A stretch of 64,000 bases of DNA from Thermoplasmata archaeon. Its GTDB lineage: Archaea; Thermoplasmatota; Thermoplasmata; Lutacidiplasmatales; UBA184. The position numbers and the translations under genes were made by a program. The stretch is from the NCBI GenBank assembly GCA_050011355.1, contig JBEKJG010000007.1:30756-94755 (forward strand). The letters are read 5' to 3'. The stretch's first letter is position 1; each line of letters starts with the position of its first letter. Of the stretch, positions 1 to 64,000 are shown in pieces. The notes under the pieces were generated by a model. The model was not told the origin of the DNA. It did no database searches and saw only the letters and a list, made by a program, of their open reading frames with translations.

Positions 1-14
1 GCGTCGGTGAATAA

Positions 15-21
15 TTTAATA
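15..21 (+). promoter_or_regulatory. putative archaeal TATA box upstream of trxA
   Basis: TTTAATA in a GC-rich background, ~35 nt before the ATG at 56. Confidence 0.4.
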
Positions 22-55
22 GGACCGGGGTGGTGAAGACCGTACCGGGTGCTCA

Positions 56-373
56 ATGCCTGTTTCAGAAGTGGGCGGGACGAATTTTGACAAGTTCGCG
101 CAGGAGAACTCCGCGGCGGTCGTCGATGTGTGGGCCCCGTGGTGCGGTCCCTGCCGGATGGTCTCGCCGATCGTGGACCGCCTGAGCGAGAAGTACCACG
201 GCAAGGTCGCCTTCGCCAAGATGAACTCGGACGACAACGGCGAGAAGGCCGGCGCTCTCGGGATCATGAGCATCCCCACCCTCCTGTTCTACAAGCAGGG
301 CAAGCTCGTCGACCGGATCGTCGGGGCGTACCCCGAAGAGGTCATCGACGAGCACATCCGCCGCCTGCTGTGA
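56..373 (+). CDS. trxA: thioredoxin
   Basis: WAPWCGPC active site, SIPTL cis-Pro loop, 105 aa. Confidence 0.96.
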   Translation: MPVSEVGGTNFDKFAQENSAAVVDVWAPWCGPCRMVSPIVDRLSEKYHGKVAFAKMNSDDNGEKAGALGIMSIPTLLFYKQGKLVDRIVGAYPEEVIDEHIRRLL

Positions 374-474
374 CTCTCCCGCCCCGGGGACGGGCGACGC
401 ACGTCGTCCCGGGCCCACCGTGCGCCCGATGAGACGTTAGATATCGGGGCATCCCCCTCCTCCGCGGAGGTCGC

Positions 475-1770
475 ATGAGCACCCCCGCCGAGACGATGGA
501 CCCGCAGCTCGCCCGCTACTCGTTCCAGCGCAAGCTGGACGAGATCGGAAAGGTCCGCGGGCGGGCCACCGAGCTCGTCTCGCTCTACGTCTCCCCGGGA
601 AAGCAGATCTCCGACGTGATGTCGTACCTGCGGAACGAGTACGCGCAGAGCTCCAACATCAAGAGCCGGACGACCCGGAAGAACGTGATGTGGGCCATCG
701 AGTCCCTCATGGGGCGGGTCCGGGCCTACAAGGAGCCGCCGGCGAACGGGGTCGCCTTCTTCGTCGGCAGCAAGGCGGTCGGGGCCGACAAGTCGGAACC
801 GGTGACGTTCATCGTCGAGCCGCCCGAGCCGCTGCGGACCTACCTCTACCGGTGCGACTCGAACTTCTTCCTCGAGCCGCTCCTCTCGATGGTCCACGAG
901 CCCGACCTCTGGGGGCTCATCGTCATGGACCGGGCCGAGGTCACGATCGGCCTCCTGCGGGGGAAGCGGGTCGAGGCGCTCCGCAACCGGCAGTCCCAGG
1001 TCCCGAGCAAGCACGGCCGGGGCGGCCAGTCGGCCCACCGGTTCGAACGGATGATCGAGCACGCCGCGCACGATTTCTTCGTCCGGATCGGGGAGATGTC
1101 CAACGAGATCTTCCTTCCGAAGAAGGAGCAGTTGAAGGGGATCCTGCTCGGCGGACCGGGCGCGACGAAGGAGTACTTCTACAAGGAGAACCTCCTCCAC
1201 TACGAGCTCCAGCAGAAGATCGTCCAGCCGCTGTTCGACGTCGGCTACACGGACGAGTACGGCCTCAAGGAGCTGGTCGAGCGCGCGAGCCAGACCCTCC
1301 ACGGCCTCGAGCTCACCGAGGAGAAGCGTCTCGTCCAGCGCCTGCTCGCCGAGGTCCGAAAGGCGGAGACGGGCCTGGCCGCCTACGGGGAGGTGGACGT
1401 CAACCGGGCCCTCGACCTGGGCGCAGTGGACACGCTCCTCATCTCGGAGGGACTTCGCCGCCAGCGGGTGACCTTCCGGTGCACGGCCTGTTCGAAGGAG
1501 TTCACGCGCACTCTCGCGGATGAGGAGATCGACCCGATCCTCGATGGCCCCTGCCCGTCGTGCGGCCAGCGGAACGTGACCGAGGTCTCGAGCGAGGACT
1601 TCGTCGAGGGATTGTTCCGGCGCGCGGGCGCGTCGGGCGCGGTCGCCCGACTCGTGTCGAGCGAGAGCGAGGAGGGGGAGATGCTCGTCAAGGGATTCGG
1701 CGGGATCGGGGCGATCCTCCGGTACCCGATCGCAGCGACCCCGGCGCTCCGGCCGCGCCCCCCGAAGTAG
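475..1770 (+). CDS. prf1: peptide chain release factor aRF1 with Zn-ribbon insert in the C domain
   Basis: NIKS, YRCDSNF (YxCxxxF) and GRGGQS motifs; CTAC...CPSC insert; GGAGG SD upstream. Confidence 0.97.
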   Translation: MSTPAETMDPQLARYSFQRKLDEIGKVRGRATELVSLYVSPGKQISDVMSYLRNEYAQSSNIKSRTTRKNVMWAIESLMGRVRAYKEPPANGVAFFVGSKAVGADKSEPVTFIVEPPEPLRTYLYRCDSNFFLEPLLSMVHEPDLWGLIVMDRAEVTIGLLRGKRVEALRNRQSQVPSKHGRGGQSAHRFERMIEHAAHDFFVRIGEMSNEIFLPKKEQLKGILLGGPGATKEYFYKENLLHYELQQKIVQPLFDVGYTDEYGLKELVERASQTLHGLELTEEKRLVQRLLAEVRKAETGLAAYGEVDVNRALDLGAVDTLLISEGLRRQRVTFRCTACSKEFTRTLADEEIDPILDGPCPSCGQRNVTEVSSEDFVEGLFRRAGASGAVARLVSSESEEGEMLVKGFGGIGAILRYPIAATPALRPRPPK

Positions 1771-1809
1771 GTCCTTCCCCCGAACCCCGCCCGGATCGGC
1801 CCCGCGGGC

Positions 1810-3261
1810 TCACCAGAGGTTTCGGAGCGGGTCGTCCTCGGGGGGAGGTGGGTTCGGGCCGGAAGGTGCCCGAGAGCCCGGTCGCACGTTCCCCGGGGGG
1901 TAGAGGGCGGCGTTGGGGTAGGCGGGGGGTGGCATGCGGCGGCGTTCGGCGATGAGGACGACCGCCGCCACGACGACGATGACCACGACCCCGACCGCCA
2001 CGAGACCCGCGAGTCCGTGGAATCCGGCGGTCCCCGAGGAGCCCCCCGACGGGCAGTTCGAGCCGGTGAGGAGGCAGCCCTGTTGGGACTGGGCCGTCGC
2101 CAAGGGCTCCGGGACCCCTTGGACCGTCGTACTGGGAGCCGAGTCGCTGATACCCGTAGAGGCGGCGGCCAGCTGGGAGTTCCCGGAGAGCGCCGTCGCG
2201 CTCCCGCTCGGGTTCGCCATGGTCGAATCGTAGACCCACTGGGAGGCTCCGATCCCCAGGTGGTCCCCTTCGGTCGCTCGGGCGTCCAGGTAGCTCATGG
2301 CCGCCGAGGCCGAGCCGTTCTGCTGAGCGGACCAGGGCGGGTTGCCTCCACCGAACAGGTCGGCGGCGCTGGGAAGGAGGATGAACCCTTCGCGTACGGA
2401 GAAGGGACCGACCACGCGCAGGGCGACCTCTGGGAAGGTCACCCCTCCCAGGTTGACCGTCCGAGTCGGAGAGTAACTGCCGTTCAGTCCGACCGTTCCG
2501 TTCGCTGGGACCGAGAAGTTGCCGTTGAACGGACCGAAATGGATCGCCCCGCGGGGTCCGCTGGCGGCCTCGTAGTACGCGTAGTCCGCCGTCGCGCGCG
2601 AGGAGAACTGGCTCGACGAGTTCCACGACTGTGCCGAGTTGAGCGTCGTGGGGAACAGGCCCAGGCCGGGGGAGAGGTAGACCGTGGACGACGCCACGAC
2701 GTTGGCCGAGAGGTAGTGGGAGCGGGTGCCCAGGACCCCGCCGATCCGGAGGTACGAGCTCCCCGTCTCCGTGACGTTCGCACGGAGGTTCGCCCCGGAA
2801 TTGAGGAGGGAGAGCGCCGCAACCGGTGAATCGTTCTCGTAGACCGTCCCAGTGGTGCTGAGATTGGCGGTCGCGTCGACCGTCTCATAGACGTGGTACG
2901 ACTCATTGCCGAAGTAGGTGGGAGAACTGCAATCCGGGTAGCAGTAATGGACTTGGAAAAGGACCCCCATCGTCCGATTGACCGCGAGTTCGATGCTCGT
3001 GGTGGTGGTATTCGTCTGGTTGAGGATGACCGAGAAGCCGTAGACCGCCGAACCCGAGTACTGCCAACCGTGGGAAGTTCCCTGCAAGCTCACTGTCTCG
3101 ACCGCGCCGTACGCCCACAACGTCCCGGGCGCCGGCACGGCGGGTGAAGGGGAGTTTTCGGCCATGCCGCCGGGCAGGGCCAGGACGACCAGGAGCCCGA
3201 CCATCGCCGCCGCCAGAACAGGGAAAAGTCCATGTCGTGAGGCGGACCTCGAACTCGTCAT
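1810..3261 (-). CDS. secreted, C-terminally anchored Ser/Thr/Asn-rich surface protein
   Basis: Start re-picked at MTSSRSASRHGLF (signal peptide); many NxS/T sequons; C-terminal TM followed by RRR and a Pro-rich tail. The upstream part of ORF 1810..4068 is antisense shadow of the next gene. Confidence 0.8.
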   Translation of the reverse strand: MTSSRSASRHGLFPVLAAAMVGLLVVLALPGGMAENSPSPAVPAPGTLWAYGAVETVSLQGTSHGWQYSGSAVYGFSVILNQTNTTTTSIELAVNRTMGVLFQVHYCYPDCSSPTYFGNESYHVYETVDATANLSTTGTVYENDSPVAALSLLNSGANLRANVTETGSSYLRIGGVLGTRSHYLSANVVASSTVYLSPGLGLFPTTLNSAQSWNSSSQFSSRATADYAYYEAASGPRGAIHFGPFNGNFSVPANGTVGLNGSYSPTRTVNLGGVTFPEVALRVVGPFSVREGFILLPSAADLFGGGNPPWSAQQNGSASAAMSYLDARATEGDHLGIGASQWVYDSTMANPSGSATALSGNSQLAAASTGISDSAPSTTVQGVPEPLATAQSQQGCLLTGSNCPSGGSSGTAGFHGLAGLVAVGVVVIVVVAAVVLIAERRRMPPPAYPNAALYPPGNVRPGSRAPSGPNPPPPEDDPLRNLW

Positions 3262-3375
3262 CGGTGGATCCCTGTCGTCGAAAATGCGGGCAACGGGTCT
3301 TAAGGGCGTGTGCCGAACCTGTGGTGGTGGTTTGGACCGCGTGCTAGACCGTCGCGGCTCGAGGGGAGGATCTCC

Positions 3376-4443
3376 GTGCGGGCCCTGACCGACTCCGAGG
3401 CTCGAGTCGTCGCGGTCCTCTTGGCCGCCCGGCCGGACCGCGAGCGGGAGCGGCTGCGCCAGGTCCAGGTCCCCCGGTCGACCTACCACGCGGTCCGCAG
3501 ACGGGCCTACGAGGAACTCTGGCTGAGGGACCGCTACATCCCCCATCCGGTACCCCTCGGGCGGCCCAATGTCACCTTCCTGCTCGTCCGGCCGTTCGCG
3601 GACCGCTTCGAGGAGTTCACCCGGGCGGCGGCGGCAGACCCGGGCAACGTTGTGCTCAGTACTGGCAGCCAGGTCGCCCTCGCGATATTCTTCCACCAAA
3701 AGGCTGCCGAAGGGCGCCGATGGACCGCACGGGTCGTGGACCAGAAGCTCGGAGTCCCTCCCACGACGGTCACCGTTTCTGCGGAGGAGCCGTCCGTTCC
3801 AGTCTACTTCGATTTTGAAGGGCTCTGGTGCCATCTGGCGGGCATCACGGGCACGTTGGCCTACCCCCATGGACTCGGCGGCCCGATCCCCACCGATGAA
3901 CGTGGTGGCGATTCGCCCAGCCTCACCTCCCATCGCGCCTGGGCCGTGGGGGAGCTCTTGCGCCGGCCATTCACGGGTCCCGAAGCAGGAAAAGGCCCGC
4001 ATCTGGTGGGGCCGTTCGGTCTGCCGTTCGCGCAACGTCGGATGCTGGCGCGGGGCTGGGTAGATCATCGCACCCTGCTCGACCCGGCCCCGTTGCCGGC
4101 CTACCAGGGAAAGAGTCCCGACCAGGTCGTGCTCATCTCAGGGCAACCTCGCACGGACGCGAAGCCGGCCGAGTTGTTCGCGAACCTTACGCGGGAATGC
4201 CGGGTGTTCCCCTTCCTGTTCGTGGTGGGGTCAGAGCGGTGGCTCTTGGGCGCCCTCGGATCCTCCGTACCCCCACCGCCCGACCCGTCGTTGACGCGAC
4301 GCCCGGTCCTCGCGACCCTCCGGGAGTACCTCGAGGGGATTGAGATCGTCCAGGAGCCGGCCGCGCAGTTCCAGACCCGGGTGGACCACCGGTACGACCG
4401 GCTGCTCACCCCTCGGGACGCTACCACGCCGTCGAAGGTCTGA
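3376..4443 (+). CDS. hypothetical protein, possible N-terminal HTH (Lrp/AsnC-like architecture)
   Basis: GTG start after GGAGG SD; 'LTDSEARVV...RSTYHAVRRR' is HTH-like; internal duplication (YIPHP...P / LLDPAP...P); divergent from the surface gene. Confidence 0.65.
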   Translation: MRALTDSEARVVAVLLAARPDRERERLRQVQVPRSTYHAVRRRAYEELWLRDRYIPHPVPLGRPNVTFLLVRPFADRFEEFTRAAAADPGNVVLSTGSQVALAIFFHQKAAEGRRWTARVVDQKLGVPPTTVTVSAEEPSVPVYFDFEGLWCHLAGITGTLAYPHGLGGPIPTDERGGDSPSLTSHRAWAVGELLRRPFTGPEAGKGPHLVGPFGLPFAQRRMLARGWVDHRTLLDPAPLPAYQGKSPDQVVLISGQPRTDAKPAELFANLTRECRVFPFLFVVGSERWLLGALGSSVPPPPDPSLTRRPVLATLREYLEGIEIVQEPAAQFQTRVDHRYDRLLTPRDATTPSKV

Positions 4444-4467
4444 TATCCCGCACCCGATGGCAGACTG

Positions 4468-4542
4468 GGGCGCGTAGCCTAGTCTGGATAGGGCACCGGG
4501 TTCCTAACCCGGCGGTCGAGGGTTCAAATCCCTCCGCGCCCG
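4468..4542 (+). tRNA. tRNA-Arg(CCT)
   Basis: Acceptor stem GGGCGCG/CGCGCCC; anticodon arm CCGGG-TTCCTAA-CCCGG; T arm GAGGG-TTCAAAT-CCCTC; no encoded CCA, no intron. Confidence 0.96.
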
Positions 4543-4564
4543 CTACGTCATGGCCCGGCCCCTC

Positions 4565-4585
4565 CCGGACCCGAAATGGGTCCGG
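4565..4585. other. GC hairpin downstream of the tRNA
   Basis: CCGGACCC-gaaat-GGGTCCGG, perfect 8-bp stem. Confidence 0.5.
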
Positions 4586-4779
4586 AGCCGTTCGATCCGG
4601 TCGTCGACCCGCCCTTTTTCGACCTCGCCCTTCGCCTCGCCGAAGCACGCCCGCGGTTCCCTCTCTCCTCCACCGCCCGAACCGCTCGGCCAACCCCTTC
4701 CGCTCCGGGGGTGCCCCCGGGGCGCTCTTTTATGAACCCTCATTCGAGCGGCGGTATCCTGGACTTCTGGATCCGATCC

Positions 4780-5250
4780 TCAGTTCCGCTTACCGAGTCC
4801 AAGGGCCACCCGGGCCAGGCTGTCGGCCGAGGGGCCGCCGAACTTTAGCCTGCGATGCGTCCCGGGTGACCAGCGGAGCGTCACAAAGCGGAACCGGCTC
4901 CGCACTCTCTCGAACTCGCCTTGGATGGCCAAGACCTCGGGTTTCAGTTTTCCCCCTCCTTCACGGACCAGGCTGACAAGGGGAAGGTTGTCGCTGGTAG
5001 CCCATACTCCCTCAAGACCCAGCTCAGCCGCCTCCTCCAATCCTCGTACTAGCGCCAAGAACTCTGCGTGGAACGGGCCGCGGACTAAGCCCAGAGGCAC
5101 GGACTTGTGCAGCAGGGGACGAAGGGTGATGTCGCGGAGGATTATTCCGGCGCCCGCACGGTAAAGCGGCCGATCCTGCCCACTCTCAGCCCTATGCGTG
5201 TCCACCGAGGCATCGGTCTCGAGATAGGCAGATCGGAAAGTTTCGGTCAT
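4780..5250 (-). CDS. ribonuclease HI-like protein
   Basis: ETDAS...GAGIIL...AEFLALVRGLEEA...SDN...ADSLA gives the D-E-D-D RNase H tetrad; ATGA overlap with the upstream gene. Confidence 0.8.
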   Translation of the reverse strand: MTETFRSAYLETDASVDTHRAESGQDRPLYRAGAGIILRDITLRPLLHKSVPLGLVRGPFHAEFLALVRGLEEAAELGLEGVWATSDNLPLVSLVREGGGKLKPEVLAIQGEFERVRSRFRFVTLRWSPGTHRRLKFGGPSADSLARVALGLGKRN

Positions 5251-5486
5251 GGCCGCTTCGTCGAAATCGGCGCGACCTGGACCTCGAACTCCATGACCCG
5301 CTCCGCGGTCGGATCCTCCCACGGTTTCCTCCTCGGCGGATAGGACGTTCGGACCCGCTCGAGGAGCGCCTTTGCCGTCTTCTCCTCCACTCGATCCAGG
5401 TCGGCAACGTCGAGCCGGAGAACTCCCTCGACCACGACTCGGTAGCCTTTCCCGACTCGATAAACGCGTGCGATCCACTCCGACAT
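5247..5486 (-). CDS. small protein, HicB-like fold
   Basis: MSEWIARVYRVGKGYRVVVEG...DLDRVEEKTAKAL, a beta-beta-beta-alpha pattern; translationally coupled to the RNase H gene. Confidence 0.5.
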   Translation of the reverse strand: MSEWIARVYRVGKGYRVVVEGVLRLDVADLDRVEEKTAKALLERVRTSYPPRRKPWEDPTAERVMEFEVQVAPISTKRP

Positions 5487-5559
5487 GAGCGGGCCCAACC
5501 TGTTCATGGGTGACCAGAGTCCCGGGAAGGTACTGCAACGGTCTGACAAGATCGGCCGG

Positions 5560-6168
5560 TCAGGAAGGCGGCGGTTCTTCCGACAGGCTCGAACTCCTGT
5601 CCGCGGAGAGGGTACGTTGGGACTGCCACATTCCCCACGCGACGCGAACCGCGTCGAGATTCTCCTTGGTCACTTGGAACGCCCTAGTCTCGCCCTTCGG
5701 AGTCCGGGGTCCGTGAATCAGCTCTCCAACGGACTTCGGGTTGAACTCCTTCAGCCCGATGTTCTCGGCGCGGATGATCGGCGGGTTATGTTGGCCCTTA
5801 GGTCCGTTCCATGAGTCGCGGCACTCCGAGATCCCGGAGAAGGGAATCGTCAGAATCTCCCCGGCCCTTCTGCCGACGAAGTGCCGCCCATAGATTCCCA
5901 CCAAACCATCCGGGTCGATACGGATCCAGTCCGGTGTGGCTCGACGATAGGATCGGTAGCCACCCCAAATGAGAACGAACGCGAAGATGGACCAGCCGAT
6001 GGTGATTGCGACCAGCAACTCAACTCCACTAGTCCCTCCAGCACCAGCGGGGTTCGTCAACGCAAACGCGAGAATGGTAACGAGGACGATTTCGAGTGCC
6101 CCAACCGCAATGAACGCGGGGAGGAGCGTCTGGGTCAGATCGGGGTTGCGGTTGGGCCCTGCGTCCAT
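5560..6168 (-). CDS. 2-TM + PH-like domain membrane protein (island paralogue 1)
   Basis: Two hydrophobic helices, then PDWIRIDPDGL...IPFSGI...VTKENLDAV. Confidence 0.72.
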   Translation of the reverse strand: MDAGPNRNPDLTQTLLPAFIAVGALEIVLVTILAFALTNPAGAGGTSGVELLVAITIGWSIFAFVLIWGGYRSYRRATPDWIRIDPDGLVGIYGRHFVGRRAGEILTIPFSGISECRDSWNGPKGQHNPPIIRAENIGLKEFNPKSVGELIHGPRTPKGETRAFQVTKENLDAVRVAWGMWQSQRTLSADRSSSLSEEPPPS

Positions 6169-6231
6169 CTGGGTTCAGCTAACCTCGCCAGCGGGTCTTG
6201 ACCGTTTCTTAGGCGACTGCGAAGTCACGCC

Positions 6232-6264
6232 TCGCACGTCCCTGTCTTCGCGAGGGACGTGCGA
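6232..6264. repeat. perfect 12-bp inverted repeat overlapping a start codon
   Basis: TCGCACGTCCCT-N9-AGGGACGTGCGA; the last A is the A of the ATG at 6264. Confidence 0.75.
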
Positions 6265-6911
6265 TGCCGAGCATCAACCACCCAAACCAAGAGTCGCCAG
6301 AGCCGAACGAGACCGCCAGCCGCCTGAGAACCGTCACCGGCAACCGCTTCCTGCGCAAGTGCTCCTGCGGGTGCGGGCAGGCGATCCCGCGCGACCCGGT
6401 AATCCGCCTCGTGGTCGACTTCGGCGCGCCGCGGCCCTACCCTGCCTACCTCCGTGAGCAATCGCCCGACTTCGGGAGCTACGGCAGGCGAGCCCAGACC
6501 CGACGTGAGGAACTCGTTTCCATGCCCGGGTTCGTCCCGGCGACCGCCCTCCTGGCCGACCAGGACGAGGAGCGGGTTCGGAGTCCGCCCTTCGGGGACG
6601 ACCCCGCCCACACCGAGGCCGACGCCAGCCCGAGCCCCGAGGCAGGTCGCCCCTGGGCCCCCGGCCAGCTCATCTTCAACGCGGGTCAGTTCGAGTCCGC
6701 GCGGAGCGGGTTCGCTGACTACGCGAAGGAAGGCGAGACCGCCGCGCAGTTGAGGACCCGCGTGAACCGGGTCATTCTCGAGGACCTCGAGCAGAAGGTC
6801 CTCGCCCTGAGGGCCCTCCACGCGAAGCTCCGCGACCTGGACGCGGGCGCGTCGTTCGGGGACGTCGTGGCCCGGGGGCGACCGCGCTCGGATTGGGAGT
6901 GCGGAGACTGA
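6264..6911 (+). CDS. hypothetical protein with CxCGCG motif
   Basis: KCSCGCGQ motif; GC3-rich coding pattern. Confidence 0.65.
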   Translation: MPSINHPNQESPEPNETASRLRTVTGNRFLRKCSCGCGQAIPRDPVIRLVVDFGAPRPYPAYLREQSPDFGSYGRRAQTRREELVSMPGFVPATALLADQDEERVRSPPFGDDPAHTEADASPSPEAGRPWAPGQLIFNAGQFESARSGFADYAKEGETAAQLRTRVNRVILEDLEQKVLALRALHAKLRDLDAGASFGDVVARGRPRSDWECGD

Positions 6912-6931
6912 CCCGGCAGGCGGATCCGACC

Positions 6932-7186
6932 GTGTTCGAGTTCCGCCTGCGTATCCTGGACGTGCGGGAGCGCGAAACTGACCCGCCCTCCTTCCTCGGG
7001 ATCGTGGAGGGGTTCCCAAAAATCCTGGTGCACGCGACGACAGTCGGGCAGGCGCAGCAGGACCTAGTGAACGCGCTCTGCGAGCATATGAGGCGCCTCC
7101 AGGATCATGAGGCGACGCGATTGGAAATAGACGACTTTCCCACGGCTAGCACTGTTCGACTCTTCTTCTGCCGAGAGAGGGCCTAA
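6932..7186 (+). CDS. HicB-family antitoxin-like protein
   Basis: FLGIVEGFPKILVHATTVGQAQQDLVNAL resembles the HicB N-terminal pattern; start uncertain (6893 or 6932). Confidence 0.55.
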   Translation: MFEFRLRILDVRERETDPPSFLGIVEGFPKILVHATTVGQAQQDLVNALCEHMRRLQDHEATRLEIDDFPTASTVRLFFCRERA

Positions 7187-7283
7187 CGCGTCCCCATTAA
7201 CAGAGTGGTCTCGGTTGCGTCCAGCTAGAAGCCGGCGGACCCCCGGGGCTCATTGCTAAGGTCGGTCGAACCGTTAGTCAGAC

Positions 7284-7910
7284 GTGGCGGATGACCTCGA
7301 CGCGGACACGTTGGTCGAATTGAGTGTCTTGAGCGAGATGGAACTTCAATGCGAATGGGCGCTCCAGCACCTTCGAATCCTCAAAGAACACGCCTCCAAG
7401 CTCCAAATGAAACGGGTCAGCCGTCGAGGGCGGGATCGGATGTTCGCCGAGCGAACCGCAGTATTCCGGGAGATCCAGTCCATCCTGACCTGTGCGGGTA
7501 TCGCGGACTCGCTCCTTACTGGGAAGGGTCCTCCCCGGCCCAGAGGACTCGAAGGGGTCTCGGACGCTCAGCGAGCCTCGATTCGAGCGAAGCTGAACCT
7601 GCCACTGGACTTCGTCATCCCCGGTCGGCCTCAGAGGAACGCGCTGATTCACATCGAGGAGCGTCGGGTGCCCTGGTCTCGACCGGGCAATATGCGGGGA
7701 GACATGGCGACGGCTCCGACCCGGATACCGGACCATCCAGGGAACCGACAGACCCTTCGAGCCTTCAGCGTGAATCCGCTCGAGTTCCTGGTCCTCGGAG
7801 AGCGATGCAGTCTCGACGATGTCGAGGCTTCCCTTCAACTGTTAGGACGTGCCGCGAACAGGGCGGCGGATGGGATTTTCGCCGCGGAGAATGCAAAGCG
7901 GTCAGCTTGA
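7284..7910 (+). CDS. hypothetical protein
   Basis: 208-aa ORF with globular composition; RNALIHIEER is a HEPN-like RNxxxH motif. Confidence 0.6.
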   Translation: MADDLDADTLVELSVLSEMELQCEWALQHLRILKEHASKLQMKRVSRRGRDRMFAERTAVFREIQSILTCAGIADSLLTGKGPPRPRGLEGVSDAQRASIRAKLNLPLDFVIPGRPQRNALIHIEERRVPWSRPGNMRGDMATAPTRIPDHPGNRQTLRAFSVNPLEFLVLGERCSLDDVEASLQLLGRAANRAADGIFAAENAKRSA

Positions 7911-8098
7911 GGCCGACGGACGGGCCGGAGATTTTGCATCGAACGGTTCCTGTTCTGGGCGTTGGATGGTTACCTCACGCGGATCCAGGATCGCGAGGCG
8001 ACGCGGATCGACTGGGACGAGTCCCCGACAGTCAGGGGGCGAACAGCCTTTCTCACCCCGGAATCCGGCTAGCACCGTAGAGGGTTTCCTCACGTTGC

Positions 8099-9055
8099 TC
8101 AACCGTGGACCACGCTGGTGAGTGATGCTGTGAGAATGCGGGCCGCCTGCAATCTGCGCGCAGCCCTCTCCTTCTCCCGGCGGGTGAGGACCTCCCACAG
8201 GGGCTTGAACGCCGCATCCGCCTTCTTGAGTCGCTTCTCGAAGCGCGCGAGCTCGAGATCGACATGGGGGCTCACGTCTTCGATCGGACGCCCGGCGATC
8301 TGTGAGACGAGCTTGGAGATTGTCTCGGGCAGCGTGGCCTCGGAGGGATTCGTAAGGCCCATCCCTCGCTGGAACGCGCGCAATGCGCCAGGCACCGCGC
8401 CCTCCGTCATTCCCCAGAATCGGGTCCCGTACCCGAGCCCCAGGCTGCCGAGGACATTGATCTCTTCAAGGAAGGTGATCGCCTTTTCTCCGTCTCGGAG
8501 CGCCTTCCGCGGGACGCGGCCGCGGGCCGGCTGGATAACCGCAAGAGCGGCCTCGTCCCAGGCATCCTCCAGGATCCTCCTTAGTGCTGCTTGGTGGGCG
8601 AGGCCGGCCCTCCTGAACCGGGCTCGGTACTTCTTCGGGAGGATTTCGGGGACCCCGTAGACCGCCCAACCCTCGGAACTATCCCCTCTCATCCCGACAG
8701 TTCCGGCAGCCTCGATGGCCTTCGCTTCGGATTGGACGAATGCCTTGATCCGTTCCGGCAGCTGGATCACCAGTGCGTAGAGAGAGAACTTTCCCTCAGT
8801 CTTCTTTCGCAACCCTCCGGTCTCCACAAGCCCTGCAAGCGCGCGAGAGAGGGTCCGATCGCCAATGGGGCTCTCGGTGATTCCAATGAACCGTTGGATT
8901 TCAGAGAATCTCAACCAGACCTCTTCCTCCTCTCCATTAGGGGCAAGTCCCCTCGAAAAGAAGGTCGCACGGACAGACGCCTGAGCCTTCGGTATGGTCC
9001 AATATCTCGATTTTTCGCTATCCATGGTTGCTATCCAGAGATAGCCACTGTTCAT
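8099..9055 (-). CDS. winged-helix domain protein
   Basis: LRFSEIQRF...DRTLSRALAGLVETGGLRK...SLYAL is a wHTH; helical C-terminal domain. Confidence 0.7.
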   Translation of the reverse strand: MNSGYLWIATMDSEKSRYWTIPKAQASVRATFFSRGLAPNGEEEEVWLRFSEIQRFIGITESPIGDRTLSRALAGLVETGGLRKKTEGKFSLYALVIQLPERIKAFVQSEAKAIEAAGTVGMRGDSSEGWAVYGVPEILPKKYRARFRRAGLAHQAALRRILEDAWDEAALAVIQPARGRVPRKALRDGEKAITFLEEINVLGSLGLGYGTRFWGMTEGAVPGALRAFQRGMGLTNPSEATLPETISKLVSQIAGRPIEDVSPHVDLELARFEKRLKKADAAFKPLWEVLTRREKERAARRLQAARILTASLTSVVHG

Positions 9056-9093
9056 AACTTCAACGGCAATAGGGGAGCTGAGAAGGTGCGTCC

Positions 9094-9252
9094 ATGACGA
9101 ACCCCATCTTGGAAACCATCGCCGAGATCGCCAAGGCCGAACGCAAGACCGCCCTCAGGGAGGGCGAGTACGGATGGGCCGTGCTCGCCGCCCTCGTGGA
9201 GGACTGGGCCATCACGGAGGGCCGAAAGGGAGGCGGGGCACTTCCTCCCTAG
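9094..9252 (+). CDS. 52-aa small protein (not in ORF track)
   Basis: MTNPILETIAEIAKAERKTALREGEYGWAVLAALVEDWAITEGRKGGGALPP*; AAGGTG SD; GC3-rich; fills the gap between two genes. Confidence 0.5.
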   Translation: MTNPILETIAEIAKAERKTALREGEYGWAVLAALVEDWAITEGRKGGGALPP

Positions 9253-9271
9253 CCTACGTTGAGGTTGGTGG

Positions 9272-9748
9272 CTACCCGACGCCGAAAGAAACCCGTAGGA
9301 GCGCAGCCAGGAAGTAGACAACAATCCCCACAATGGCCGCGACTCCGAGCGCCGCCAGCACGGGGAGCCAAGGATTCCGATCCGACTCGTCCTTCTCGCG
9401 TTCGCGTTCGTCGAGCCAGCAGAACATAGAGATGCCGGCAAACACGGCGGCCGCTCCTGCTATGGCTATCTCAGGCGCATCGAAGAGCAGGTGACCGAGA
9501 GGGTCCTCCTCGGGTTCGTACCGGTCCCGGTGGACTTTCCAGTGATCGTCCAGTTCGTAGGCATGCAGCGCGGGCGGCGCACGGTACTGGCCGATCGAGC
9601 CGGGGTGAGCAATCCATAGCGGCGTTCCAAGCACTGTCTCCGTGAATTCAGCGGGAAGCGTAGGCATCTCGACCTTTGGAACGGAGATTGATTGGCCAGG
9701 GGGCCGGCCATAGGCCCGCACCCTAATCCGGTCGAGCTCCTCCGTCAT
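9272..9748 (-). CDS. membrane protein with His/Asp-rich N-terminal domain
   Basis: QYR...LHAYE...VHRD..P..DPLGHL..DAPE, then two TM helices; ATGA-coupled to the RHH gene. Confidence 0.7.
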   Translation of the reverse strand: MTEELDRIRVRAYGRPPGQSISVPKVEMPTLPAEFTETVLGTPLWIAHPGSIGQYRAPPALHAYELDDHWKVHRDRYEPEEDPLGHLLFDAPEIAIAGAAAVFAGISMFCWLDEREREKDESDRNPWLPVLAALGVAAIVGIVVYFLAALLRVSFGVG

Positions 9749-9987
9749 GTTTGCGGCCCTTGCTGGAAACCTTGGATCAGCTCAAATTCCTTTGGGGGCG
9801 GCTGCGCCAGCATGATTTCGAGGTACAGCTCCGCCTGAGCGGAGATCTTTCGCCGTTCCCGCTCGGCCTTGGCCTTCAGTCGCTGGTAGAGGTCCTCAGG
9901 CAGGTGGAGTAAAACCTGCCGGCGACCAGCGATGACGAGGGCGTCAATGGGGTTGATAGGTATCGCTCGACGCGGTGGTGGAGACAT
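9745..9987 (-). CDS. ribbon-helix-helix (CopG/Arc-like) DNA-binding protein
   Basis: QVLLHLPEDLYQRLKAKAERERRKISAQAELYLE. Confidence 0.75.
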   Translation of the reverse strand: MSPPPRRAIPINPIDALVIAGRRQVLLHLPEDLYQRLKAKAERERRKISAQAELYLEIMLAQPPPKEFELIQGFQQGPQT

Positions 9988-10007
9988 ACGCAGGGTACAA
10001 TCACATG

Positions 10008-10014
10008 ATATTAA
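10008..10014 (-). promoter_or_regulatory. TATA box of the RHH operon
   Basis: TTAATAT on the minus strand ~21 nt upstream of the ATG at 9987, bracketed by a GGTAC...GTACC inverted pair (possible operator). Confidence 0.5.
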
Positions 10015-10070
10015 GCGATATCGTACCGTAGTAGGATTGTCTTCAAACCTCGCCCTCTAGCATCGACCCG

Positions 10071-10104
10071 CGCGCTGATCGCGGTCACCCCATCGGCCGC
10101 GCGC
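10071..10104 (+). repeat. palindromic island repeat, type A copy 1
   Basis: CGCGCTGATCGCGGTCACCCCATCGGCCGCGCGC; core CGCGGTC-N8-GGCCGCG. Confidence 0.85.
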
Positions 10105-10113
10105 GTCCCCTAG

Positions 10114-10689
10114 GTGGGGAGCGTGAAGCTTTGGGATGGCCCGCATTCGAGCCTAGGTTTGACCGAGACGCCAACCGGCCTTCTCATCATTCGCACGAAC
10201 AGGCTTACTCGAGGGTTCTGGTTCATTCAGGCTGGGGTTGCCATCGGTTTCCCGATCGCGGCTTTCGAAGTTACGAGCTTGGCAAGCCCTCGAACTTTGG
10301 GTGGGGTTCTGCCAGTCCTCGTCTCTCTGTTAGCAGCCTGCCTGACGGTTGATTTTCTAATAGTTGAGTTCTCGGATGTGCGGGCCGTTGAGATTGACGA
10401 TGACGGGGTCAGGTTTCGTTACCGATTTCACTCCGAGCGGGGACTGTGGATCGATCTCAGCCCGGGCGACATTCCGGTCCAGGCTGGGATGTGGACGATC
10501 AAACGAAGAACCCGGCGGGACAGCGGAATGCCAAGTAGGGGCCACGACGTAACAATCGAGCAGGCTCGGGCGATATTGAGCTACCCGCGATGTCCCAAGT
10601 GGCGACTCAATGCAAGTACAGCCCAGAAACTCGGGTTGAACGAATCGGTAGGGACCTATCTCTCCTCCACGCAGCCCGACTCAGGTTGA
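10114..10689 (+). CDS. 2-TM + PH-like membrane protein (paralogue 2)
   Basis: Two TMs, VRAVEIDDDGVRF...W.DL...GHDVTIEQARAILSYPRCPKW. Confidence 0.72.
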   Translation: MGSVKLWDGPHSSLGLTETPTGLLIIRTNRLTRGFWFIQAGVAIGFPIAAFEVTSLASPRTLGGVLPVLVSLLAACLTVDFLIVEFSDVRAVEIDDDGVRFRYRFHSERGLWIDLSPGDIPVQAGMWTIKRRTRRDSGMPSRGHDVTIEQARAILSYPRCPKWRLNASTAQKLGLNESVGTYLSSTQPDSG

Positions 10690-10724
10690 CTCCGACAGGG
10701 TATCGCTCGCTCGCGCACCGACCC

Positions 10725-10785
10725 CGCTCCTCGCGGTCAGTCCTCGATCCCACGCTTATTGCGGTCACCCTCATCGGCCGCGCGC
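10725..10785 (+). repeat. tandem type B + type A repeat copies
   Basis: CGCTCCTCGCGGTCAGTCCTCGATCC followed by CACGCTTATTGCGGTCACCCTCATCGGCCGCGCGC. Confidence 0.8.
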
Positions 10786-10813
10786 GCCCTCAGGAAACCG
10801 ACGGGGCGGCCGG

Positions 10814-10840
10814 CCTCTTCGCGGTGTGTCCTCGATCGCG
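10814..10840 (+). repeat. degenerate type B repeat copy
   Basis: CCTCTTCGCGGTGTGTCCTCGATCGCG vs 12316 GCTCATCGCGGTCCGTCCTCGACCGCG (22/27 identical). Confidence 0.6.
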
Positions 10841-11093
10841 GTGAGCCCGCCGGTCCCACCCCCGCTCGGCCTTCGCGGCGAGTGACGGAGACTTATCCCT
10901 CCCGGGAGTACTCTATTACTCCCCCCGCAGTGGATTCGATGAACGCTGAGCGCGGAAACCGTACCCTGATTTCAATAGCATCCACAAAGCTAGCTTCCGC
11001 CAAGCAACTGCAACCCTTGTCTTATCTCGACTTGGCCCTCGCCGGCACTGCCGATCTTTGTAGTGTTGGAGAATTCGTCGCCTCGCTCTAAGA

Positions 11094-11696
11094 ATGAGGG
11101 GGATGGCCGCTACGCGACTGGAAGCTCGCCAGTTCGATACTAGTCGAGAGAGCAATGCACTCGCTCAGTCACGTGCTTTCGGGCGTAACCTCGCGCTTGG
11201 TTTAACCATCATGTTCCTTATCATTGGAGCCGGTCTCAATCTTGCGATTCAAACCCCGTTAAAAAACCCTGGGTCAAGACCCTGGGTGGTGACCGGTGTC
11301 GCGGTTGCCGAACTTGTTTGGGTTACCGGGGCCATCGGCTGTTTGTGGCTCTACCTCGCACTTCGACCGGGGCCGGTACGAGTTACAGTTTCGGATGGGG
11401 GACTGCGCCTTGACTTCGCAACCGGAACTGCCGTACGATTGGGCTGGACCACGGGCGCCTGGCAGATCGAGGACTTCAGCGAGTACCCAACCATTGCGAG
11501 CCAGCCGGGAGGACCTTACTTCTTGAACGTCAACTGGGGTCGGCGCTTTACCATCTCGGAGGAGGCGATGGAAGGCGTGCTCGACCTGGCAAGATCTGTA
11601 GGCGTAAGCGTAGCGACCGTCCGTGGGAGCTCGGTTCTCTACGGATTCTCGCCAAACATTTACCGGCTTCGAGGCGGGCCCCCCGATCGCAAGTGA
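11094..11696 (+). CDS. 2-TM + PH-like membrane protein (paralogue 3)
   Basis: Two TMs, PGPVRVTVSDGGLRLDF...LGW...ISEEAMEGVLDLAR. Confidence 0.72.
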   Translation: MRGMAATRLEARQFDTSRESNALAQSRAFGRNLALGLTIMFLIIGAGLNLAIQTPLKNPGSRPWVVTGVAVAELVWVTGAIGCLWLYLALRPGPVRVTVSDGGLRLDFATGTAVRLGWTTGAWQIEDFSEYPTIASQPGGPYFLNVNWGRRFTISEEAMEGVLDLARSVGVSVATVRGSSVLYGFSPNIYRLRGGPPDRK

Positions 11697-11737
11697 AGTA
11701 GCGTCCTAGGCGCGGCCCGGGGCTCTCCCGAGACCAC

Positions 11738-11771
11738 CGCGCTGATCTCGGTCACCCCATCGGCCGCGCGC
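11738..11771 (+). repeat. palindromic island repeat, type A copy 3
   Basis: 33/34 identical to the copy at 10071. Confidence 0.88.
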
Positions 11772-11844
11772 TTCCATCTCCAGGCTGTTGGTCAGGGGCC
11801 AAACCATGCCAGTTCAAGACTACCGGGCTGACAAAAGTACCCGA

Positions 11845-12321
11845 TTAGGCCACGGACCAGCGACTACAGTACATCGAATGATAGCTGTTGATGAATGACC
11901 ACCAAAGGCCCGGCTCCTCGGACAATAGCAGATTCCGGATCTCAAGACACCCCTCGAGTTGTCGACTCGAGAAGATCATCAACTCTCGCATTCCCGCTTG
12001 GTCGAGTGGCTCACCGCTCGCGTGGAGATTCTCTAGGGGCCCGTTGCGGATACAGTTTGCGATGAGTGCGTTCGCCTCCACCCGGGCGCTTGGCCTCTCG
12101 GGCCGGAATCCGAACAGTGCGGATCCTGGGAGTACCTCTTTCCAGATCTTCCTCCCTCTCGGTCCAAGCGTTTGGTATCCTGCGCTCCGCCTGATTTGCA
12201 CGAAGCGGGTGACAGCCTTCTTCAGTTCAGGCGAAAGCTTGTCGATCACGGCGTGGATCTCAGCCGCGTCCGTCTTTCTTGGCACTTGATCCGGCCGCTT
12301 CGGTCTCCGAGTCGCGCTCAT
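11845..12321 (-). CDS. hypothetical protein (RNGPLENLHA motif)
   Basis: Start MSATRR lies inside the repeat at 12313; GAGGA SD in the repeat loop. Confidence 0.65.
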   Translation of the reverse strand: MSATRRPKRPDQVPRKTDAAEIHAVIDKLSPELKKAVTRFVQIRRSAGYQTLGPRGRKIWKEVLPGSALFGFRPERPSARVEANALIANCIRNGPLENLHASGEPLDQAGMRELMIFSSRQLEGCLEIRNLLLSEEPGLWWSFINSYHSMYCSRWSVA

Positions 12322-12345
12322 CGCGGTCCGTCCTCGACCGCGCGC
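12313..12345 (+). repeat. type B repeat copy containing a start codon
   Basis: CGCGCTCATCGCGGTCCGTCCTCGACCGCGCGC; perfect CGCGGTC-N7-GACCGCG. Confidence 0.8.
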
Positions 12346-12482
12346 GCCCCACATCAAGCCTGCGGGGCTCGGCCGTGGGTCCGGGGCGCAGAGCGGCCTC
12401 GCCCCGCGGCATGATGGGGGCACGGCCTCGGTCCTCGCTCGCATCGCTCGGCCCGAGGCCTGCGCGCTTGCTCCGCATCGAT

Positions 12483-12498
12483 GACCGCGATGAGCGCG
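12483..12498 (-). repeat. inverted half-copy of the repeat
   Basis: GACCGCGATGAGCGCG is the exact reverse complement of 12313-12328. Confidence 0.85.
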
Positions 12499-13176
12499 CA
12501 ACGCGCCTTCGGCAACGCCGCGACAACCGTTTCCATAGAATTGGCCCATGTCCGGGTTCCGGGCAGCGCCCGCACCTACGAGGTGCGCGACGTCCTCCGC
12601 GGGATGGGCCTCCGATGGGATCCCGTCTCCCACGCGCGGCATGGGACGCTCCCGGTTGACCAGGGCTCACGGCTCGTCCGTGAGCTGGGCCTTCGACCCC
12701 AGATCGTGCCAACGATCGAGGCGTTCGCCGCCCAGGCTAACCCGATCGTGGCCCAGAGGCACCCCACGTGGCCCCGCGGCCCAGTTCGGCCCCGAGTGCC
12801 TCACGACGGCTCCCGCACGCGTGCAGAGGCCCGCGTGGCGTTCCCGGACGCGGAGCAGGGCGACGAGGATGGGGTCGACTCGCGGCGGTTCAGCCTCCTG
12901 GAGATCACGAGCGGCCTCCCAGACGACTCGCGGGAGGCGGACGAGCGCGCCGCGGCGCGGAACCTGCGCGACCTGCGCGCCCGCGTGAAGGTGGCGCGGG
13001 CCGCGATTTCGGCCACACCTGGCGCGGATGAGATCCTCCGGCGCGACTGGCAGAAAGCCGCGAGGTTCTACGCGGCTTTCGAGATTACCGAGGCCCAGTT
13101 TCGGCATGGGGTCGCTGAACTGGCCCGCGGAGGCCCGGGTCCCTCAGCAGGTACGTCTCAGGGCGGAGGTTCATAA
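12490..13176 (+). CDS. DUF5710-like domain protein (mobile-element associated)
   Basis: TYEVRDVLRGMGLRWDP motif; start MSAQRA inside the inverted repeat (alternative ATG at 12481). Confidence 0.65.
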   Translation: MSAQRAFGNAATTVSIELAHVRVPGSARTYEVRDVLRGMGLRWDPVSHARHGTLPVDQGSRLVRELGLRPQIVPTIEAFAAQANPIVAQRHPTWPRGPVRPRVPHDGSRTRAEARVAFPDAEQGDEDGVDSRRFSLLEITSGLPDDSREADERAAARNLRDLRARVKVARAAISATPGADEILRRDWQKAARFYAAFEITEAQFRHGVAELARGGPGPSAGTSQGGGS

Positions 13177-13224
13177 CCAACCTCGCGGAGTACCCCGAAA
13201 GCCCCAAAATCGGTGGAAGTGCAT

Positions 13225-13838
13225 ATGGATGGAACCGGATCATCCGAATCGCAAACCGCCCAGACGAGCCCTCATGTCTCGTATCCGCCTCCGCGGGATG
13301 GTATGCATCCGTCTACAATTCTGGCCGTAATCCTCGCGGTAGTGCTCCTCGTGCTCGCCACGATTCTCGTCCTCAACCATGGAAGCCTGCCTATCGGCGG
13401 GTCCGGCTCAGCCGGCAATCCACCCATTGTTCTGATTAGCGCAATCAATCGGAACATTACCTACCTCGGCGGACTTCCGCACTACTTCGGCCCGACAGTC
13501 AACGACACCTGCCCATACTGCCCCGTGGGTGCGCAAGAGGGAGGGGCAATCCGCATCCCAATAGCGACGTGGACACCTCCGGCGAACCTGTCGTTCTGGG
13601 TGTTCCGAACGTGACCGGACCGTTTCCCGTGCTGGCGGGCGGATGCGGAGGGGCGGGGTGCACAATCCCTTGGGTCACCGTTGGGAGCGAGGAAACCTAC
13701 GTTCCCGCCCACACACTCGCTTCGATGACGCTTTTCGCAATCTTTCAACTCACGAAGCCCGTGAATGGGTACTACGCCGTGACGCTCAACGCCACGTTTT
13801 GCCCATCGTGGGTTTGCACCGAGGTTCCGCCAACCTAG
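13225..13838 (+). pseudogene. frameshifted membrane-anchored Cys-containing surface protein
   Basis: N-half (TM, CPYCP) in one frame and C-half (NVTGPFPV...NATFCPSWVC) in the next; one base missing at GTGTTC^CGAACGTG ~13606; could be an assembly error. Confidence 0.65.
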
Positions 13839-14190
13839 CGCACGAGACCTCCTCCCTCGCTTCGCGCGCGGTTCCGCCCCACGCCGGGCCGAGACGCTCG
13901 CAGACGATTGGCGGAAGGCGGCGTGGTTCTACTCACGGTCCTGGATTAGGGACGGGATGTTTCGATATGGGGCACACGAATGTTTGCTCTCCAGGGAACA
14001 GGATTGTTAGGCCTACTCTCGATTGGGGGACTATGTGTCTTGGTCGGGCTGGAGATGCTTTCGAACCTTAAGGAAAGATTGGAAAGATAGAGGGAAGCGT
14101 AACGAGTTGGTCGCAATTGAGCAAAAAAGCGCAGTCTCAGATTGGACGAAAAACAGAGAACTAAGTACTAGAGAAGGTTTCGGATGCACT

Positions 14191-17100
14191 GTGAGGCCCC
14201 CCGAGGCAAACTGGGGCTCTGGTGGCACATTTTCGATTCTCAACTCACGTCGACGGGAAGTGGTCATTTTTGCATGTTGTGCCGTTTTCGCCATCGTGCT
14301 CGCGCCGTCGCTGTCTCCCGTCAGTCCCACGAACCCGTCATCGGGGGCCAGGTTGGCATCCGGCTCGACTCTTCCGCAAGTCAACATCACTGTAGGTCAA
14401 AACGTGGCGAACGAGTCGTCCACCTTTTGGGGAGTTAATCTGGATGGGACATACGATCCTGAAAACCACACCCTGGCTGCACTCTTGAATCAGACCCCGA
14501 TCAAGACACTCAGGTACGGGGCGAACTTAGCTGACGAAGAAAACTGGACCTACAACAGTACGCTCCACGGGTGCTTTTATAACAACTACAGTGACTGCAA
14601 CTCCACACTACACCAGGAAAATGTAACCCAATTTGCTACGCTCTGCCAGTGGCTTGTGTCGGACCAGTGCGATCTGGGCATCCCCGCGGAGATTGATAGT
14701 GTTTCGACAGTACTTTGGATGGCAAAGTGGCTCAATGCTACCACCCACGGTTGGCAGCCGAACTGTTGGGAAATTGGAAATGAACCTCAGACTTGGTGGC
14801 ACTTTGGTTATCCTTGGTCCGAGTGGAACAAGTATCACTTGGCCCAGCCCACTGGTTCGACGTTCGCCCGTGTGGTCCAGAATTACACCAAAGCCTTACG
14901 GAGTATCAATCATAACGCCTGCGTCATCGGGGTGGAATCGGACTCAAATGCCGCGAAGATCGGCCCGTATCTCAACAACACGACCAAGCTGCAACCTAAC
15001 GTCACCGAGGTGGCGTTCCATGACTACCCCGATACACCAACCGGTTCGTGTCCGGGGACTGCATCACAGGCACTCAGCCAAATCGATCTAACTTCAATTC
15101 AGCGAAATTACACTTCAATCGCTTTGCGCAATGTTACGACCAAACCCAAGCTGCCGGTCGATGTTGACGAGTTCAACCTTGGTTACACGTCCTCCATGCT
15201 CCCATCGTGCAGATGGCTCGCTTCGCCGACTAACGCAGTATTCGTTTCAGCCGCAATCGCTCAGGCTTTGGCACGTGGAGTTCCCCGAATGACTTTTTTC
15301 CGGTTTGATTGCGGTGGTCCAACTTGCATGTTCAACAACTCTCACTCTAACTTGACCCTGGCCGAAACTCCCAACTTCCTGGACTATTCGGGTGTTCTGT
15401 CGCATATGGATATTTCTCGCATCTATAATGTGACGTTCTCCAGTGCGGCCACGTCGGGAACCTACATGGCGCTCGGTGCGACGGATACCGGGCTCAATCA
15501 AAGTCTGTTAGTCGTAGACGCCAACCCCTCTGGCCCGGAAGATGTGAACGTTGCGCCCGCCGTCCCGAGCGGTTGGGTTGCAACGACCATTTGCGAGTCC
15601 GGGTACGGTGTCGTGTACACTGCGGCGCTAGCATCGAACAACACTGTTACCGTCGGAAACCAAAGTACCTGCGTAATCCAAGCATCAAGCCCTTGCACCT
15701 TTCCCGGGTGCGATGTCAGCATGATCGCTCTTGCGAAGGACGCCGGGACCGGGGCCCAGACCGTGGGTCCAATCAACGCGACGGGCCGCAGTTTGCTCTA
15801 CCTTGCGATTCAACAGGACTTCTCCGCCGGGGCCGCCCCCACGATTACTGATCACCTGTTGACATGGAGTTTGAGATCGAGCGGCGCCCGTAGCGGAAGC
15901 GGGGCTCTGTGGCTGTACACCGCCGTGGCACCCCGCACTGGGGTTACTTGGCACAACTTTACCGTGGAAGCAGCGGACACCTTCATGCTCGGCTTCATTC
16001 TCATTGACCTGCCCGGATCTGCCGGCTTTGATCCTCAGGAATCATCAGCAGTGATTGCGTCCAGTTACATCTCCACAACGCCCGCCACCTCCATTTCCAC
16101 GGACTCGCCAGCAGCCTATCTGACGTTCATCAGCACGATAGGGGCTAGTGGGGGGTCGCCATCGCTCAGCCCTCGTGCGGGCCAAGATGTTTTTGACAGC
16201 ACCCCCACTCCGTCGTACGCTGTCTCGTGCATTTACGGAGCCTATTCATCCGGGACCCAGACGGTTGGTGGAACGTTCAACATGACCGAGTCCGGGTGGG
16301 TTATTCCTGACGCAGTCGACCTAAACGTCACCGGTAACACCAGCGTGAACGAGATCAGCGCAGTCGACAATGAGCCAACTGGCACTCAATCCATAAGCTC
16401 GTTCAGCGCGACCGCCGGAAGTTTGCTTTACTTGGCGATCGCACAAGATTACAGTGGGGGAGTGCACCCCTTCGTCAATGATACTGTACTATCCTGGAGC
16501 CAACGAGAACATGGGGCAAGTAGCACGAAGCAGGCCACCTGGGTGTTCATTGCAATGGTACCGGCAGGCGGCATTTCAGCCCATACCTTCACAATTCGCG
16601 CGAATGACGGACTGCACTTCGGCTACTTGCTGGTGGACCTAACCGGGTATTCCGGTTTCGACCCAAACGTGCCGTCCGTGGCGGCTAACGTCTCCTATTC
16701 CTCTTCAACCACTCCTTCGGTATCATTATCTGCGAATTCCCAGGCGCTGTACTTGGCATTCGTAAGCACTGTCGGGGCGACCGGAACAATCGCACTAACG
16801 CCGAACCCAATGGAGGAAGTAATGAATTCCGACCCGAGTCCAACATACGCCGTCGCATTGCTCTTTGCCACCGGGGCGGCCGGCTCTGCCACCTTGGGGG
16901 GGACCTTTTCTACGGCCGAATCGGGTTGGGTCATTTCAGATGCGGTAGACGCCCCCAACAGCGGGAATGCTTCAGTGAATGCGCTCTCCTACCAAAAGGA
17001 ATCCGCCGGGGTGTATACCGTCCCTTCCATCGGTATCGGAGGTGGCGACCTCTTGCTCCTGGCCATCGCTCAGGATTACGATAGCGGAAGTCCACCAATC

Positions 17101-17580
17101 ATCACAGATTCCGTGTTAACCTGGGGGGTGGCCGCCGAAGGGGGGAGCGCCTCGTTCGAGTCGTTGTGGGTGTACAATGCGATTGTCCCATATGGGGGGA
17201 TTGCCAGCCACTCGTTTACGATCGAGGCGGCTGACCATGGCCCATTTGGTTACATTTTGATCGACCTTCATGGGCTCGTTGGGTTCGACCGAGACTCGTC
17301 ATCTTCCGGTGTGCAGGACTATTCTTCGTCTACCACGCCATCTGCTTCAGTGATGGCTTATCACCGTGCGGCCTACCTGGCATTCATTAGTACGAACAGC
17401 GCAACCGGGACCATCCTGCTCACCCCCGACTCGGGAGAATCGGTCTTCAACTCAGACCCGTCGCCGTCGTACCAGGTCGCGCTTATCTATTCGATTCTCT
17501 CATCCGGAACCCAGACCGTAGGGGGGACGTTTTCGACCGCCCAAACCGGATGGGTAGACTACGCTGCTGACGATACTTGA
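14191..17580 (+). CDS. secreted clan GH-A glycoside hydrolase with three C-terminal ~210-aa repeats
   Basis: FWGVN, LRYG, WEIGNEP (acid/base), VAFHDYP, VDEFN (nucleophile); start uncertain (ORF open from 14023). Confidence 0.8.
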   Translation: MRPPEANWGSGGTFSILNSRRREVVIFACCAVFAIVLAPSLSPVSPTNPSSGARLASGSTLPQVNITVGQNVANESSTFWGVNLDGTYDPENHTLAALLNQTPIKTLRYGANLADEENWTYNSTLHGCFYNNYSDCNSTLHQENVTQFATLCQWLVSDQCDLGIPAEIDSVSTVLWMAKWLNATTHGWQPNCWEIGNEPQTWWHFGYPWSEWNKYHLAQPTGSTFARVVQNYTKALRSINHNACVIGVESDSNAAKIGPYLNNTTKLQPNVTEVAFHDYPDTPTGSCPGTASQALSQIDLTSIQRNYTSIALRNVTTKPKLPVDVDEFNLGYTSSMLPSCRWLASPTNAVFVSAAIAQALARGVPRMTFFRFDCGGPTCMFNNSHSNLTLAETPNFLDYSGVLSHMDISRIYNVTFSSAATSGTYMALGATDTGLNQSLLVVDANPSGPEDVNVAPAVPSGWVATTICESGYGVVYTAALASNNTVTVGNQSTCVIQASSPCTFPGCDVSMIALAKDAGTGAQTVGPINATGRSLLYLAIQQDFSAGAAPTITDHLLTWSLRSSGARSGSGALWLYTAVAPRTGVTWHNFTVEAADTFMLGFILIDLPGSAGFDPQESSAVIASSYISTTPATSISTDSPAAYLTFISTIGASGGSPSLSPRAGQDVFDSTPTPSYAVSCIYGAYSSGTQTVGGTFNMTESGWVIPDAVDLNVTGNTSVNEISAVDNEPTGTQSISSFSATAGSLLYLAIAQDYSGGVHPFVNDTVLSWSQREHGASSTKQATWVFIAMVPAGGISAHTFTIRANDGLHFGYLLVDLTGYSGFDPNVPSVAANVSYSSSTTPSVSLSANSQALYLAFVSTVGATGTIALTPNPMEEVMNSDPSPTYAVALLFATGAAGSATLGGTFSTAESGWVISDAVDAPNSGNASVNALSYQKESAGVYTVPSIGIGGGDLLLLAIAQDYDSGSPPIITDSVLTWGVAAEGGSASFESLWVYNAIVPYGGIASHSFTIEAADHGPFGYILIDLHGLVGFDRDSSSSGVQDYSSSTTPSASVMAYHRAAYLAFISTNSATGTILLTPDSGESVFNSDPSPSYQVALIYSILSSGTQTVGGTFSTAQTGWVDYAADDT
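15715..17577 (+). repeat. three tandem ~630-bp coding repeats
   Basis: Units begin at ~15715, 16345 and 16975: LLYLAIxQD...W...GFD...YLxFxST...PxPxY...GGTF..xxxGWV. Confidence 0.85.
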
Positions 17581-17844
17581 ACAGAATATCGGCGGAAGGA
17601 GTCGAACCTCGATCCTACGAACTCGCACGAGTCACCTAGGTTCGGGCATGACGTTGCCGGGTCACGGAAGGCAATGATAGATGTACGCACAAATCAATCC
17701 TTACTCCGCAAGAGTCGACCTATTCATTCATGCGGCGGCATTCCATTAACCGAGATCCCGGCCAAGCTGTTTGGCGGGAAGATAACGAGAAATAAGGCAA
17801 GCGGTCACTGCCCTGGCCCCCAATTCGAGGTCGAGATCGATGAG

Positions 17845-18258
17845 TCACTCCGAACCGCGGGGTGCCTCTTGCCGAGTGACCTCGGACCGGAGCGTCGCCT
17901 TAGGAGGCTCCGCGGGGACCCAGTCGTTCCGCCCACCAGTGGGGGTGGTCCTAGATGCGGCCAGTCGCAAATCACGAGCGGCAGATTCTCCGAATGATGT
18001 CAGCTGGTAGACCTTCACGCGGCGATTGATCTCAGCGACGAGGCGTCTTTCAACGACTACCACGTTTCCCGCCATCAAACTGAAGAGGACCTTGACTAGT
18101 GAACTTTGACGGACTTCGAAGGCTGCGACCATCCCCTGCTGAGTGTATGCCAGACCAGCCACGTCGTTGACGCCGAGGCGGTTCAGGCGTGAAAGGTAGA
18201 GGATCACCCGCGCGGCGAGTCCTATTCCCCCTTCGGGATCATTCTTCCGGTACGACAT
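17845..18258 (-). CDS. winged-helix (MarR-like) protein
   Basis: TQQGM...RQSSLVKVL..L...V...RRVKVYQLT..G. Confidence 0.7.
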   Translation of the reverse strand: MSYRKNDPEGGIGLAARVILYLSRLNRLGVNDVAGLAYTQQGMVAAFEVRQSSLVKVLFSLMAGNVVVVERRLVAEINRRVKVYQLTSFGESAARDLRLAASRTTPTGGRNDWVPAEPPKATLRSEVTRQEAPRGSE

Positions 18259-18352
18259 TCACAGAGCCTCCGACGCGGAACCAGATAGGCAAGTCAATGA
18301 CCGGTCAGAGGCCCCCCTCTTGAAGAGACCTACCCCGGTCATGAATAGAACC

Positions 18353-21300
18353 CTAGCGTGGGGGCTGCCGGTGCATGTCCGCAACTTCCTCGTGAAACTC
18401 CTGAACCCAGCCCAGCGCTTCAGTCTTAGCTCGAGTGTACCGGTAACTCGTATACCCCCAGCCGGCTCCAAATGCCCCCACGACTGCGATAACCACGAGG
18501 ACGGCTTCAGTCACCCACAGAATGGAGCTGGACGCGACGGTTCCAGGTGGCGCCGCCGAGAAGACTGCCGTGACGGCGGGCGGACTAGACCCATTTATAG
18601 TGACGGTAGGAGTTGAAATCGCTACTCGGTAGCCGATCGGTCCGGAAGCGGATAGACCATATGTGCCATCGGGCAAATGAAGGGTAACTGAAGGCATCGT
18701 CGAGGGGGAAGAAACTACTACTTGGTTCGCCAGATTTGTCGCGCTCACCAACCATAGCCCTGATGTGACCAACCCTGATTCCGTGAATGTCACCGGGAAG
18801 GTGGCACTCGAGAAAGTGACGTTGACGATAACCGGCCCGCCCTCGACCTTGATAGAGCTAGCATAGCTCACCGAGTAGCCCCCGATTTGTCCAACTATCA
18901 CAGAGTACGTCCCGTTAGGTTCAGTAAAGGCGTTTGTAGTGGTCGTCGAGGTCGCCCACATTCCCCCCAATTGGCCGGCCCAAGATGTGGAGGTCGGGAG
19001 TCCTGTTTCAATCAGAGAGACTGGGTATACGGCACTGATTGACCCACTCGAGAAGGTGACATTGATCAGTATGGGGGCTCCAGCCACCAAGAACGAACCG
19101 GAGGCAGGGTCGGGACTATAATCAGCTACAGATCCGATAACGAACGAGTAAGTGCCGTTCGGCTCCGCAAAGGGCAGCAATTCCGTCGAGGACTCTTGTG
19201 AGGTCGAGTTTACGGTTGCGGACCAGGTCGCACCTGAAGGTAGTCCCAGCTCTCTAAAAATGACGGTGCTCAGTACCTTCGGTTTGCCTCCGTAGATGAT
19301 CGAGAGTGTCCCCTGATACTCATTGGAGACGTAGATGTCGCCATTCGAAGGGTCAAATGCATCGTACCACGGGCCACCCCCAACTCCAATGCGATCGATG
19401 ACCGAGTAGTTCGACATCGATATCACGGTGACATTGTCAGTCACGTTGTTTGTGACGAAGATGTCTCCGGTCGCATTGTCGAAAGCTATATCCGAGGAAT
19501 AGGAACCTTCGTCGCCAACTTGAATTGACGCGACTACTGAATTTGACACGTCAGAGATGACGTAAACCATGCCGGACCAGGGCGTTGGCACGACGACCTC
19601 GCCCGTAGCGCTATCGCAAGCCATTCCAACGCCCCAGAAGTTGGGGGGCGAGCTGGCCTCGGTGCCTGCCATCACTATTGTCGAAACCACCGAATTCGTA
19701 CTATCAGATATCACGCTAACATTGTTCGAGTTAGCGTACGCGACAAAAATCTCGTTGGCTACGTCGTCGTAAACGACAGATTCCGGGAAATCTCCCACTG
19801 GGATGGTCGCGATCACCGAGTCATTGAGATCCGAAATCACGGTCAGGCTAGCGGAGTGAAGATCGGCCACGAATACCTCGCTCCTTCCACCATCGTAGGC
19901 GATTCCAAACGGGGAGCCCGCGACCGGAATGTTAGTGACGACTTGGTCGGTCTGATCACTGATCACCGTGACATTGTCCGTGGCCGCATCGGAAACGAAC
20001 ATCTCACCTTTCCCGCTGTCATACGCCACTTGTTGGGGAATCTGTCCGGTCTCGACGTTAGTGATGATGGAGTTTGAGGTCGCGTTGATTACACTGTCCG
20101 CGCCGGATGGGTTTGCGAGGAGCAACTCTTGTGTCCGGCCGTCATACGCCAACCCCCAAGGTTCGCTGCCGACGGAAATGGTCGCGACAATGGTGTTGGA
20201 ACGATCCGCGATCACGCTCACGTTGTCGCTGGCACTGTTTGGTACGAAGATCTCACCCTTCGAACTATCATAGGTCGCGGCGAGGGGATCGGAGCCAACA
20301 GTGATGCTAGCAACCTCCGAATTGTCTGCGTCTGATACAGCTACTACCTTGTCCAACCCCACGGTCGCGAAGATCTCGCCCTTGGAACTATCGTAGGTCA
20401 AACCAGCGGCGCCGATTGGTATCTGCGCCACGATAGAATTGTTGGCGTTGGAAATCACGGATAGGGCATTTGCGGAAACGAATACCTCTCCCTTCGCACT
20501 GTCATATACCGCATCGTATGACCAGCCACTAACGTTCACCTTTGTAACAATGGAGTTGTTCGTATCCGAGATTACCTGCACGGTGTCTAACGCGCCGCAG
20601 GTGACGAAGATCTCGCCGCTACCGCTGTCGTAGGCCAATTCACCGGGTTGGCAACTGCCCACGGGGATTGATGCCACGACGGTGTCGTTTGTGTCGTTGA
20701 TGACAACAATACTGCTCCCTCCATCATTGGCGACGAAGACCTCCCCCATTGCATGGTCGTACACTATGCCCGACGATGGGCCCCCGATGGGGATGCTTGC
20801 AACAACCTTGTTGGTCAGGTCCGAGATTACGTTCACGTCGTTCGCACCGTTGTTTGACGCGAAGATCTCTCCCTTGCCGGTGTCGTACGCTAGTCCGTAG
20901 GGCGTGCCACTCGGGATTGTGGACACGACCGAGTTGGTCGCGTCCGAGATGACACTGATGTTGTTCGAATCACTGTCTCCCACGAAGATTTCACCGGTTA
21001 CGCTGTCATACACCGACGTGAACGGCCAGTTCCCGTTCCCGGCAGGGAAGTTCCCTGGAACGAGCGTGTTATTGAAGAGCACCAAAGTGTCAGTGACACG
21101 CAAGGGCTTCTGAGAGGTCGTCATCGCACGAGCCGGCAACAAATGCGACGAGGGCCGCAGCGAGAATGGGACCTCCGGGTATCGCCCTGGACTGGAACGA
21201 TTCGAAGGGCCCGAAGCGGGTAAGGCCGGAGATAGGCTCACGAGTAGAAGTAGCGCAGTCAAACCAACGACTCCCGCGAATCCTAAGATCCGGCGTGGGC

Positions 21301-21376
21301 GACACCGGTCGGACACAGCGAAGACTTTCAGTGAGTTACCTTGGGGCGCACAAGTGCTTGCGGGGGGCGACGCCAT
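18353..21376 (-). CDS. YVTN/YncE beta-propeller surface protein with thermopsin-like C-terminal repeats and TM anchor
   Basis: ~14 'YDS..GEIFV.N..SNNVSVI' repeats; three F.E.GLP.G..WS..NGTY units; C-terminal TM; start uncertain. Confidence 0.9.
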   Translation of the reverse strand: MASPPASTCAPQGNSLKVFAVSDRCRPRRILGFAGVVGLTALLLLVSLSPALPASGPSNRSSPGRYPEVPFSLRPSSHLLPARAMTTSQKPLRVTDTLVLFNNTLVPGNFPAGNGNWPFTSVYDSVTGEIFVGDSDSNNISVISDATNSVVSTIPSGTPYGLAYDTGKGEIFASNNGANDVNVISDLTNKVVASIPIGGPSSGIVYDHAMGEVFVANDGGSSIVVINDTNDTVVASIPVGSCQPGELAYDSGSGEIFVTCGALDTVQVISDTNNSIVTKVNVSGWSYDAVYDSAKGEVFVSANALSVISNANNSIVAQIPIGAAGLTYDSSKGEIFATVGLDKVVAVSDADNSEVASITVGSDPLAATYDSSKGEIFVPNSASDNVSVIADRSNTIVATISVGSEPWGLAYDGRTQELLLANPSGADSVINATSNSIITNVETGQIPQQVAYDSGKGEMFVSDAATDNVTVISDQTDQVVTNIPVAGSPFGIAYDGGRSEVFVADLHSASLTVISDLNDSVIATIPVGDFPESVVYDDVANEIFVAYANSNNVSVISDSTNSVVSTIVMAGTEASSPPNFWGVGMACDSATGEVVVPTPWSGMVYVISDVSNSVVASIQVGDEGSYSSDIAFDNATGDIFVTNNVTDNVTVISMSNYSVIDRIGVGGGPWYDAFDPSNGDIYVSNEYQGTLSIIYGGKPKVLSTVIFRELGLPSGATWSATVNSTSQESSTELLPFAEPNGTYSFVIGSVADYSPDPASGSFLVAGAPILINVTFSSGSISAVYPVSLIETGLPTSTSWAGQLGGMWATSTTTTNAFTEPNGTYSVIVGQIGGYSVSYASSIKVEGGPVIVNVTFSSATFPVTFTESGLVTSGLWLVSATNLANQVVVSSPSTMPSVTLHLPDGTYGLSASGPIGYRVAISTPTVTINGSSPPAVTAVFSAAPPGTVASSSILWVTEAVLVVIAVVGAFGAGWGYTSYRYTRAKTEALGWVQEFHEEVADMHRQPPR

Positions 21377-21454
21377 CCTCCCGAGGAAGAAAACCTACCT
21401 TAAGAAGGAATTCGAATTTATTTCCGAAACGGTGCCATACAAGACGGGGGTAAG

Positions 21455-21652
21455 CTACCCGTTCACCTCGTCCCGCATGATCACGGCCGGTTTCCGCCGG
21501 GTCTTGCCTCGGACACGCACTCCCGACGACCCGATCGAAGCGGTCCCGACCTTGCTGTCCTTCTTGTCCCAGACCTCGATCGTGATGTTCCCCTTGCCGA
21601 GGCGGATCCCCCAGTCTCCCTCCACGTGAACGTGTGCGTAGCGCGGCGCCAT
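21455..21652 (-). CDS. small basic hypothetical protein
   Basis: MAPRYAHVHVEG...ITIEVWDK...KVGTASIG; GC3-rich; possibly truncated by TAG. Confidence 0.45.
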   Translation of the reverse strand: MAPRYAHVHVEGDWGIRLGKGNITIEVWDKKDSKVGTASIGSSGVRVRGKTRRKPAVIMRDEVNG

Positions 21653-21734
21653 GGTCCGATGGTATCGAGCCGCCAACTTGAGTTCGTCCGGAAGGGGACA
21701 ATCCGTAGGCACGTCACACTCGCGGGTCGCGTAT

Positions 21735-22019
21735 TCACGGCGCGTCTTTCCGCTGGAGCGAGATTGCGCGTAGAGTCGACACCCCCGTGTAGAGCCCGAT
21801 CAGGCTCGCGACTCCGACCAGGATCACGCCCAGATACTGCAAGTAAAGGTACATGGGATTCGGGACCGCCGTAGGGCACGGGTCCCCGGGTGGACAGTTG
21901 TTGTTGATGCGCTGAGCATTCGTGGACGACTGTTGATACGCGTAGGTGCCACCGAGTAACAATGCGACCCCCACGGTTGCAAAGGCTACGATCTGGAGGG
22001 CCCGAATCCTCGGATTCAT
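21735..22019 (-). CDS. small 2-TM protein with Cys-pair loop
   Basis: TM - NNNCPPGDPCP - TM. Confidence 0.6.
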   Translation of the reverse strand: MNPRIRALQIVAFATVGVALLLGGTYAYQQSSTNAQRINNNCPPGDPCPTAVPNPMYLYLQYLGVILVGVASLIGLYTGVSTLRAISLQRKDAP

Positions 22020-22179
22020 GGGTAAGGCCCCAACCGACCAGACGCCAGAGCCCACGTTAAACTCGCCGTGTTGTGGCGGGATCGAGATCAGTACCAGCTC
22101 GCCCGGGTGTTCACGGCCCGCTTCCCCGCGGAACATCCGGGTTGGGAAGAAACATGAAGGTCGTGGTACTCGGCGCGGT

Positions 22180-22467
22180 GTGCCCGGAATCGTGCACTGG
22201 CACTGCGTCGCCCGCGGCCGCGTCCAGGGCGTGAACTACTGCGCGCGGGTCGCGGAGGCGGCCCAGCGTCACGGCGTGGTCGGCACGGTCGCGAACCGCC
22301 CCGACGGCACGGTCTTCATCGACGTGCAGGGCCCGGTCGAGGCCGTGGAGGCGTTCCTCCGCGCAGTCAGCGGTCCGCGGGGCGTGAGCCACGCGCACGC
22401 GGTCGAGCGCGTGGCGCAGGTCGCGGTCTCGTCCGAGCTGGTCGGATTCGACATTTTGCGAGGTTGA
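22180..22467 (+). CDS. acyP: acylphosphatase family protein (catalytic Arg replaced)
   Basis: GRVQGVNYC (canonical GxVQGVxFR), G.VANRPDGTV. Confidence 0.85.
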   Translation: MPGIVHWHCVARGRVQGVNYCARVAEAAQRHGVVGTVANRPDGTVFIDVQGPVEAVEAFLRAVSGPRGVSHAHAVERVAQVAVSSELVGFDILRG

Positions 22468-22505
22468 GTCGCGGACCCTCCCGCTAGCGTTTCTTCTGTC
22501 GTCGC

Positions 22506-23042
22506 TCAACGCGATATCGAGTAAATGGTCCAACCGGGCCGGCTCGCTCGCTCGCTAATCGTGAGGCCCCGGCGCCTAGCCTCCCCGAAGATTTCTTCGA
22601 GCGCCGCACTCGGGACGAAGGTCTCCTGAATGCCTCCATGCGGGCCAAAAATGGACTGCACCGCCAAGCCTCGGGAGATGGAGTCGCCGACTCCCCCTGT
22701 CCTTCGACCTCGGGTCACGAAATTGGGGTCGCTCCAGCGTCTCAAGTCAAGCCCTCCTCGCCCGTATTCCAGCCGTAAGCCATCGTCATCCACGACCAAG
22801 AATGAAGCGGCCGGACCCAGTCGCAGGAGTAACCAGGCGAACAGCAGCCAAACGAGAGCCAAAGCGGCGAAAAGTGCGACCTCCGCTGAGGGCAGGTTGC
22901 GTGTTAGGATCAGCGCCTCGATATCGTAGTAGAAGATGATTGCGCCAACCGCTAGAACTGTTACCCCGAATCCGGCGCGGAACCAGGCCATGTGGCGCAC
23001 CCACGGGACGTCCTTGAACTCCCGCAGGTCGTAACGCGTCAT
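22506..23042 (-). CDS. 2-TM + PH-like membrane protein (paralogue 4)
   Basis: Two TMs, PAASFLVVDDDGLRLEY...RRW...VPSAALEEIFGEARRRG. Confidence 0.72.
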   Translation of the reverse strand: MTRYDLREFKDVPWVRHMAWFRAGFGVTVLAVGAIIFYYDIEALILTRNLPSAEVALFAALALVWLLFAWLLLRLGPAASFLVVDDDGLRLEYGRGGLDLRRWSDPNFVTRGRRTGGVGDSISRGLAVQSIFGPHGGIQETFVPSAALEEIFGEARRRGLTISERASRPGWTIYSISR

Positions 23043-23193
23043 TCGTGGCCCGATACGGACCCATCGTTCAAGAGGCTGACCAATCCGATCTAACTCGGCC
23101 CACCGCAGGCGGCGCGGGTCCCCCTAACGAAACTCCTTGGCTGGCCCCCTCGGGCGGCAATGCCATTAGCACGGGAAGCAAGTCAGGGCCTCG

Positions 23194-23840
23194 ATGGGTT
23201 CTACGGAGTTCGATATCTCCGCCCAGTCCCGCCTTGGCGCCCGTGACCGAGCCTGGGTAAATTGGCTCGGCAGGGCGTTCGCGGCCCTCCTACTTTTCGC
23301 CTGGTTGTTGATGATTGGCCCGCTGTTATTCTAGCCACCCCACGAATTCACTATCTGCGGAGGCAAGGTCCCCTCCTGTTCGCAGGTCCCTGCTTCCGAG
23401 TATTGGGTCACCATAGTCATCCTTTCAGCCATCTACCTGGGATTCGCGACCCTCATTGTGATTCTCTCAAGCTCTTCCCTCAGGCCCCAGCCACGCGTCT
23501 CCTGGTCGACGAATCGGGGATCTGGATCCAATTCCGGTCCGGTCGTCCGGCCGGAATCTCTTGGCCCACCGGGTGGCGTGTCCTTTGGTTCTACGACTAT
23601 CGAGAACTCCTGACCGTCGGGCGCAAGCAAAAGCCGGACGGTTTGATTCAACTGGGGGTCTTCCTTCGTGATGTGGGACTTACCGGCGAAGCGGTGGACC
23701 GGATTCTCGCAACCGCAGGAAGACTAGGGTACAACGTCCAGACCTTACGAATGGACCAATCCATGACGCGGCGGGCCGGGTTTCTGATCATTTACAACAT
23801 TCGCTCGCGGACCAACCCGACTGCCCAGAGTTCGATTTAG
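23194..23840 (+). pseudogene. decayed 2-TM + PH-like gene (paralogue 5)
   Basis: ATG 23194 frame gives TM1, an in-frame TAG at 23332, a Cys-pair loop and TM2; frameshift ~23465 into APATRLLVDESGIWIQF...LTGEAVDRILATAGRLG. Confidence 0.7.
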
Positions 23841-23908
23841 GGATCCGAGGCTGGCAGATTTCGGAACCACACGGTGCCGAGTTACGCGACGACCCTGCCA
23901 GTCGCAGT

Positions 23909-23927
23909 CGCGGGTCCTCCCCGCTCG
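23909..23927 (+). repeat. type C intergenic repeat copy 1
   Basis: CGCGGGTCCTCCCCGCTCG. Confidence 0.75.
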
Positions 23928-23996
23928 TCCCGGGCACCCACGTTGCGCCGCAAAATTCAACTCCTCTTGCGAGAATATGTTAGTGAAGCAGCGAAT

Positions 23997-24530
23997 TTGG
24001 CCACCTACCCCAACCCCGTCGAGCTCCAGTTCCCTCGGATTCGGAGGCGCGTTCAGATAGGTTACGCCTGGCTGACCGCCTCTCTGGCTGTCTTTGCTTC
24101 AGGAGTACTGCTCCGGATCGGCTGGCTGGGGGCGATGGGCATCTTCCTACTCATATTCGCAACGGTGATCGTCGGCGCACCTGCCCTCGGACTGCGGAGG
24201 TTGCGGCGGGCGATACCCGCGGCTATCGAGGTCCGGGAAGACCGCATCCTTGCTGAGCGGGATCCTCGGTTTGTCCGTGCAAGTGAGCCGCGGGTGTTTG
24301 AGATCCCATACAGTCGAATTGAAGGCATACACCCCCAAACCCGTCGAAGCCTACCCGCGGTCACCTACATTGACCCCATTCGCGGTCGTACCGAAGTGGT
24401 TTCCACCCACGGGCTCGAGAAGGGGCAGTGTCGGAGAGACCTTCCCCTGACGCGCGAGAATCTCGAGAGGGTTTCGACGGCCTATCAGTTCTGGGCGCAA
24501 GCCGCGAAAGCTCCCGCCACACAGACGTGA
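23997..24530 (+). CDS. 2-TM + PH-like membrane protein (paralogue 6)
   Basis: Two TMs, PAAIEVREDRI...IPYSRI...LTRENLERV; start uncertain. Confidence 0.7.
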   Translation: MATYPNPVELQFPRIRRRVQIGYAWLTASLAVFASGVLLRIGWLGAMGIFLLIFATVIVGAPALGLRRLRRAIPAAIEVREDRILAERDPRFVRASEPRVFEIPYSRIEGIHPQTRRSLPAVTYIDPIRGRTEVVSTHGLEKGQCRRDLPLTRENLERVSTAYQFWAQAAKAPATQT

Positions 24531-24591
24531 GACTCGAGTAATGAGGGGACAAGCCGGGATCCTCCAGCCGGGCTTCTGAGGTGCCCAATCG

Positions 24592-24610
24592 CGCGGGTCC
24601 TCCCCGCTCG
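24592..24610 (+). repeat. type C intergenic repeat copy 2
   Basis: 19/19 identical to 23909; followed by CTCCGCTCGCGGGTCCCC. Confidence 0.75.
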
Positions 24611-24638
24611 CTCCGCTCGCGGGTCCCCCCCGCGCGGT

Positions 24639-25157
24639 TCAACGGAGTTGCGTGTTCGTGCTGGGTAGGAGTCCGGCGCGCTTGAGCAAGCGCTTCGAGA
24701 GGGGCCACCGGGGGCACCTGGGGTCTTGGACTAATGCGCGGAACTGGGCGGGACTGAGAATGTGCCCGGGATGACTCACGCCCAACGGTTTCTTGACCGT
24801 CCTTCGAACCCATATCCCGTAGATTGAGGCAGAGGGCGGGTCCAGCTTTTCCCAGGGGATAGGCCGCAAGGATTTGGACGATCCGAACGCCACTCCCGAG
24901 TCAGAGAGTCGAATTCTCCCCGGTTCCATGGAGAGGCTGGTAGAAAGAATTCCAACGGCAAACATCGCAGTGAACAATAGGAAGAGCTCCCAAAACTGTC
25001 GGATTCCGCCTAGAATTACGGGAGCGCCCAGGAGCAGGGCGCCCGCTGCCCACGCCGCAGGAACGAGGGTACCGATTGCAATTACCGGCCCGATCCAAGC
25101 TAGCCGAGGGCTTTCGCGGGCCACCGATGTCTCCTCGCCCACATTTGGGTCAAGCAC
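24639..25157 (-). CDS. 2-TM + PH-like membrane protein (paralogue 7)
   Basis: Two TMs, PGRIRLSDSGV...IPWEKL...GHILSPAQFRALVQDPRCPRW. Confidence 0.72.
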   Translation of the reverse strand: MLDPNVGEETSVARESPRLAWIGPVIAIGTLVPAAWAAGALLLGAPVILGGIRQFWELFLLFTAMFAVGILSTSLSMEPGRIRLSDSGVAFGSSKSLRPIPWEKLDPPSASIYGIWVRRTVKKPLGVSHPGHILSPAQFRALVQDPRCPRWPLSKRLLKRAGLLPSTNTQLR

Positions 25158-25230
25158 CGGCGAGGCTATGACCGCGCGCCGCCGGCAACCCTCGATACTG
25201 TAGACAACCGGCGCTGAGCTCGACCTCGCC

Positions 25231-25259
25231 CTTTCTCCCTCCCTTAGCGAGGGAGAAAG
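25231..25259. repeat. perfect 11-bp inverted repeat
   Basis: CTTTCTCCCTC-N7-GAGGGAGAAAG, directly before the TTG at 25260. Confidence 0.75.
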
Positions 25260-25526
25260 TTGCGCGGCGGTGTCGGAATTTGGACTGGAGCCCTACTCCT
25301 CACCCTTGGACTCTCCCTAGTCATCCTCGTCGGATAGTGGTTCGCCGTCTTCGATGCCTGCCTGGCGAACCCAGCTTGCGCTCCTCCTGGTTCCCTACAG
25401 ACTTTGGAAGGCTTTCTCGGGCTGATGATTGTGGGCGTTGCGCTTGTGGTCGGCGGCGCGATGATCCTGTTGGTCGCACGGTTTGGACCAGCTCGCCCCA
25501 TACACCTCAAAACCCCCACTTCCTAA
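25260..25526 (+). pseudogene. small 2-TM Cys-loop protein with internal TAG
   Basis: MRGGVGIWTGALLLTLGLSLVILVG*WFAVFDACLANPAC...GLMIVGVALVVGGAMILLV; TAG at 25335; same architecture as 21735..22019. Confidence 0.55.
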
Positions 25527-26044
25527 TTGGTAGGTCCGGACCGGTCCTCGCCCTGGGAGTCCTCGTCCTCGTCAATGCGGCAGTCGGGTTGCCCCCCCAG
25601 CGTCTCCGGTCCGGCCAAATGCAGTTTCGGAGCGGTCCGGTCCCCCTCCTGCCGGCCCGTTAGGACCACGTATGGACTGAGTCCGCGCAGGTCGTAGACA
25701 CGGGGGCGGGCCCCGTTCACCCAGACCCGGCGGCTGGTCGAGCCCATCAGCGCCATTACCGTTCCGATGTGGTGCTCGGTGTAGCTGGGGCGTTCCGCCA
25801 AGGAAATCATTTCACGGATCTCCTTGCTGGTCGCTTCGGTTTTCCCGCGCGCGAGCATTTCGATGCCAATGGAACGGACGCAGCCCGCGAGAGGGTCGGT
25901 GTCTGCCACCGGGCCAATTTGCGGGGCGTGCGGGCCCAGTTCGGTACACTCCACGCCGGCAAGGTCCGCGGGGGCCTCCTCCGAGTCCAGGAACCTCCGC
26001 GCCCGAAGCCTCTCGGTGGGCTCGGGGTGGGGGTGGGAAATCAA
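25523..26044 (-). CDS. hypothetical wHTH-like fragment, possibly the C-terminus of a mobile-element replication protein
   Basis: ATSKEIRE...HHIGTVMALMG..SRRVWVNG.R.RVY; start unclear. Confidence 0.35.
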   Translation of the reverse strand: MISHPHPEPTERLRARRFLDSEEAPADLAGVECTELGPHAPQIGPVADTDPLAGCVRSIGIEMLARGKTEATSKEIREMISLAERPSYTEHHIGTVMALMGSTSRRVWVNGARPRVYDLRGLSPYVVLTGRQEGDRTAPKLHLAGPETLGGQPDCRIDEDEDSQGEDRSGPTN

Positions 26045-26345
26045 CCAAGTGACCGATCACCTCCTCCATGCGGTCCCCACTCGCCCGCCAAGGCTCAAGA
26101 CGTGCTACCGTTCCATCTGGCGGCCTCTCGCTCGACGTTGGAGCACCTGGCGTCCCGTCTCTCTAGGCGAGGGCCGAACGAAGGCGTTCGAGGTCGGCGG
26201 GTCTGAGCGCGCAATCTAGGGCACGTGTGGTGGAACCCCGTGGAAACCGAGAGTCCGATAACCTTCAAAAGCGCCGCTTGGGTGGGACCCCCCGACTCTC
26301 ACAGATGAGGGAATCGACTCGTCGAACGGCGGCTCGGGCGGGCCG

Positions 26346-29300
26346 ATGGCGGATCTTCACGTGCCGGTAGTCAATCACCCCGCGTCTCCGGCGGCGACCT
26401 GCTTAGCCTTCGCCGTCGTCGCCGCGATGCTGGTGTCGGCGATACCGTTCGCGGCAGAAAGTCCCGCTCCCCCGGCCTCGCCTCCTCCCTCCCCGGTCGC
26501 CGTGAGTTCCGTCCGGTCGACGGGACCGCCCCCGAGTCTTCCTGCCCTACAGAGCACGCTCTCCGTGAACGCTTCCTCCGTCAATCTGTCGAGTTTGTTC
26601 TGGGGCGCGACGGTGAACAATGAGGTCCGAATGTTTCGGGGGGAGACGGCCGCCGTCAACGCCACCCCGGCGCGGGTGTTGGTCTGGCCGGGCGCAATGG
26701 CGGGGGAGGATTACGACCCGCTCACGGATACCCACTACGACACGTACACCGGAGTACCGATCCGCGCGCTCACGGACGAGGCCCAGTTCGTCCAACTCTG
26801 CCGGGCGACCCACTGCACGGCCGTGGTACAGGTCCCGGCAGAGATCGACGATCCGCAGATCGCCGAAGCGATCGTAAACTACACGGAGGTGAACCTGAGT
26901 TTCACCCCGGCGTACTGGATGATCGGGAACGAGCCCGAGCTGTGGGAGCACTGGCAGGTCCCATGGAACGAATGGGAGTCCACGTACTCGAACGGCCCGA
27001 CCCCGACGCAGTTCGGTCAGGAGGTGGTCACGTATGTCCAGGCGATCCGGGCGGTGGACCCTACGACCCCCATTCTGGGATTGCCCGCGTCGGGCTGCAC
27101 CTGCGGCTACTGGACGTTCCCCCAGTGGATTTCTGGCGTGCTCAACGTCACCGGGGACCGGATCCAGGCGGTCGCGTTCCATGAGTACCCCGCCGGTTGG
27201 CTCGGCACCGGCGACGGCAGTCTCCTCGACTTCTACCAGACGATCCAGGGGGCGGCGAGCATCCCCGTCCGGATCGCCGCGGCGCGCGCCGCCGTCGAGT
27301 CGTCCTGTCCCGGGTGCAACGTGTCCGTCTGGGTCAGCGAACTTGGTTCGGCGCTTTCTTGGTCGGCCTACGGGCAGTACGCGATCGGCTTTTCCGGTGC
27401 CCTCAGTCTCGGGTCCCAGCTCACCCAGGCGATGGACGACAACGTGTCGAACGTCGACCTGTTCGCGACGGAACTGGCTACGACCAACTCCTGGTTCAGC
27501 CCGACCGGCCAAGCCCGTCCGGATTACCAGGCCTACACGGAAGTGTTCGACCACCTCGGGACGGAGGCGTTTTCGGTCAACATGAGCGGGTTGAATCACA
27601 CCGTCTACGCGATCGACACCATCGCGCCCCACGACCAGGGGCGCCGCGACCTGCTGGTCCTGAATGACAACATAACGAACTCGGTAGAATTCTCCCCCCA
27701 GTTTGCCGAGAGGCTGGGGGACGTGCCGGTACTCGCGCTCAGCTGGAACGGCTCGATCCATTCGACCGAATCCAACGGGACGACCTGGGTGGAGCCGTAC
27801 ACTCCGAACCCCGTTCCGACCGAGTTCCCGGACGGGTTACCCGCGAACTACACCCTGCCCCCTCAGAGCTTGGTCCTGTTCGAGTCTTATCCCAACCCCG
27901 CGTCGTACGTCCAGGTCCGGGAGCACGGGGTTCCGAACGGAACGGCCTGGTACCTCCAGCTGGGAGCCAGGTTTTACGAAACGAACGCGAACAACGTCTC
28001 CCTGCTCGTGCCGACCGGGTCGTACGCGATCGGCTCCCTCGGGATCCCCTTGCCCATCGATGGGCATGAACGGAACCCGACCGAGCAGCTCGGCCCGTTC
28101 CTGAGCTCCCCATTCTCGGTCGGAGGGCCCTACGCCAACGCTTCCGTGAACTTCGTCGTGCAATGGCGGGTCAACGCCACGGCGTCCCCGGCGGGGAGCG
28201 GGACCGTGACGCCGGGGGCCGTCTGGTGGAACGATAGCGAGCCGCTGAACCTCTCCGTCGTGGCCCCTGCGCCCGGGTACGCGTTTGCCGGGTGGAGCGG
28301 CTGGGGTCCGGGGGCGGCGAACGGCACCGCTCGCACGATCCGGGTCGACCCCACCGGCGGGATCACGGAGCGGGCGCGCTTCGTCATCGGGGATCCGGTG
28401 ACGATACTCGAAGGAGGTCTCCCGGACAACACGACATGGTCGGTCACGGTCCGTGGATTCACCACGAACTCGACCGGGGGCGTCCTGATGCTCTATGAGC
28501 CGGTTGGGTCGTATGGGTACAGCGTTAGCCCGGTACCCGGCTACCGAGCGGTCCCAAAAGACGGAGGTTTCTTGGTGAATTCGTATGGTGCCTCCGTCTC
28601 GGTCCGATTCGTCGCGCTCACGCCACCCGCCCCCAAGTACCCGGTCACGTTCCACGTCTCCGGACTCCCGGCCGCGTGGACCGTTTCGATCGAGGTCCGC
28701 GGGACCAACGAGGTGGGGGGCATGGCCGGAGCGACATTCCTGCTATCGAACGGGACCTACGCGTACCGATTGGGGTACGAGCCGGGTTACCACGCCGTCG
28801 CCGGTATCAAGACCTTCGAGGTCGCCGGTGGACCGCTCACCGTGAATGTGGAGTTCGTGCCGACGGTCTACCGGGTCCTGTGGACGCCGATCGGGTCTCG
28901 CGCCTGGATGAATTGGAGCGTCGCAGTCAATGGGACGACCTACTGGGGGGGCGGGTCCGCCGTCTCGACCACCTTGGAGAACGGGACCTACCCCTACCGT
29001 ATCGACGTGCCTTCCAACTTCTCGAGCACTCCCCCTTCCGGGTTGCTCCGGATCGATGGTTCGGCGGCCCGGCTCTCGCCGGTCTTCAGCCTTCTGGAGT
29101 TCGCCGCGAGGTTCGCCGTGGGTGGACCCGAACCCTCGGGACCATGGACGGTTCGTCTCGGGAACTCGACGCTTCCGGGCACGAGCAATGGAACGTCGTT
29201 CCTGGAGGCGAACGGCACGTACACCTTCGACGTGCATCCGCCGTCGGGGGAGTTCGCAGTTCCCTCGCACGGGAACCTGACCGTGGCAGGTACCGTCCCT

Positions 29301-29468
29301 CCGCAGGTTATCCAGTTCTACCCTACCTCCGAGAAACCCTCCGACGCGCTGATCGCCCGCCTCAGCGCCGGGGTGGCGTGGGTCGTGGTCTGGCTCGGCG
29401 GGGCGGGCGTGCTGGCGTACGTAGTCCTCGGCGGAATTTGGCATCGGACCCGGCACCAGAGGAACTAA
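26346..29468 (+). CDS. membrane-anchored clan GH-A glycoside hydrolase with surface repeats
   Basis: Signal peptide, WMIGNEP, VAFHEYP, VWVSELG; GLP..T.WSV/NGTY repeats; C-terminal TM. Confidence 0.85.
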   Translation: MADLHVPVVNHPASPAATCLAFAVVAAMLVSAIPFAAESPAPPASPPPSPVAVSSVRSTGPPPSLPALQSTLSVNASSVNLSSLFWGATVNNEVRMFRGETAAVNATPARVLVWPGAMAGEDYDPLTDTHYDTYTGVPIRALTDEAQFVQLCRATHCTAVVQVPAEIDDPQIAEAIVNYTEVNLSFTPAYWMIGNEPELWEHWQVPWNEWESTYSNGPTPTQFGQEVVTYVQAIRAVDPTTPILGLPASGCTCGYWTFPQWISGVLNVTGDRIQAVAFHEYPAGWLGTGDGSLLDFYQTIQGAASIPVRIAAARAAVESSCPGCNVSVWVSELGSALSWSAYGQYAIGFSGALSLGSQLTQAMDDNVSNVDLFATELATTNSWFSPTGQARPDYQAYTEVFDHLGTEAFSVNMSGLNHTVYAIDTIAPHDQGRRDLLVLNDNITNSVEFSPQFAERLGDVPVLALSWNGSIHSTESNGTTWVEPYTPNPVPTEFPDGLPANYTLPPQSLVLFESYPNPASYVQVREHGVPNGTAWYLQLGARFYETNANNVSLLVPTGSYAIGSLGIPLPIDGHERNPTEQLGPFLSSPFSVGGPYANASVNFVVQWRVNATASPAGSGTVTPGAVWWNDSEPLNLSVVAPAPGYAFAGWSGWGPGAANGTARTIRVDPTGGITERARFVIGDPVTILEGGLPDNTTWSVTVRGFTTNSTGGVLMLYEPVGSYGYSVSPVPGYRAVPKDGGFLVNSYGASVSVRFVALTPPAPKYPVTFHVSGLPAAWTVSIEVRGTNEVGGMAGATFLLSNGTYAYRLGYEPGYHAVAGIKTFEVAGGPLTVNVEFVPTVYRVLWTPIGSRAWMNWSVAVNGTTYWGGGSAVSTTLENGTYPYRIDVPSNFSSTPPSGLLRIDGSAARLSPVFSLLEFAARFAVGGPEPSGPWTVRLGNSTLPGTSNGTSFLEANGTYTFDVHPPSGEFAVPSHGNLTVAGTVPPQVIQFYPTSEKPSDALIARLSAGVAWVVVWLGGAGVLAYVVLGGIWHRTRHQRN

Positions 29469-30311
29469 GACTCTAGCTTCGGACCTACTCCGGATGGCTC
29501 GGCGGCCGCATTCCGTCCGGTGGGGTCCGTTGCCTGAGAATTGGCCAGCGTGCTGCCGCAGCTCCGGAGGGGATCTACGCCCGGGTCTGGACGTCCGCGA
29601 ACGACCCAACCCAGGCGGTGGCTCCGTTTTCCGAGCGACCCAAGTACGAAGAAGCGGGACACCCGCCGGCGAGCCGTCGGGGCGAACGGTTCTGACCCCT
29701 CCCGACACAGCGAAACAGTCGAAGTCAAAGCCTACCGACAGGCACTCTCGTTTCCGCCACTTCGCGCCAGGTCAGCTTCCACGGGCCACTTTTCGAGGTC
29801 GCATCGCGGGGTTCCGGGTAAGATCTACAGGGTCTACGCGGTCGGATTCAATGAAGTGACCGGAAAACTAGGCACGTTGAATTCCCGGGGGATTCCAATC
29901 CCTCCTCGCCCGTTCGCTCGTCAGGGCGGAAGGTGTACGTCGGCCCGCAGGTGAGAGCCTCGCGCACTCCTGAATTCGGATTAAGGTCCAGTCCATAAAC
30001 AGGAACTGGCACTCACCTCCGATGAGGAAGCCGACTCCTCGCCCCGCCCCATTGGGAACCAGCCCAACGCGATCTTCTCCCTTCCAACCTCTCCGCGGAA
30101 TGGGTTCTTCCACTTCGGGCAGGAACGCTAACTCCCACCAGGCCACCCCCTATACTGTACGGAGAGCGCAGGTTCGACGGCCGTCCAAGCCCGGGCAGGG
30201 GTATGCCGCCTCCAAGGCCCTTTCCGGAGTATCCTTCACGGTCGGGGTCTCGGACCCCTCGACTCCGGTGCCTCCAGTTCGTCAGCCCATTACCAGTCCA
30301 TAGGTTCGAAC

Positions 30312-31196
30312 ATGTACCGAAAACTGACCGCGCTGTTTGCGTTCGTCGCCGCAATTGTCGTCGTACTCACGGTCGTCGGAATCGGATTGACCCAAGCCCC
30401 GGTGCCCACGAGCTCGTCGGTCGGCGCTCTCGCCACGAGCACGGGGGTCGGCGCCGCCGGCGCCACCGGACCCGCCATCGTCTCTTCCGGGAGTGCCTGC
30501 GGAGAGGCCAAGATTTCGCTGGGCTCCGCCGGGAATTTTGAGGTCCTTGCGGGGACGACCGTCACCAACACCGGGGCCACGGTGGTGCACGGAAACCTCG
30601 GGGTTAGCCCCGGTTCCGCGGTCACGGGATTCCCTCCCGGAAAGGTCACCGGGACGATCGACAAGGCGAACACCGCCGCGGCCAATGCCCAGACCGCACT
30701 GACCAAGGCGTACTCCAACGGAATGGGCCGCTCGAACTGCCGCGTCTCGGTCGCCGGGAACATCGGCGGCAAGACGCTGAGTCCGGGCCTGTACCACTCG
30801 TCTTCCTCTCTGGCCATCTCTTCGGGTGACCTGACCCTCACCGGGTCGGGGGGCGCGGGGAAGGTCTTCATCTTCCAGGTCACCTCCAAGCTCACGGTGA
30901 CCGCCGGCCGTCACGTGATCCTTGCCGGAGGTGCCCTCGCGAGCAATGTCTTCTGGATCGTGGGCAGCTCGGCCACCCTCGGGACCACGTCGGTCGTCTA
31001 CGGAAGCATTCTGGCCCACAAGTCGATCTCGTTGGCGACGGGCGCCGTGCTTCACGGGAAAGCATTAGCCCACATCGGGGCCGTGACGCTCGCGGGCGCC
31101 GCGCTTCACTCCGTGGTACGCTTCTCTGGCGTGACGACCCCCACGAGCGCACTCCTGGCGATGCCAACGTCGTTCCTTTCGAGGACCATTACGTAG
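30312..31196 (+). CDS. ice-binding protein (DUF3494)
   Basis: LGSAGNFEVLAGTTVTNTG..V.GNLGVSPG.AVTGFPPG; TLSPGLY; VFIFQ; ASNVFW.VGSSATLG; signal peptide. Confidence 0.92.
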   Translation: MYRKLTALFAFVAAIVVVLTVVGIGLTQAPVPTSSSVGALATSTGVGAAGATGPAIVSSGSACGEAKISLGSAGNFEVLAGTTVTNTGATVVHGNLGVSPGSAVTGFPPGKVTGTIDKANTAAANAQTALTKAYSNGMGRSNCRVSVAGNIGGKTLSPGLYHSSSSLAISSGDLTLTGSGGAGKVFIFQVTSKLTVTAGRHVILAGGALASNVFWIVGSSATLGTTSVVYGSILAHKSISLATGAVLHGKALAHIGAVTLAGAALHSVVRFSGVTTPTSALLAMPTSFLSRTIT

Positions 31197-31419
31197 ACGG
31201 CAAGCGAATCGGGGGGAGCCCCACCCCCCACGAGGGCCGGTACGCCGTGGGAACGGAACCCTGCAGGCTCCGCGCGGGGTCTGAGCACGTGGCGGGGCGT
31301 ACGCAGGGCCGGGACGACGTTCGAAGGTATGGCAATCCTTCGCACGCCGGTTAGTGAACTCTAAAGCCCCATCGTTCGTCTGGTTAGTCATACTGGGCCC
31401 CTCCGGGCCCGGCGGGTCC

Positions 31420-32847
31420 ATGGACCGATATCAGCGCGTGCCAATTCAAGAGGAGACGCGGGAGGAGCGCCTCGAGAAGTTCGCCCTGATCGACCAGCCC
31501 TATACGTTGGAACAGGCCGTCCTCGAAGGTCAGCGGTGTCTCCAGTGCGCCATGCCCTACTGCGTCCAAGGATGCCCCATCACGCAGGACGCCCGGGGGT
31601 ACAACATCCTCATCGGGGAACGGGATTTCGATGGGGCCGCGAAGCTGACGCTGCGGGACAACCCCCTCGCGACGGTCCTCTGCAAGACGTGCTACCACTT
31701 CTGCGAGGACGACTGCATCATGACCGGCCGTGGCGTGCCGATCGCGATCCGTCATCTCAAGCGGGCCGCCCTCGAGTTCGGGAAGTCGGACCTGATGTAC
31801 GTTCCGTCCAAGCGGAAGGAAGAGCGAGTAGCGGTGGTCGGCGCCGGCCCGGCGGGGCTCATGGCCGCCTGGGACCTTGCGGTCCGGGGGCACCCGGTCT
31901 CGGTCTACGAGTACGAGCCCTTCGTGGGGGGCCAGGTCAATACGATCCCCCGGTATCACCTGGACCCGGACGACCTCGATACCGACCTCTCCCGGTGGAA
32001 GAACCTGGACATCAAGTGGGTCTTGGGGAAGCGGGCCGGAGTCGATTTCACGCCCAAGAGCCTGCTGGCCGAGGGATACGAGGCCGTCCTCGTATCGATC
32101 GGCGCCTCGAAGGCGCGCGAGCTCGGGGTACCGGGCGAGCACCTCTCCGGGGTCTACCATGCCCTCCCCTTCCTGCTGGCGATGAACAAGCGCCCGGAGG
32201 GCCTGTACGGGCGGAAGGGCCGGCGGATCGTCGTGATCGGCGCCGGAGACGTAGCGTTGGATGCCGCACGGTCGGCGCGTCGGCTCTCCCAAGGCGGCGA
32301 GGTGCTCCTCGTCTACCGCCGCGGGCCCGAGGACATGAAGGCGACCGAGGAGGAGAAGACCGGAGGGGAGATCGAGGGAGTTCGGTTCGTGTTCTACCGC
32401 GCCCCGAAGGCGATCCTCGGGACCGAGCGCGTGGAGGGCCTCGCGGTCGAGCGGACCGAGCACGGTCCCCCGGACGCGAAGGGACGCCGCCCTCTCGTGG
32501 TGGTACCCAACTCCGAGGAGCGGATCGAGTGCGACATGATCATCGTGGCCGTCGGCGAGGTCGCCGACGTGTCCGGGTTCGACCCCGACTACGGATTCAA
32601 GTTCGCCTCCATGGGATGGCCGGAGGGAAAACGGGAGGATTGGATGACCGATGTCGAAGGGGTCTTCGCCACCGGTGGTCGGTCGGTCGTGCACGCGATG
32701 GCCGCCGGCGAGCGCGCGGCCGCCGCGATCGATTCCTACCTCGCGAAGAAACACGGCCGAGCTCCCGAAGCCCGACCGGACCCGTTCGGTGATCCGACGC
32801 CCCCGACGCCCCCTCCCGGGTACGGTGGGGCCACCTGGACACCGTAA
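31420..32847 (+). CDS. GltD/SudA/NfnB-like Fe-S flavoprotein (FAD/NAD(P) oxidoreductase)
   Basis: RCLQCAMPYCVQGCP, CxxCxxxCxxxC cluster, GAGPAG, GAGDVALD, YRR. Confidence 0.88.
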   Translation: MDRYQRVPIQEETREERLEKFALIDQPYTLEQAVLEGQRCLQCAMPYCVQGCPITQDARGYNILIGERDFDGAAKLTLRDNPLATVLCKTCYHFCEDDCIMTGRGVPIAIRHLKRAALEFGKSDLMYVPSKRKEERVAVVGAGPAGLMAAWDLAVRGHPVSVYEYEPFVGGQVNTIPRYHLDPDDLDTDLSRWKNLDIKWVLGKRAGVDFTPKSLLAEGYEAVLVSIGASKARELGVPGEHLSGVYHALPFLLAMNKRPEGLYGRKGRRIVVIGAGDVALDAARSARRLSQGGEVLLVYRRGPEDMKATEEEKTGGEIEGVRFVFYRAPKAILGTERVEGLAVERTEHGPPDAKGRRPLVVVPNSEERIECDMIIVAVGEVADVSGFDPDYGFKFASMGWPEGKREDWMTDVEGVFATGGRSVVHAMAAGERAAAAIDSYLAKKHGRAPEARPDPFGDPTPPTPPPGYGGATWTP

Positions 32848-32988
32848 CGGGGATCCGATCGGCCGCACGAAGCCTTGCCCGGGAACGCCGAGCCCTGAGC
32901 GGGTTCGTGAACGCTCCGCGACGCGTGCCAATCTTATCTTCGGAGAGGCTCCTGGTCCCCCGGGCGGCAGGGGGGAAGACATCGAGCC

Positions 32989-33672
32989 ATGGCCGTCCGG
33001 GTCGTCCTGGGGGAGATCAGTGCGAAGGACGCCACGACGCGGGCCGCCATTCCGTCGGCCGGACTCCCTCGGTGGCCACCCTTCGAACGGGTCGCGGAGA
33101 CGATCGCGACTCCCCGGCGACGCTTTCCCCTTCACCGACATGAGGGATGCGAAGTCCTCACCTACGTGATCGAGGGGTCGGGGTCGTACGAGTTCGGAAC
33201 CGACCCGCCCCGGACTCTCTCCGCCGGCGCGACCCACCTGTTGACGGCATCGACCAATGTGGCCCACGCGATCAACCCCGGCAAAGGTCAGACGATCCGG
33301 TGGTTCGCGGTCGTGGCGGCCCTTCCTCCCGGTTCAACGGCCCCGGTCCGAGTTCAGTCCACCCACGTCCGTCCGGGTCCGGGATCAACCGACGGCACCG
33401 CGGTCCGCCGACTCGTCGGCCCGGGCTCGGGCATCGAGTCGTCCGTGGGGATCGAGTGCGAACTGATCGAGTTTCCTTCGAACGGGACCACCTTCCGCCG
33501 GGTCGGCCACGACCGCATCGCGATCGCGTACACGCTCTCGGGTCGCGGGTCGGTGGACAACCAGACGGTCGATGCCGGCGAAGCCGCCCTGGTGGACGAT
33601 GCGGCCGGGGTTGCCATCGGTGGACGAGCCGGACTCCGGTTGATGCTCACCACCGCCCCCCGGTCGGCGTAG
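32989..33672 (+). CDS. pirin-like cupin protein
   Basis: FPLHRHEGCEVLTYVIEG...LTA...VAH. Confidence 0.8.
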   Translation: MAVRVVLGEISAKDATTRAAIPSAGLPRWPPFERVAETIATPRRRFPLHRHEGCEVLTYVIEGSGSYEFGTDPPRTLSAGATHLLTASTNVAHAINPGKGQTIRWFAVVAALPPGSTAPVRVQSTHVRPGPGSTDGTAVRRLVGPGSGIESSVGIECELIEFPSNGTTFRRVGHDRIAIAYTLSGRGSVDNQTVDAGEAALVDDAAGVAIGGRAGLRLMLTTAPRSA

Positions 33673-33698
33673 GCGCTCGGCGCGGGCACGGACCGGAC

Positions 33699-34154
33699 TC
33701 AGTTCCGATTCAGCCCCTGACGCACCATCCGTACCGTTTCGGTGACCCTTCTCTCCCGGGTCTCGACTCGCTTCGCGGAGTCGATCCACTGGAGGAACGC
33801 CTTCCGATGAGAGGGGGTCAAACGGTCGAACGTGCTTCGCGCCGACCCCAGGGCGCGATCGAGGTCCTTGGGGACACGGACCTTCTCGGGCCGGGAATCC
33901 ACGACAAGGTCCACCCGAACCGATTGGCCACCCTCCTTTCCGATGCGCTCCCGCACGCTCCGTGGGACCACGATGAACAGCGCGCCGCCCCCTCGGGGCA
34001 TGAGCGTCGATCGAAAGGGCGAGCCGTCGATCGTTCCCACTACCCGCATGCGCGCCCGGAGGCCTTCCGTCCGCACCACCGCGGTAGGCACGGGGGCGAA
34101 CGTCCACGTCCCGATGCCCTCCGGACGGACGAGTCGAGTTTCGAATCTCGACAT
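33699..34154 (-). CDS. DUF1905 + YdeI/OmpD-associated protein
   Basis: V.GTIDG.PFRSTLMP.G.G; VP.DL..AL...FD.L.PSHRK....WI..AKR.ETR.RR. Confidence 0.88.
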   Translation of the reverse strand: MSRFETRLVRPEGIGTWTFAPVPTAVVRTEGLRARMRVVGTIDGSPFRSTLMPRGGGALFIVVPRSVRERIGKEGGQSVRVDLVVDSRPEKVRVPKDLDRALGSARSTFDRLTPSHRKAFLQWIDSAKRVETRERRVTETVRMVRQGLNRN

Positions 34155-34534
34155 GATTCACCTCCGACGGAGACGCCGCGGATGAAGTCCCTTTCGGCCG
34201 CATCGCCCTCCGCGAGCCAGGTCGGGGCAGTGGTGGGGGGCTCGAACCGCTCTACACTGGTGCGAATTGGACCAGCGCCAGTCATTCGCCGGCGCCCCTC
34301 CCTGACCTCGCCGGGGGAGCCCCATGGATTGGCTGGCCCGAGCGCGCCCCCGTGCACGTCCGGAACGAGATCGAGATCACGACCCCCCCGGAACGGGTCT
34401 CGGCGTGGCTCCTCCGCGCGCCGAACTGGCCCCAGTGACTTCGCTACTCGCCTCGATCGGGGTCTGGCGTCCCGAGGTTGCCGTCGACCGTCGAACTCGT
34501 CGGGGTAGAGGACGAAGGACGCAGGGGACCTAGC

Positions 34535-34699
34535 TTACCACTTCCGGAGCGCCGTCGCCGCCTCTTTGCGCTCCGCTCGCGTCTGGTGACGCGGCGCATC
34601 CCGGGTGTACGCGGTGCACGCGCACGCGCGGCACGCTCCGTCTGCCGTGTGGAGCCTTCGCTGGTGAAGGCAACCCGGGGTCTCACATTCGGTCGTCAT
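34535..34699 (-). CDS. 54-aa Cys/His-rich (Zn-binding) small protein, not in ORF track
   Basis: MTTECETPGCLHQRRLHTADGACRACACTAYTRDAPRHQTRAERKEAATALRKW*; GAAGGT SD. Confidence 0.55.
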   Translation of the reverse strand: MTTECETPGCLHQRRLHTADGACRACACTAYTRDAPRHQTRAERKEAATALRKW

Positions 34700-34853
34700 G
34701 GCCGACCTTCGAAGAGGAGGAGGGTCCGGCGGGGTGTTCGGTGGATGGTTTGGGCATGGGGTAGGTGCGATTCGGGTCGAGCCATGTACACCGGTGAATG
34801 CGGTCGCCTAGAATAGGTCCCCCCTCCAAAGAAGGTGGGATCGCGGTCCAGCC

Positions 34854-37800
34854 TCATCCCGGCCCGGGCGGAGAGTCCTCGGAAGGGGAGGTGTCGTCGG
34901 AAGAGTTCCAACGGCGGGCGAAGGGGGCCGGGCGGGACGAATCGCCGGCGGCGGTCCCCGCCGGTTGGGCCGTGCGCTCCGTCTCGCCGGGAGGCCGGGT
35001 GGGAGCGACCGGGTCGGGTCGACGGCGGGCCAATAGCGCCAGGGCGACCAAGAAGATCGCGACGAGGGAGGCGACCAGGGTCCAATCCGAGGCCGTGAGG
35101 CCCCAGATCCCCACGGTGGCGCTCGATCCCGAGAGCGTGAAGTTCACCGGGACCACCAGTGCAAGACCCACGAGCGTGAACGACCCGGTCGAGCGGACCG
35201 AGTAGCCCGGTACGGAAGCGACGGTGTACGCGTAGGTCCCATTCGGCTCGGCGAACGTGACCAGGGCGGTCGCGGAGGAATGGTTCACCGTGCCAACCGA
35301 GACGGACCAGTCCGTCGCGACCGGCAGGCCCGACTCCTCGAACGAGACCGTGAACGACTCCGGGCGCACCAACGAGAACGAGATGGTCACCGTCACAACG
35401 GCTCCCAGGAGGTTCACGGTCCCGGTGGCGGGGGATGGGGCGTACCCACCGACCGACGGGACATAGTACGGGTAGCTCCCATTGGTCGCGTTGACCACGA
35501 GGGACATCCCGTCGGTGACGAGAGTCGCGCCCGCGAATTCGACCGACCACGAAGTGCCGGTCGGGAGCCCTGTCTCGGCGAACCGGACCGGATATCCCGG
35601 TCCGAACACGACGTCGACCGTGGTCGCCGAGCCATCGATCGTGAGTGTGCCGGCGGACGTCGTCGGGACCTCGTCCCCCACCGGAGCGACGGTGTAATTG
35701 AACGTCCCGTTGGGGGCATCAAAGAAGACCTCATCGTACGGCGAGTCGTGGACGGTCCCGTTGAGAGCGACCGTCCACTCCGTCCCGGGCGCGAGACCGC
35801 GTTCTAGGAACGTCAGGACGTACATCGTTTCGAAGTACTGCACGTCGACAGTCTGACCCGCGCCCTGAATCCGGAAATCGACAGTGGCCTCCTGCGGGTG
35901 GTAGGACGAGTCGAGGCTCGCGAAGACGATCTGGTAGGTCCCGTTCCCCAACCGGAACTGCATCGAGGACCCGGTGGTCTGGTTGAAAACGGAGGTACCG
36001 GGACCCGTCAGGGTGGCGCTCCACGCGAGTCCCTCGAAGGACCCGCGAGCCGGAGCCCCCGAGTACCCCGCGGTAGACCCGGCCGAAAGGAGGTACGGGA
36101 AGGATCCGTTGGGCGATTCAAAGGTGAGCGTCGTGGTATTGGAGAACCAGGTGGTCCCGTTCACGTCAACGGACCAATTCCATCCGACCGGCAGCCCCGA
36201 CTCGGCGAAGGTGACCGGGTACGAGGGCGGGTGGCTCACATTCCCGGGGTCGATGACGGTGATGGTTCCGAATTGGGGGTCGGCGATGTACACGTCCCCG
36301 GTCGTGGGGTCGGCGACGACGAACTCGGAACCGCCCGGTATGTCGAACGACCCCAAGACGCCGTCGGTAGCACCGGAGACGATCGTCGCGTTCCCGTTCG
36401 TGTTGACCACCCACATCTCTCCCGTCACCGGGTCGTACGCGGAGTCGATGGGGAAGTTCCCGGCGGCAATGTCGGCGACCGGCGTATTGGTACTCGCGTC
36501 GAGCACGGTGACGTTCCCCTGGGTCTCGGCCCCGAACACTTGATCGCTCGCACGATCGAACGCCATCAGGAGGGGGGCCTCCGGCAGGGAAACGGTCGTG
36601 GTGACCGTGTGGGTAGTGCCGGAAATGACGCTGATGTTGGATGAGCCTTCGTTCGCCACGAAGATGGAGTCTTGTTCGGAGTCGAACGCGAGCCCGACCG
36701 GCGCATACCCGACGGGTATGGTTTGCACGACGGAGTCCGTGAGGTCCGAGATGCGGCTCACCTCCCCCCCAAACTCGTCGCTAACATACACGTCCCCGGT
36801 CTGGTTGTCGACGACCACATCGATGGGGTCGGGTCCCACGGGAATGTTCGCCACGACCGAATTGTTCGCATCCTGGATGACGCTCACGTTGCCCGGGGCC
36901 GGGCCAGAGTACAGCGAGTTCGGGCCCGTAGCGAAGACCTGGTCCGTGGAGCTGTCGTAGTCGAGGAGTTCCGGGTCGAGGGAGAGAGGTATGCTCGTGA
37001 GCACGCGGTTCGTGCTAGGGGAGACCACATCGACTTCGCCGGGCTCGGGAACGGCCACGTAGAGGTCGCCGTTGTTCGTGTCGTACACCATGCCGAGCGG
37101 TTCGGCGTCCAACGAGAAGGTCCCCACGACCCGGTCGGTGGGCTCCGAGATGACCGACACGTTGTTGGACTCCGCGTTGGACACATAGACCTCCCCTGCG
37201 GCCGCGTTGTACGTCGCAGCGAACGGTACGGACCCCGTCGAGATGGTCGCGAGCACGCTCTGATTCTCCAGGTCGATCACGCCCACGATCCCCGAGGGGG
37301 GACCCAGAGCGAATATACGGCTCGTCCCCGGAATGGGTGTGAGGACGCCATAGGTCGAGCCGACGGAGAACTGGGTGGTCACGGTACCGGTCTCGGGGGA
37401 GATCACGCTCAGATTGTCGCTCGACGACGTGGCGTAGAGGTCGCCGGTGTCCGAGTCGTAGGCCAGGGACCCGGCAGAAAATCCCAACGCGAAGTTCCCG
37501 ATCGACGCGTCCGTAGCAGTGGAGATGACCGTGAGATTGTCCGTTAGTTCGTCATTGGTGAACAGTTCGCCCGAAGCGTTGTCGTAGGCCATCGAATCAG
37601 GGTACTGACCGACGGGGACCTGGGCCACCACGCTGTCGTTCACCGTGGAGATGACCGTGACCGCGCTCGTCGCGCCGCTGAGAGCGAACAGCTCGCTCAG
37701 GTTGGCCACAAAGTCGAGAGCCAGCGGGAAGCACCCGCAGAGGATCGAGCCGTTGACCGAGTCGGTCGTGTCGTTGATGAGGGCGATGCCTCCCGCCGCG

Positions 37801-38330
37801 AGCCCGACGAAGACGGTGCCCGACGCGGGGTCGTACGCGAGACTGCTCGGCTGCGGAAGGTTGGGGAGCGTTCGGAGGACCGAACCGTCGGAGACGTTCA
37901 CCACGGAGACGCTCGACGAGTCACGGTCGGCCGTGAACAGCTGACCCGTGCCGTTGTCGAAGACCACCGATACGGGATACTGGGCCGTGGTCGCGTAAAA
38001 ATCCCCCGGCTCCAGCGAATTGTTGGAGAGGACCAGAGTGTCCACGATGCGTGGTCCGCCGTCGGTGGAATACCGGTCCGACGGGTGGGGCCGGTTCGAA
38101 GACACGGTCTCGGACCATGGGGGCGACGTACGAAGCGACGCAGGGGTCCATGGAGGTGCGTGCAGTCCGAGCGCCAACGACTCCCCGGGATGAACGAGCG
38201 TTCCCCATCCGGTGGCCGCCATGAGTACGGCGAGAAGTACGCTCACGCCCGCTCGAGGATTCGGTAGGCAGCGCAACCTCCAAGCCCGGGGTGTCCTCCA
38301 GACAATCTGGTCGGACCGGGCGAGCCCCAC
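34854..38330 (-). CDS. YVTN beta-propeller surface protein with thermopsin-like repeats and TM
   Basis: Propeller repeats as in 18353..21376; VTF.ESGLP...WSV...NGTY units; C-terminal TM. Confidence 0.9.
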   Translation of the reverse strand: MGLARSDQIVWRTPRAWRLRCLPNPRAGVSVLLAVLMAATGWGTLVHPGESLALGLHAPPWTPASLRTSPPWSETVSSNRPHPSDRYSTDGGPRIVDTLVLSNNSLEPGDFYATTAQYPVSVVFDNGTGQLFTADRDSSSVSVVNVSDGSVLRTLPNLPQPSSLAYDPASGTVFVGLAAGGIALINDTTDSVNGSILCGCFPLALDFVANLSELFALSGATSAVTVISTVNDSVVAQVPVGQYPDSMAYDNASGELFTNDELTDNLTVISTATDASIGNFALGFSAGSLAYDSDTGDLYATSSSDNLSVISPETGTVTTQFSVGSTYGVLTPIPGTSRIFALGPPSGIVGVIDLENQSVLATISTGSVPFAATYNAAAGEVYVSNAESNNVSVISEPTDRVVGTFSLDAEPLGMVYDTNNGDLYVAVPEPGEVDVVSPSTNRVLTSIPLSLDPELLDYDSSTDQVFATGPNSLYSGPAPGNVSVIQDANNSVVANIPVGPDPIDVVVDNQTGDVYVSDEFGGEVSRISDLTDSVVQTIPVGYAPVGLAFDSEQDSIFVANEGSSNISVISGTTHTVTTTVSLPEAPLLMAFDRASDQVFGAETQGNVTVLDASTNTPVADIAAGNFPIDSAYDPVTGEMWVVNTNGNATIVSGATDGVLGSFDIPGGSEFVVADPTTGDVYIADPQFGTITVIDPGNVSHPPSYPVTFAESGLPVGWNWSVDVNGTTWFSNTTTLTFESPNGSFPYLLSAGSTAGYSGAPARGSFEGLAWSATLTGPGTSVFNQTTGSSMQFRLGNGTYQIVFASLDSSYHPQEATVDFRIQGAGQTVDVQYFETMYVLTFLERGLAPGTEWTVALNGTVHDSPYDEVFFDAPNGTFNYTVAPVGDEVPTTSAGTLTIDGSATTVDVVFGPGYPVRFAETGLPTGTSWSVEFAGATLVTDGMSLVVNATNGSYPYYVPSVGGYAPSPATGTVNLLGAVVTVTISFSLVRPESFTVSFEESGLPVATDWSVSVGTVNHSSATALVTFAEPNGTYAYTVASVPGYSVRSTGSFTLVGLALVVPVNFTLSGSSATVGIWGLTASDWTLVASLVAIFLVALALLARRRPDPVAPTRPPGETERTAQPAGTAAGDSSRPAPFARRWNSSDDTSPSEDSPPGPG

Positions 38331-38511
38331 CGAGTTCCCCTCCGTGGGGTGAGGGCGAGCGACAGTATATCCCTAGGTCCACGAGGGCGGGTCCCACCCA
38401 CCCTGCCCCAGATCCCCCCGGCGAACCCGGTGGCTCGCGATCTTGCGAACGTCGGGGGGATTGTCCGCGCGAGTTTCCTATCGTCTTCGGGGACCCCCAC
38501 CCCGTCCGAGG

Positions 38512-40935
38512 CTACCCGTTCGAGCGGGTCGGGTGGGGCCCCACGGCCTCGACACGAAAATCCCGCTCCTCCCACGAGTCGCTGAGGGTCCAGTAGAACG
38601 TGAACTGCCATGCGCCACCCGAGGGTCCAAGAGGCTCGAGATCCACGGAATGGAGGGCGATTCCTGCCGAACGAGATTCCCGGTCCTCGGAAGTGACCCA
38701 TCCGTCCCGTGTGACGTGGAGACGGAATGGCGCGCCGGCAATCACGCGGACCGTTGCGTCGGCCGGGGCCCGGGAGATGCGGCGGTTGAACTTCCAGACC
38801 TCACGGGAGACCGACGGAGGATGCGGACGCAGGTACCGCTCCACGACCTCCGGTACCCGGTCGAAGACTTCCCCGTCCTGGATCGACCGGCGGAGCTTGA
38901 TGTACTCCGCGTGGGCCCACACGAGCGGGGTCGCAGATTCGGTCGGTCGCGCGAATTTGAGATGGAACTCCGGTCGATCCTCCTCGTCCCAGACCTGTTC
39001 GGGCAAGAGCCCCGTGGAGGTCGCGAACTTCTCCATCGCTCGGAGGTAGGGGCGAGCGTCTCCTCCGCGGGCGAGCTCGTAATGACCCCGCTCCCCGGTC
39101 AGGAGGGGCCAGGCTCGGCCGATCCCAAACCCATTGAAGGGGGCGCCGTCTGCCGTCTCCCCGTACCCATCGTGGTTGTACCGTCTCCAGACCGGACCGC
39201 CCGGCGTGTCGACCTTCAGCACCCGGTCCACCACTTGGAGGGAGTCGACCACGACCGGGTCGTCCGCGGCGCGCAGGCCAAGGCGGACGAGGTCCAGGAA
39301 CCCGCCGTCCACGACCTCCCGCGCGGGAAACACCGACGGGGAACCCGGCGGAATGTTCGGTAGGGACAGCGTGCCGAGATCCGGACCCTCGTCCGGGTTC
39401 GGGTCGTCCACGGCCGCGGGCCGGATCCGGACGTAGTGGCGCGGGATTCCCGGTACCAAGGTCCCGTGGTGCGTCACGGTCCATGGTTCCACGTGGGCGT
39501 TCAGGAAGTCCGCGTACTCCTCCACGAACTCCGCGGTGTCCAGCCTTCCCGCGCGTCGGGCGAACTGTCCCGCGACGACGAGCGCCGCGATGGTGGTCGC
39601 CAGCGTGGACGGCGAGTATCCTCCGAGCTCCTCCCAGCGGTCCTGCTCCGTCGGCGGGCCGAAATCGATCAGGAATCGGGCGGCCCGGAGCACCATCGGG
39701 GTCGGGTCGAACTCTCCCAGGGATTTCATGCGGTGCAGCTTGCCGGCAAGAAGGATGGGGAAGGCCACTTCGTCCAGCTGGACGCCCTCCCAGTACGGAC
39801 GACCGTCCAGCCAGAAATTCTGCGGGAATCCCCCGTCGGCCTGCTGGCGGGTCGCGAGGTAGATCAACGCCCGCAGGGGAGCTTCGTGGATCCCGGCGGC
39901 GAGCAATCCGGTCGCCGCATGGAACAGGTCCCGGACCCAAACGAGGTGGTACCCCCCGGAGTCCTCGTCCCCCTTCGAACCCCCCCACGGGATCGAGAGG
40001 GACGCGATGAAGGCGCCGGGATAGGTCTTGTCCTCGTGGGCCAAGAGGATCGCACGGCTCGCGTCGAACAGGTCCCCGGAACGGGGCGGGGGGTGGGGGG
40101 TGGACGCATCGCGCAGGGCGGTCCGGTTCCACTGGGCGAGGAACCGCTTTTCGGAGGTCTCGAACGGCATTCCGAGGCCCTGGAAGAGGGCGGAGACGGC
40201 CGCGGAGGGATTCGTACCGAAGGCGAGCCCCAACGTGAAGCCCTTCGGGTGGGAGGCCTCGACCTCCCCCGTCAAGGCCACGTTCCCGTCCGGGGCCAGG
40301 TCGTACTCCCAGGTCAGGTCACGGTTCGAATGGAGGTCGGTCCAGCCGTCGCTGTGCCCGACGTACCCGACCGAGGCCCTTCGGAACGGCCGGTCGGCCC
40401 CGAGGGCGAGCGCCATCCCGCCCTTCTCGGCGATGAGGACCTCCCGCCCGAAGACCTCCTGGACCGAGGCCGTGTTGTCCCACCCGCCGACCCGCAGGTG
40501 CGGAGCCGCGAGCACGAACACCCGCAGCTTCCCTCGGAGCGTCGGGTCGAGCACCTCGAGGCGGCATCGCATCAGCAGGCACGGGAGATGCGGGGCGGCG
40601 AGGATGGTCTTGGAGAATCGGTACCGATTGTCGGGCCCCTCCGATCGTACGCGATACGCCAGAGCGTCATCGGCGATCCGCTCGGTGGTCGGATTCAGAT
40701 CCCGCTTCTCCTCGTGGAAGAACGTGGTCCCGTCGGTGAAGAGGAACTCGAGGTCTCGAAGCTGCGGCTCGTCGATGACGGGGAAGTAGACCTCCGTGAC
40801 GATCCCTCGCCAGAGGGTGAACCACAGGCGTGAATCGGCGGAGTAGGCGGTCCCTATCCCGTCCTTGTTCGAGTGCGTCCATCGGGGGGACATCCCCGGG
40901 GCACCGGGCGCGATTCGATTCCCTCGGAGCTCCAC
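38512..40935 (-). CDS. glucan 1,4-alpha-glucosidase/glucodextranase (GH15)
   Basis: APGAPG..PRW...KDGIGTA; GAFIASLSIPWG; GGYHLVWVRD; QDRWEE; SATPLVWAHAEY. Confidence 0.92.
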   Translation of the reverse strand: MELRGNRIAPGAPGMSPRWTHSNKDGIGTAYSADSRLWFTLWRGIVTEVYFPVIDEPQLRDLEFLFTDGTTFFHEEKRDLNPTTERIADDALAYRVRSEGPDNRYRFSKTILAAPHLPCLLMRCRLEVLDPTLRGKLRVFVLAAPHLRVGGWDNTASVQEVFGREVLIAEKGGMALALGADRPFRRASVGYVGHSDGWTDLHSNRDLTWEYDLAPDGNVALTGEVEASHPKGFTLGLAFGTNPSAAVSALFQGLGMPFETSEKRFLAQWNRTALRDASTPHPPPRSGDLFDASRAILLAHEDKTYPGAFIASLSIPWGGSKGDEDSGGYHLVWVRDLFHAATGLLAAGIHEAPLRALIYLATRQQADGGFPQNFWLDGRPYWEGVQLDEVAFPILLAGKLHRMKSLGEFDPTPMVLRAARFLIDFGPPTEQDRWEELGGYSPSTLATTIAALVVAGQFARRAGRLDTAEFVEEYADFLNAHVEPWTVTHHGTLVPGIPRHYVRIRPAAVDDPNPDEGPDLGTLSLPNIPPGSPSVFPAREVVDGGFLDLVRLGLRAADDPVVVDSLQVVDRVLKVDTPGGPVWRRYNHDGYGETADGAPFNGFGIGRAWPLLTGERGHYELARGGDARPYLRAMEKFATSTGLLPEQVWDEEDRPEFHLKFARPTESATPLVWAHAEYIKLRRSIQDGEVFDRVPEVVERYLRPHPPSVSREVWKFNRRISRAPADATVRVIAGAPFRLHVTRDGWVTSEDRESRSAGIALHSVDLEPLGPSGGAWQFTFYWTLSDSWEERDFRVEAVGPHPTRSNG

Positions 40936-41052
40936 GGGGACCACTTCCGGTCGGCGGCCACCGGTCGGGAGGGCAAGAGGTTTCGGTGAACGTCCGCGGA
41001 GCGGTGTGCACGGGGTTCGCCGTCCTTTTCCCGTGGCGCGGTTGTCCCGGTC

Positions 41053-41907
41053 GTGGACCTCGGCCTCCTGGTCGTCCTCCTCGTGCTCCTCTCGGTGGCC
41101 GCCGGCCTCGTCGGCTCGCTGGTCGGCATGGGCGGGGGGGTCGTGGTGATCCCGGCGCTGGTCATCCTCTTCGGGGTGCCGATCCCCGAGGCGATCGGCA
41201 CCGGTGCGATCACCATCCTGGCGACCTCGACGACCACCGGGGCGGCCTACATCCGCGACCGGCTGAGCGACCTCCGGATCGGGATGTTCCTCGAGATCGC
41301 GACCGTTCCGGGGGCCCTCCTCGGGGCGACCGCGACCGTCTTCCTCGCACGGGCGAGCCTGACCGACGCGCTCCTGGTCGCGCTCGGGATCGTTCTCCTG
41401 GCGATCATCCCCGGCAGCTTGGCGCGGCGGAACCAAGAGTTCGCCCTCGCGCGGCCCCCGGACGCCCGATCGCAGGCGCTCCGCCTCTCGGGGACCTACG
41501 TCGACCGGGCCACGGGACGCTCGGTCTCGTACCGGGCCGCGGACACGAACCCGGCGCTCGGCGTGATGTTCGGCGCGGGGGTCGTCTCGGGGATGTTCGG
41601 GATCGGCGGGGGCGTGTTCAAGGTCCTCGCCCTGGAGCGGTACCTCGGAGTCCCGATGAAGGTCGCGACCGCCACCAGCAACTTCATGATCGGCGTCACC
41701 GCCGCGGCCGGTGCCGGGATTCTCTTCGCCGCGGGCTACGTGAACCCGCTCATCGCGGCCCCGGTGGCCGTGGGAACGGCGGCGGGGGCGTACGTCGGCA
41801 GCCAGATCCTCCCGGGGCTCACGAACCGCGCGATCCGGTGGATCTTCATCCCGGTCGTCGCCGCGCTGGCGATCGAGACGATCCTCCGGGGGCTGGGTCT
41901 GCCATGA
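41053..41907 (+). CDS. sulfite exporter TauE/SafE family protein
   Basis: G.GGG motifs, ATATSNFMIGVTA, multiple TMs. Confidence 0.9.
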   Translation: MDLGLLVVLLVLLSVAAGLVGSLVGMGGGVVVIPALVILFGVPIPEAIGTGAITILATSTTTGAAYIRDRLSDLRIGMFLEIATVPGALLGATATVFLARASLTDALLVALGIVLLAIIPGSLARRNQEFALARPPDARSQALRLSGTYVDRATGRSVSYRAADTNPALGVMFGAGVVSGMFGIGGGVFKVLALERYLGVPMKVATATSNFMIGVTAAAGAGILFAAGYVNPLIAAPVAVGTAAGAYVGSQILPGLTNRAIRWIFIPVVAALAIETILRGLGLP

Positions 41908-42314
41908 CCGAACCGCAGTGGGAGGCGGAGGACCGAACCCTCCCTCCGAGCGCCTACCTCCGGATGGCGATCGTCCTGCGCGTGGGCCTGTTCGCCTCCC
42001 TCGCCCTGCTGATCGGCGCGCTCGCCGCGTACTTGCTGATCCACCCCGCCGCCATGTCGGGGGCGGCGATCTCCTCGAACCCGATCCTCCAGTTCCTGAA
42101 CCTCCCGGGGCTCGCGGGGGGCCTGGGGGCCGGGAACCCGGCGGCCTACCTCACTCTCGGGCTCCTGGTCCTGGTCGCGACTCCGATCGTCCGCGTCGCC
42201 TCGGGGTTCTACTACTTCCGCCGCGGAGGAGAGCGAACGATGGCCGGGGTCACCCTCGCCGTGATCCTGATGCTCCTGTTCGGACTGCTCGTGCTCGGAC
42301 CGCTCGTGCGCTAG
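41904..42314 (+). CDS. DUF1634 membrane protein
   Basis: LR.G...S; LGLLVLVATPIVRV; ATGA-coupled to TauE, its usual partner. Confidence 0.85.
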   Translation: MTEPQWEAEDRTLPPSAYLRMAIVLRVGLFASLALLIGALAAYLLIHPAAMSGAAISSNPILQFLNLPGLAGGLGAGNPAAYLTLGLLVLVATPIVRVASGFYYFRRGGERTMAGVTLAVILMLLFGLLVLGPLVR

Positions 42315-42338
42315 CCGCACGACGGGGACCCGGTTCCG

Positions 42339-43715
42339 TTAGTGTGAAGCCGGGAGTTCGGCGAGCGCCCGTCGGACCGCTCCGACGCCCTCGTCCGCCA
42401 GGGCGCGGGCTTGGGCCGGGTCCTTGGACTCGGCGAAGATCCGGATGAGCGGCTCGGTTCCCGACGGACGGAGGAGGATCCATCCGCCGCCTCGGAATGC
42501 CTTGACGCCGTCCAGGGTGACGACCCGGTCGGCGCCCTGGGTGAGGCTGGCCTCTACCTGGGCCATCACCGCGGAGCGCGAGGCGACGGGGCAGGCGACC
42601 TTCTCGCGTACGAGAGCATACCTCGGGACGGTGGAGAGCGCCTCGGTCAGGGTGAGGTCCTTCCGCGCGAGGAGGTCGAGCAATCCGGCGGCCGACATGC
42701 CGCCGTCGCGCGCGTACTGGAACTTCGGGAAGATGAGGCCGCCGTTCTCCTCGCCACCGAACACGGCCTTCTGGGCTTCCATCTCGTGGGTGACCGCGGG
42801 CGAACCGACGCGCGTATACACCACCGATCCGCCGTGCGGGCGTACGGCATCCTCGAGACTCAGGGACGCCGAGACCGGGCTGACGACGATCCCTCCGCCG
42901 GCCCGCTCGACCGCGTCGCGGGCGAGCAGCGCGAGGGTCTCCTCCCCGGGGACGAACCGTCCGTGGCGGTCGACGAACACCGCCCGGTCCGCGTCCCCGT
43001 CGTGGACGATCCCCAGGTCAGCCCCCAGGGCAGGGACCGTGTGGATGAGGTCCTGGATGTTCGCCTCGGTCGGTTCGGAGAGATGGCCCGGGAACGTGCC
43101 GTCCGGGTGGCCGTTGAGGGAGATGACCCGGCAGCCGAGCCGGCGAAGGAGATGGGGGGCGGTCGAAACGCTCGCCCCGTTGCCGCAGTCGACGACGACG
43201 GTGAAGCGGCGGCGGCGGATCTTCTCGACATCCACCTGCCCGAGTATCCCGTCGACGTACCGTTGGGCGCCGTCCGAGACCGGGTAGACCGACCCCACGG
43301 CGTCGTACGGCACGCTCCGAACGGTACCGGCTTCGGCCGCCTCCTCGATGGCGGCCTCGACGCTGCGCGGGACCTCGAGGCCGTCCGCGGCGATGCACTT
43401 CAACCCGTTGAACTCCCGGGGGTTGTGGGAGGCGGTGGCGATGATACCCATCTGGACCCCGAGCCGGGGGACGAGATACTGGACGGCGGGGGTCGGGAGG
43501 ATACCGAGTTCGGCGACCCGGTGACCCGCAAGGGCCAGGGTGGAGGAGACGATGTGGGCGATCTCCGGGCTGGATGTCCGCGCGTCCCACCCGATGGCGA
43601 TCCGGTCGGCCGGGGCGAGGACGGTCGTGATCCCGCCCGCGACCCGGGCGACGAACGGGGCGGTGAGCTTTTCGCCGACGATTTCCCGAATGCCGTTGGT
43701 GCCGAACAAGCGCAT
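42339..43715 (-). CDS. glmM: phosphoglucosamine mutase / PMM-PGM family
   Basis: LFGTNGIR, TASHNP, DGDADR, GGEENGG, RPSGTEP. Confidence 0.92.
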   Translation of the reverse strand: MRLFGTNGIREIVGEKLTAPFVARVAGGITTVLAPADRIAIGWDARTSSPEIAHIVSSTLALAGHRVAELGILPTPAVQYLVPRLGVQMGIIATASHNPREFNGLKCIAADGLEVPRSVEAAIEEAAEAGTVRSVPYDAVGSVYPVSDGAQRYVDGILGQVDVEKIRRRRFTVVVDCGNGASVSTAPHLLRRLGCRVISLNGHPDGTFPGHLSEPTEANIQDLIHTVPALGADLGIVHDGDADRAVFVDRHGRFVPGEETLALLARDAVERAGGGIVVSPVSASLSLEDAVRPHGGSVVYTRVGSPAVTHEMEAQKAVFGGEENGGLIFPKFQYARDGGMSAAGLLDLLARKDLTLTEALSTVPRYALVREKVACPVASRSAVMAQVEASLTQGADRVVTLDGVKAFRGGGWILLRPSGTEPLIRIFAESKDPAQARALADEGVGAVRRALAELPASH

Positions 43716-43794
43716 GGATCCGAACGGGGAGGTATCAGGAGACCTCCGGTATAAGACGAGCAAGGTTTCATCCCAGTTCCGCGCTCGGTTCGAT

Positions 43795-44271
43795 GTGCAG
43801 CCTTCGGCGTGGTGGGCGGACGAGATGCTCGGCCGACTGGCCCGGTACCTCCGCATCGTTGGGATGGACACCGCGTACCGGACGGGTCTCGACGACGAGG
43901 AGTTGTTGCGGTGCGCAGCTACGGAACATCGGACCGTGATCACTCGGGACCGGGGGTTGGCCCGTCGCGCCGACGGGGCGGTGCTGCTGGCGTCGGTCGC
44001 CATCGAGGATCAGTGGCGGGAGCTGCACGCACGGTTCCCGCAGATTCCGACCGAACCCCGGTTCGAGCGCTGCACGCTCTGCAACGGCCCGCTCGGCCCC
44101 CTTTCCCCGGAAGATACCCTCGCAACCGTCAGCGCCGTGCCCGCCCGCGTCCGCGATTCGGGTACGTCGCTCTACCGCTGTGCGTCGTGCGGCCACGTAT
44201 ACTGGGAGGGCTCCCATACCGCCTCCGTGCGGCGGCGGCTGGCGTTGTGGACCTCGGGGGGACCGCGCTGA
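43795..44271 (+). CDS. Mut7-C (DUF82) PIN RNase domain protein
   Basis: ADEMLGRLARYLR..G.DT; TRDRGL; RCTLCNGPL; C..CGHVYWEGSH. Confidence 0.88.
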   Translation: MQPSAWWADEMLGRLARYLRIVGMDTAYRTGLDDEELLRCAATEHRTVITRDRGLARRADGAVLLASVAIEDQWRELHARFPQIPTEPRFERCTLCNGPLGPLSPEDTLATVSAVPARVRDSGTSLYRCASCGHVYWEGSHTASVRRRLALWTSGGPR

Positions 44272-45263
44272 ACGCGGTATACATCGAGCTCTCGGGGGAG
44301 AGTCTCGAACTCGCCCGGGCGGAGGCGACCGCAGCGACCGAGGCGCTCGGCGGCGAATCCGCGGGCACGGTCCGCGGAGCGGAGACGATCCTCGAGGTTT
44401 TCCTGGATCCCTCCCTAGCCCGCGTCCTCGCCGGTCGGTTGGCTCTCGCCCGACGTACCCTCATTCCCGCTTCCCTTGGCCCGGAGGGTGTCCCGGCTCC
44501 GTCCCGATCGGCTTCCGCCGCGGTCTTTCGGCCGTTTCGCCGACCGTCGGGCGGGGGAAACGATGCGGGGATTCTGCGCGCCGCCCGGTACTGGAAGACG
44601 GCCGGCGGGACGATCGATCTGGAGCGACCGGACCGCCGATTCTGGTGCCTCGACCGACCGGTGGGGGCTCCGCTCTGGCTCGAGGAGATCGCACCGGTCG
44701 ACCGCCGCGCCGTATCGGCCCGGAGGATCTCGGCCCTGCCGTTCCGCCGACCGGTCGGCCTCGACCCCCGCCTGGCCCGGGCGAGCGCGAACCTGGCCCG
44801 GGCGCGGGCCGGTGGACGGGTCTTGGACCCGTTCGTCGGCACCGGGGCCCTGCTGGCCGAGGCCGGACTCCTGGGTTCGGAGGTGGTCGGCATCGACCGG
44901 GACCCGACGATGGTCCAGGGGGCGCTGCGGAATTTCCACCATCTCGGGGTCACGGCGTCGGCGATGGTCGTCGGCGATTCGGGGGAGGTCGAATTCGCCG
45001 GTTCGGAGGGGCCGTTCGACGCGGTGTTGAGCGATCTACCCTACGGCCGGTCCTCCGGCACGGGCGGGGAGGAGACGGGGACGCTCGCCCGCCGCGTGAT
45101 CCCCCGGTGGGCCGAGCGGGTCCGCCCCGGCGGACGCCTCGTCCTTGTGGTTCCCGGGGGCGAGGATCCGGTGGAGCCGCCTTGGCGTCGGGTCCGTTCG
45201 ATCCCGGTGCGGGTGCACCGCAGCCTGACGCGCGAGTTCCGGGTCTATGAGCGGGCGCCTTAG
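44268..45263 (+). CDS. tRNA guanine-N2 methyltransferase (Trm11/TrmG10-like)
   Basis: YIELSGE...LA.AE; LDPRLAR...NL; DPFVGTG; DLPYGRSS; VHRSLTR; apparent CTG start overlapping the upstream TGA. Confidence 0.82.
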   Translation: MNAVYIELSGESLELARAEATAATEALGGESAGTVRGAETILEVFLDPSLARVLAGRLALARRTLIPASLGPEGVPAPSRSASAAVFRPFRRPSGGGNDAGILRAARYWKTAGGTIDLERPDRRFWCLDRPVGAPLWLEEIAPVDRRAVSARRISALPFRRPVGLDPRLARASANLARARAGGRVLDPFVGTGALLAEAGLLGSEVVGIDRDPTMVQGALRNFHHLGVTASAMVVGDSGEVEFAGSEGPFDAVLSDLPYGRSSGTGGEETGTLARRVIPRWAERVRPGGRLVLVVPGGEDPVEPPWRRVRSIPVRVHRSLTREFRVYERAP

Positions 45264-46846
45264 GCAGGGACGACGGTGAACGTCGTGCTGGCGACCCCAC
45301 TCCCCGACGGGGCGCAGAGCTCGCTCGCCGTCACCTGCACCTGGACCGCGAGCGCGGTCTCGGAGTTCGCGAAGTCCAGCACGAGCGCCGCGGAGTTGAC
45401 CGCTCCGACTCCCCCCACCGACACGTAGTCGTTGTCGGGGAGCGAGGCGGTCGCTCCCTGGAGCGCGACGGTCGCCCCGTCGGGCAGGTGGAACACCCAC
45501 TCGGCACCGGCGGCCCACAGGGCCAGCGCCGCCGGAGGAAGGTAGGTGGTGGTATTGTTCTGACGTATCGAGACGTTGACGACCGAGGCCGTGAGGACGA
45601 ACCCGTGGGAGACCGGGTCGCCGTTCACGACCGTGTAGTTGAGGCTCGCGTTCACCGGGACCGACGGGGTGGACGGATGGTAGCCCACGATCCCCTGGTC
45701 GACCGAGACGGTGTAGCTGGGAGTGTAGAGGGGTTGGATGACGAACCCGGTGACCAGCACGGCGACGACCAGCGCTCCGACCACGAATCGCCGACGGTCG
45801 AGCGGGGAGACGTCGTTGAGGGGAGGGGGATGCCGGGCGCCGAGCAATAGGATGAGGATCCCGAAGAACAGCCAGCCCGTGTAGAACAGCCCCAGGCCGA
45901 AGAGCAGGGCCACCGTCGCGTAGCTGACGTAGCGGATCCGGTCCCCGAAGAGGGCCCGGAACACGTGGCCCCCGTCCAGTTGCCCTGCGGGCAGGAGGTT
46001 GATCGAGGTGACGAAGATCCCGACCCAACCGGCGAGCGCCAGCGGGTGCAACGTCAGGATCGAGTGCGGGAAGAAGAGCGAGAGGAAGTCCCAGAACAGG
46101 GACGGCCCGATGACGAGGCTTCCGTAGCTCACCCCGAAGATCGTCGGTCCGCAGTAGGTCGGCGGCAGCGCGGCCGTGTGCGCGGAGAGGTAGAGTCCCG
46201 CGAGCGCGATCGGGATGGAGGCCGCGAACCCGGCGAGCGGACCGGCCGCGCCGATGTCGAAGAGCGCCTTCTTGTCCGGGAACGGCTCGCGGATGCTGAT
46301 GAACGCCCCGAACGTGCCGAAGAGGAACGGCGGGGGGAGCGGGATGAAGTACGGAAGCGACGCGTCGATCTTCCTCCGACGGGCCATGAAGTAGTGCGCG
46401 AGCTCGTGGAGGCCGAGGATCGTAAGGACCGGGATGGAGAAGTAGACCGCCCCGTAGAGGAAATCGGTCCCCGAGAGGTTCTGGCCCCCGACGTAGGTGA
46501 GCCAGATGAGCGCGCCCGCGAGGGTCGTGGTGGCGACCGTCGCTGCCAGGAGCGCGATGTTCACCCAGTCGCGCCGATTGCGCTGCCGGGGACGCGGGAC
46601 GACCTCGAGGAAGTCCTCGCCCTGCTGGCGACGAAGGATCGGGATGTACCCCGCGGCCCACAGGTCGCGGCGCAGCTGGTCGAACCGGCGTTCGAGCGTC
46701 GCCGTGTCGACCTGGACGGCGAGCAGGAGGGACTGCGGACCGACGCGCGTGTCGTAGACCGGGAACTGGGCCGAGACGATCCGTCGTATCTTGTCGAGCT
46801 CGGAGTTGCCGCCGGACGGGATCGGTCCCGGCGGCGAGGACCGCAC
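45260..46846 (-). CDS. site-2 protease (M50 family)
   Basis: HELAH, PYFIP, GTFGA, AGPLAG, NLLPAGQLDGGH. Confidence 0.92.
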   Translation of the reverse strand: MRSSPPGPIPSGGNSELDKIRRIVSAQFPVYDTRVGPQSLLLAVQVDTATLERRFDQLRRDLWAAGYIPILRRQQGEDFLEVVPRPRQRNRRDWVNIALLAATVATTTLAGALIWLTYVGGQNLSGTDFLYGAVYFSIPVLTILGLHELAHYFMARRRKIDASLPYFIPLPPPFLFGTFGAFISIREPFPDKKALFDIGAAGPLAGFAASIPIALAGLYLSAHTAALPPTYCGPTIFGVSYGSLVIGPSLFWDFLSLFFPHSILTLHPLALAGWVGIFVTSINLLPAGQLDGGHVFRALFGDRIRYVSYATVALLFGLGLFYTGWLFFGILILLLGARHPPPLNDVSPLDRRRFVVGALVVAVLVTGFVIQPLYTPSYTVSVDQGIVGYHPSTPSVPVNASLNYTVVNGDPVSHGFVLTASVVNVSIRQNNTTTYLPPAALALWAAGAEWVFHLPDGATVALQGATASLPDNDYVSVGGVGAVNSAALVLDFANSETALAVQVQVTASELCAPSGSGVASTTFTVVPA

Positions 46847-46850
46847 GGGC

Positions 46851-47177
46851 CTACTCCCCCGGCGCGGGGGATGTGGCCGACTTGCGGAGCCGCTTGGCCC
46901 GTTCCTTGGAGGAGTACCCGGTCGTCTCCTCGAGGAATCGGTTGTACCGCGCGATCGTCTCGCGCGCGACCTCCTCGGTGACCTTCGGGTTCATCGTCAC
47001 GTCCACCAGCAGTTCGCGGCCCTCCGCGCGCGCGATCAGCCGGGAGATCGCGCCCCAGCTCGCGGTGCGCTCGGTCCCGACCACCTCGACCGTCTCGAAA
47101 TGGGTCCGGAGGATCCGTTCGAGGGCGTCGGGGGTCAGGTTCGCGCGATGGTCCGTACGCACCGGGTACTTCTGCAC
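46851..47177 (-). CDS. DUF5611-family archaeal protein
   Basis: MQKYPV...SWGAI...YNRFLEETTGYSSKERAK; TTTTAT box ~26 nt upstream. Confidence 0.75.
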   Translation of the reverse strand: MQKYPVRTDHRANLTPDALERILRTHFETVEVVGTERTASWGAISRLIARAEGRELLVDVTMNPKVTEEVARETIARYNRFLEETTGYSSKERAKRLRKSATSPAPGE

Positions 47178-47239
47178 GGCGACGCGTCAAAAAGGGCGCT
47201 CGATAAAAGGGTTCCCGGACCCTCGGCGGAGGGCCGGCG

Positions 47240-47896
47240 CTATTCGGTGCGCGGAGGGTGGTGCGAGGGGTCGACGGTCTGCAACCAGATGCGGCCCGGA
47301 CCCTCGACATGGAGGGCTTCGAAGCTCATGGCGTGGCCCATGAGTCCGCTCCCCATCGGCTGGTTGTACGCCCGCACGTTCACGCTGGCGTCCTTGAACA
47401 GGAGCGCGCCGTGGTCGACGTCCATCGTCTCCCCCGGTTTCAGCACGAAGGTGATGATGTTCCCGTGCCCCTGGAAGACGATCGTGCCCGGTCCAGTGAG
47501 GCGGTCCATCCAGAACCCGATCAGCCGGCCGACCCGACCGGTGCCGGGGACGTAGAAGGTGTTGTACCCGACCGTCTGGGTCGCGAGTAACATCGAGTGT
47601 TCGGCGACGTCGACCGTCTCGCCCGCGGCGAGGTCGAGGCGGCGGACCTCGCCGGGCCGGTAGCGGCTGAACGCCACATACCCCGGTCCGAGGAACTCGT
47701 GGAGATGGAACGGAACCCCCCCGAGGATGGTCCGCTTCATCACGGACCCCATCCCTCCCTGGGTGAACCACCGGAACTGGAACCCGACCGACGGGTCGGA
47801 GTAGACCATCAGGCCCCCCTCGCAAAAGATCTGCTCGCCGGCCCCGAGCGAGACGAGGGCGATCGGAATGAACTCCCCTTGGATCTGAACGTCCAT
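47240..47896 (-). CDS. AIM24 (DUF124) family protein 3
   Basis: L..GE.IFCEGG.M; EF.GPG.VAF; L.GPG....QGHG; VDHG; EGPGRIWLQT. Confidence 0.85.
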   Translation of the reverse strand: MDVQIQGEFIPIALVSLGAGEQIFCEGGLMVYSDPSVGFQFRWFTQGGMGSVMKRTILGGVPFHLHEFLGPGYVAFSRYRPGEVRRLDLAAGETVDVAEHSMLLATQTVGYNTFYVPGTGRVGRLIGFWMDRLTGPGTIVFQGHGNIITFVLKPGETMDVDHGALLFKDASVNVRAYNQPMGSGLMGHAMSFEALHVEGPGRIWLQTVDPSHHPPRTE

Positions 47897-47904
47897 CGTC
47901 CCTC

Positions 47905-48564
47905 CTAGAGCCCGCTGTGCACCAGGACCTGCCCGGGACCCGTCAGGTGGAGCACCGGGACCTGGTAGTTGCCGCGACCGAGCTGGGCGGAGAACTGCCA
48001 CTGGAGCTGGACCTGGACGGACGTTTGGGCCGCGAGGAATCCCTCGGTGCTGGTGCGGATCGTTTCGCCGGGCTGCAGGGTGAAGGAGAGGACGTTCCCG
48101 TACGCCTGGAAGACGATCGTCCCCGGGCCGGACAGCGAGTCCCCGAACAGGTATCGGTTCTGGGCCTGGCCGTTCGTGTCGAACACCTGCCACTGGGCGA
48201 CCACGACCGGCTGGTAGCGGACCGACTCGTCGAAGCAGATGAGGTGCCCTTCGCGGAGGTGCCAGTTCTGCCCGGCGGCCAGTGGGACGACCCGGACCTC
48301 GCCGCCTTTGTCCCTCGAGAACGAGACGTGTCCCGGACCCTCGAACTCGGCGAAGAAGAAGTTCTCGTCCGCGTCCCCGCGGTTGTGCATCGCGAGGTAG
48401 GTTCCCATGCTCACGCCGAGCTGGCGCATCGTGCGTCGGCCGACCTTGACGCTCGGCTCCTTGAACAGCATGAGGCCGTGCGCGGCGAGGATCTTCTCGC
48501 CCGGTCGGAGCGTGGCCAGGACCGCGGGCGTAATGCCACCGACCGAATCCGCCTGCATCCGCAC
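47905..48564 (-). CDS. AIM24 family protein 2
   Basis: L.PGE.I.A..G.M; AEFEGPG.VSF; L.GPG...FQAYG; LTGPGQVLVHS. Confidence 0.82.
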   Translation of the reverse strand: MRMQADSVGGITPAVLATLRPGEKILAAHGLMLFKEPSVKVGRRTMRQLGVSMGTYLAMHNRGDADENFFFAEFEGPGHVSFSRDKGGEVRVVPLAAGQNWHLREGHLICFDESVRYQPVVVAQWQVFDTNGQAQNRYLFGDSLSGPGTIVFQAYGNVLSFTLQPGETIRTSTEGFLAAQTSVQVQLQWQFSAQLGRGNYQVPVLHLTGPGQVLVHSGL

Positions 48565-48570
48565 CTCCCG

Positions 48571-48759
48571 CTAGGCGACGCTCTTGCCGTCCACGGCGAG
48601 GGCGAACGCGCTGCCGCAGTAGCCGCACTTCGCGTAGCCGTTCTGGATGTTCGTGGTCTCGATCTTCGCGCCGCAGCTCTTGCAGCTGATCGCCTCCAGG
48701 CTCGCGCGGCTGATCGTGACCTCGGTCCGCTTCTTGATGAACTCCTCGGGGATCGGCAC
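48571..48759 (-). CDS. zinc-ribbon small protein
   Basis: CKSCGA...KCGYCGS; GAGGTG SD; sits inside the AIM24 operon. Confidence 0.8.
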   Translation of the reverse strand: MPIPEEFIKKRTEVTISRASLEAISCKSCGAKIETTNIQNGYAKCGYCGSAFALAVDGKSVA

Positions 48760-48768
48760 GATTCCACC

Positions 48769-49416
48769 TCAGTAGTGCGGCTCCTTCGGGTCGATGCTCT
48801 GCAGGGCGATCTTTCCGGGGCCGACGAGCTCGAGGACCTCGAACGATTCGAGCTTCCCGAGGAGCCCCCCGCCGAACGGTTGATTGAACGCGGAGGCGTT
48901 GACGCTCCCGGTCTTGTAGAGGAGGGCGCCGAAATCGGCGGTGATCTTCTCGCCCGCATCCAGCCCCATCGAGATCACATTCCCGTGGGCGTGGAGCGCG
49001 ACCTTCCCCGGGCCCCGGAGACGGTCCATCCAAAATCCGACCATCCGACCGGGACGGTGCGTGCCCTTGACGTAGACCATGTCGTACGCGATCCGGGCGT
49101 CCGCGCAGAGGAGCGAGCCCTCGGCCACGTCGATCTCCTCTCCCGGGGCGAGGTCCATGATCCGGATCTCCCCGACCCCGTCACGGGAGAACGCCACCGA
49201 GCCCGGCCCGGTGAACTCCGTGAGGAAGAACGGGATCCCCCCGAACGTCGTCCGTTCCATGGTCTTCAAGAGGCCCCCGCCCGAGACCGTCTTCCGCCCG
49301 ACGGTGACGGGCGTGTCCTTGTAGAGCATGATGCCGTTCTCGCAATAGACCGATTCTCCCGGCCCCAGCGTAGCGAGCAGGGCGGGCACCAGCCCCGCGA
49401 CGGTCTCGAGTTCCAC
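48769..49416 (-). CDS. AIM24 family protein 1
   Basis: LGPGESVYCENG.M; EFTGPG.VAF; LRGPG.V.LHAHG; GPGKIALQS. Confidence 0.85.
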   Translation of the reverse strand: MELETVAGLVPALLATLGPGESVYCENGIMLYKDTPVTVGRKTVSGGGLLKTMERTTFGGIPFFLTEFTGPGSVAFSRDGVGEIRIMDLAPGEEIDVAEGSLLCADARIAYDMVYVKGTHRPGRMVGFWMDRLRGPGKVALHAHGNVISMGLDAGEKITADFGALLYKTGSVNASAFNQPFGGGLLGKLESFEVLELVGPGKIALQSIDPKEPHY

Positions 49417-49488
49417 GATGCCCTCTCGAGGGGACGAGCGACCTGGGGGGTTATGTTGGTTTGGGTGGCGAACGGAACGGGCCGACGA

Positions 49489-49710
49489 TCAGACCGTCTC
49501 GATCTCGTAGAGGACCCGGTATCCGCGGAGGCGGCGGGTCACCTCGTCCGAGAGGTCGAGGACCTGCTCGTGGGAAGCGCGTCCCTGCCAATCGTAGACG
49601 AAATCGTAGTTGCCCTGCGTCGGGACGAACCCGATCGAGCGGAGCCGTCCGGCGATGTCCGACGGGCTCGCGCCTTCGCTATCGAAGGTGACCCGGAGGT
49701 ACGTTTCCAT
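49489..49710 (-). CDS. small conserved hypothetical protein
   Basis: TYLRVTFDSEGASPS.I...L..IGF....GNYDFVYDW; core-like codon usage. Confidence 0.75.
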   Translation of the reverse strand: METYLRVTFDSEGASPSDIAGRLRSIGFVPTQGNYDFVYDWQGRASHEQVLDLSDEVTRRLRGYRVLYEIETV

Positions 49711-49734
49711 CGGCTCGGGAAGGCGGAGATGGGT

Positions 49735-50550
49735 CTAAAACGATTCCCTCGGACCGGGTCCGGAAGACGGGCGCAGGAGGGAGCGGAGGCCGCGGGCGAG
49801 GTCGGAGGGCCGCGAACCCCGGACGCGGACCGGGAGGAGCGTGACCCCCGCCGTTCGCTCGACGACCTCCCAGCCTCCGGCCCTCCGACGGCGGATCCCG
49901 AGTGTGAGTTCTTCGGGAGCGTCGGGAGACTCCGTACTGCGGTGGGTCCGGGACGGCCGAGACGACCCCGACCGGTCCGGAACGGGGACGACAACGGCCC
50001 CGGGGAACGCGGAGCGGATCGCGCGGGCCGCGGTCGGACGGTCGCGGGGGTCGGAGACCCAGAGCCCCACCCGGATTCGGGAGCGGCGTCGACCGTCCCG
50101 GTCGATCGTCCCCGCGCGGATGCGTCGGGAGGCGACCGGTCGCAGGTCGTCCGCGAGCGCGAGAGGGACTACTACCAGGCGGGCCGGGGGGAGTCCGCGC
50201 CGACCGCGTTCCGCGTTGACCGCCCGGCCGCCCGCGACCGTGTCGGCCGAGACGACCAGCACCGCCACCCCCGGGGCGACGGACCCTCCGAACCGGTCGT
50301 CGATGGGCACGACCGTCCACGGCTCCTTCGGATGGTTCGCCCGCAGCCAGGAGACGAGGCGTCGTCGCCGGGTGGCGTACGATTGGAGCACGCCCCGGCC
50401 GGGCTTGGGGTGATCGGACAGGTAGCGCTCCGAGGTGAGCCCGATCGCCACCGGTCGCCCCGTGCGGAACGCGGTTTCGAGCAGACTCTCGTGGCCGATG
50501 TGCAGGTGGTCGAACGTTCCGCCGAGGACGGTCCGACCTGCCCGCGGCAC
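49735..50550 (-). CDS. coaD: phosphopantetheine adenylyltransferase with degenerate YjjX-like C-terminal domain
   Basis: GGTFDHLHIGH, IGLTS, LVVS.DT, N..R...GL, SRRIR.G.ID. Confidence 0.88.
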   Translation of the reverse strand: MPRAGRTVLGGTFDHLHIGHESLLETAFRTGRPVAIGLTSERYLSDHPKPGRGVLQSYATRRRRLVSWLRANHPKEPWTVVPIDDRFGGSVAPGVAVLVVSADTVAGGRAVNAERGRRGLPPARLVVVPLALADDLRPVASRRIRAGTIDRDGRRRSRIRVGLWVSDPRDRPTAARAIRSAFPGAVVVPVPDRSGSSRPSRTHRSTESPDAPEELTLGIRRRRAGGWEVVERTAGVTLLPVRVRGSRPSDLARGLRSLLRPSSGPGPRESF

Positions 50551-50562
50551 AGGATCACCGAA

Positions 50563-50751
50563 CTAGAGGTAGACCGAGAGGAACACGATCGCGACCAGGG
50601 CGATCGTCCCGTAGAGGAGGTACGTGTAGATCCTCCGCTGGCGGACCATCTCCTCGCGCTTGAGCCGGCACGCCTTGGAGCAGGTCTCGTCCTCGGGAGC
50701 GCAGACGCGCCCGCAGACCTTGCAGTGCCGATGGTCCTCGTCGCTGCTCAC
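50563..50751 (-). CDS. DUF2116 Zn-ribbon membrane protein
   Basis: HRHCKVCG.......CS..C plus C-terminal TM. Confidence 0.85.
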   Translation of the reverse strand: MSSDEDHRHCKVCGRVCAPEDETCSKACRLKREEMVRQRRIYTYLLYGTIALVAIVFLSVYL

Positions 50752-50777
50752 GACCCGCTACGAGGTCGGAGTGGGCC

Positions 50778-53700
50778 TTAGCTTTGGCTCCCGCTCGAGC
50801 GACCGGTGCGGGGCGGGGGCCGGCGGGGCGGCGCCCGTTCCTCGGGCGCCGTGTGCGGGTCGAGGGGGTTGGCCGGGTCGTCGTCGAACGAGGCGAACGG
50901 GGTCTCGCGGGCCCGCGGTCGGCCGAGATCGTCGTCGCCGGTCGGGTCGGTGGCGAGCGCACGGCGGGCCGCGCGACGGGCGTTCCGTTGCCGGAGGTCC
51001 TCTTCCGAGGGAACGTATCCGGAACCCGCTTCGGAGATCTGACGGACGAGGTTGAGCCAGATCTTCCCCTGGCTCGTAACGGTCGACTCGAGCCGGTCGC
51101 GGAGTTCCGCGGCCTCGTCGTGGAGCTCGGTTTCGATGCGGCGCAGTTCCCGACCGAGGTCGCGACGGAGCTCGGCGTACCGGGCGTCGGTGGCCCCCGT
51201 GGCGACCGTCTTCTCGAGCTCCTCGATGCGGACCCACGTCTTGCGGACGAGGGGGAGCATACGGTCGGACATCACCTGGATGCGGCGGTCGAGGTCCTCG
51301 ACATCGTGACGGACCTTTTCCTCGGTCTTGGACAGTTCCGACTCCCGGGCCCGGATCTGGTTCTCGATCCCTTCGAGGCGAGTGATGGACGAGCCGTGGT
51401 CGTTCCGGAGGCGGGTCTCGACCTCGGAAAGTGCCCGGGCCTGCTCGGCCTTCGATTCGGCGAGGAGGCGGGTCTGCTCGGTCCGGACCTCGAGGAGCGC
51501 CCGAGCCACGCGTTCGCGGACGGCCGCATCAAAGCGGGTGGAGTCGATCGTCCGGGCGAGCGCCTCGTCGACCTCGGCCTTCAGGCGGGCGAGGAGCTCG
51601 ACGTACTTGCCGCGCTCCCGATCCTGGTCCTCCCGGATCTTCTGGTCGAGGTAGGACTGCATCCGGACCTGGAGCCCGGCGAGCGACTTGGTGTGGGTCT
51701 CCCCGATCTCGGAGAGCCGAGCCTCCCGGTCGATCTCGAGCCGCTTCGCGCTCTGGGCGAGGCGGTCCTCGAGCAGCGCGCGGGTGGTATTCAGCTGGGC
51801 CGTGACACGGCCCTCGGTGTCCTTCGCCCGCCCCTCGATCGAGACCGTCAGGCGCTGCTCGAGCTCGCGGGTGCGGGCGTCCACGAGCCCTCCGACGCGG
51901 GCCTCGACGTCCTTCGAGCGTACGTCGGACTGGATCCCGGCGCGGAGTTCCACGTCCTTGGACCGTCCATCGACCATCTGGGCCAACCGCTGCTCCAGGT
52001 CCTTGGAACGCCCGTCCAGCAGGAGCCCCATCCGCTGCTCGAGGTCGCGCACTTCCTTCGTGCGCCGGGTCTCGAGGTCGGCGAACCGGTTGTCGACCAG
52101 GGTTCGCACCCGGGTCTCGATCTGCTCCCGCAGCGCGGAGTTCTGTTCCTTCGCCTCCGACACCTCGAGCTCGAGTTGGGCCACCAGGGCCGCGCGGAGC
52201 TCTTCCTCCGTATGGGCGGAGCGGGCGGTAAGCTCCTCGGCCCACTGCTTCAGCTCTTGCCGGAGCGCGGAGGCCCAGACCTCGCCGGCGGATTTCACCG
52301 TCTGCTGGATCTTGTCGGAGAGTTCGGCGAATCGGGGGTCGGGGTTCGTCCGAAGCCGGCGCTCGACCTCTCCGGCGACCAGGTCCGTGGACGGGGCCCC
52401 CGGGCGGGCCTCCAGGGTGTCGAGGCGGCGTGCGAGGTCGCTCTGGACCTGGTAGAGCGCCCGGGTGCCGGTCTCGTTCGCCTCGGTGAGGCGGGCGTCG
52501 ATCGACGCACGCACCTTGACCTCGTTCTCGCGCACGGCGGTCGAGATCCGGTCCTGGATCGCGGCCTCGCTCACGGACGGGGCGACCGGGGGCTCGGGAG
52601 CCGGTGAAGAGGAAGGGAGGGAGGTGGGAACGGACGGTAGGGCATCCGTGGCCACCGGAGTCGCCGGGGGGAAGAGGGACGGGTCGGTCTGGATCGATAC
52701 GGGCACGGTCATCGGGCTCGAGCCGGGCACCGTCACGTCGGTCGGTCGCTGGAGCCAGGGCGGGAGCTGGGTCGCGGTCACGCTGGATTCGGGGAGTGGG
52801 GCGGCCGCCGCGCTCGAGCCGGGCGATTCGCCCTCGATCCGGGCCTTCACGTACTCGCTCGCCCGCCGGCCGGTCTCCCCGCTCAGGGCGACCGTCCGAC
52901 CCCGCGGGCGGGAGATCATGAGGGCGGCCGTTTCCATGGCCGTGCCGATCCGCCACATCTCCTTGCGGCGGTCGCGGCCGGCCTGGCGGTCGGCATCGTC
53001 CAGGAGCGTGCGGAGTCGGGGACGTTCGACCGCGTCGACCCGCCGGCTGACCTCGCTGAGCTTCTCCTCCGCGTGATCCCGAGCGTACTGGAGGACGAGG
53101 GGGAGGGTGTCCTTGCCACGGCCGGACGCGGCCTTGGTGAGGTCTCGGAGGGAAACGGGGGCGGCCTCCCACCCTTGGATCCGCTTCGCATGGCGGTCCC
53201 CCTGCGATTCACCGCGCGGCACCCGCATCACCGCGAGCGCCAGCGGCAGCTGCTCGGTGAACTGGTGCATGTCGACCTTGGCGACCGGCAGGAAGTAGGG
53301 GAAGACGAGGAAGGCCCCGAGCGCCACGAGCGGGGTGGGCAACGTCCGCACCAGCTCGAGGACGACCTGGTTGACGGTCTCCCACTGCTCCGCCGCGACC
53401 AGTACGACCGGTTCGGTCGACCCCCGGTGGAACAGGAACCCTTCCCCCACGCCCTGGTAGACCGACGCCTCGGGTTCCGCGGAGGGGCGCTCCGTATCGG
53501 TCCGGCCGCCCATGGTCGCATGGGCCCGCAGGGCCACGGCACCGAACTCGCCCGAGGCGATCAGCGCGGCGGTCTCGAAGACGAGGGTCTTCATCCCGAT
53601 CCGCGGCCGGTCCTCGGTCGAGAGGAACATTCGGCCGACGCACGTGTACCGTCCGCCGGCGGCCGGGTAGAGGAACAGGTTCGGATAGTAGGAGAGGGGT

Positions 53701-53912
53701 TGGGACGGGTCGGGGTCCCAGTAGTCGTGCGTGTCGGCGACGTTGACCGTCAGGTTGCCGACGACCCGGATCGCCTCGAGGGTCTCGCGGCGGCCGGGGA
53801 AGTCGTCGGGGATCGTGGTGTAGCCCGGGCTCTCTGCCTCGTTGTCGACCTGGCGGCACCAGACGACGGCGATCGGGGTGTGCGGCGCGCTCCCCGCGCC
53901 GTCCGCCGCCAT
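50778..53912 (-). CDS. GAP1/DENN-like N-terminal domain + Pro-rich linker + very long coiled coil (~1044 aa)
   Basis: Start MAADG overlaps the GTPase stop (TGATG); globular N-domain, PEPP linker, ~550 aa of E/R/L-rich helix with 15-residue repeats. Confidence 0.8.
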   Translation of the reverse strand: MAADGAGSAPHTPIAVVWCRQVDNEAESPGYTTIPDDFPGRRETLEAIRVVGNLTVNVADTHDYWDPDPSQPLSYYPNLFLYPAAGGRYTCVGRMFLSTEDRPRIGMKTLVFETAALIASGEFGAVALRAHATMGGRTDTERPSAEPEASVYQGVGEGFLFHRGSTEPVVLVAAEQWETVNQVVLELVRTLPTPLVALGAFLVFPYFLPVAKVDMHQFTEQLPLALAVMRVPRGESQGDRHAKRIQGWEAAPVSLRDLTKAASGRGKDTLPLVLQYARDHAEEKLSEVSRRVDAVERPRLRTLLDDADRQAGRDRRKEMWRIGTAMETAALMISRPRGRTVALSGETGRRASEYVKARIEGESPGSSAAAAPLPESSVTATQLPPWLQRPTDVTVPGSSPMTVPVSIQTDPSLFPPATPVATDALPSVPTSLPSSSPAPEPPVAPSVSEAAIQDRISTAVRENEVKVRASIDARLTEANETGTRALYQVQSDLARRLDTLEARPGAPSTDLVAGEVERRLRTNPDPRFAELSDKIQQTVKSAGEVWASALRQELKQWAEELTARSAHTEEELRAALVAQLELEVSEAKEQNSALREQIETRVRTLVDNRFADLETRRTKEVRDLEQRMGLLLDGRSKDLEQRLAQMVDGRSKDVELRAGIQSDVRSKDVEARVGGLVDARTRELEQRLTVSIEGRAKDTEGRVTAQLNTTRALLEDRLAQSAKRLEIDREARLSEIGETHTKSLAGLQVRMQSYLDQKIREDQDRERGKYVELLARLKAEVDEALARTIDSTRFDAAVRERVARALLEVRTEQTRLLAESKAEQARALSEVETRLRNDHGSSITRLEGIENQIRARESELSKTEEKVRHDVEDLDRRIQVMSDRMLPLVRKTWVRIEELEKTVATGATDARYAELRRDLGRELRRIETELHDEAAELRDRLESTVTSQGKIWLNLVRQISEAGSGYVPSEEDLRQRNARRAARRALATDPTGDDDLGRPRARETPFASFDDDPANPLDPHTAPEERAPPRRPPPRTGRSSGSQS

Positions 53913-55078
53913 CACGCCCCCTTCGTCGCCCGCCGTTCGAGGATGCGCTCGCACGCCCGAGCGAGGGGCAGGGTCGTGTTGACCATGACCGGGACGCCCA
54001 TGGTCGGGCTGCCGACCGTCGGGGCCTCCTGTCCGCTGTCCCCGACCAACAGTGGGTGGCCCCCGCCGGTGGACACCGCGCTGGAGACCAGGAAAACGTC
54101 CTCCTTGGTCGAGAGTCCCCGACCTTCCTGGGCGACCAGGATTGTTCCCATACCGCCCCCGTCGCGGCGAAGCAGGAAGTCGACGGTGTCGAACGTGCTC
54201 TGGTAGGTCCGCTCCCGGACCGACTGCTCGACCTCGGTGTAGAACTCCTTCAGCTTGTCCGCCTTCGAGATGGCGATGACCAGCGGCAGGTTGCGCGATC
54301 GAACGTACCGGAAGACCCCGCGGGCGAGGTTCACCTGCTGGGCCTGGTCGTGGAGCGACGGGAGGGCGGGCGAGAGGAGCAGGATGATCGCGTCGGCCCC
54401 GGTGACGAATCGCCCGAGCAAGGTCAGGCCGCGGCGCCAGAGATCGCGCCGGTCGGGCCGCCAGGAGTCGAAGTGCGGGATGACGCGGCAGCTCTTCTCG
54501 GACACCTCGGCCGAGTCCGTGTCGATCCAGAGCCGGTCGTAGGTGAAGTAGTCGGCGATGATCCCGCCGGCCTCGTCGATCGTCTGGAGCTCCATCGGCT
54601 TCGAGCCCGCCTCGCCACCGGGGGCCCCGTAGCGGAAGCGCATCTTCATCTCGACGAACTGGTTGAACTTCGTGGGCAGCGGGTACTTGGTGAGGACCCC
54701 CTGGTCCTCGCGACCGGCGGCGAGCTCCACCCAGAGCTTCTTCCGGTCCTCCATCGGGCGGTTGACGTAGAAGCGGCTGGTGGTCTCGAGGCTCCCCTCC
54801 GGGTCCGTCGGGTCGGTCGTCTCGTAGGTGGTCTCCTCGAGCGCCACGTCGTTGTCGAGGTCCCCGTAGATCGGCAGCTGGCCGGCGTCCGCCCGGGCCG
54901 GGACGTAGAGGATCGGAAGGTTGAGTCCGAAGTGGCCGGCGAGGAACCGGAAGTACGTCGTCTTCCCCGAGGCCGGGATCCCCACGACCGCGATCCGCGC
55001 GGAGTCGGGTCCCTTCTTCGTCACACGCTTGGTGCCGGGCGCCCGTCGGGTACGTGTCGTGACCTTGACCTCTCCCAT
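53912..55078 (-). CDS. TRAFAC-class GTPase with long G1-G2 insert
   Basis: G1 GIPASGKTT, G2 YPLPT, G3 IDEAG, ADAIILLL, G4 SKAD, G5 VSSA. Confidence 0.85.
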   Translation of the reverse strand: MGEVKVTTRTRRAPGTKRVTKKGPDSARIAVVGIPASGKTTYFRFLAGHFGLNLPILYVPARADAGQLPIYGDLDNDVALEETTYETTDPTDPEGSLETTSRFYVNRPMEDRKKLWVELAAGREDQGVLTKYPLPTKFNQFVEMKMRFRYGAPGGEAGSKPMELQTIDEAGGIIADYFTYDRLWIDTDSAEVSEKSCRVIPHFDSWRPDRRDLWRRGLTLLGRFVTGADAIILLLSPALPSLHDQAQQVNLARGVFRYVRSRNLPLVIAISKADKLKEFYTEVEQSVRERTYQSTFDTVDFLLRRDGGGMGTILVAQEGRGLSTKEDVFLVSSAVSTGGGHPLLVGDSGQEAPTVGSPTMGVPVMVNTTLPLARACERILERRATKGA

Positions 55079-55090
55079 GATTCGTAACTC

Positions 55091-56587
55091 CTACCGCATC
55101 TCCGCGAGGCATATCTCGAGGAAGTCTAGCGCTCCCTCCGCGACCGGACCGGCGGCCGCCAGGTCGAGCCGGGCGTCCTGAAGCTGCCCGAACACCTGCT
55201 CCACCGCCGCCTCGTGCGCCACGGCCGCGTCCTGCAGGTCCCCCTCGTTGGCGAGCTGGGTCAACTGGTACGTTCCCCGCAGCTCCATCAGCTTCGCGAA
55301 GAGGTCGAGAAGGCGCAGACGTACCTGGGGGTCGGAGCTCGCGAGCCGGTGCTCGGTCTCGTCGATGAACCGGACCAGCGTCTCCGTCTCCTTGTCGTTC
55401 TGCATGCGGGCCTGGAGGAGTGCGAGGCGACGAAGGATACGGGTCTGCGAGCCGGAGGGGAGCTTCTCGACCTCGCCCCACGCCTGGAGGAGCGCCCGGG
55501 CCGCCTCGACGATCGCGCGGCGAGCGAACTGGATCCGCGCCTCCCAGTAGAGTCGGGTGACCGGGGGCAGCACGGGGGCGGCGCGCTGGAGGAGCTCGAG
55601 CGCGCGATCCGGCTGGCCGCCGAGGTACGCTTCCACGACCTCGCCCAGGGGACCGTACCGCTCCTTGAGGTACACCGGGGTGGTCGCACCGCCCGCACCG
55701 GCGATGACGTCCACCTCCAAATCCGGCGCTTCCGTGTAGGCGCTGGCGGCGCTCTGCGACGCGGAGTGGAGCCGGGAGACCGTCGCGTGCTGCTGGGGCT
55801 CCTTGAGCGCCCGGGCGGCGTTCGCCGCGTGGCGAGCGAGCTCTTCCGGATGCAGTTCCTCGATCGGGCGGTCGTCCTCATACCCGACGTCGATGAACGC
55901 GTTGACCATCTGGGCGAACAGCTGGGTGCCGGTCGTGACCTCCTGGTAGCTGAACGCGGCCGGAAGTCCGAGCTCGGCGGCCCGGGCCGTCATCTGGTCG
56001 AGGACCTGGCGGACCCGTCCCGCGTCGACGCCCTTGTCGCGCTCGTCCCCGCTCCCGATCCCGATGACGCGCAGCGTGAGGTTGGAGCCGGCCGGCAGGA
56101 GGTAGGGGACGAGGTCGACCCGGCCCGGCGGGACGGCCGCCTGCGCCGGCGCGCGGACATCGAACCGCTGCGACGCGTTGTCCCAGCCGTCCGTCACGAG
56201 CACGAGGTTCCCCTGGACGCCGCGGGTGCCCATCCGGAGCAGGTCCGCGCCGACCGCGAGCGCGTCCCAGATCGCGGACCGTCCGCTGGGCTGGAGGAGC
56301 GAGATGAGGTTCTCCACGTAGGGGAGGTTCTCCTTGTGGATCTCCCCGAGCGGTACCGGTGCGCGGACCGTTTCGGTAAAGGTGACGAGTCCGAACAACG
56401 AGCCGGAGTTGGCCGCATCCTGCAGGATGCGAAAGACGGCGGTCCGGGCGACCTCGACCTTCTGGTGCTCCCCCTTCTCCGTGCCGGGGTCGGGGAGGGG
56501 AGCCAGCATGCTCTTGGACAGGTCCAGGACCAGGACATTCCGTTCCCGCGTGGGGGTGACCGGGCCCCCTCCGCTGCCGTTCTCCAT
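55091..56587 (-). CDS. VWA-domain protein with C-terminal helical (TPR-like) region
   Basis: MIDAS LDLSKSM, SAIWDAL, LVTDGWDN, VIGIG; alpha-helical C-half. Confidence 0.88.
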   Translation of the reverse strand: MENGSGGGPVTPTRERNVLVLDLSKSMLAPLPDPGTEKGEHQKVEVARTAVFRILQDAANSGSLFGLVTFTETVRAPVPLGEIHKENLPYVENLISLLQPSGRSAIWDALAVGADLLRMGTRGVQGNLVLVTDGWDNASQRFDVRAPAQAAVPPGRVDLVPYLLPAGSNLTLRVIGIGSGDERDKGVDAGRVRQVLDQMTARAAELGLPAAFSYQEVTTGTQLFAQMVNAFIDVGYEDDRPIEELHPEELARHAANAARALKEPQQHATVSRLHSASQSAASAYTEAPDLEVDVIAGAGGATTPVYLKERYGPLGEVVEAYLGGQPDRALELLQRAAPVLPPVTRLYWEARIQFARRAIVEAARALLQAWGEVEKLPSGSQTRILRRLALLQARMQNDKETETLVRFIDETEHRLASSDPQVRLRLLDLFAKLMELRGTYQLTQLANEGDLQDAAVAHEAAVEQVFGQLQDARLDLAAAGPVAEGALDFLEICLAEMR

Positions 56588-56802
56588 ATCGAAAAGGTCT
56601 CCAGGACCGGGCGGAGCCGGACGAGTTCAGGGTCCTCCCCGAACGATTCCGCCGAAATGCACACCCCAATTACCGAGGGTGGGGTATTTGTTCCTTCCGC
56701 CGGGACGCCAACGACTTCGAGGGTGTTATCCGACATCCCCGGTCGGCGGTGGAGGTCCCGACCGGGGCGTCCCCGGACCGCTCCTGCCCCGGCGGAGCCA
56801 TC

Positions 56803-56810
56803 TTTATAAA
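56803..56810 (+). promoter_or_regulatory. TATA box of rps17e (likely leaderless mRNA)
   Basis: TTTATAAA ending ~24 nt before the ATG at 56834. Confidence 0.7.
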
Positions 56811-56833
56811 TCAGGGCGGGTGGGAGCGCCCAC

Positions 56834-57058
56834 ATGGGCAACATCCGCCAAACCTACATCAAGCGGGTCGCGATCGAGCTGATCCGCCATTACCCCAACG
56901 AATTCACCGGCGACTTTGCGGGGAACAAGCAGAAGGTCCTCGAGCTCACCGACCTCGGCCTCGTGGTGGACGGCAAGATGCAGGTCCATTACAAGAAGCT
57001 CGCCAACCGGATCGCCGGGTACACGGTCCGGTACGTGAAGCGGAAGCGCGGCACGTAA
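56834..57058 (+). CDS. rps17e: 30S ribosomal protein S17e
   Basis: MGNIRQTYIKR...FT.DF..NK...KKLANRIAGY. Confidence 0.95.
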   Translation: MGNIRQTYIKRVAIELIRHYPNEFTGDFAGNKQKVLELTDLGLVVDGKMQVHYKKLANRIAGYTVRYVKRKRGT

Positions 57059-57080
57059 GGGCGCCCGCGGCGCCGACCCG

Positions 57081-57746
57081 TCAGTCGAAGATCTGCAGGC
57101 CTTCCTGCAAGTGGACGATCTCGACCGGGGTCGTCGGGCGACCGACGATCATCCCCTTCGAGTTCGCGACCAGGCAGGCGCCCACGATCGGCACGCCGAA
57201 GTTCGCGGTCGATCGGTGGACCGGGACGCCGAGCAGTTCCTGGAGGACCTCGGCCTCCCCCTCGGTGGTCTTCGGGTGGACCACGACCCCCTTGTTGGTC
57301 GCGATCCCCGCCATCCCGACCGTCCCGAGCCCGGCGACCGTGCCCCGGCGGGTGGGAACTTCGAGGGCGCGACCGATCCGGTCGACCGCCTCCGCGGAGA
57401 ACTCCGGATGAACGAGCGCACCGTGGTCGTTGGCGAGCACGTTGTTCCCCATCGCGTTCTGTCGGTGGCGGACGACGGCCACGCGGCCGATCCCATCGAG
57501 CGAGTGCAGCTCCTCGTCCGAGAGGTCGTCCCCCACGACGAGCCCGTGGGAGTTCATCGCGACGAAGGCGCCGACGACCTCCGTGTCCAGCACCTGGGTC
57601 CGGATCAGACGGACGCCGAGGAGCCGCTCGACGTCGTGGGCGAGGCCCCGCGGTACGGCGCTCGGCGCGAGCGCGGTCTGCTCGCCCGCCTTGAGGTAGA
57701 CTCCGAGGTAGGGGCTTCCCCCGTAGAGGGTGCGACCGACCGGCAC
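57081..57746 (-). CDS. eif6: translation initiation factor aIF6
   Basis: SPYLGVY, GNNVLAND.GALVHP, GTVAG..TVG, TANFG...VGA. Confidence 0.95.
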   Translation of the reverse strand: MPVGRTLYGGSPYLGVYLKAGEQTALAPSAVPRGLAHDVERLLGVRLIRTQVLDTEVVGAFVAMNSHGLVVGDDLSDEELHSLDGIGRVAVVRHRQNAMGNNVLANDHGALVHPEFSAEAVDRIGRALEVPTRRGTVAGLGTVGMAGIATNKGVVVHPKTTEGEAEVLQELLGVPVHRSTANFGVPIVGACLVANSKGMIVGRPTTPVEIVHLQEGLQIFD

Positions 57747-57771
57747 GCGGGGGCTCTCCTGAGGAGCCGGG

Positions 57772-58074
57772 TCACTCCGCTTCCAGGAGGTCGACCTCGA
57801 TGAGGCCGTCCTCGAAGCGGATCGCTTTGACCCGCACCTGCGAGGGGATGTGCTGGATCCCGTGCTCCCAGACGTGCTCGTTGAGCCGGGGGTCGATCCA
57901 GACGTCTTCGGGCTTTCCCTTCATGTGGCGCACGACGAACCGCCGGACGGTGAGGAGCACGTGCCCGGCGCGGCGGCGTCGGGACGGCTGGTGCTGGCTG
58001 GCCCGGAGCGGGATCACGTACTCGCGCTCCAGCTCCTCCACGCGGCGCCCGGCGGCCGCCTTCTTGTTCGCCAT
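57772..58074 (-). CDS. rpl31e: 50S ribosomal protein L31e
   Basis: EREYVIPLR...RRA...RFV.RHMK...IDP.LNE.VW..GI...P..VRV. Confidence 0.95.
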   Translation of the reverse strand: MANKKAAAGRRVEELEREYVIPLRASQHQPSRRRRAGHVLLTVRRFVVRHMKGKPEDVWIDPRLNEHVWEHGIQHIPSQVRVKAIRFEDGLIEVDLLEAE

Positions 58075-58091
58075 GTTCGTGTGAGTCCTCC

Positions 58092-58250
58092 CTACTTGTG
58101 CAGGTGACCGCGCTTCCACGTGTGGCGCTTGGGGTGGCGCGTGACTCGGCGGTCGGTGCGCTGCATGACCCAGGCCGGCACCCGCCGGTTCTGCTTTACG
58201 ACCCGGAACAGTCGGACCTTCCGCGCGAGGCTCTTCCTACGATTCGCCAT
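58092..58250 (-). CDS. rpl39e: 50S ribosomal protein L39e (not in ORF track)
   Basis: [52 protein letters not shown]. Confidence 0.95.
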
Positions 58251-58265
58251 GCTACTCCCCTCGGT

Positions 58266-58616
58266 TCAACGACGGGTGATCTTGATCTCGCGCCGTTCGG
58301 GCATCACGCGCTCGAGCAGGGAGCGCAGGGTCTGGTCGTCGACCTGGCGCTGGAGCCGACCGGTGGAGGCGAGCTGGATGAGCTGCTGCTCGACGGAGTT
58401 CGCGACCTCGGGCTTGGCGAGCCGGATGCGCCCCAGGCGCTCGCGGGCCTCGGGCGTGAGGATCCGTCGGAGGATCTCGGCGCGCTCCGATTCGCGCCGC
58501 TGCATCTCGGCCTCCTGTTGGCTGTACGCCTGCGCGGCCCCGAGGTCCGGCGCCTGCATTTCCTGCAGTTGCTGGAGCCGGCGGCGTCGCAGCTCGTCGA
58601 GTTCCGCATCGGGCAT
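58266..58616 (-). CDS. PDCD5-family dsDNA-binding protein
   Basis: DAELDELRRRRL; ILTPEARERL.RI.L.KPE.A..VE.QLIQL. Confidence 0.93.
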   Translation of the reverse strand: MPDAELDELRRRRLQQLQEMQAPDLGAAQAYSQQEAEMQRRESERAEILRRILTPEARERLGRIRLAKPEVANSVEQQLIQLASTGRLQRQVDDQTLRSLLERVMPERREIKITRR

Positions 58617-58648
58617 TGGCCAACTCTCTCCGCCCCACCTAAGACTGC

Positions 58649-59104
58649 CTAGAGGTACTTGGCAAGTTCGGGCCGCTGTTCCGCAAGGATCTTCATCGTC
58701 TTCTGGGAGACCTGGTCGAGGAGCTTCTGGCCTTCGGGGCTGACCCGCCGGCCCATGTTCTTGTACGGCTTGACGAGGCCGGACTTTTCGAGCTGCTGGA
58801 CGATCTCGCGCAGGATGGCGCGGGAGCCGGACCGCGCATGGTAGGGCGAACTGCCCCGGTCGCGTTTTCCACCGTACTCGCTGGAGAGCCGCTCGATCCC
58901 GACGTGCCCGCTGATGTAGATCTTGCGCAGGACCGAAGCGCTGCGGAGGTACCACCAGTCCGGTTCGACCGGAGCCCGTTCCTTGTGCACGCCGGTCTTG
59001 ACGAAGGTGGCCCACGTCGGCGGAGCAACGGCCCCGCGGGTGCGGAGCTCGGCGGCCAGCGACGGGAGCAGGAGCGAGGGCGGTACGTCGTTCGGATGGG
59101 TCAT
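58649..59104 (-). CDS. rps19e: 30S ribosomal protein S19e
   Basis: PP.WA.FVKTG.HKER.P...DWWY.R.AS.LRK. Confidence 0.96.
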   Translation of the reverse strand: MTHPNDVPPSLLLPSLAAELRTRGAVAPPTWATFVKTGVHKERAPVEPDWWYLRSASVLRKIYISGHVGIERLSSEYGGKRDRGSSPYHARSGSRAILREIVQQLEKSGLVKPYKNMGRRVSPEGQKLLDQVSQKTMKILAEQRPELAKYL

Positions 59105-59130
59105 GGAGTGGCGCGCCCACCCAGCCCACA

Positions 59131-59138
59131 TATTTAAA
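59131..59138 (-). promoter_or_regulatory. TATA box of the rps19e operon
   Basis: TTTAAATA on the minus strand ~27 nt upstream of the ATG. Confidence 0.68.
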
Positions 59139-59288
59139 GTCAGGCGAGCGGAGCCGCCGACCGGACCCCGAAAGGACCGGAACGGGTGCCGTGGCGCCGG
59201 ACGCGGCGAGCGCTGAGAATCAGCCGCGGCCTTATCAAGCGGAACCGTACTGCCTGCTCCACGAGGCGGAGTCCGCCTCCGTCGTTCC

Positions 59289-59897
59289 ATGACCACCGCA
59301 GCGATTCTGCTCTCGGGAGGGGCTTCTCAACGGTTCGGCGGGTTCCCGAAGGCACTGCTCGCGACCGGTGAGCAGACGGCGATCCGTCGCCTGTCGGAGG
59401 TCTGCCTGGCCGAGGGGTATGACCCCGTCGTCGCGGTCACCGGGACGCACCATCTGCTGATCGCCCACGAGCTCCGGGGCCTCGATGTCGAGCTCGTGGA
59501 AGCCGAGGACTGGTACGAGGGTCGAACGGCGTCGGTCCAGGCGGGGCTGCGGGCCGTCCCGGAGGACCGCGACATTCTGCTGTGGCCCGTCGACCACCCG
59601 TTCGTCTCGACCCGGACGGTCCAAACGCTCGGCGCGGTCCGGGACGCCGACCAGATGGCCGTCTGGTTCATCCCCACGTTCCACGGCCGCGGTGGCCACC
59701 CGGTCCTGTGGCGACCGTCCCTCCGGTCCGACCTCCTGGACCTCCGGTCCGATGCGCCGCTCCGTTCCCTCCTGCCGGAGTTCGGCCCCCAGGTCCGCCG
59801 GGTAGCCGTCGAGGATGCCGGGGTCATCGCGAACGTCGACACCCCCGAGGCCTACCGGACGGCGTTCGATGAGTGGCGCTCGCAGGGGGCTCCCTAG
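59289..59897 (+). CDS. molybdenum cofactor cytidylyltransferase (MocA-like)
   Basis: LSGGASQRFGG.PKAL, PVDHPFV, GGHPV, NVDTPE; next to Xdh-family genes. Confidence 0.82.
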   Translation: MTTAAILLSGGASQRFGGFPKALLATGEQTAIRRLSEVCLAEGYDPVVAVTGTHHLLIAHELRGLDVELVEAEDWYEGRTASVQAGLRAVPEDRDILLWPVDHPFVSTRTVQTLGAVRDADQMAVWFIPTFHGRGGHPVLWRPSLRSDLLDLRSDAPLRSLLPEFGPQVRRVAVEDAGVIANVDTPEAYRTAFDEWRSQGAP

Positions 59898-59898
59898 G

Positions 59899-60744
59899 AT
59901 GGACCGTCGCCAGACGCGAGAGGCCCTCCGCCTTCTCGAATCCCACCAGCCGTTCGTTCGAGCCTCGGTCGTGAAGACGACCGGCTCGGTCCCCGGAAAG
60001 CTCGGCGCCTCGATGATCGTCCGGGCCGACGGTTCGACGATGGGCACGGTGGGCGGGGCCGCCCTCGAGGAGGAGGTCAAGGCCCTCGCCCACGGCGTAT
60101 TCGAGAGCCGCGTTGGGGACCTGCACCACTTTGACCTTCAAGCGTGGACCCCCGGCGGGCTTCCGAGCCTCTGCGGTGGGTCCGTCGAGATCGCGCTCGA
60201 GTACGTCGCGGCACGACCGAACCTGCTGCTCTGGGGCGGCGGACATGTGGCCCACGCCCTCGCCGCCCTCCTCCCCACCTTGGAGTACGACTACAGCGTC
60301 GCCGACGACCGCGCCGAATGGGTCGGGACGGAGCGGTTTCCGACGGCGGACCGGCGCGAGGTCGTGGAACCGTCGCGGCTGTGGGACGTCTTCGAGCCGG
60401 AGTCGTTCACCCACCTGTACCTCCTCGGCTACGATGCGATGAAAGACCTGGAGGCGCTGGCGGTGTCGGTCGAACGGTTCCCGAACGCGATCGGCCTGAT
60501 TGCGAGCGCGGCCAAGCGGGAGCACATGTACGCCAAGCTCCGCGAGCGCGGGGTCTCGCGCGAAGCGTTGGCGCGGGTCCGCTCCCCCGTCGGGCTGGAG
60601 ATCGGAGCGGAGAGCCCCGCCGAGATCGCCGTCGCCATCGTCGGCGAGATCGTGGCCGAGCGCCACCCGACCATCTTACGTACTTCGTCGCGTGATGCCC
60701 GCGCGACCGAGGGGTCGAAGAATGTCGTCACCCGGACCCCTTAG
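59899..60744 (+). CDS. xdhC: XdhC/CoxI Moco insertion chaperone
   Basis: GSVP...GA.M, GTVGG..LE, CGG, GGGHVA, SPVGL.IGAESPAEIA. Confidence 0.9.
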   Translation: MDRRQTREALRLLESHQPFVRASVVKTTGSVPGKLGASMIVRADGSTMGTVGGAALEEEVKALAHGVFESRVGDLHHFDLQAWTPGGLPSLCGGSVEIALEYVAARPNLLLWGGGHVAHALAALLPTLEYDYSVADDRAEWVGTERFPTADRREVVEPSRLWDVFEPESFTHLYLLGYDAMKDLEALAVSVERFPNAIGLIASAAKREHMYAKLRERGVSREALARVRSPVGLEIGAESPAEIAVAIVGEIVAERHPTILRTSSRDARATEGSKNVVTRTP

Positions 60745-61195
60745 ATTCCGGCTCAACGGCCACCCGGTCGAGGTGCCGGCCGAATCGGCCCGCATCCTCC
60801 TCGACCTCGTCCGCGACGACCTCCACCTCACCGGCACCAAGCGGGGATGCGACCTCGGCACCTGCGGATGCTGCACGGTCCTCCTCGACGGACGTCCGAC
60901 GCTGAGCTGCCTCACGCTCGCCCGACTGGTCGAAGGCCGGTCGGTCACGACCATCGAGGGGATCTCTCCCCCCCAGGGGCTCTCGCCCGTCCAGCGCGCG
61001 TTCGTCGAGCACGGGGCGACCCAGTGCGGGTTCTGCACTCCCGGCTTCATCGTCACGGCGACCGCCCTGCTCCGCGACCACCCGCACCCCAGCCGGGACG
61101 AGATCGAGCGGGCGATCGGCGGCAACCTCTGCCGCTGCACGGGGTACACCAAGATCGTCGAGGCGATCGAGGCGGCGTCGAAGGAGGCCGCCTGA
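60722..61195 (+). CDS. hcrC: 2x[2Fe-2S] subunit, HcrC-like
   Basis: GTKRGCDLGTCGCC...SC; QCGFCTPG; GNLCRCTGY. Confidence 0.85.
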   Translation: MSSPGPLRFRLNGHPVEVPAESARILLDLVRDDLHLTGTKRGCDLGTCGCCTVLLDGRPTLSCLTLARLVEGRSVTTIEGISPPQGLSPVQRAFVEHGATQCGFCTPGFIVTATALLRDHPHPSRDEIERAIGGNLCRCTGYTKIVEAIEAASKEAA

Positions 61196-63519
61196 TGGCG
61201 TCGACCACGCCGCCCGCCTATCGGCTCCTGGGAACGAAGATCCCCTACGTCGAGGGCCCCCTCAAGGTCACGGGGCGCGCCGAGTACACCGACGACATCC
61301 AGCGGCCGGGAATGCTGGTCGGCCGGTTGCTCCGAAGCCCCTGGGCGCACGCGAGGCTGCGGTCGATCGACGTCCGCGAGGCCCGGGCCGTGCCGGGCGT
61401 CTTTGCGGTGCTGACCGGCGAGAAGTACCCGACCCCGTTCGGCGTGCTTCCGATCACCCACGACGAGACGGCGATCGCCGTCGACAAGTCCCGCTATATC
61501 GGGGACATCATCGCCGCCGTGGCGGCCGCCGACGAGCGGACCGCCGAGATCGCCCTCGGCAAGATCAAGGTCGACGCCGAGGTACTTCCGGACTACTCCG
61601 ACCCTCGGGACGGCACCGGGCCCGTCACGGAGCAGATCCACGCCCGGGGCCTCCTGGGGTCCAACGTCCAGAAGGAGGTCGTCCAGCATTTCGGGGACGT
61701 GGACGCGGCGTTCGCCCAGGCCGCGCACCGGGTGCGGGTACGGGGGAACTTCGCCGGAGTGACGCACGCCTTCACCGAACCGATGGCGACGATCGCGGAG
61801 GCCACCCCGGACGGTCGGCTGACCGTGTGGAGCGCGACCCAGGTGCCGCACTACCTCCACCGCTCCCTCTCCGAGGTGCTCGGGATCCCGATGCACCGCA
61901 TCCGGGTCATCAAGCCGGAGGTCGGCGGCGGATTCGGTGGGAAATCCGACCCGCTCCCCCACGAGATCGTCTGCGCCGCCCTCGCGATCGAGACCGGTCG
62001 GCCCGTCAAGATCCTCTTCGACCGCGAGGATGTCTTCCTCACGAACCACGGCCGACACCCGACCCAGAACGACATCCGCATCGCGACCGACGCGGACGGG
62101 ATCATCCTGGCCTACGATATCGAGGCGTTGATCGACGGAGGCGCTTGGAGCTCGTTCGGCACGGTCACGACGTACTACAACGGGGTGCTCTCGATGGGTC
62201 CCTACCGTGTCCCGAACTTCCGGTACCGGGGCCGCCGGGTGTACACGACCAAGCCCCCCTCCGGGGCGATGCGCGCCCACGGCGGCACGAACCTCCGGTA
62301 CTCGATCGAGGTCGCGCTCGACCGGCTTGCCGAGGAGACGGGGATCGACCCGTTCGACCTGCGCGACCGGAACGCGCTCCCGCCGAACTCGACGACCGTG
62401 AACGAGTTCCGCATCACGTCCACTTCCTTCCGAAAGTGCCTCGCCGCCGCGCGCCAGAAGAGCGGGTGGGACTCGAAGTTCCGGAAGCTGCCCTACGGCC
62501 GCGGCGTGGGGCTCGGCTGCGGGTTCTACATCTCGGGGTCGAACAGCCCGATCCATTTCACCCCGAAGATGCCCCAGTCGACGGTCCATCTCAAGGTCGA
62601 CATGGACGGGGGGATCGCCGTCCACTCGATGCAGGCCGACATCGGCCAGGGCTCCAACACGCTCCTCGCGGTGATCGTCGCCGAGGTTCTCGGGGTCTCG
62701 CTCGACCGGGTCCACGTCCAGCGGGTCGACTCGGACGTCAGCCCGATCGACCTCGGTTCCTATTCCAGCCGGGTGACGTTCATGATGGGCAACGCCGCGC
62801 GCTCCGCCGCCGAGCAGCTGAAGGGGTACCTGCTCGCCGCCGCGGCCGACCTGCTCTCCCGACCGGTCGAGTCGCTCGAGGTGGCGTACGAACGCATCCA
62901 GGTCCGCGGCGAGCCGGCGGTGGGGGTCCCGTTCATGGACGCGCTGCACAAGGCGATGGAGCGCTCCGGGGCGCTCACGGCGAGCGGCGCCTACAGCACC
63001 TCGGCCGTGGGCGGGAAGTTCAAGGGGGCCCGGGCCGGCACCGCTCCCGCCTATTCGTTCGCCGCGTACGTCGCCGAGGTGGACGTGGACGTCGATACGG
63101 GCGCATACCGGGCCGTCAAGGTCTGGGCCGCGTTCGACTGCGGCCGGGCGCTCAACCGCCTCGCGGTCGAGGGTCAGATCGAAGGCTCGATCCACATGGG
63201 GCTCGGCCAGGTGATGGGCGAGTCGATGAACTACCGCGGGACGCGGCTGATGAACCCGTCCTTGCTCGAGTACAAGATCCCGATGCCCCAGCAGATGCCC
63301 GAGGTCGAGATCCTCCTCGTCGGGGACGACGACCCCGGCGGACCGTTCGGGGCGAAGGAGGCCGGCGAGGGCCCGCTGATCGCGATCCTTCCGGCCGTCG
63401 GGAACGCCCTCTACGACGCCCTGGGGGTGCGGTTCACCGACCTGCCGATCACGCCGGACCGGGTCCTGAAGGGGATCGACCAGCGCCGAAAGGAAGGCCG
63501 CCCGTGGAAGGGGGCGTAG
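61195..63519 (+). CDS. hcrA: molybdopterin subunit, 4-hydroxybenzoyl-CoA reductase alpha-like
   Basis: VGGGFGGK, GAMRAHG, DLGSYSSRVTF, AKEAGEG; xanthine oxidase family with HcrA-type signatures. Confidence 0.8.
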   Translation: MASTTPPAYRLLGTKIPYVEGPLKVTGRAEYTDDIQRPGMLVGRLLRSPWAHARLRSIDVREARAVPGVFAVLTGEKYPTPFGVLPITHDETAIAVDKSRYIGDIIAAVAAADERTAEIALGKIKVDAEVLPDYSDPRDGTGPVTEQIHARGLLGSNVQKEVVQHFGDVDAAFAQAAHRVRVRGNFAGVTHAFTEPMATIAEATPDGRLTVWSATQVPHYLHRSLSEVLGIPMHRIRVIKPEVGGGFGGKSDPLPHEIVCAALAIETGRPVKILFDREDVFLTNHGRHPTQNDIRIATDADGIILAYDIEALIDGGAWSSFGTVTTYYNGVLSMGPYRVPNFRYRGRRVYTTKPPSGAMRAHGGTNLRYSIEVALDRLAEETGIDPFDLRDRNALPPNSTTVNEFRITSTSFRKCLAAARQKSGWDSKFRKLPYGRGVGLGCGFYISGSNSPIHFTPKMPQSTVHLKVDMDGGIAVHSMQADIGQGSNTLLAVIVAEVLGVSLDRVHVQRVDSDVSPIDLGSYSSRVTFMMGNAARSAAEQLKGYLLAAAADLLSRPVESLEVAYERIQVRGEPAVGVPFMDALHKAMERSGALTASGAYSTSAVGGKFKGARAGTAPAYSFAAYVAEVDVDVDTGAYRAVKVWAAFDCGRALNRLAVEGQIEGSIHMGLGQVMGESMNYRGTRLMNPSLLEYKIPMPQQMPEVEILLVGDDDPGGPFGAKEAGEGPLIAILPAVGNALYDALGVRFTDLPITPDRVLKGIDQRRKEGRPWKGA

Positions 63520-63524
63520 GTCGG

Positions 63525-64000
63525 ATGCACCTCGACCCCTTCGAGCTCCACCGACCGTCGACCGTCGACGAGGTCGTCCGGCTCTCGCACGACCTCGAGG
63601 GGCGGTTCGACTACCTCGCCGGGGGGACCGACCTCCTGCCGAACTACAAGATGCACCTCAACCTCCGTCCGCACCTGGTCGCGCTCGAGGATGTGGAGGA
63701 GCTGCGGGGCCACTCTCTCTCCCGGCTGGGGGCGATGGCGCGCCTTTCCGACCTCGAGGCCGACCCCGAGCTCGGAGCCCACTACCCCTCCCTCGCCTCC
63801 GCGGTCCGCGAGGTGGCCACTCCGCTCGTCCGCGCGAGCGGCACCGTCGGGGGGAATCTCCTCGTCGAGACCCGGTGCTTCTTCTTCAACCAGAGCTACT
63901 TCTGGCGGACGAGCCTCGGATACTGCCTCAAGGCGGACGGGGACCGGTGCCACGTCGTCCCGCAGAAGGAGAAGTGCTATGCCACCTTCTCCGGCGACCT
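63525..64000 (+). CDS. hcrB: FAD/[4Fe-4S] subunit, HcrB-like (3' truncated by window)
   Basis: AGGTDL, GTVGGNL, and the insert TRCFFFNQSYFWRTSLGYCLKADGDRCHVVPQKEKCYATFSGD with four Cys. Confidence 0.82.
   Translation, partial: MHLDPFELHRPSTVDEVVRLSHDLEGRFDYLAGGTDLLPNYKMHLNLRPHLVALEDVEELRGHSLSRLGAMARLSDLEADPELGAHYPSLASAVREVATPLVRASGTVGGNLLVETRCFFFNQSYFWRTSLGYCLKADGDRCHVVPQKEKCYATFSGD

What the first reader, a model, noticed from the sequence alone, without database searches (positions are those of the whole stretch)
10071..12498. Repeat-delimited gene-cassette array with recombinase-site-like palindromes
Seen: a 34-bp sequence at 10071, 10751 and 11738 (copies 1 and 3 are 33/34 identical), with related variants at 10725, 10814 and 12313, brackets single genes: R-gene-R-gene-R-gene-R. 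The core is CGCGGTC-N7/8-G(A/G)CCGCG, i.e. 7-bp inverted arms around a 7-8-bp spacer. Known: tyrosine recombinase core sites have this arm-spacer-arm geometry; these repeats lack integron RYYYAAC/GTTRRRY ends, and the spacers are whole genes, so they are not CRISPR. Inference: an undescribed integron-like capture/shuffling system next to tRNA-Arg, with the recombinase acting in trans or lost.
Basis: partly seen in the sequence, partly recalled or inferred. Interest (0 to 1): 0.8.

Follow-up and report, generated by a model that had tools for sequence, protein, structure and literature searches.

The report
Non-integron gene-cassette array in Thermoplasmata
The repeats are real joints between swappable single-gene units in a peat-soil archaeon, part of a widespread, undescribed array that always ends at a large DNA palindrome and a gene of unknown function, so it behaves like an integron but has none of an integron's parts.

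Summary
Four same-strand copies of a ~35-nt core, plus partial copies, split window 10062-12365 into three single-gene units.

It is not a local oddity. The core occurs in 61 of 180 genomes of this Thermoplasmata family, against 4 hits in 3 genomes for the reversed control. There it forms same-strand arrays of up to 13 copies.

Arrays are polar. In 19 of 20 genome loci and 18 of 22 metagenome loci, a core sits within 250 nt upstream of a conserved 231-aa gene of no known family, and no same-strand core lies downstream. The last core pairs with an inverted copy that covers that gene's start codon. This closes a ~190-nt multi-hairpin palindrome: 27 of 56 pairs show compensatory changes and almost none are G-U.

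Units are exchanged at the cores. Of 76 homology end points, 22 lie within 30 nt of a core, against 3.5 expected. One metagenome contig joins core 2 to core 4.

Integron membership fails: no IntI, no attC ends, genes in both directions, and internal cores that are not stable hairpins. The recombinase is unidentified.

The scan's earlier unchecked notes describe look-alike arrays in other phyla, none on this DNA.

The parts
4468..4543 (+). tRNA-Arg(CCT). It marks the left edge of the lower-GC island and is not part of the repeat system.
   Evidence: ARAGORN and Rfam. GC drops from about 0.68 to 0.52-0.65 between about 5 and 31 kb. No similarity to the core.
9745..9987 (-). Small ribbon-helix-helix-like gene flanking the far end of the array.
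   Evidence: Weak Pfam hits FitA-like_RHH and RHH_5, E 0.005-0.008, below cut-off. An RNA contig covers 9818-10048.
10062..10123 (+). Core 1 with tail (34-mer at 10071-10104).
   Evidence: nhmmer E 2.2e-12; 33/34 identical to core 3.
10114..10689 (+). Unit 1 gene: 191 aa, no known family, distant paralog at 24639-25157.
   Evidence: ORF list; no Pfam or NCBIfam hit; 29% identity to the paralog.
10725..10749 (+). Partial core (left arm of the CTCCTC type) directly before core 2.
   Evidence: Repeat family D3. The same composite joint occurs in other arrays.
10745..10804 (+). Core 2 with tail.
   Evidence: nhmmer E 2.2e-13. Left side of the deletion joint at 10778.
10814..10853 (+). Two overlapping degenerate partial cores.
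   Evidence: Families D3 and D7.
11094..11696 (+). Unit 2 gene: 200 aa, no known family.
11730..11791 (+). Core 3 with tail.
   Evidence: nhmmer E 1.7e-12.
11845..12322 (-). Unit 3 gene: 159 aa, opposite strand. Its ATG lies inside the reverse complement of core 4.
   Evidence: Translation (reads on from ...AMSATRRP); sequence.
12309..12365 (+). Core 4, the last core and left arm of the leader palindrome.
   Evidence: nhmmer E 9.6e-12. Right side of the deletion joint at 12339.
12313..12498 (.). Leader palindrome. Closing stem: 12313-12330 with 12482-12498, extended by 12334-12337/12478-12481 and 12340-12345/12462-12467. Long hairpin: 12346-12368 with 12401-12421. Second hairpin: 12424-12438 with 12446-12460. 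Small hairpin: 12469-12471 with 12475-12477.
   Evidence: Single-stranded DNA fold -74 kcal/mol, z -5.28, 0 of 200 shuffles as good; helices parsed. Covariation across 18 loci.
12481..13176 (+). Platform gene: 231 aa, conserved, no known family. Its first 6 codons are the inverted core.
   Evidence: 475 homologs, all unnamed or 'hypothetical', named ones from Thermoplasmata. No Pfam, NCBIfam or PDB sequence match. Position rule.
13643..14071 (+). Paralog of the platform protein's C-terminal domain (similar part 13807-13971).
   Evidence: 47% over 55 aa to the C20 platform gene.
25523..26044 (-). 173-aa remnant of the FtsK/TrwB-like ATPase that intact related elements carry downstream of the platform gene.
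   Evidence: 38.8% identity over 80 aa to C20 19852-20091; the C20 protein carries the Pfam hits.

Best explanation
The window repeats are joint sites ('cores') of a conserved gene-cassette array carried by integrative, plasmid-like elements of a peat and soil Thermoplasmata family.

Shown:
- A ~35-nt core of nearly fixed sequence recurs on one strand only. Its consensus is CGCGCGCTGATTGCGGTC, then 3-5 variable bases, then CATCGGCCGCGCGC, followed by a variable tail.
- Cores separate mostly single, mostly unknown genes that lie in either direction.
- Every array runs towards, and stops at, a ~190-nt palindromic leader.
- The leader's closing stem pairs the last core with an inverted copy that overlaps the start codon of a conserved 231-aa gene of unknown family.
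- Units with their upstream core occur in different arrays and genomes, and homology ends at the cores.
- A variant lacking units 2 and 3, joined inside cores 2 and 4, exists in a natural sample.

Inferred:
- Cores are recombination sites at which circular or excised units are inserted and deleted.
- The last core plus leader is the resident entry site, the counterpart of attI.
- The enzyme is either the element's own tyrosine integrase, acting in trans on the decayed window copy, or the platform protein.
- The almost purely Watson-Crick covariation of the leader suggests that it acts as DNA (cruciform or single strand), not as RNA.
For: Spread and control. The core pattern with at most 2 mismatches occurs in 61 of 180 family genomes. 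The reversed control gives 4 hits in 3 genomes.

Same-strand arrays. In 12 loci picked for clustered hits, 89 of 89 profile hits lie on one strand per locus, mostly 0.36-2.6 kb apart.

Polarity. Of 20 full-length platform genes on long contigs, 19 have a same-strand core ending within 250 nt upstream. None of the 20 has a same-strand core in the 5 kb downstream. In metagenome loci chosen by protein match alone the figure is 18 of 22, with 55 same-strand cores upstream, 0 downstream and 0 opposite-strand cores upstream.

Leader structure (18 loci). 96.1% of 1006 cells are paired and 27 of 56 pairs changed on both sides. That is 116 such cells against 31.8 +/- 4.0 in shuffles (0 of 500 reach it) and 2-16 when partners are slid. 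Only 5 cells are G-U. The closing stem covaries even where this changes the protein's N-terminus: MTAMSA, MTAISA, MSAIRA, MTALSA.

Exchange at cores. For 22 non-platform alignments between loci (at least 80% identity, at least 300 nt), 22 of 76 end points lie within 30 nt of a core. Random positions give 3.5 +/- 1.9, maximum 11 in 1000 trials. GNAT and cupin units that are neighbours in L043 (another genus) have 80% and 86% identical copies in two different arrays of G153, each bounded by cores on both sides. L024 12362-13078 matches L025 11244-11948 at 81.7%, including both cores, with unrelated flanks.

Population variant. In run X14, one 818-nt contig (depth about 5) matches 10013-10778 with 1 difference, then continues at 12339. 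It skips 1560 nt with 11 shared bases; contigs of the full form are in the same run.

Cargo. 169 of 217 in-array ORFs have no homolog among 622 ORFs of 34 loci. Of 148 ORFs scanned in 8 array-bearing loci (flanks included), the few Pfam hits include GNAT, cupin, glyoxalase, alpha/beta hydrolase, zeta-like kinase and TetR+ABC inside the arrays.

Element context. A 1072-aa FtsK/TrwB-like ATPase lies 2-23 kb downstream of platform genes. It occurs in 36 of 180 genomes, and 29 of those 36 have the platform gene, against 59 of 180 overall. A tyrosine integrase lies beside it in C20 and G030 and within 9 kb in 6 more elements.
Against: - No recombination event was observed directly. The single joint rests on one contig in one run and has only 33 bases on its shorter side.
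- Exchange at cores could come from homologous recombination between 35-60-nt repeats.
- In 3 of 3 near-identical strain pairs (L059/L037, L063/L042, L082/L084; 98.6-100% identity) the small arrays of two cores each were identical, so turnover is not fast.
- No recombinase is linked to every array. The C20-type integrase is in 21 of 180 genomes, and only 7 of those have the platform gene.
- The platform protein shows no recombinase fold. The best Foldseek E-value is 0.099, and the best VIA Z of 5.5 is a generic ferredoxin-like match.
- Repeat and platform gene co-occur only partly across genomes: 36 have both, 25 the repeat only, 23 the gene only. Many of these genomes are incomplete.
- Internal cores do not form stable hairpins.
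- Genes lie in both directions, 114 same against 103 opposite, unlike integrons.
Confidence: 0.55

Rival explanations
1. The cores are polar DNA signals for the element's own DNA handling, and units swap only as a by-product of homologous recombination between these repeats. Possible roles: guiding the FtsK/TrwB-like motor, priming, or single-strand signals read in one direction from an origin-like leader.
For: - Strict same-strand orientation towards the leader, regardless of gene direction.
- A leader that looks like a DNA-level multi-hairpin with almost no G-U.
- Tight linkage of the platform gene with an FtsK/TrwB-like ATPase.
Against: - Cores sit only on the array side of the leader, one per gene-sized unit, not throughout the element. 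None of the 20 loci has one in the 5 kb downstream.
- Homology ends at cores far more often than chance.
- The deletion joint has only 11-12 identical bases, which is short for homologous recombination.
- Pfam support for the ATPase is weak: E 5e-5 for both FtsK_SpoIIIE and TrwB.
Confidence: 0.2
2. The cores are operator or silencer sites bound by the platform protein, comparable to the repeated repressor sites scattered through some phage genomes (recalled). They would keep foreign cargo genes under common control.
For: - The core sequence is nearly invariant rather than structural.
- An inverted copy lies on the platform gene's own start, which would suit self-regulation.
- The core arm type often matches the platform's inverted arm within a locus, e.g. 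the rare CTCAGC type in L052 and L053.
- The C-terminal half of the protein is helical.
Against: - Cores hold no fixed position relative to gene starts or ends. Orientation is 114 same against 103 opposite overall, and 5 against 6 for genes with Pfam support.
- This reading does not explain why arrays lie only upstream of the platform gene, or why homology stops at cores.
- DNA binding was not tested.
Confidence: 0.15
3. The cores are selfish REP- or MITE-like palindromic elements that have invaded intergenic spaces of an island.
For: GC-rich, partly palindromic, intergenic, and multi-copy in some genomes: 31 pattern hits in G153.
Against: - About 9 copies in the window's genome, 6 of them in two loci.
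- In near-complete genomes they cluster in a few same-strand arrays.
- No Y1 (RAYT/IS200-type) transposase in the genome, which is 93.8% complete.
- Internal cores are not stable hairpins.
- Fixed relation to the platform gene.
Confidence: 0.05

Closest known systems
Integrons, especially sedentary chromosomal integrons and integrase-less attC clusters (CALINs), including those reported in Archaea (PMC9668308; passages read)
   Same: - A polar array of same-strand sites.
- Mostly one accessory or unknown gene per unit.
- A fixed platform at one end.
- Each unit carries its own site on the side away from the platform.
- Cargo of GNAT, cupin, glyoxalase and toxin-like types.
- Units shared between arrays and genera with breaks at the sites.
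   Different: - No IntI: TIGR02249 best 78.9 bits against a 265 cut-off, and on another contig.
- 0 of 171 cores have RYYYAAC...GTTRRRY ends.
- The sites are conserved in sequence, not in fold, and are not stable hairpins.
- Genes lie in both directions, whereas the paper says archaeal integron ORFs are generally co-oriented.
- The platform is a gene of unknown family behind a ~190-nt palindrome.
- The paper's main text never mentions Thermoplasmat*. Its data tables were not seen.
dif modules bounded by pdif (XerC/XerD) sites on Acinetobacter plasmids (PMC6449649, PMC13141974; listing and abstract starts only)
   Same: Discrete accessory-gene modules on a plasmid-type element, bounded by short conserved recombinase-type sites and shuffled between replicons. 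No dedicated recombinase sits next to the modules.
   Different: - Xer sites have 11-bp arms and a 6-bp spacer (PMC2958812 passages). Here the inverted arms are 6-7 bp with 7-9 bp between.
- All sites here point one way, whereas pdif sites alternate (recalled).
- There is a leader palindrome and a platform gene.
PeSL promoter/stem-loop cassettes of T4-type phages (PMC2839356, PMC4122927; listing and abstract starts only)
   Same: Repeated short motifs flank single unknown genes in hyperplastic regions of a mobile genome and mark the break points of insertions, deletions and swaps.
   Different: PeSLs are promoter/terminator units tied to gene direction (as the titles say; details recalled). 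Here the core direction is independent of gene direction, and arrays are anchored at one conserved locus.
Tandem accretion of integrative elements at tRNA 3' ends, e.g. tycheposons (bioRxiv 10.1101/2020.12.28.424599; listing and abstract start only)
   Same: Direct repeats of a resident sequence pile up beside a fixed anchor as cargo is added. The repeated unit is a copy of part of the anchor.
   Different: The anchor is not a tRNA. The repeat copies the left arm of a palindrome that overlaps a protein gene's start, in inverted sense to that gene. The units are single genes without their own integrase.

Membership tests
Integron | IntI-type tyrosine recombinase (with the IntI-specific domain) beside the array | tested here: not met
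   TIGR02249 scores at most 78.9 bits against a cut-off of 265, and that hit is on contig C6. PF00589 hits lie only on C6 (two) and C20, none on the window's contig.
Integron | attC sites with RYYYAAC ... GTTRRRY ends | tested here: not met
   0 of 171 cores have the pair within 80 nt; 1 of 171 random windows does.
Integron | Sites recognised as folded single strands (stable imperfect hairpins) | tested here: not met
   Window cores 1-3 give z -0.98, +0.20, -0.56 on the top strand and -0.70, +0.83, +0.10 on the bottom strand. Only core 4 is near -2.2. The arms are nearly invariant, so covariation cannot be tested.
Integron | Same-strand sites separating mostly single ORFs, with the array polar to a platform | tested here: met
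Integron | Cassette ORFs mostly co-oriented with the array | tested here: not met
   114 same against 103 opposite of 217 ORFs. For in-array genes with Pfam support, 5 same against 6 opposite of 11.
Integron | Cassettes move as units bounded by the sites | tested here: inconclusive
   Homology end points fall at cores: 22 of 76 against 3.5 expected. One joining contig was found. No circle and no enzyme were shown.
Xer/dif-type sites (dif modules, XerA) | 28-bp site: two 11-bp imperfect inverted arms and a 6-bp spacer | tested here: not met
   The core has 6-7-bp inverted arms (GCGGTC / GGCCGC) 7-9 nt apart. The geometry is taken from PMC2958812 passages. Read as 11-8-11, my hand count gives only 6 of 11 symmetric positions.
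Xer/dif-type sites (dif modules, XerA) | A Xer-family recombinase in the genome | tested here: met
   A 311-aa PF00589 protein on C6, E 1.6e-39. This is not specific to the arrays.
REP/BIME or MITE | Many copies spread through intergenic regions genome-wide | tested here: not met
   About 9 hits in 2.1 Mb, 6 of them in two loci. In five long-contig genomes they cluster in same-strand arrays.
REP/BIME or MITE | Cognate Y1 (RAYT/IS200) transposase | tested here: not met
   PF01797 gives no hit in the window's genome, 93.8% complete.
tRNA-anchored tandem integrative elements | The repeat is a copy of the tRNA 3' end | tested here: not met
   No match of 12 nt or more between the tRNA-Arg region and any core.
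CRISPR | Short spacers of about 30-40 nt between repeats, with cas genes | tested here: not met
   Spacing is 357-2556 nt and holds whole genes. No Rfam family other than the tRNA in the window. cas genes were not searched.

The most novel reading that the evidence does not exclude
This is a new, archaeal gene-capture platform that evolved independently of integrons. The palindromic leader would be the entry site. The conserved 231-aa protein of unknown fold family would be its dedicated recombination or targeting factor, working alone or with the element's integrase. The cores would be its recombination sites. Together they would let conjugative-plasmid-like elements of soil Thermoplasmata collect and trade single genes in either direction.
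Probability: 0.3. Interest if true: 0.9.

Novelty: new variant of a known kind. Interest (0 to 1): 0.8.

Why it matters
Integrons are the only well-understood machines that stack single promoterless genes at one site. In Archaea only classical IntI/attC integrons have been reported (PMC9668308, passages read).

This locus shows the same outward behaviour with unrelated parts: a sequence-defined site, a large DNA palindrome and a platform gene with no known relatives. It occurs in about a third of 180 genomes of an abundant, uncultured peat and soil archaeal family, on elements that also carry a DNA-pumping ATPase and an integrase.

If the inferred mechanism holds, three things follow:
- a second, independent solution to gene capture;
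- a concrete, testable handle on how these archaea acquire their many unknown genes;
- a new protein-DNA recognition pair.

Even if the cores turn out to be transfer or control signals, the leader is a strongly supported and previously undescribed structured DNA element.

Searches for prior descriptions found none. Subscription journals and supplementary tables were not searched.

Tried and rejected
- tRNA-derived att repeat: no copy of the tRNA-Arg 3' end in the window or in the cores.
- Cores as portable gene starts: a reverse-strand ATG ORF of at least 60 aa starts inside 51 of 171 cores, against 31 of 171 control windows. At 100 aa or more it is 26 against 20. The excess is too weak to be the rule.
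- Inversion switch (shufflon-like): no opposite-strand cores upstream of platform genes, 0. Only the inverted arm at the ATG, plus one element with an inverted core downstream (L082/L084).
- Platform protein function:
  - Pfam, NCBIfam and PDB sequence searches were empty.
  - Best Foldseek E-value was 0.099.
  - VIA-align best was Z 5.5, a generic ferredoxin-like match (Cas2, Lrp RAM domains and propeptides also appear). One match to RpnA-S at Z 4.7 over 46 residues is within noise.
  - ESM Atlas best score was 0.76, a lead only (DUF3560).
- Virus origin: one weak hit in IMG/VR, 32% over 70 aa.
- Dedicated integrase by co-occurrence:
  - The C20-type integrase is in 21 of 180 genomes, 7 of them with the platform gene.
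  - The C6-type family is in 78 of 180 genomes; I did not compute its overlap with platform genomes.
- RNA evidence: one metatranscriptome run gave three short contigs (9818-10048, 10606-10766, 13296-13515) and none over the leader. Contigs cannot show absence.
- Second joint in X14 (13001 to 13883, depth 85): it comes from a more abundant relative, with 26 bases on its shorter side. It is not used as evidence for the array.
- Near-identical copies of the window for strain comparison: not returned by the metagenome scan, where the best was 81% protein identity.
- One search failed because I gave a whole locus as a protein. It was repeated with ORF coordinates.
Full report
**1. The observation**

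- 10071-10104 and 11738-11771 are 33/34 identical.
- The copy at about 10750-10786 has one extra base.
- 10727, 10815 and 12317 form a related family at 87% (D3).
- An inverted 16-nt piece at 12483-12498 is perfectly complementary to 12313-12328 (I5).

A profile built from the four window copies and two copies on contig C20 finds these six at E of 1e-11 or better. Only three further weak hits turn up in the whole 2.1-Mb, 68% GC genome. The 34-mer has no other match at up to 6 substitutions. The motif is therefore not scattered through this genome.

Three ORFs fill the intervals: 10114-10689 (+), 11094-11696 (+) and 11845-12322 (-). None has a Pfam or NCBIfam family.

The short 'arm-spacer-arm' palindrome is the weakest part of the observation. 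Cores 1-3 fold no better than shuffled sequence as single-stranded DNA on either strand (z -0.98 to +0.83). Only core 4 reaches about -2.2.

**2. Surroundings**

The window comes from a Thermoplasmata metagenome-assembled genome; the name appears on homologs. tRNA-Arg(CCT) lies at 4468-4543. From about 5 to 31 kb, GC falls to 0.52-0.65 and most ORFs have no family. The tRNA shares nothing with the repeat.

Contig C20 of the same genome carries a related element with two cores and collinear patches. It also holds IS transposases, an HTH/ImmA-type pair, a 1072-aa FtsK/TrwB-like ATPase and a tyrosine integrase next to it.

**3. The repeat in other genomes**

A core pattern with at most 2 mismatches occurs in 61 of 180 genomes of the family (53 of 149 in the genus). 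The reversed control gives 4 hits in 3 genomes.

I picked twelve loci because they showed clustered hits. In them, all 89 profile hits lie on one strand per locus, with up to 13 copies, mostly 0.36-2.6 kb apart.

From 88 copies the consensus is CGCGCGCTGATTGCGGTC, then 3-5 variable bases, then CATCGGCCGCGCGC, then a tail. The tail is often the 5' half of a hairpin. Both arms are close to invariant, so covariation cannot speak to a hairpin within the core.

In five genomes with long contigs, cores cluster in a few same-strand arrays plus some single copies.

**4. What lies between the cores**

- By crude longest-ORF calling, 35 of 71 intervals hold a gene on the repeat's strand and 36 on the other.
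- A greedy ORF set gives 114 same against 103 opposite of 217.
- For in-array genes with Pfam support the split is 5 same against 6 opposite of 11.
- 169 of the 217 have no homolog among 622 ORFs from 34 loci.
- Recognisable cargo is of the accessory type: GNAT, cupin, glyoxalase, alpha/beta hydrolase, zeta-like kinase, propeller proteins and a TetR+ABC set.

**5. The anchor**

The 231-aa product of 12481-13176 has 475 database relatives. All are unnamed or 'hypothetical'.

Its genes sit in a fixed place. I took the 20 best full-length matches on long contigs; for G165 and G163 I already knew that a core was near.
- 19 of the 20 have a same-strand core ending within 250 nt upstream.
- None of the 20 has a same-strand core in the 5 kb downstream.
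- One to 11 cores lie upstream.

Metagenome loci chosen by protein match alone give 18 of 22, with 55 same-strand cores upstream and none downstream. Some of these loci duplicate each other or earlier loci (L059 with L037, L063 with L042, L082 with L084 and L085), so the counts are not fully independent.

Across genomes, 61 have the repeat, 59 the gene and 36 both. Many of these genomes are incomplete.

**6. The leader**

Between the last core and the platform gene lies a conserved stretch of about 150-190 nt. An alignment of 18 loci folds into one multi-branch structure.
- The last core pairs, arm for arm, with an inverted copy that contains the platform ATG and its first five codons.
- This closing stem encloses a long hairpin, a second hairpin and a 3-bp hairpin.

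Counts:
- 96.1% of 1006 cells are paired.
- 27 of 56 pairs changed on both sides.
- That is 116 such cells, against 31.8 +/- 4.0 in 500 shuffles (none reaches it) and 2-16 when partners are slid.
- Only 5 cells are G-U.

The closing stem covaries even at the cost of changing the protein's N-terminus (MTAMSA, MTAISA, MSAIRA, MTALSA). Selection therefore acts on the DNA symmetry, not on the peptide. The window's leader folds at -74 kcal/mol as DNA, z -5.28.

Almost pure Watson-Crick covariation is what a DNA palindrome (cruciform or single strand) predicts. An RNA that tolerates G-U would look different. This is an inference.

Each array core is thus a direct copy of the left arm of this palindrome. 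Within a locus, internal cores often share the arm variant of that locus's platform, but not always.

**7. Evidence that units move**

- L024 12362-13078 matches L025 11244-11948 at 81.7%, including both bounding cores, with unrelated DNA beyond.
- GNAT and cupin units that are neighbours in L043 (genus g7) have 80% and 86% identical copies in two different arrays of G153 (genus g1). Each is bounded by cores on both sides.
- Over all 22 alignments between loci that avoid platform genes, 22 of 76 end points lie within 30 nt of a core. Random positions give 3.5 +/- 1.9, maximum 11 of 1000 trials.
- Tails downstream of a core travel with the following gene, so each unit carries its core on the side away from the platform.
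- One related pair of units is inverted relative to the cores.

Reads. The stretch is present in 16 or more peat and wetland runs. In run X14, one 818-nt contig matches 10013-10778 with one difference and then continues at 12339. This joins core 2 to core 4 across 1560 nt (units 2 and 3), with 11 shared bases. Contigs of the full form are in the same run.

Against fast turnover: three near-identical strain pairs have identical small arrays.

**8. The element**

The FtsK/TrwB-like ATPase lies 2-23 kb downstream of platform genes on the opposite strand in at least 15 loci (compare). It occurs in 36 of 180 genomes, 29 of them with the platform gene.

A tyrosine integrase lies beside it in C20 and G030 and within 9 kb in six more elements. 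The window keeps only a 173-aa remnant of the ATPase and has no integrase on its contig. It is therefore a decayed copy.

No single integrase family tracks the arrays. The genome has no serine recombinase and no Y1 transposase.

The platform protein model has pLDDT 76: a small beta-alpha-beta-beta-alpha N-domain and a helical C-half. It has no informative structural neighbour.

**9. Comparison with known systems**

The locus works like an integron or a CALIN but fails membership on every molecular feature tested: no IntI, no attC ends, sites that are not stable hairpins and genes in mixed orientation.

The archaeal integron paper describes classical IntI and attC and co-oriented ORFs, and does not mention Thermoplasmat* in its main text. 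Its data tables were not seen, so I cannot exclude that some such genome was listed there.

Other comparators:
- Xer geometry is not met.
- REP/MITE features are not met.
- PeSL cassettes and tRNA-anchored accretion are partial analogies (listings only).

Earlier notes of this scan describe similar non-attC arrays in other phyla. They are unchecked and concern other DNA.

**10. Verdict**

The integron-like reading is partly supported and much extended. The best model is a recombination-site array anchored to a palindromic entry site, at 0.55. The main rivals are polar DNA-handling signals (0.2) and operator sites (0.15).

The 180-genome tallies include one unpublished genome, G155. It is positive only in the two integrase counts, and no conclusion depends on it.

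Noticed in passing
window 24590-24635; G000 contig C20 18677-18722 and 19367; contig C59 3843: A second GC-rich 46-nt repeat. It is identical between the window island and C20, and has one mismatch in two further copies. It may be another joint or hairpin element of the same mobile elements.
   Followed up: partly
window 13807-13971 (ORF 13643-14071); L025 15102-15437 and 16957-17292: Copies of the platform gene's C-terminal-domain coding part recur downstream of platform genes, often with in-frame stops, and each is followed by other genes. A near-identical strain pair (L059 and G171) diverges inside the platform gene's 3' part. The 3' end of the platform gene may be a second insertion hot spot.
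   Followed up: partly
G000 contig C20 19765-22980 and 23105-24226; window 25523-26044: A 1072-aa FtsK/TrwB-like ATPase and a divergent tyrosine integrase form the far end of intact elements. The window holds only a short ATPase remnant.
   Followed up: yes
L025 13128-13628: Some platform genes are short forms. They keep the MTAISA start and the C-terminal domain but lack the N-terminal ferredoxin-like domain.
   Followed up: no
L036 5485-5581: ARAGORN calls a 97-nt 'tRNA-Arg(ACG)' inside a platform gene. This is probably a false call in GC-rich structured sequence.
   Followed up: no
L040 (G171:C1 about 977-981 kb): One platform locus lacks the last core and the long hairpin. Unrelated lower-GC sequence replaces the left half of the leader, while the second hairpin and the inverted arm remain.
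   Followed up: no
window 13001 to 13883, run X14: A high-depth contig (about 85) from a relative joins the platform gene's C-terminal part to the downstream paralog, skipping 881 nt with 25 other bases between.
   Followed up: no
window 18353-21376 and 26346-29468: Two proteins of about 1000 aa belong to a very large paralog family of propeller/NHL-type secreted proteins, with dozens of copies across the genome.
   Followed up: no
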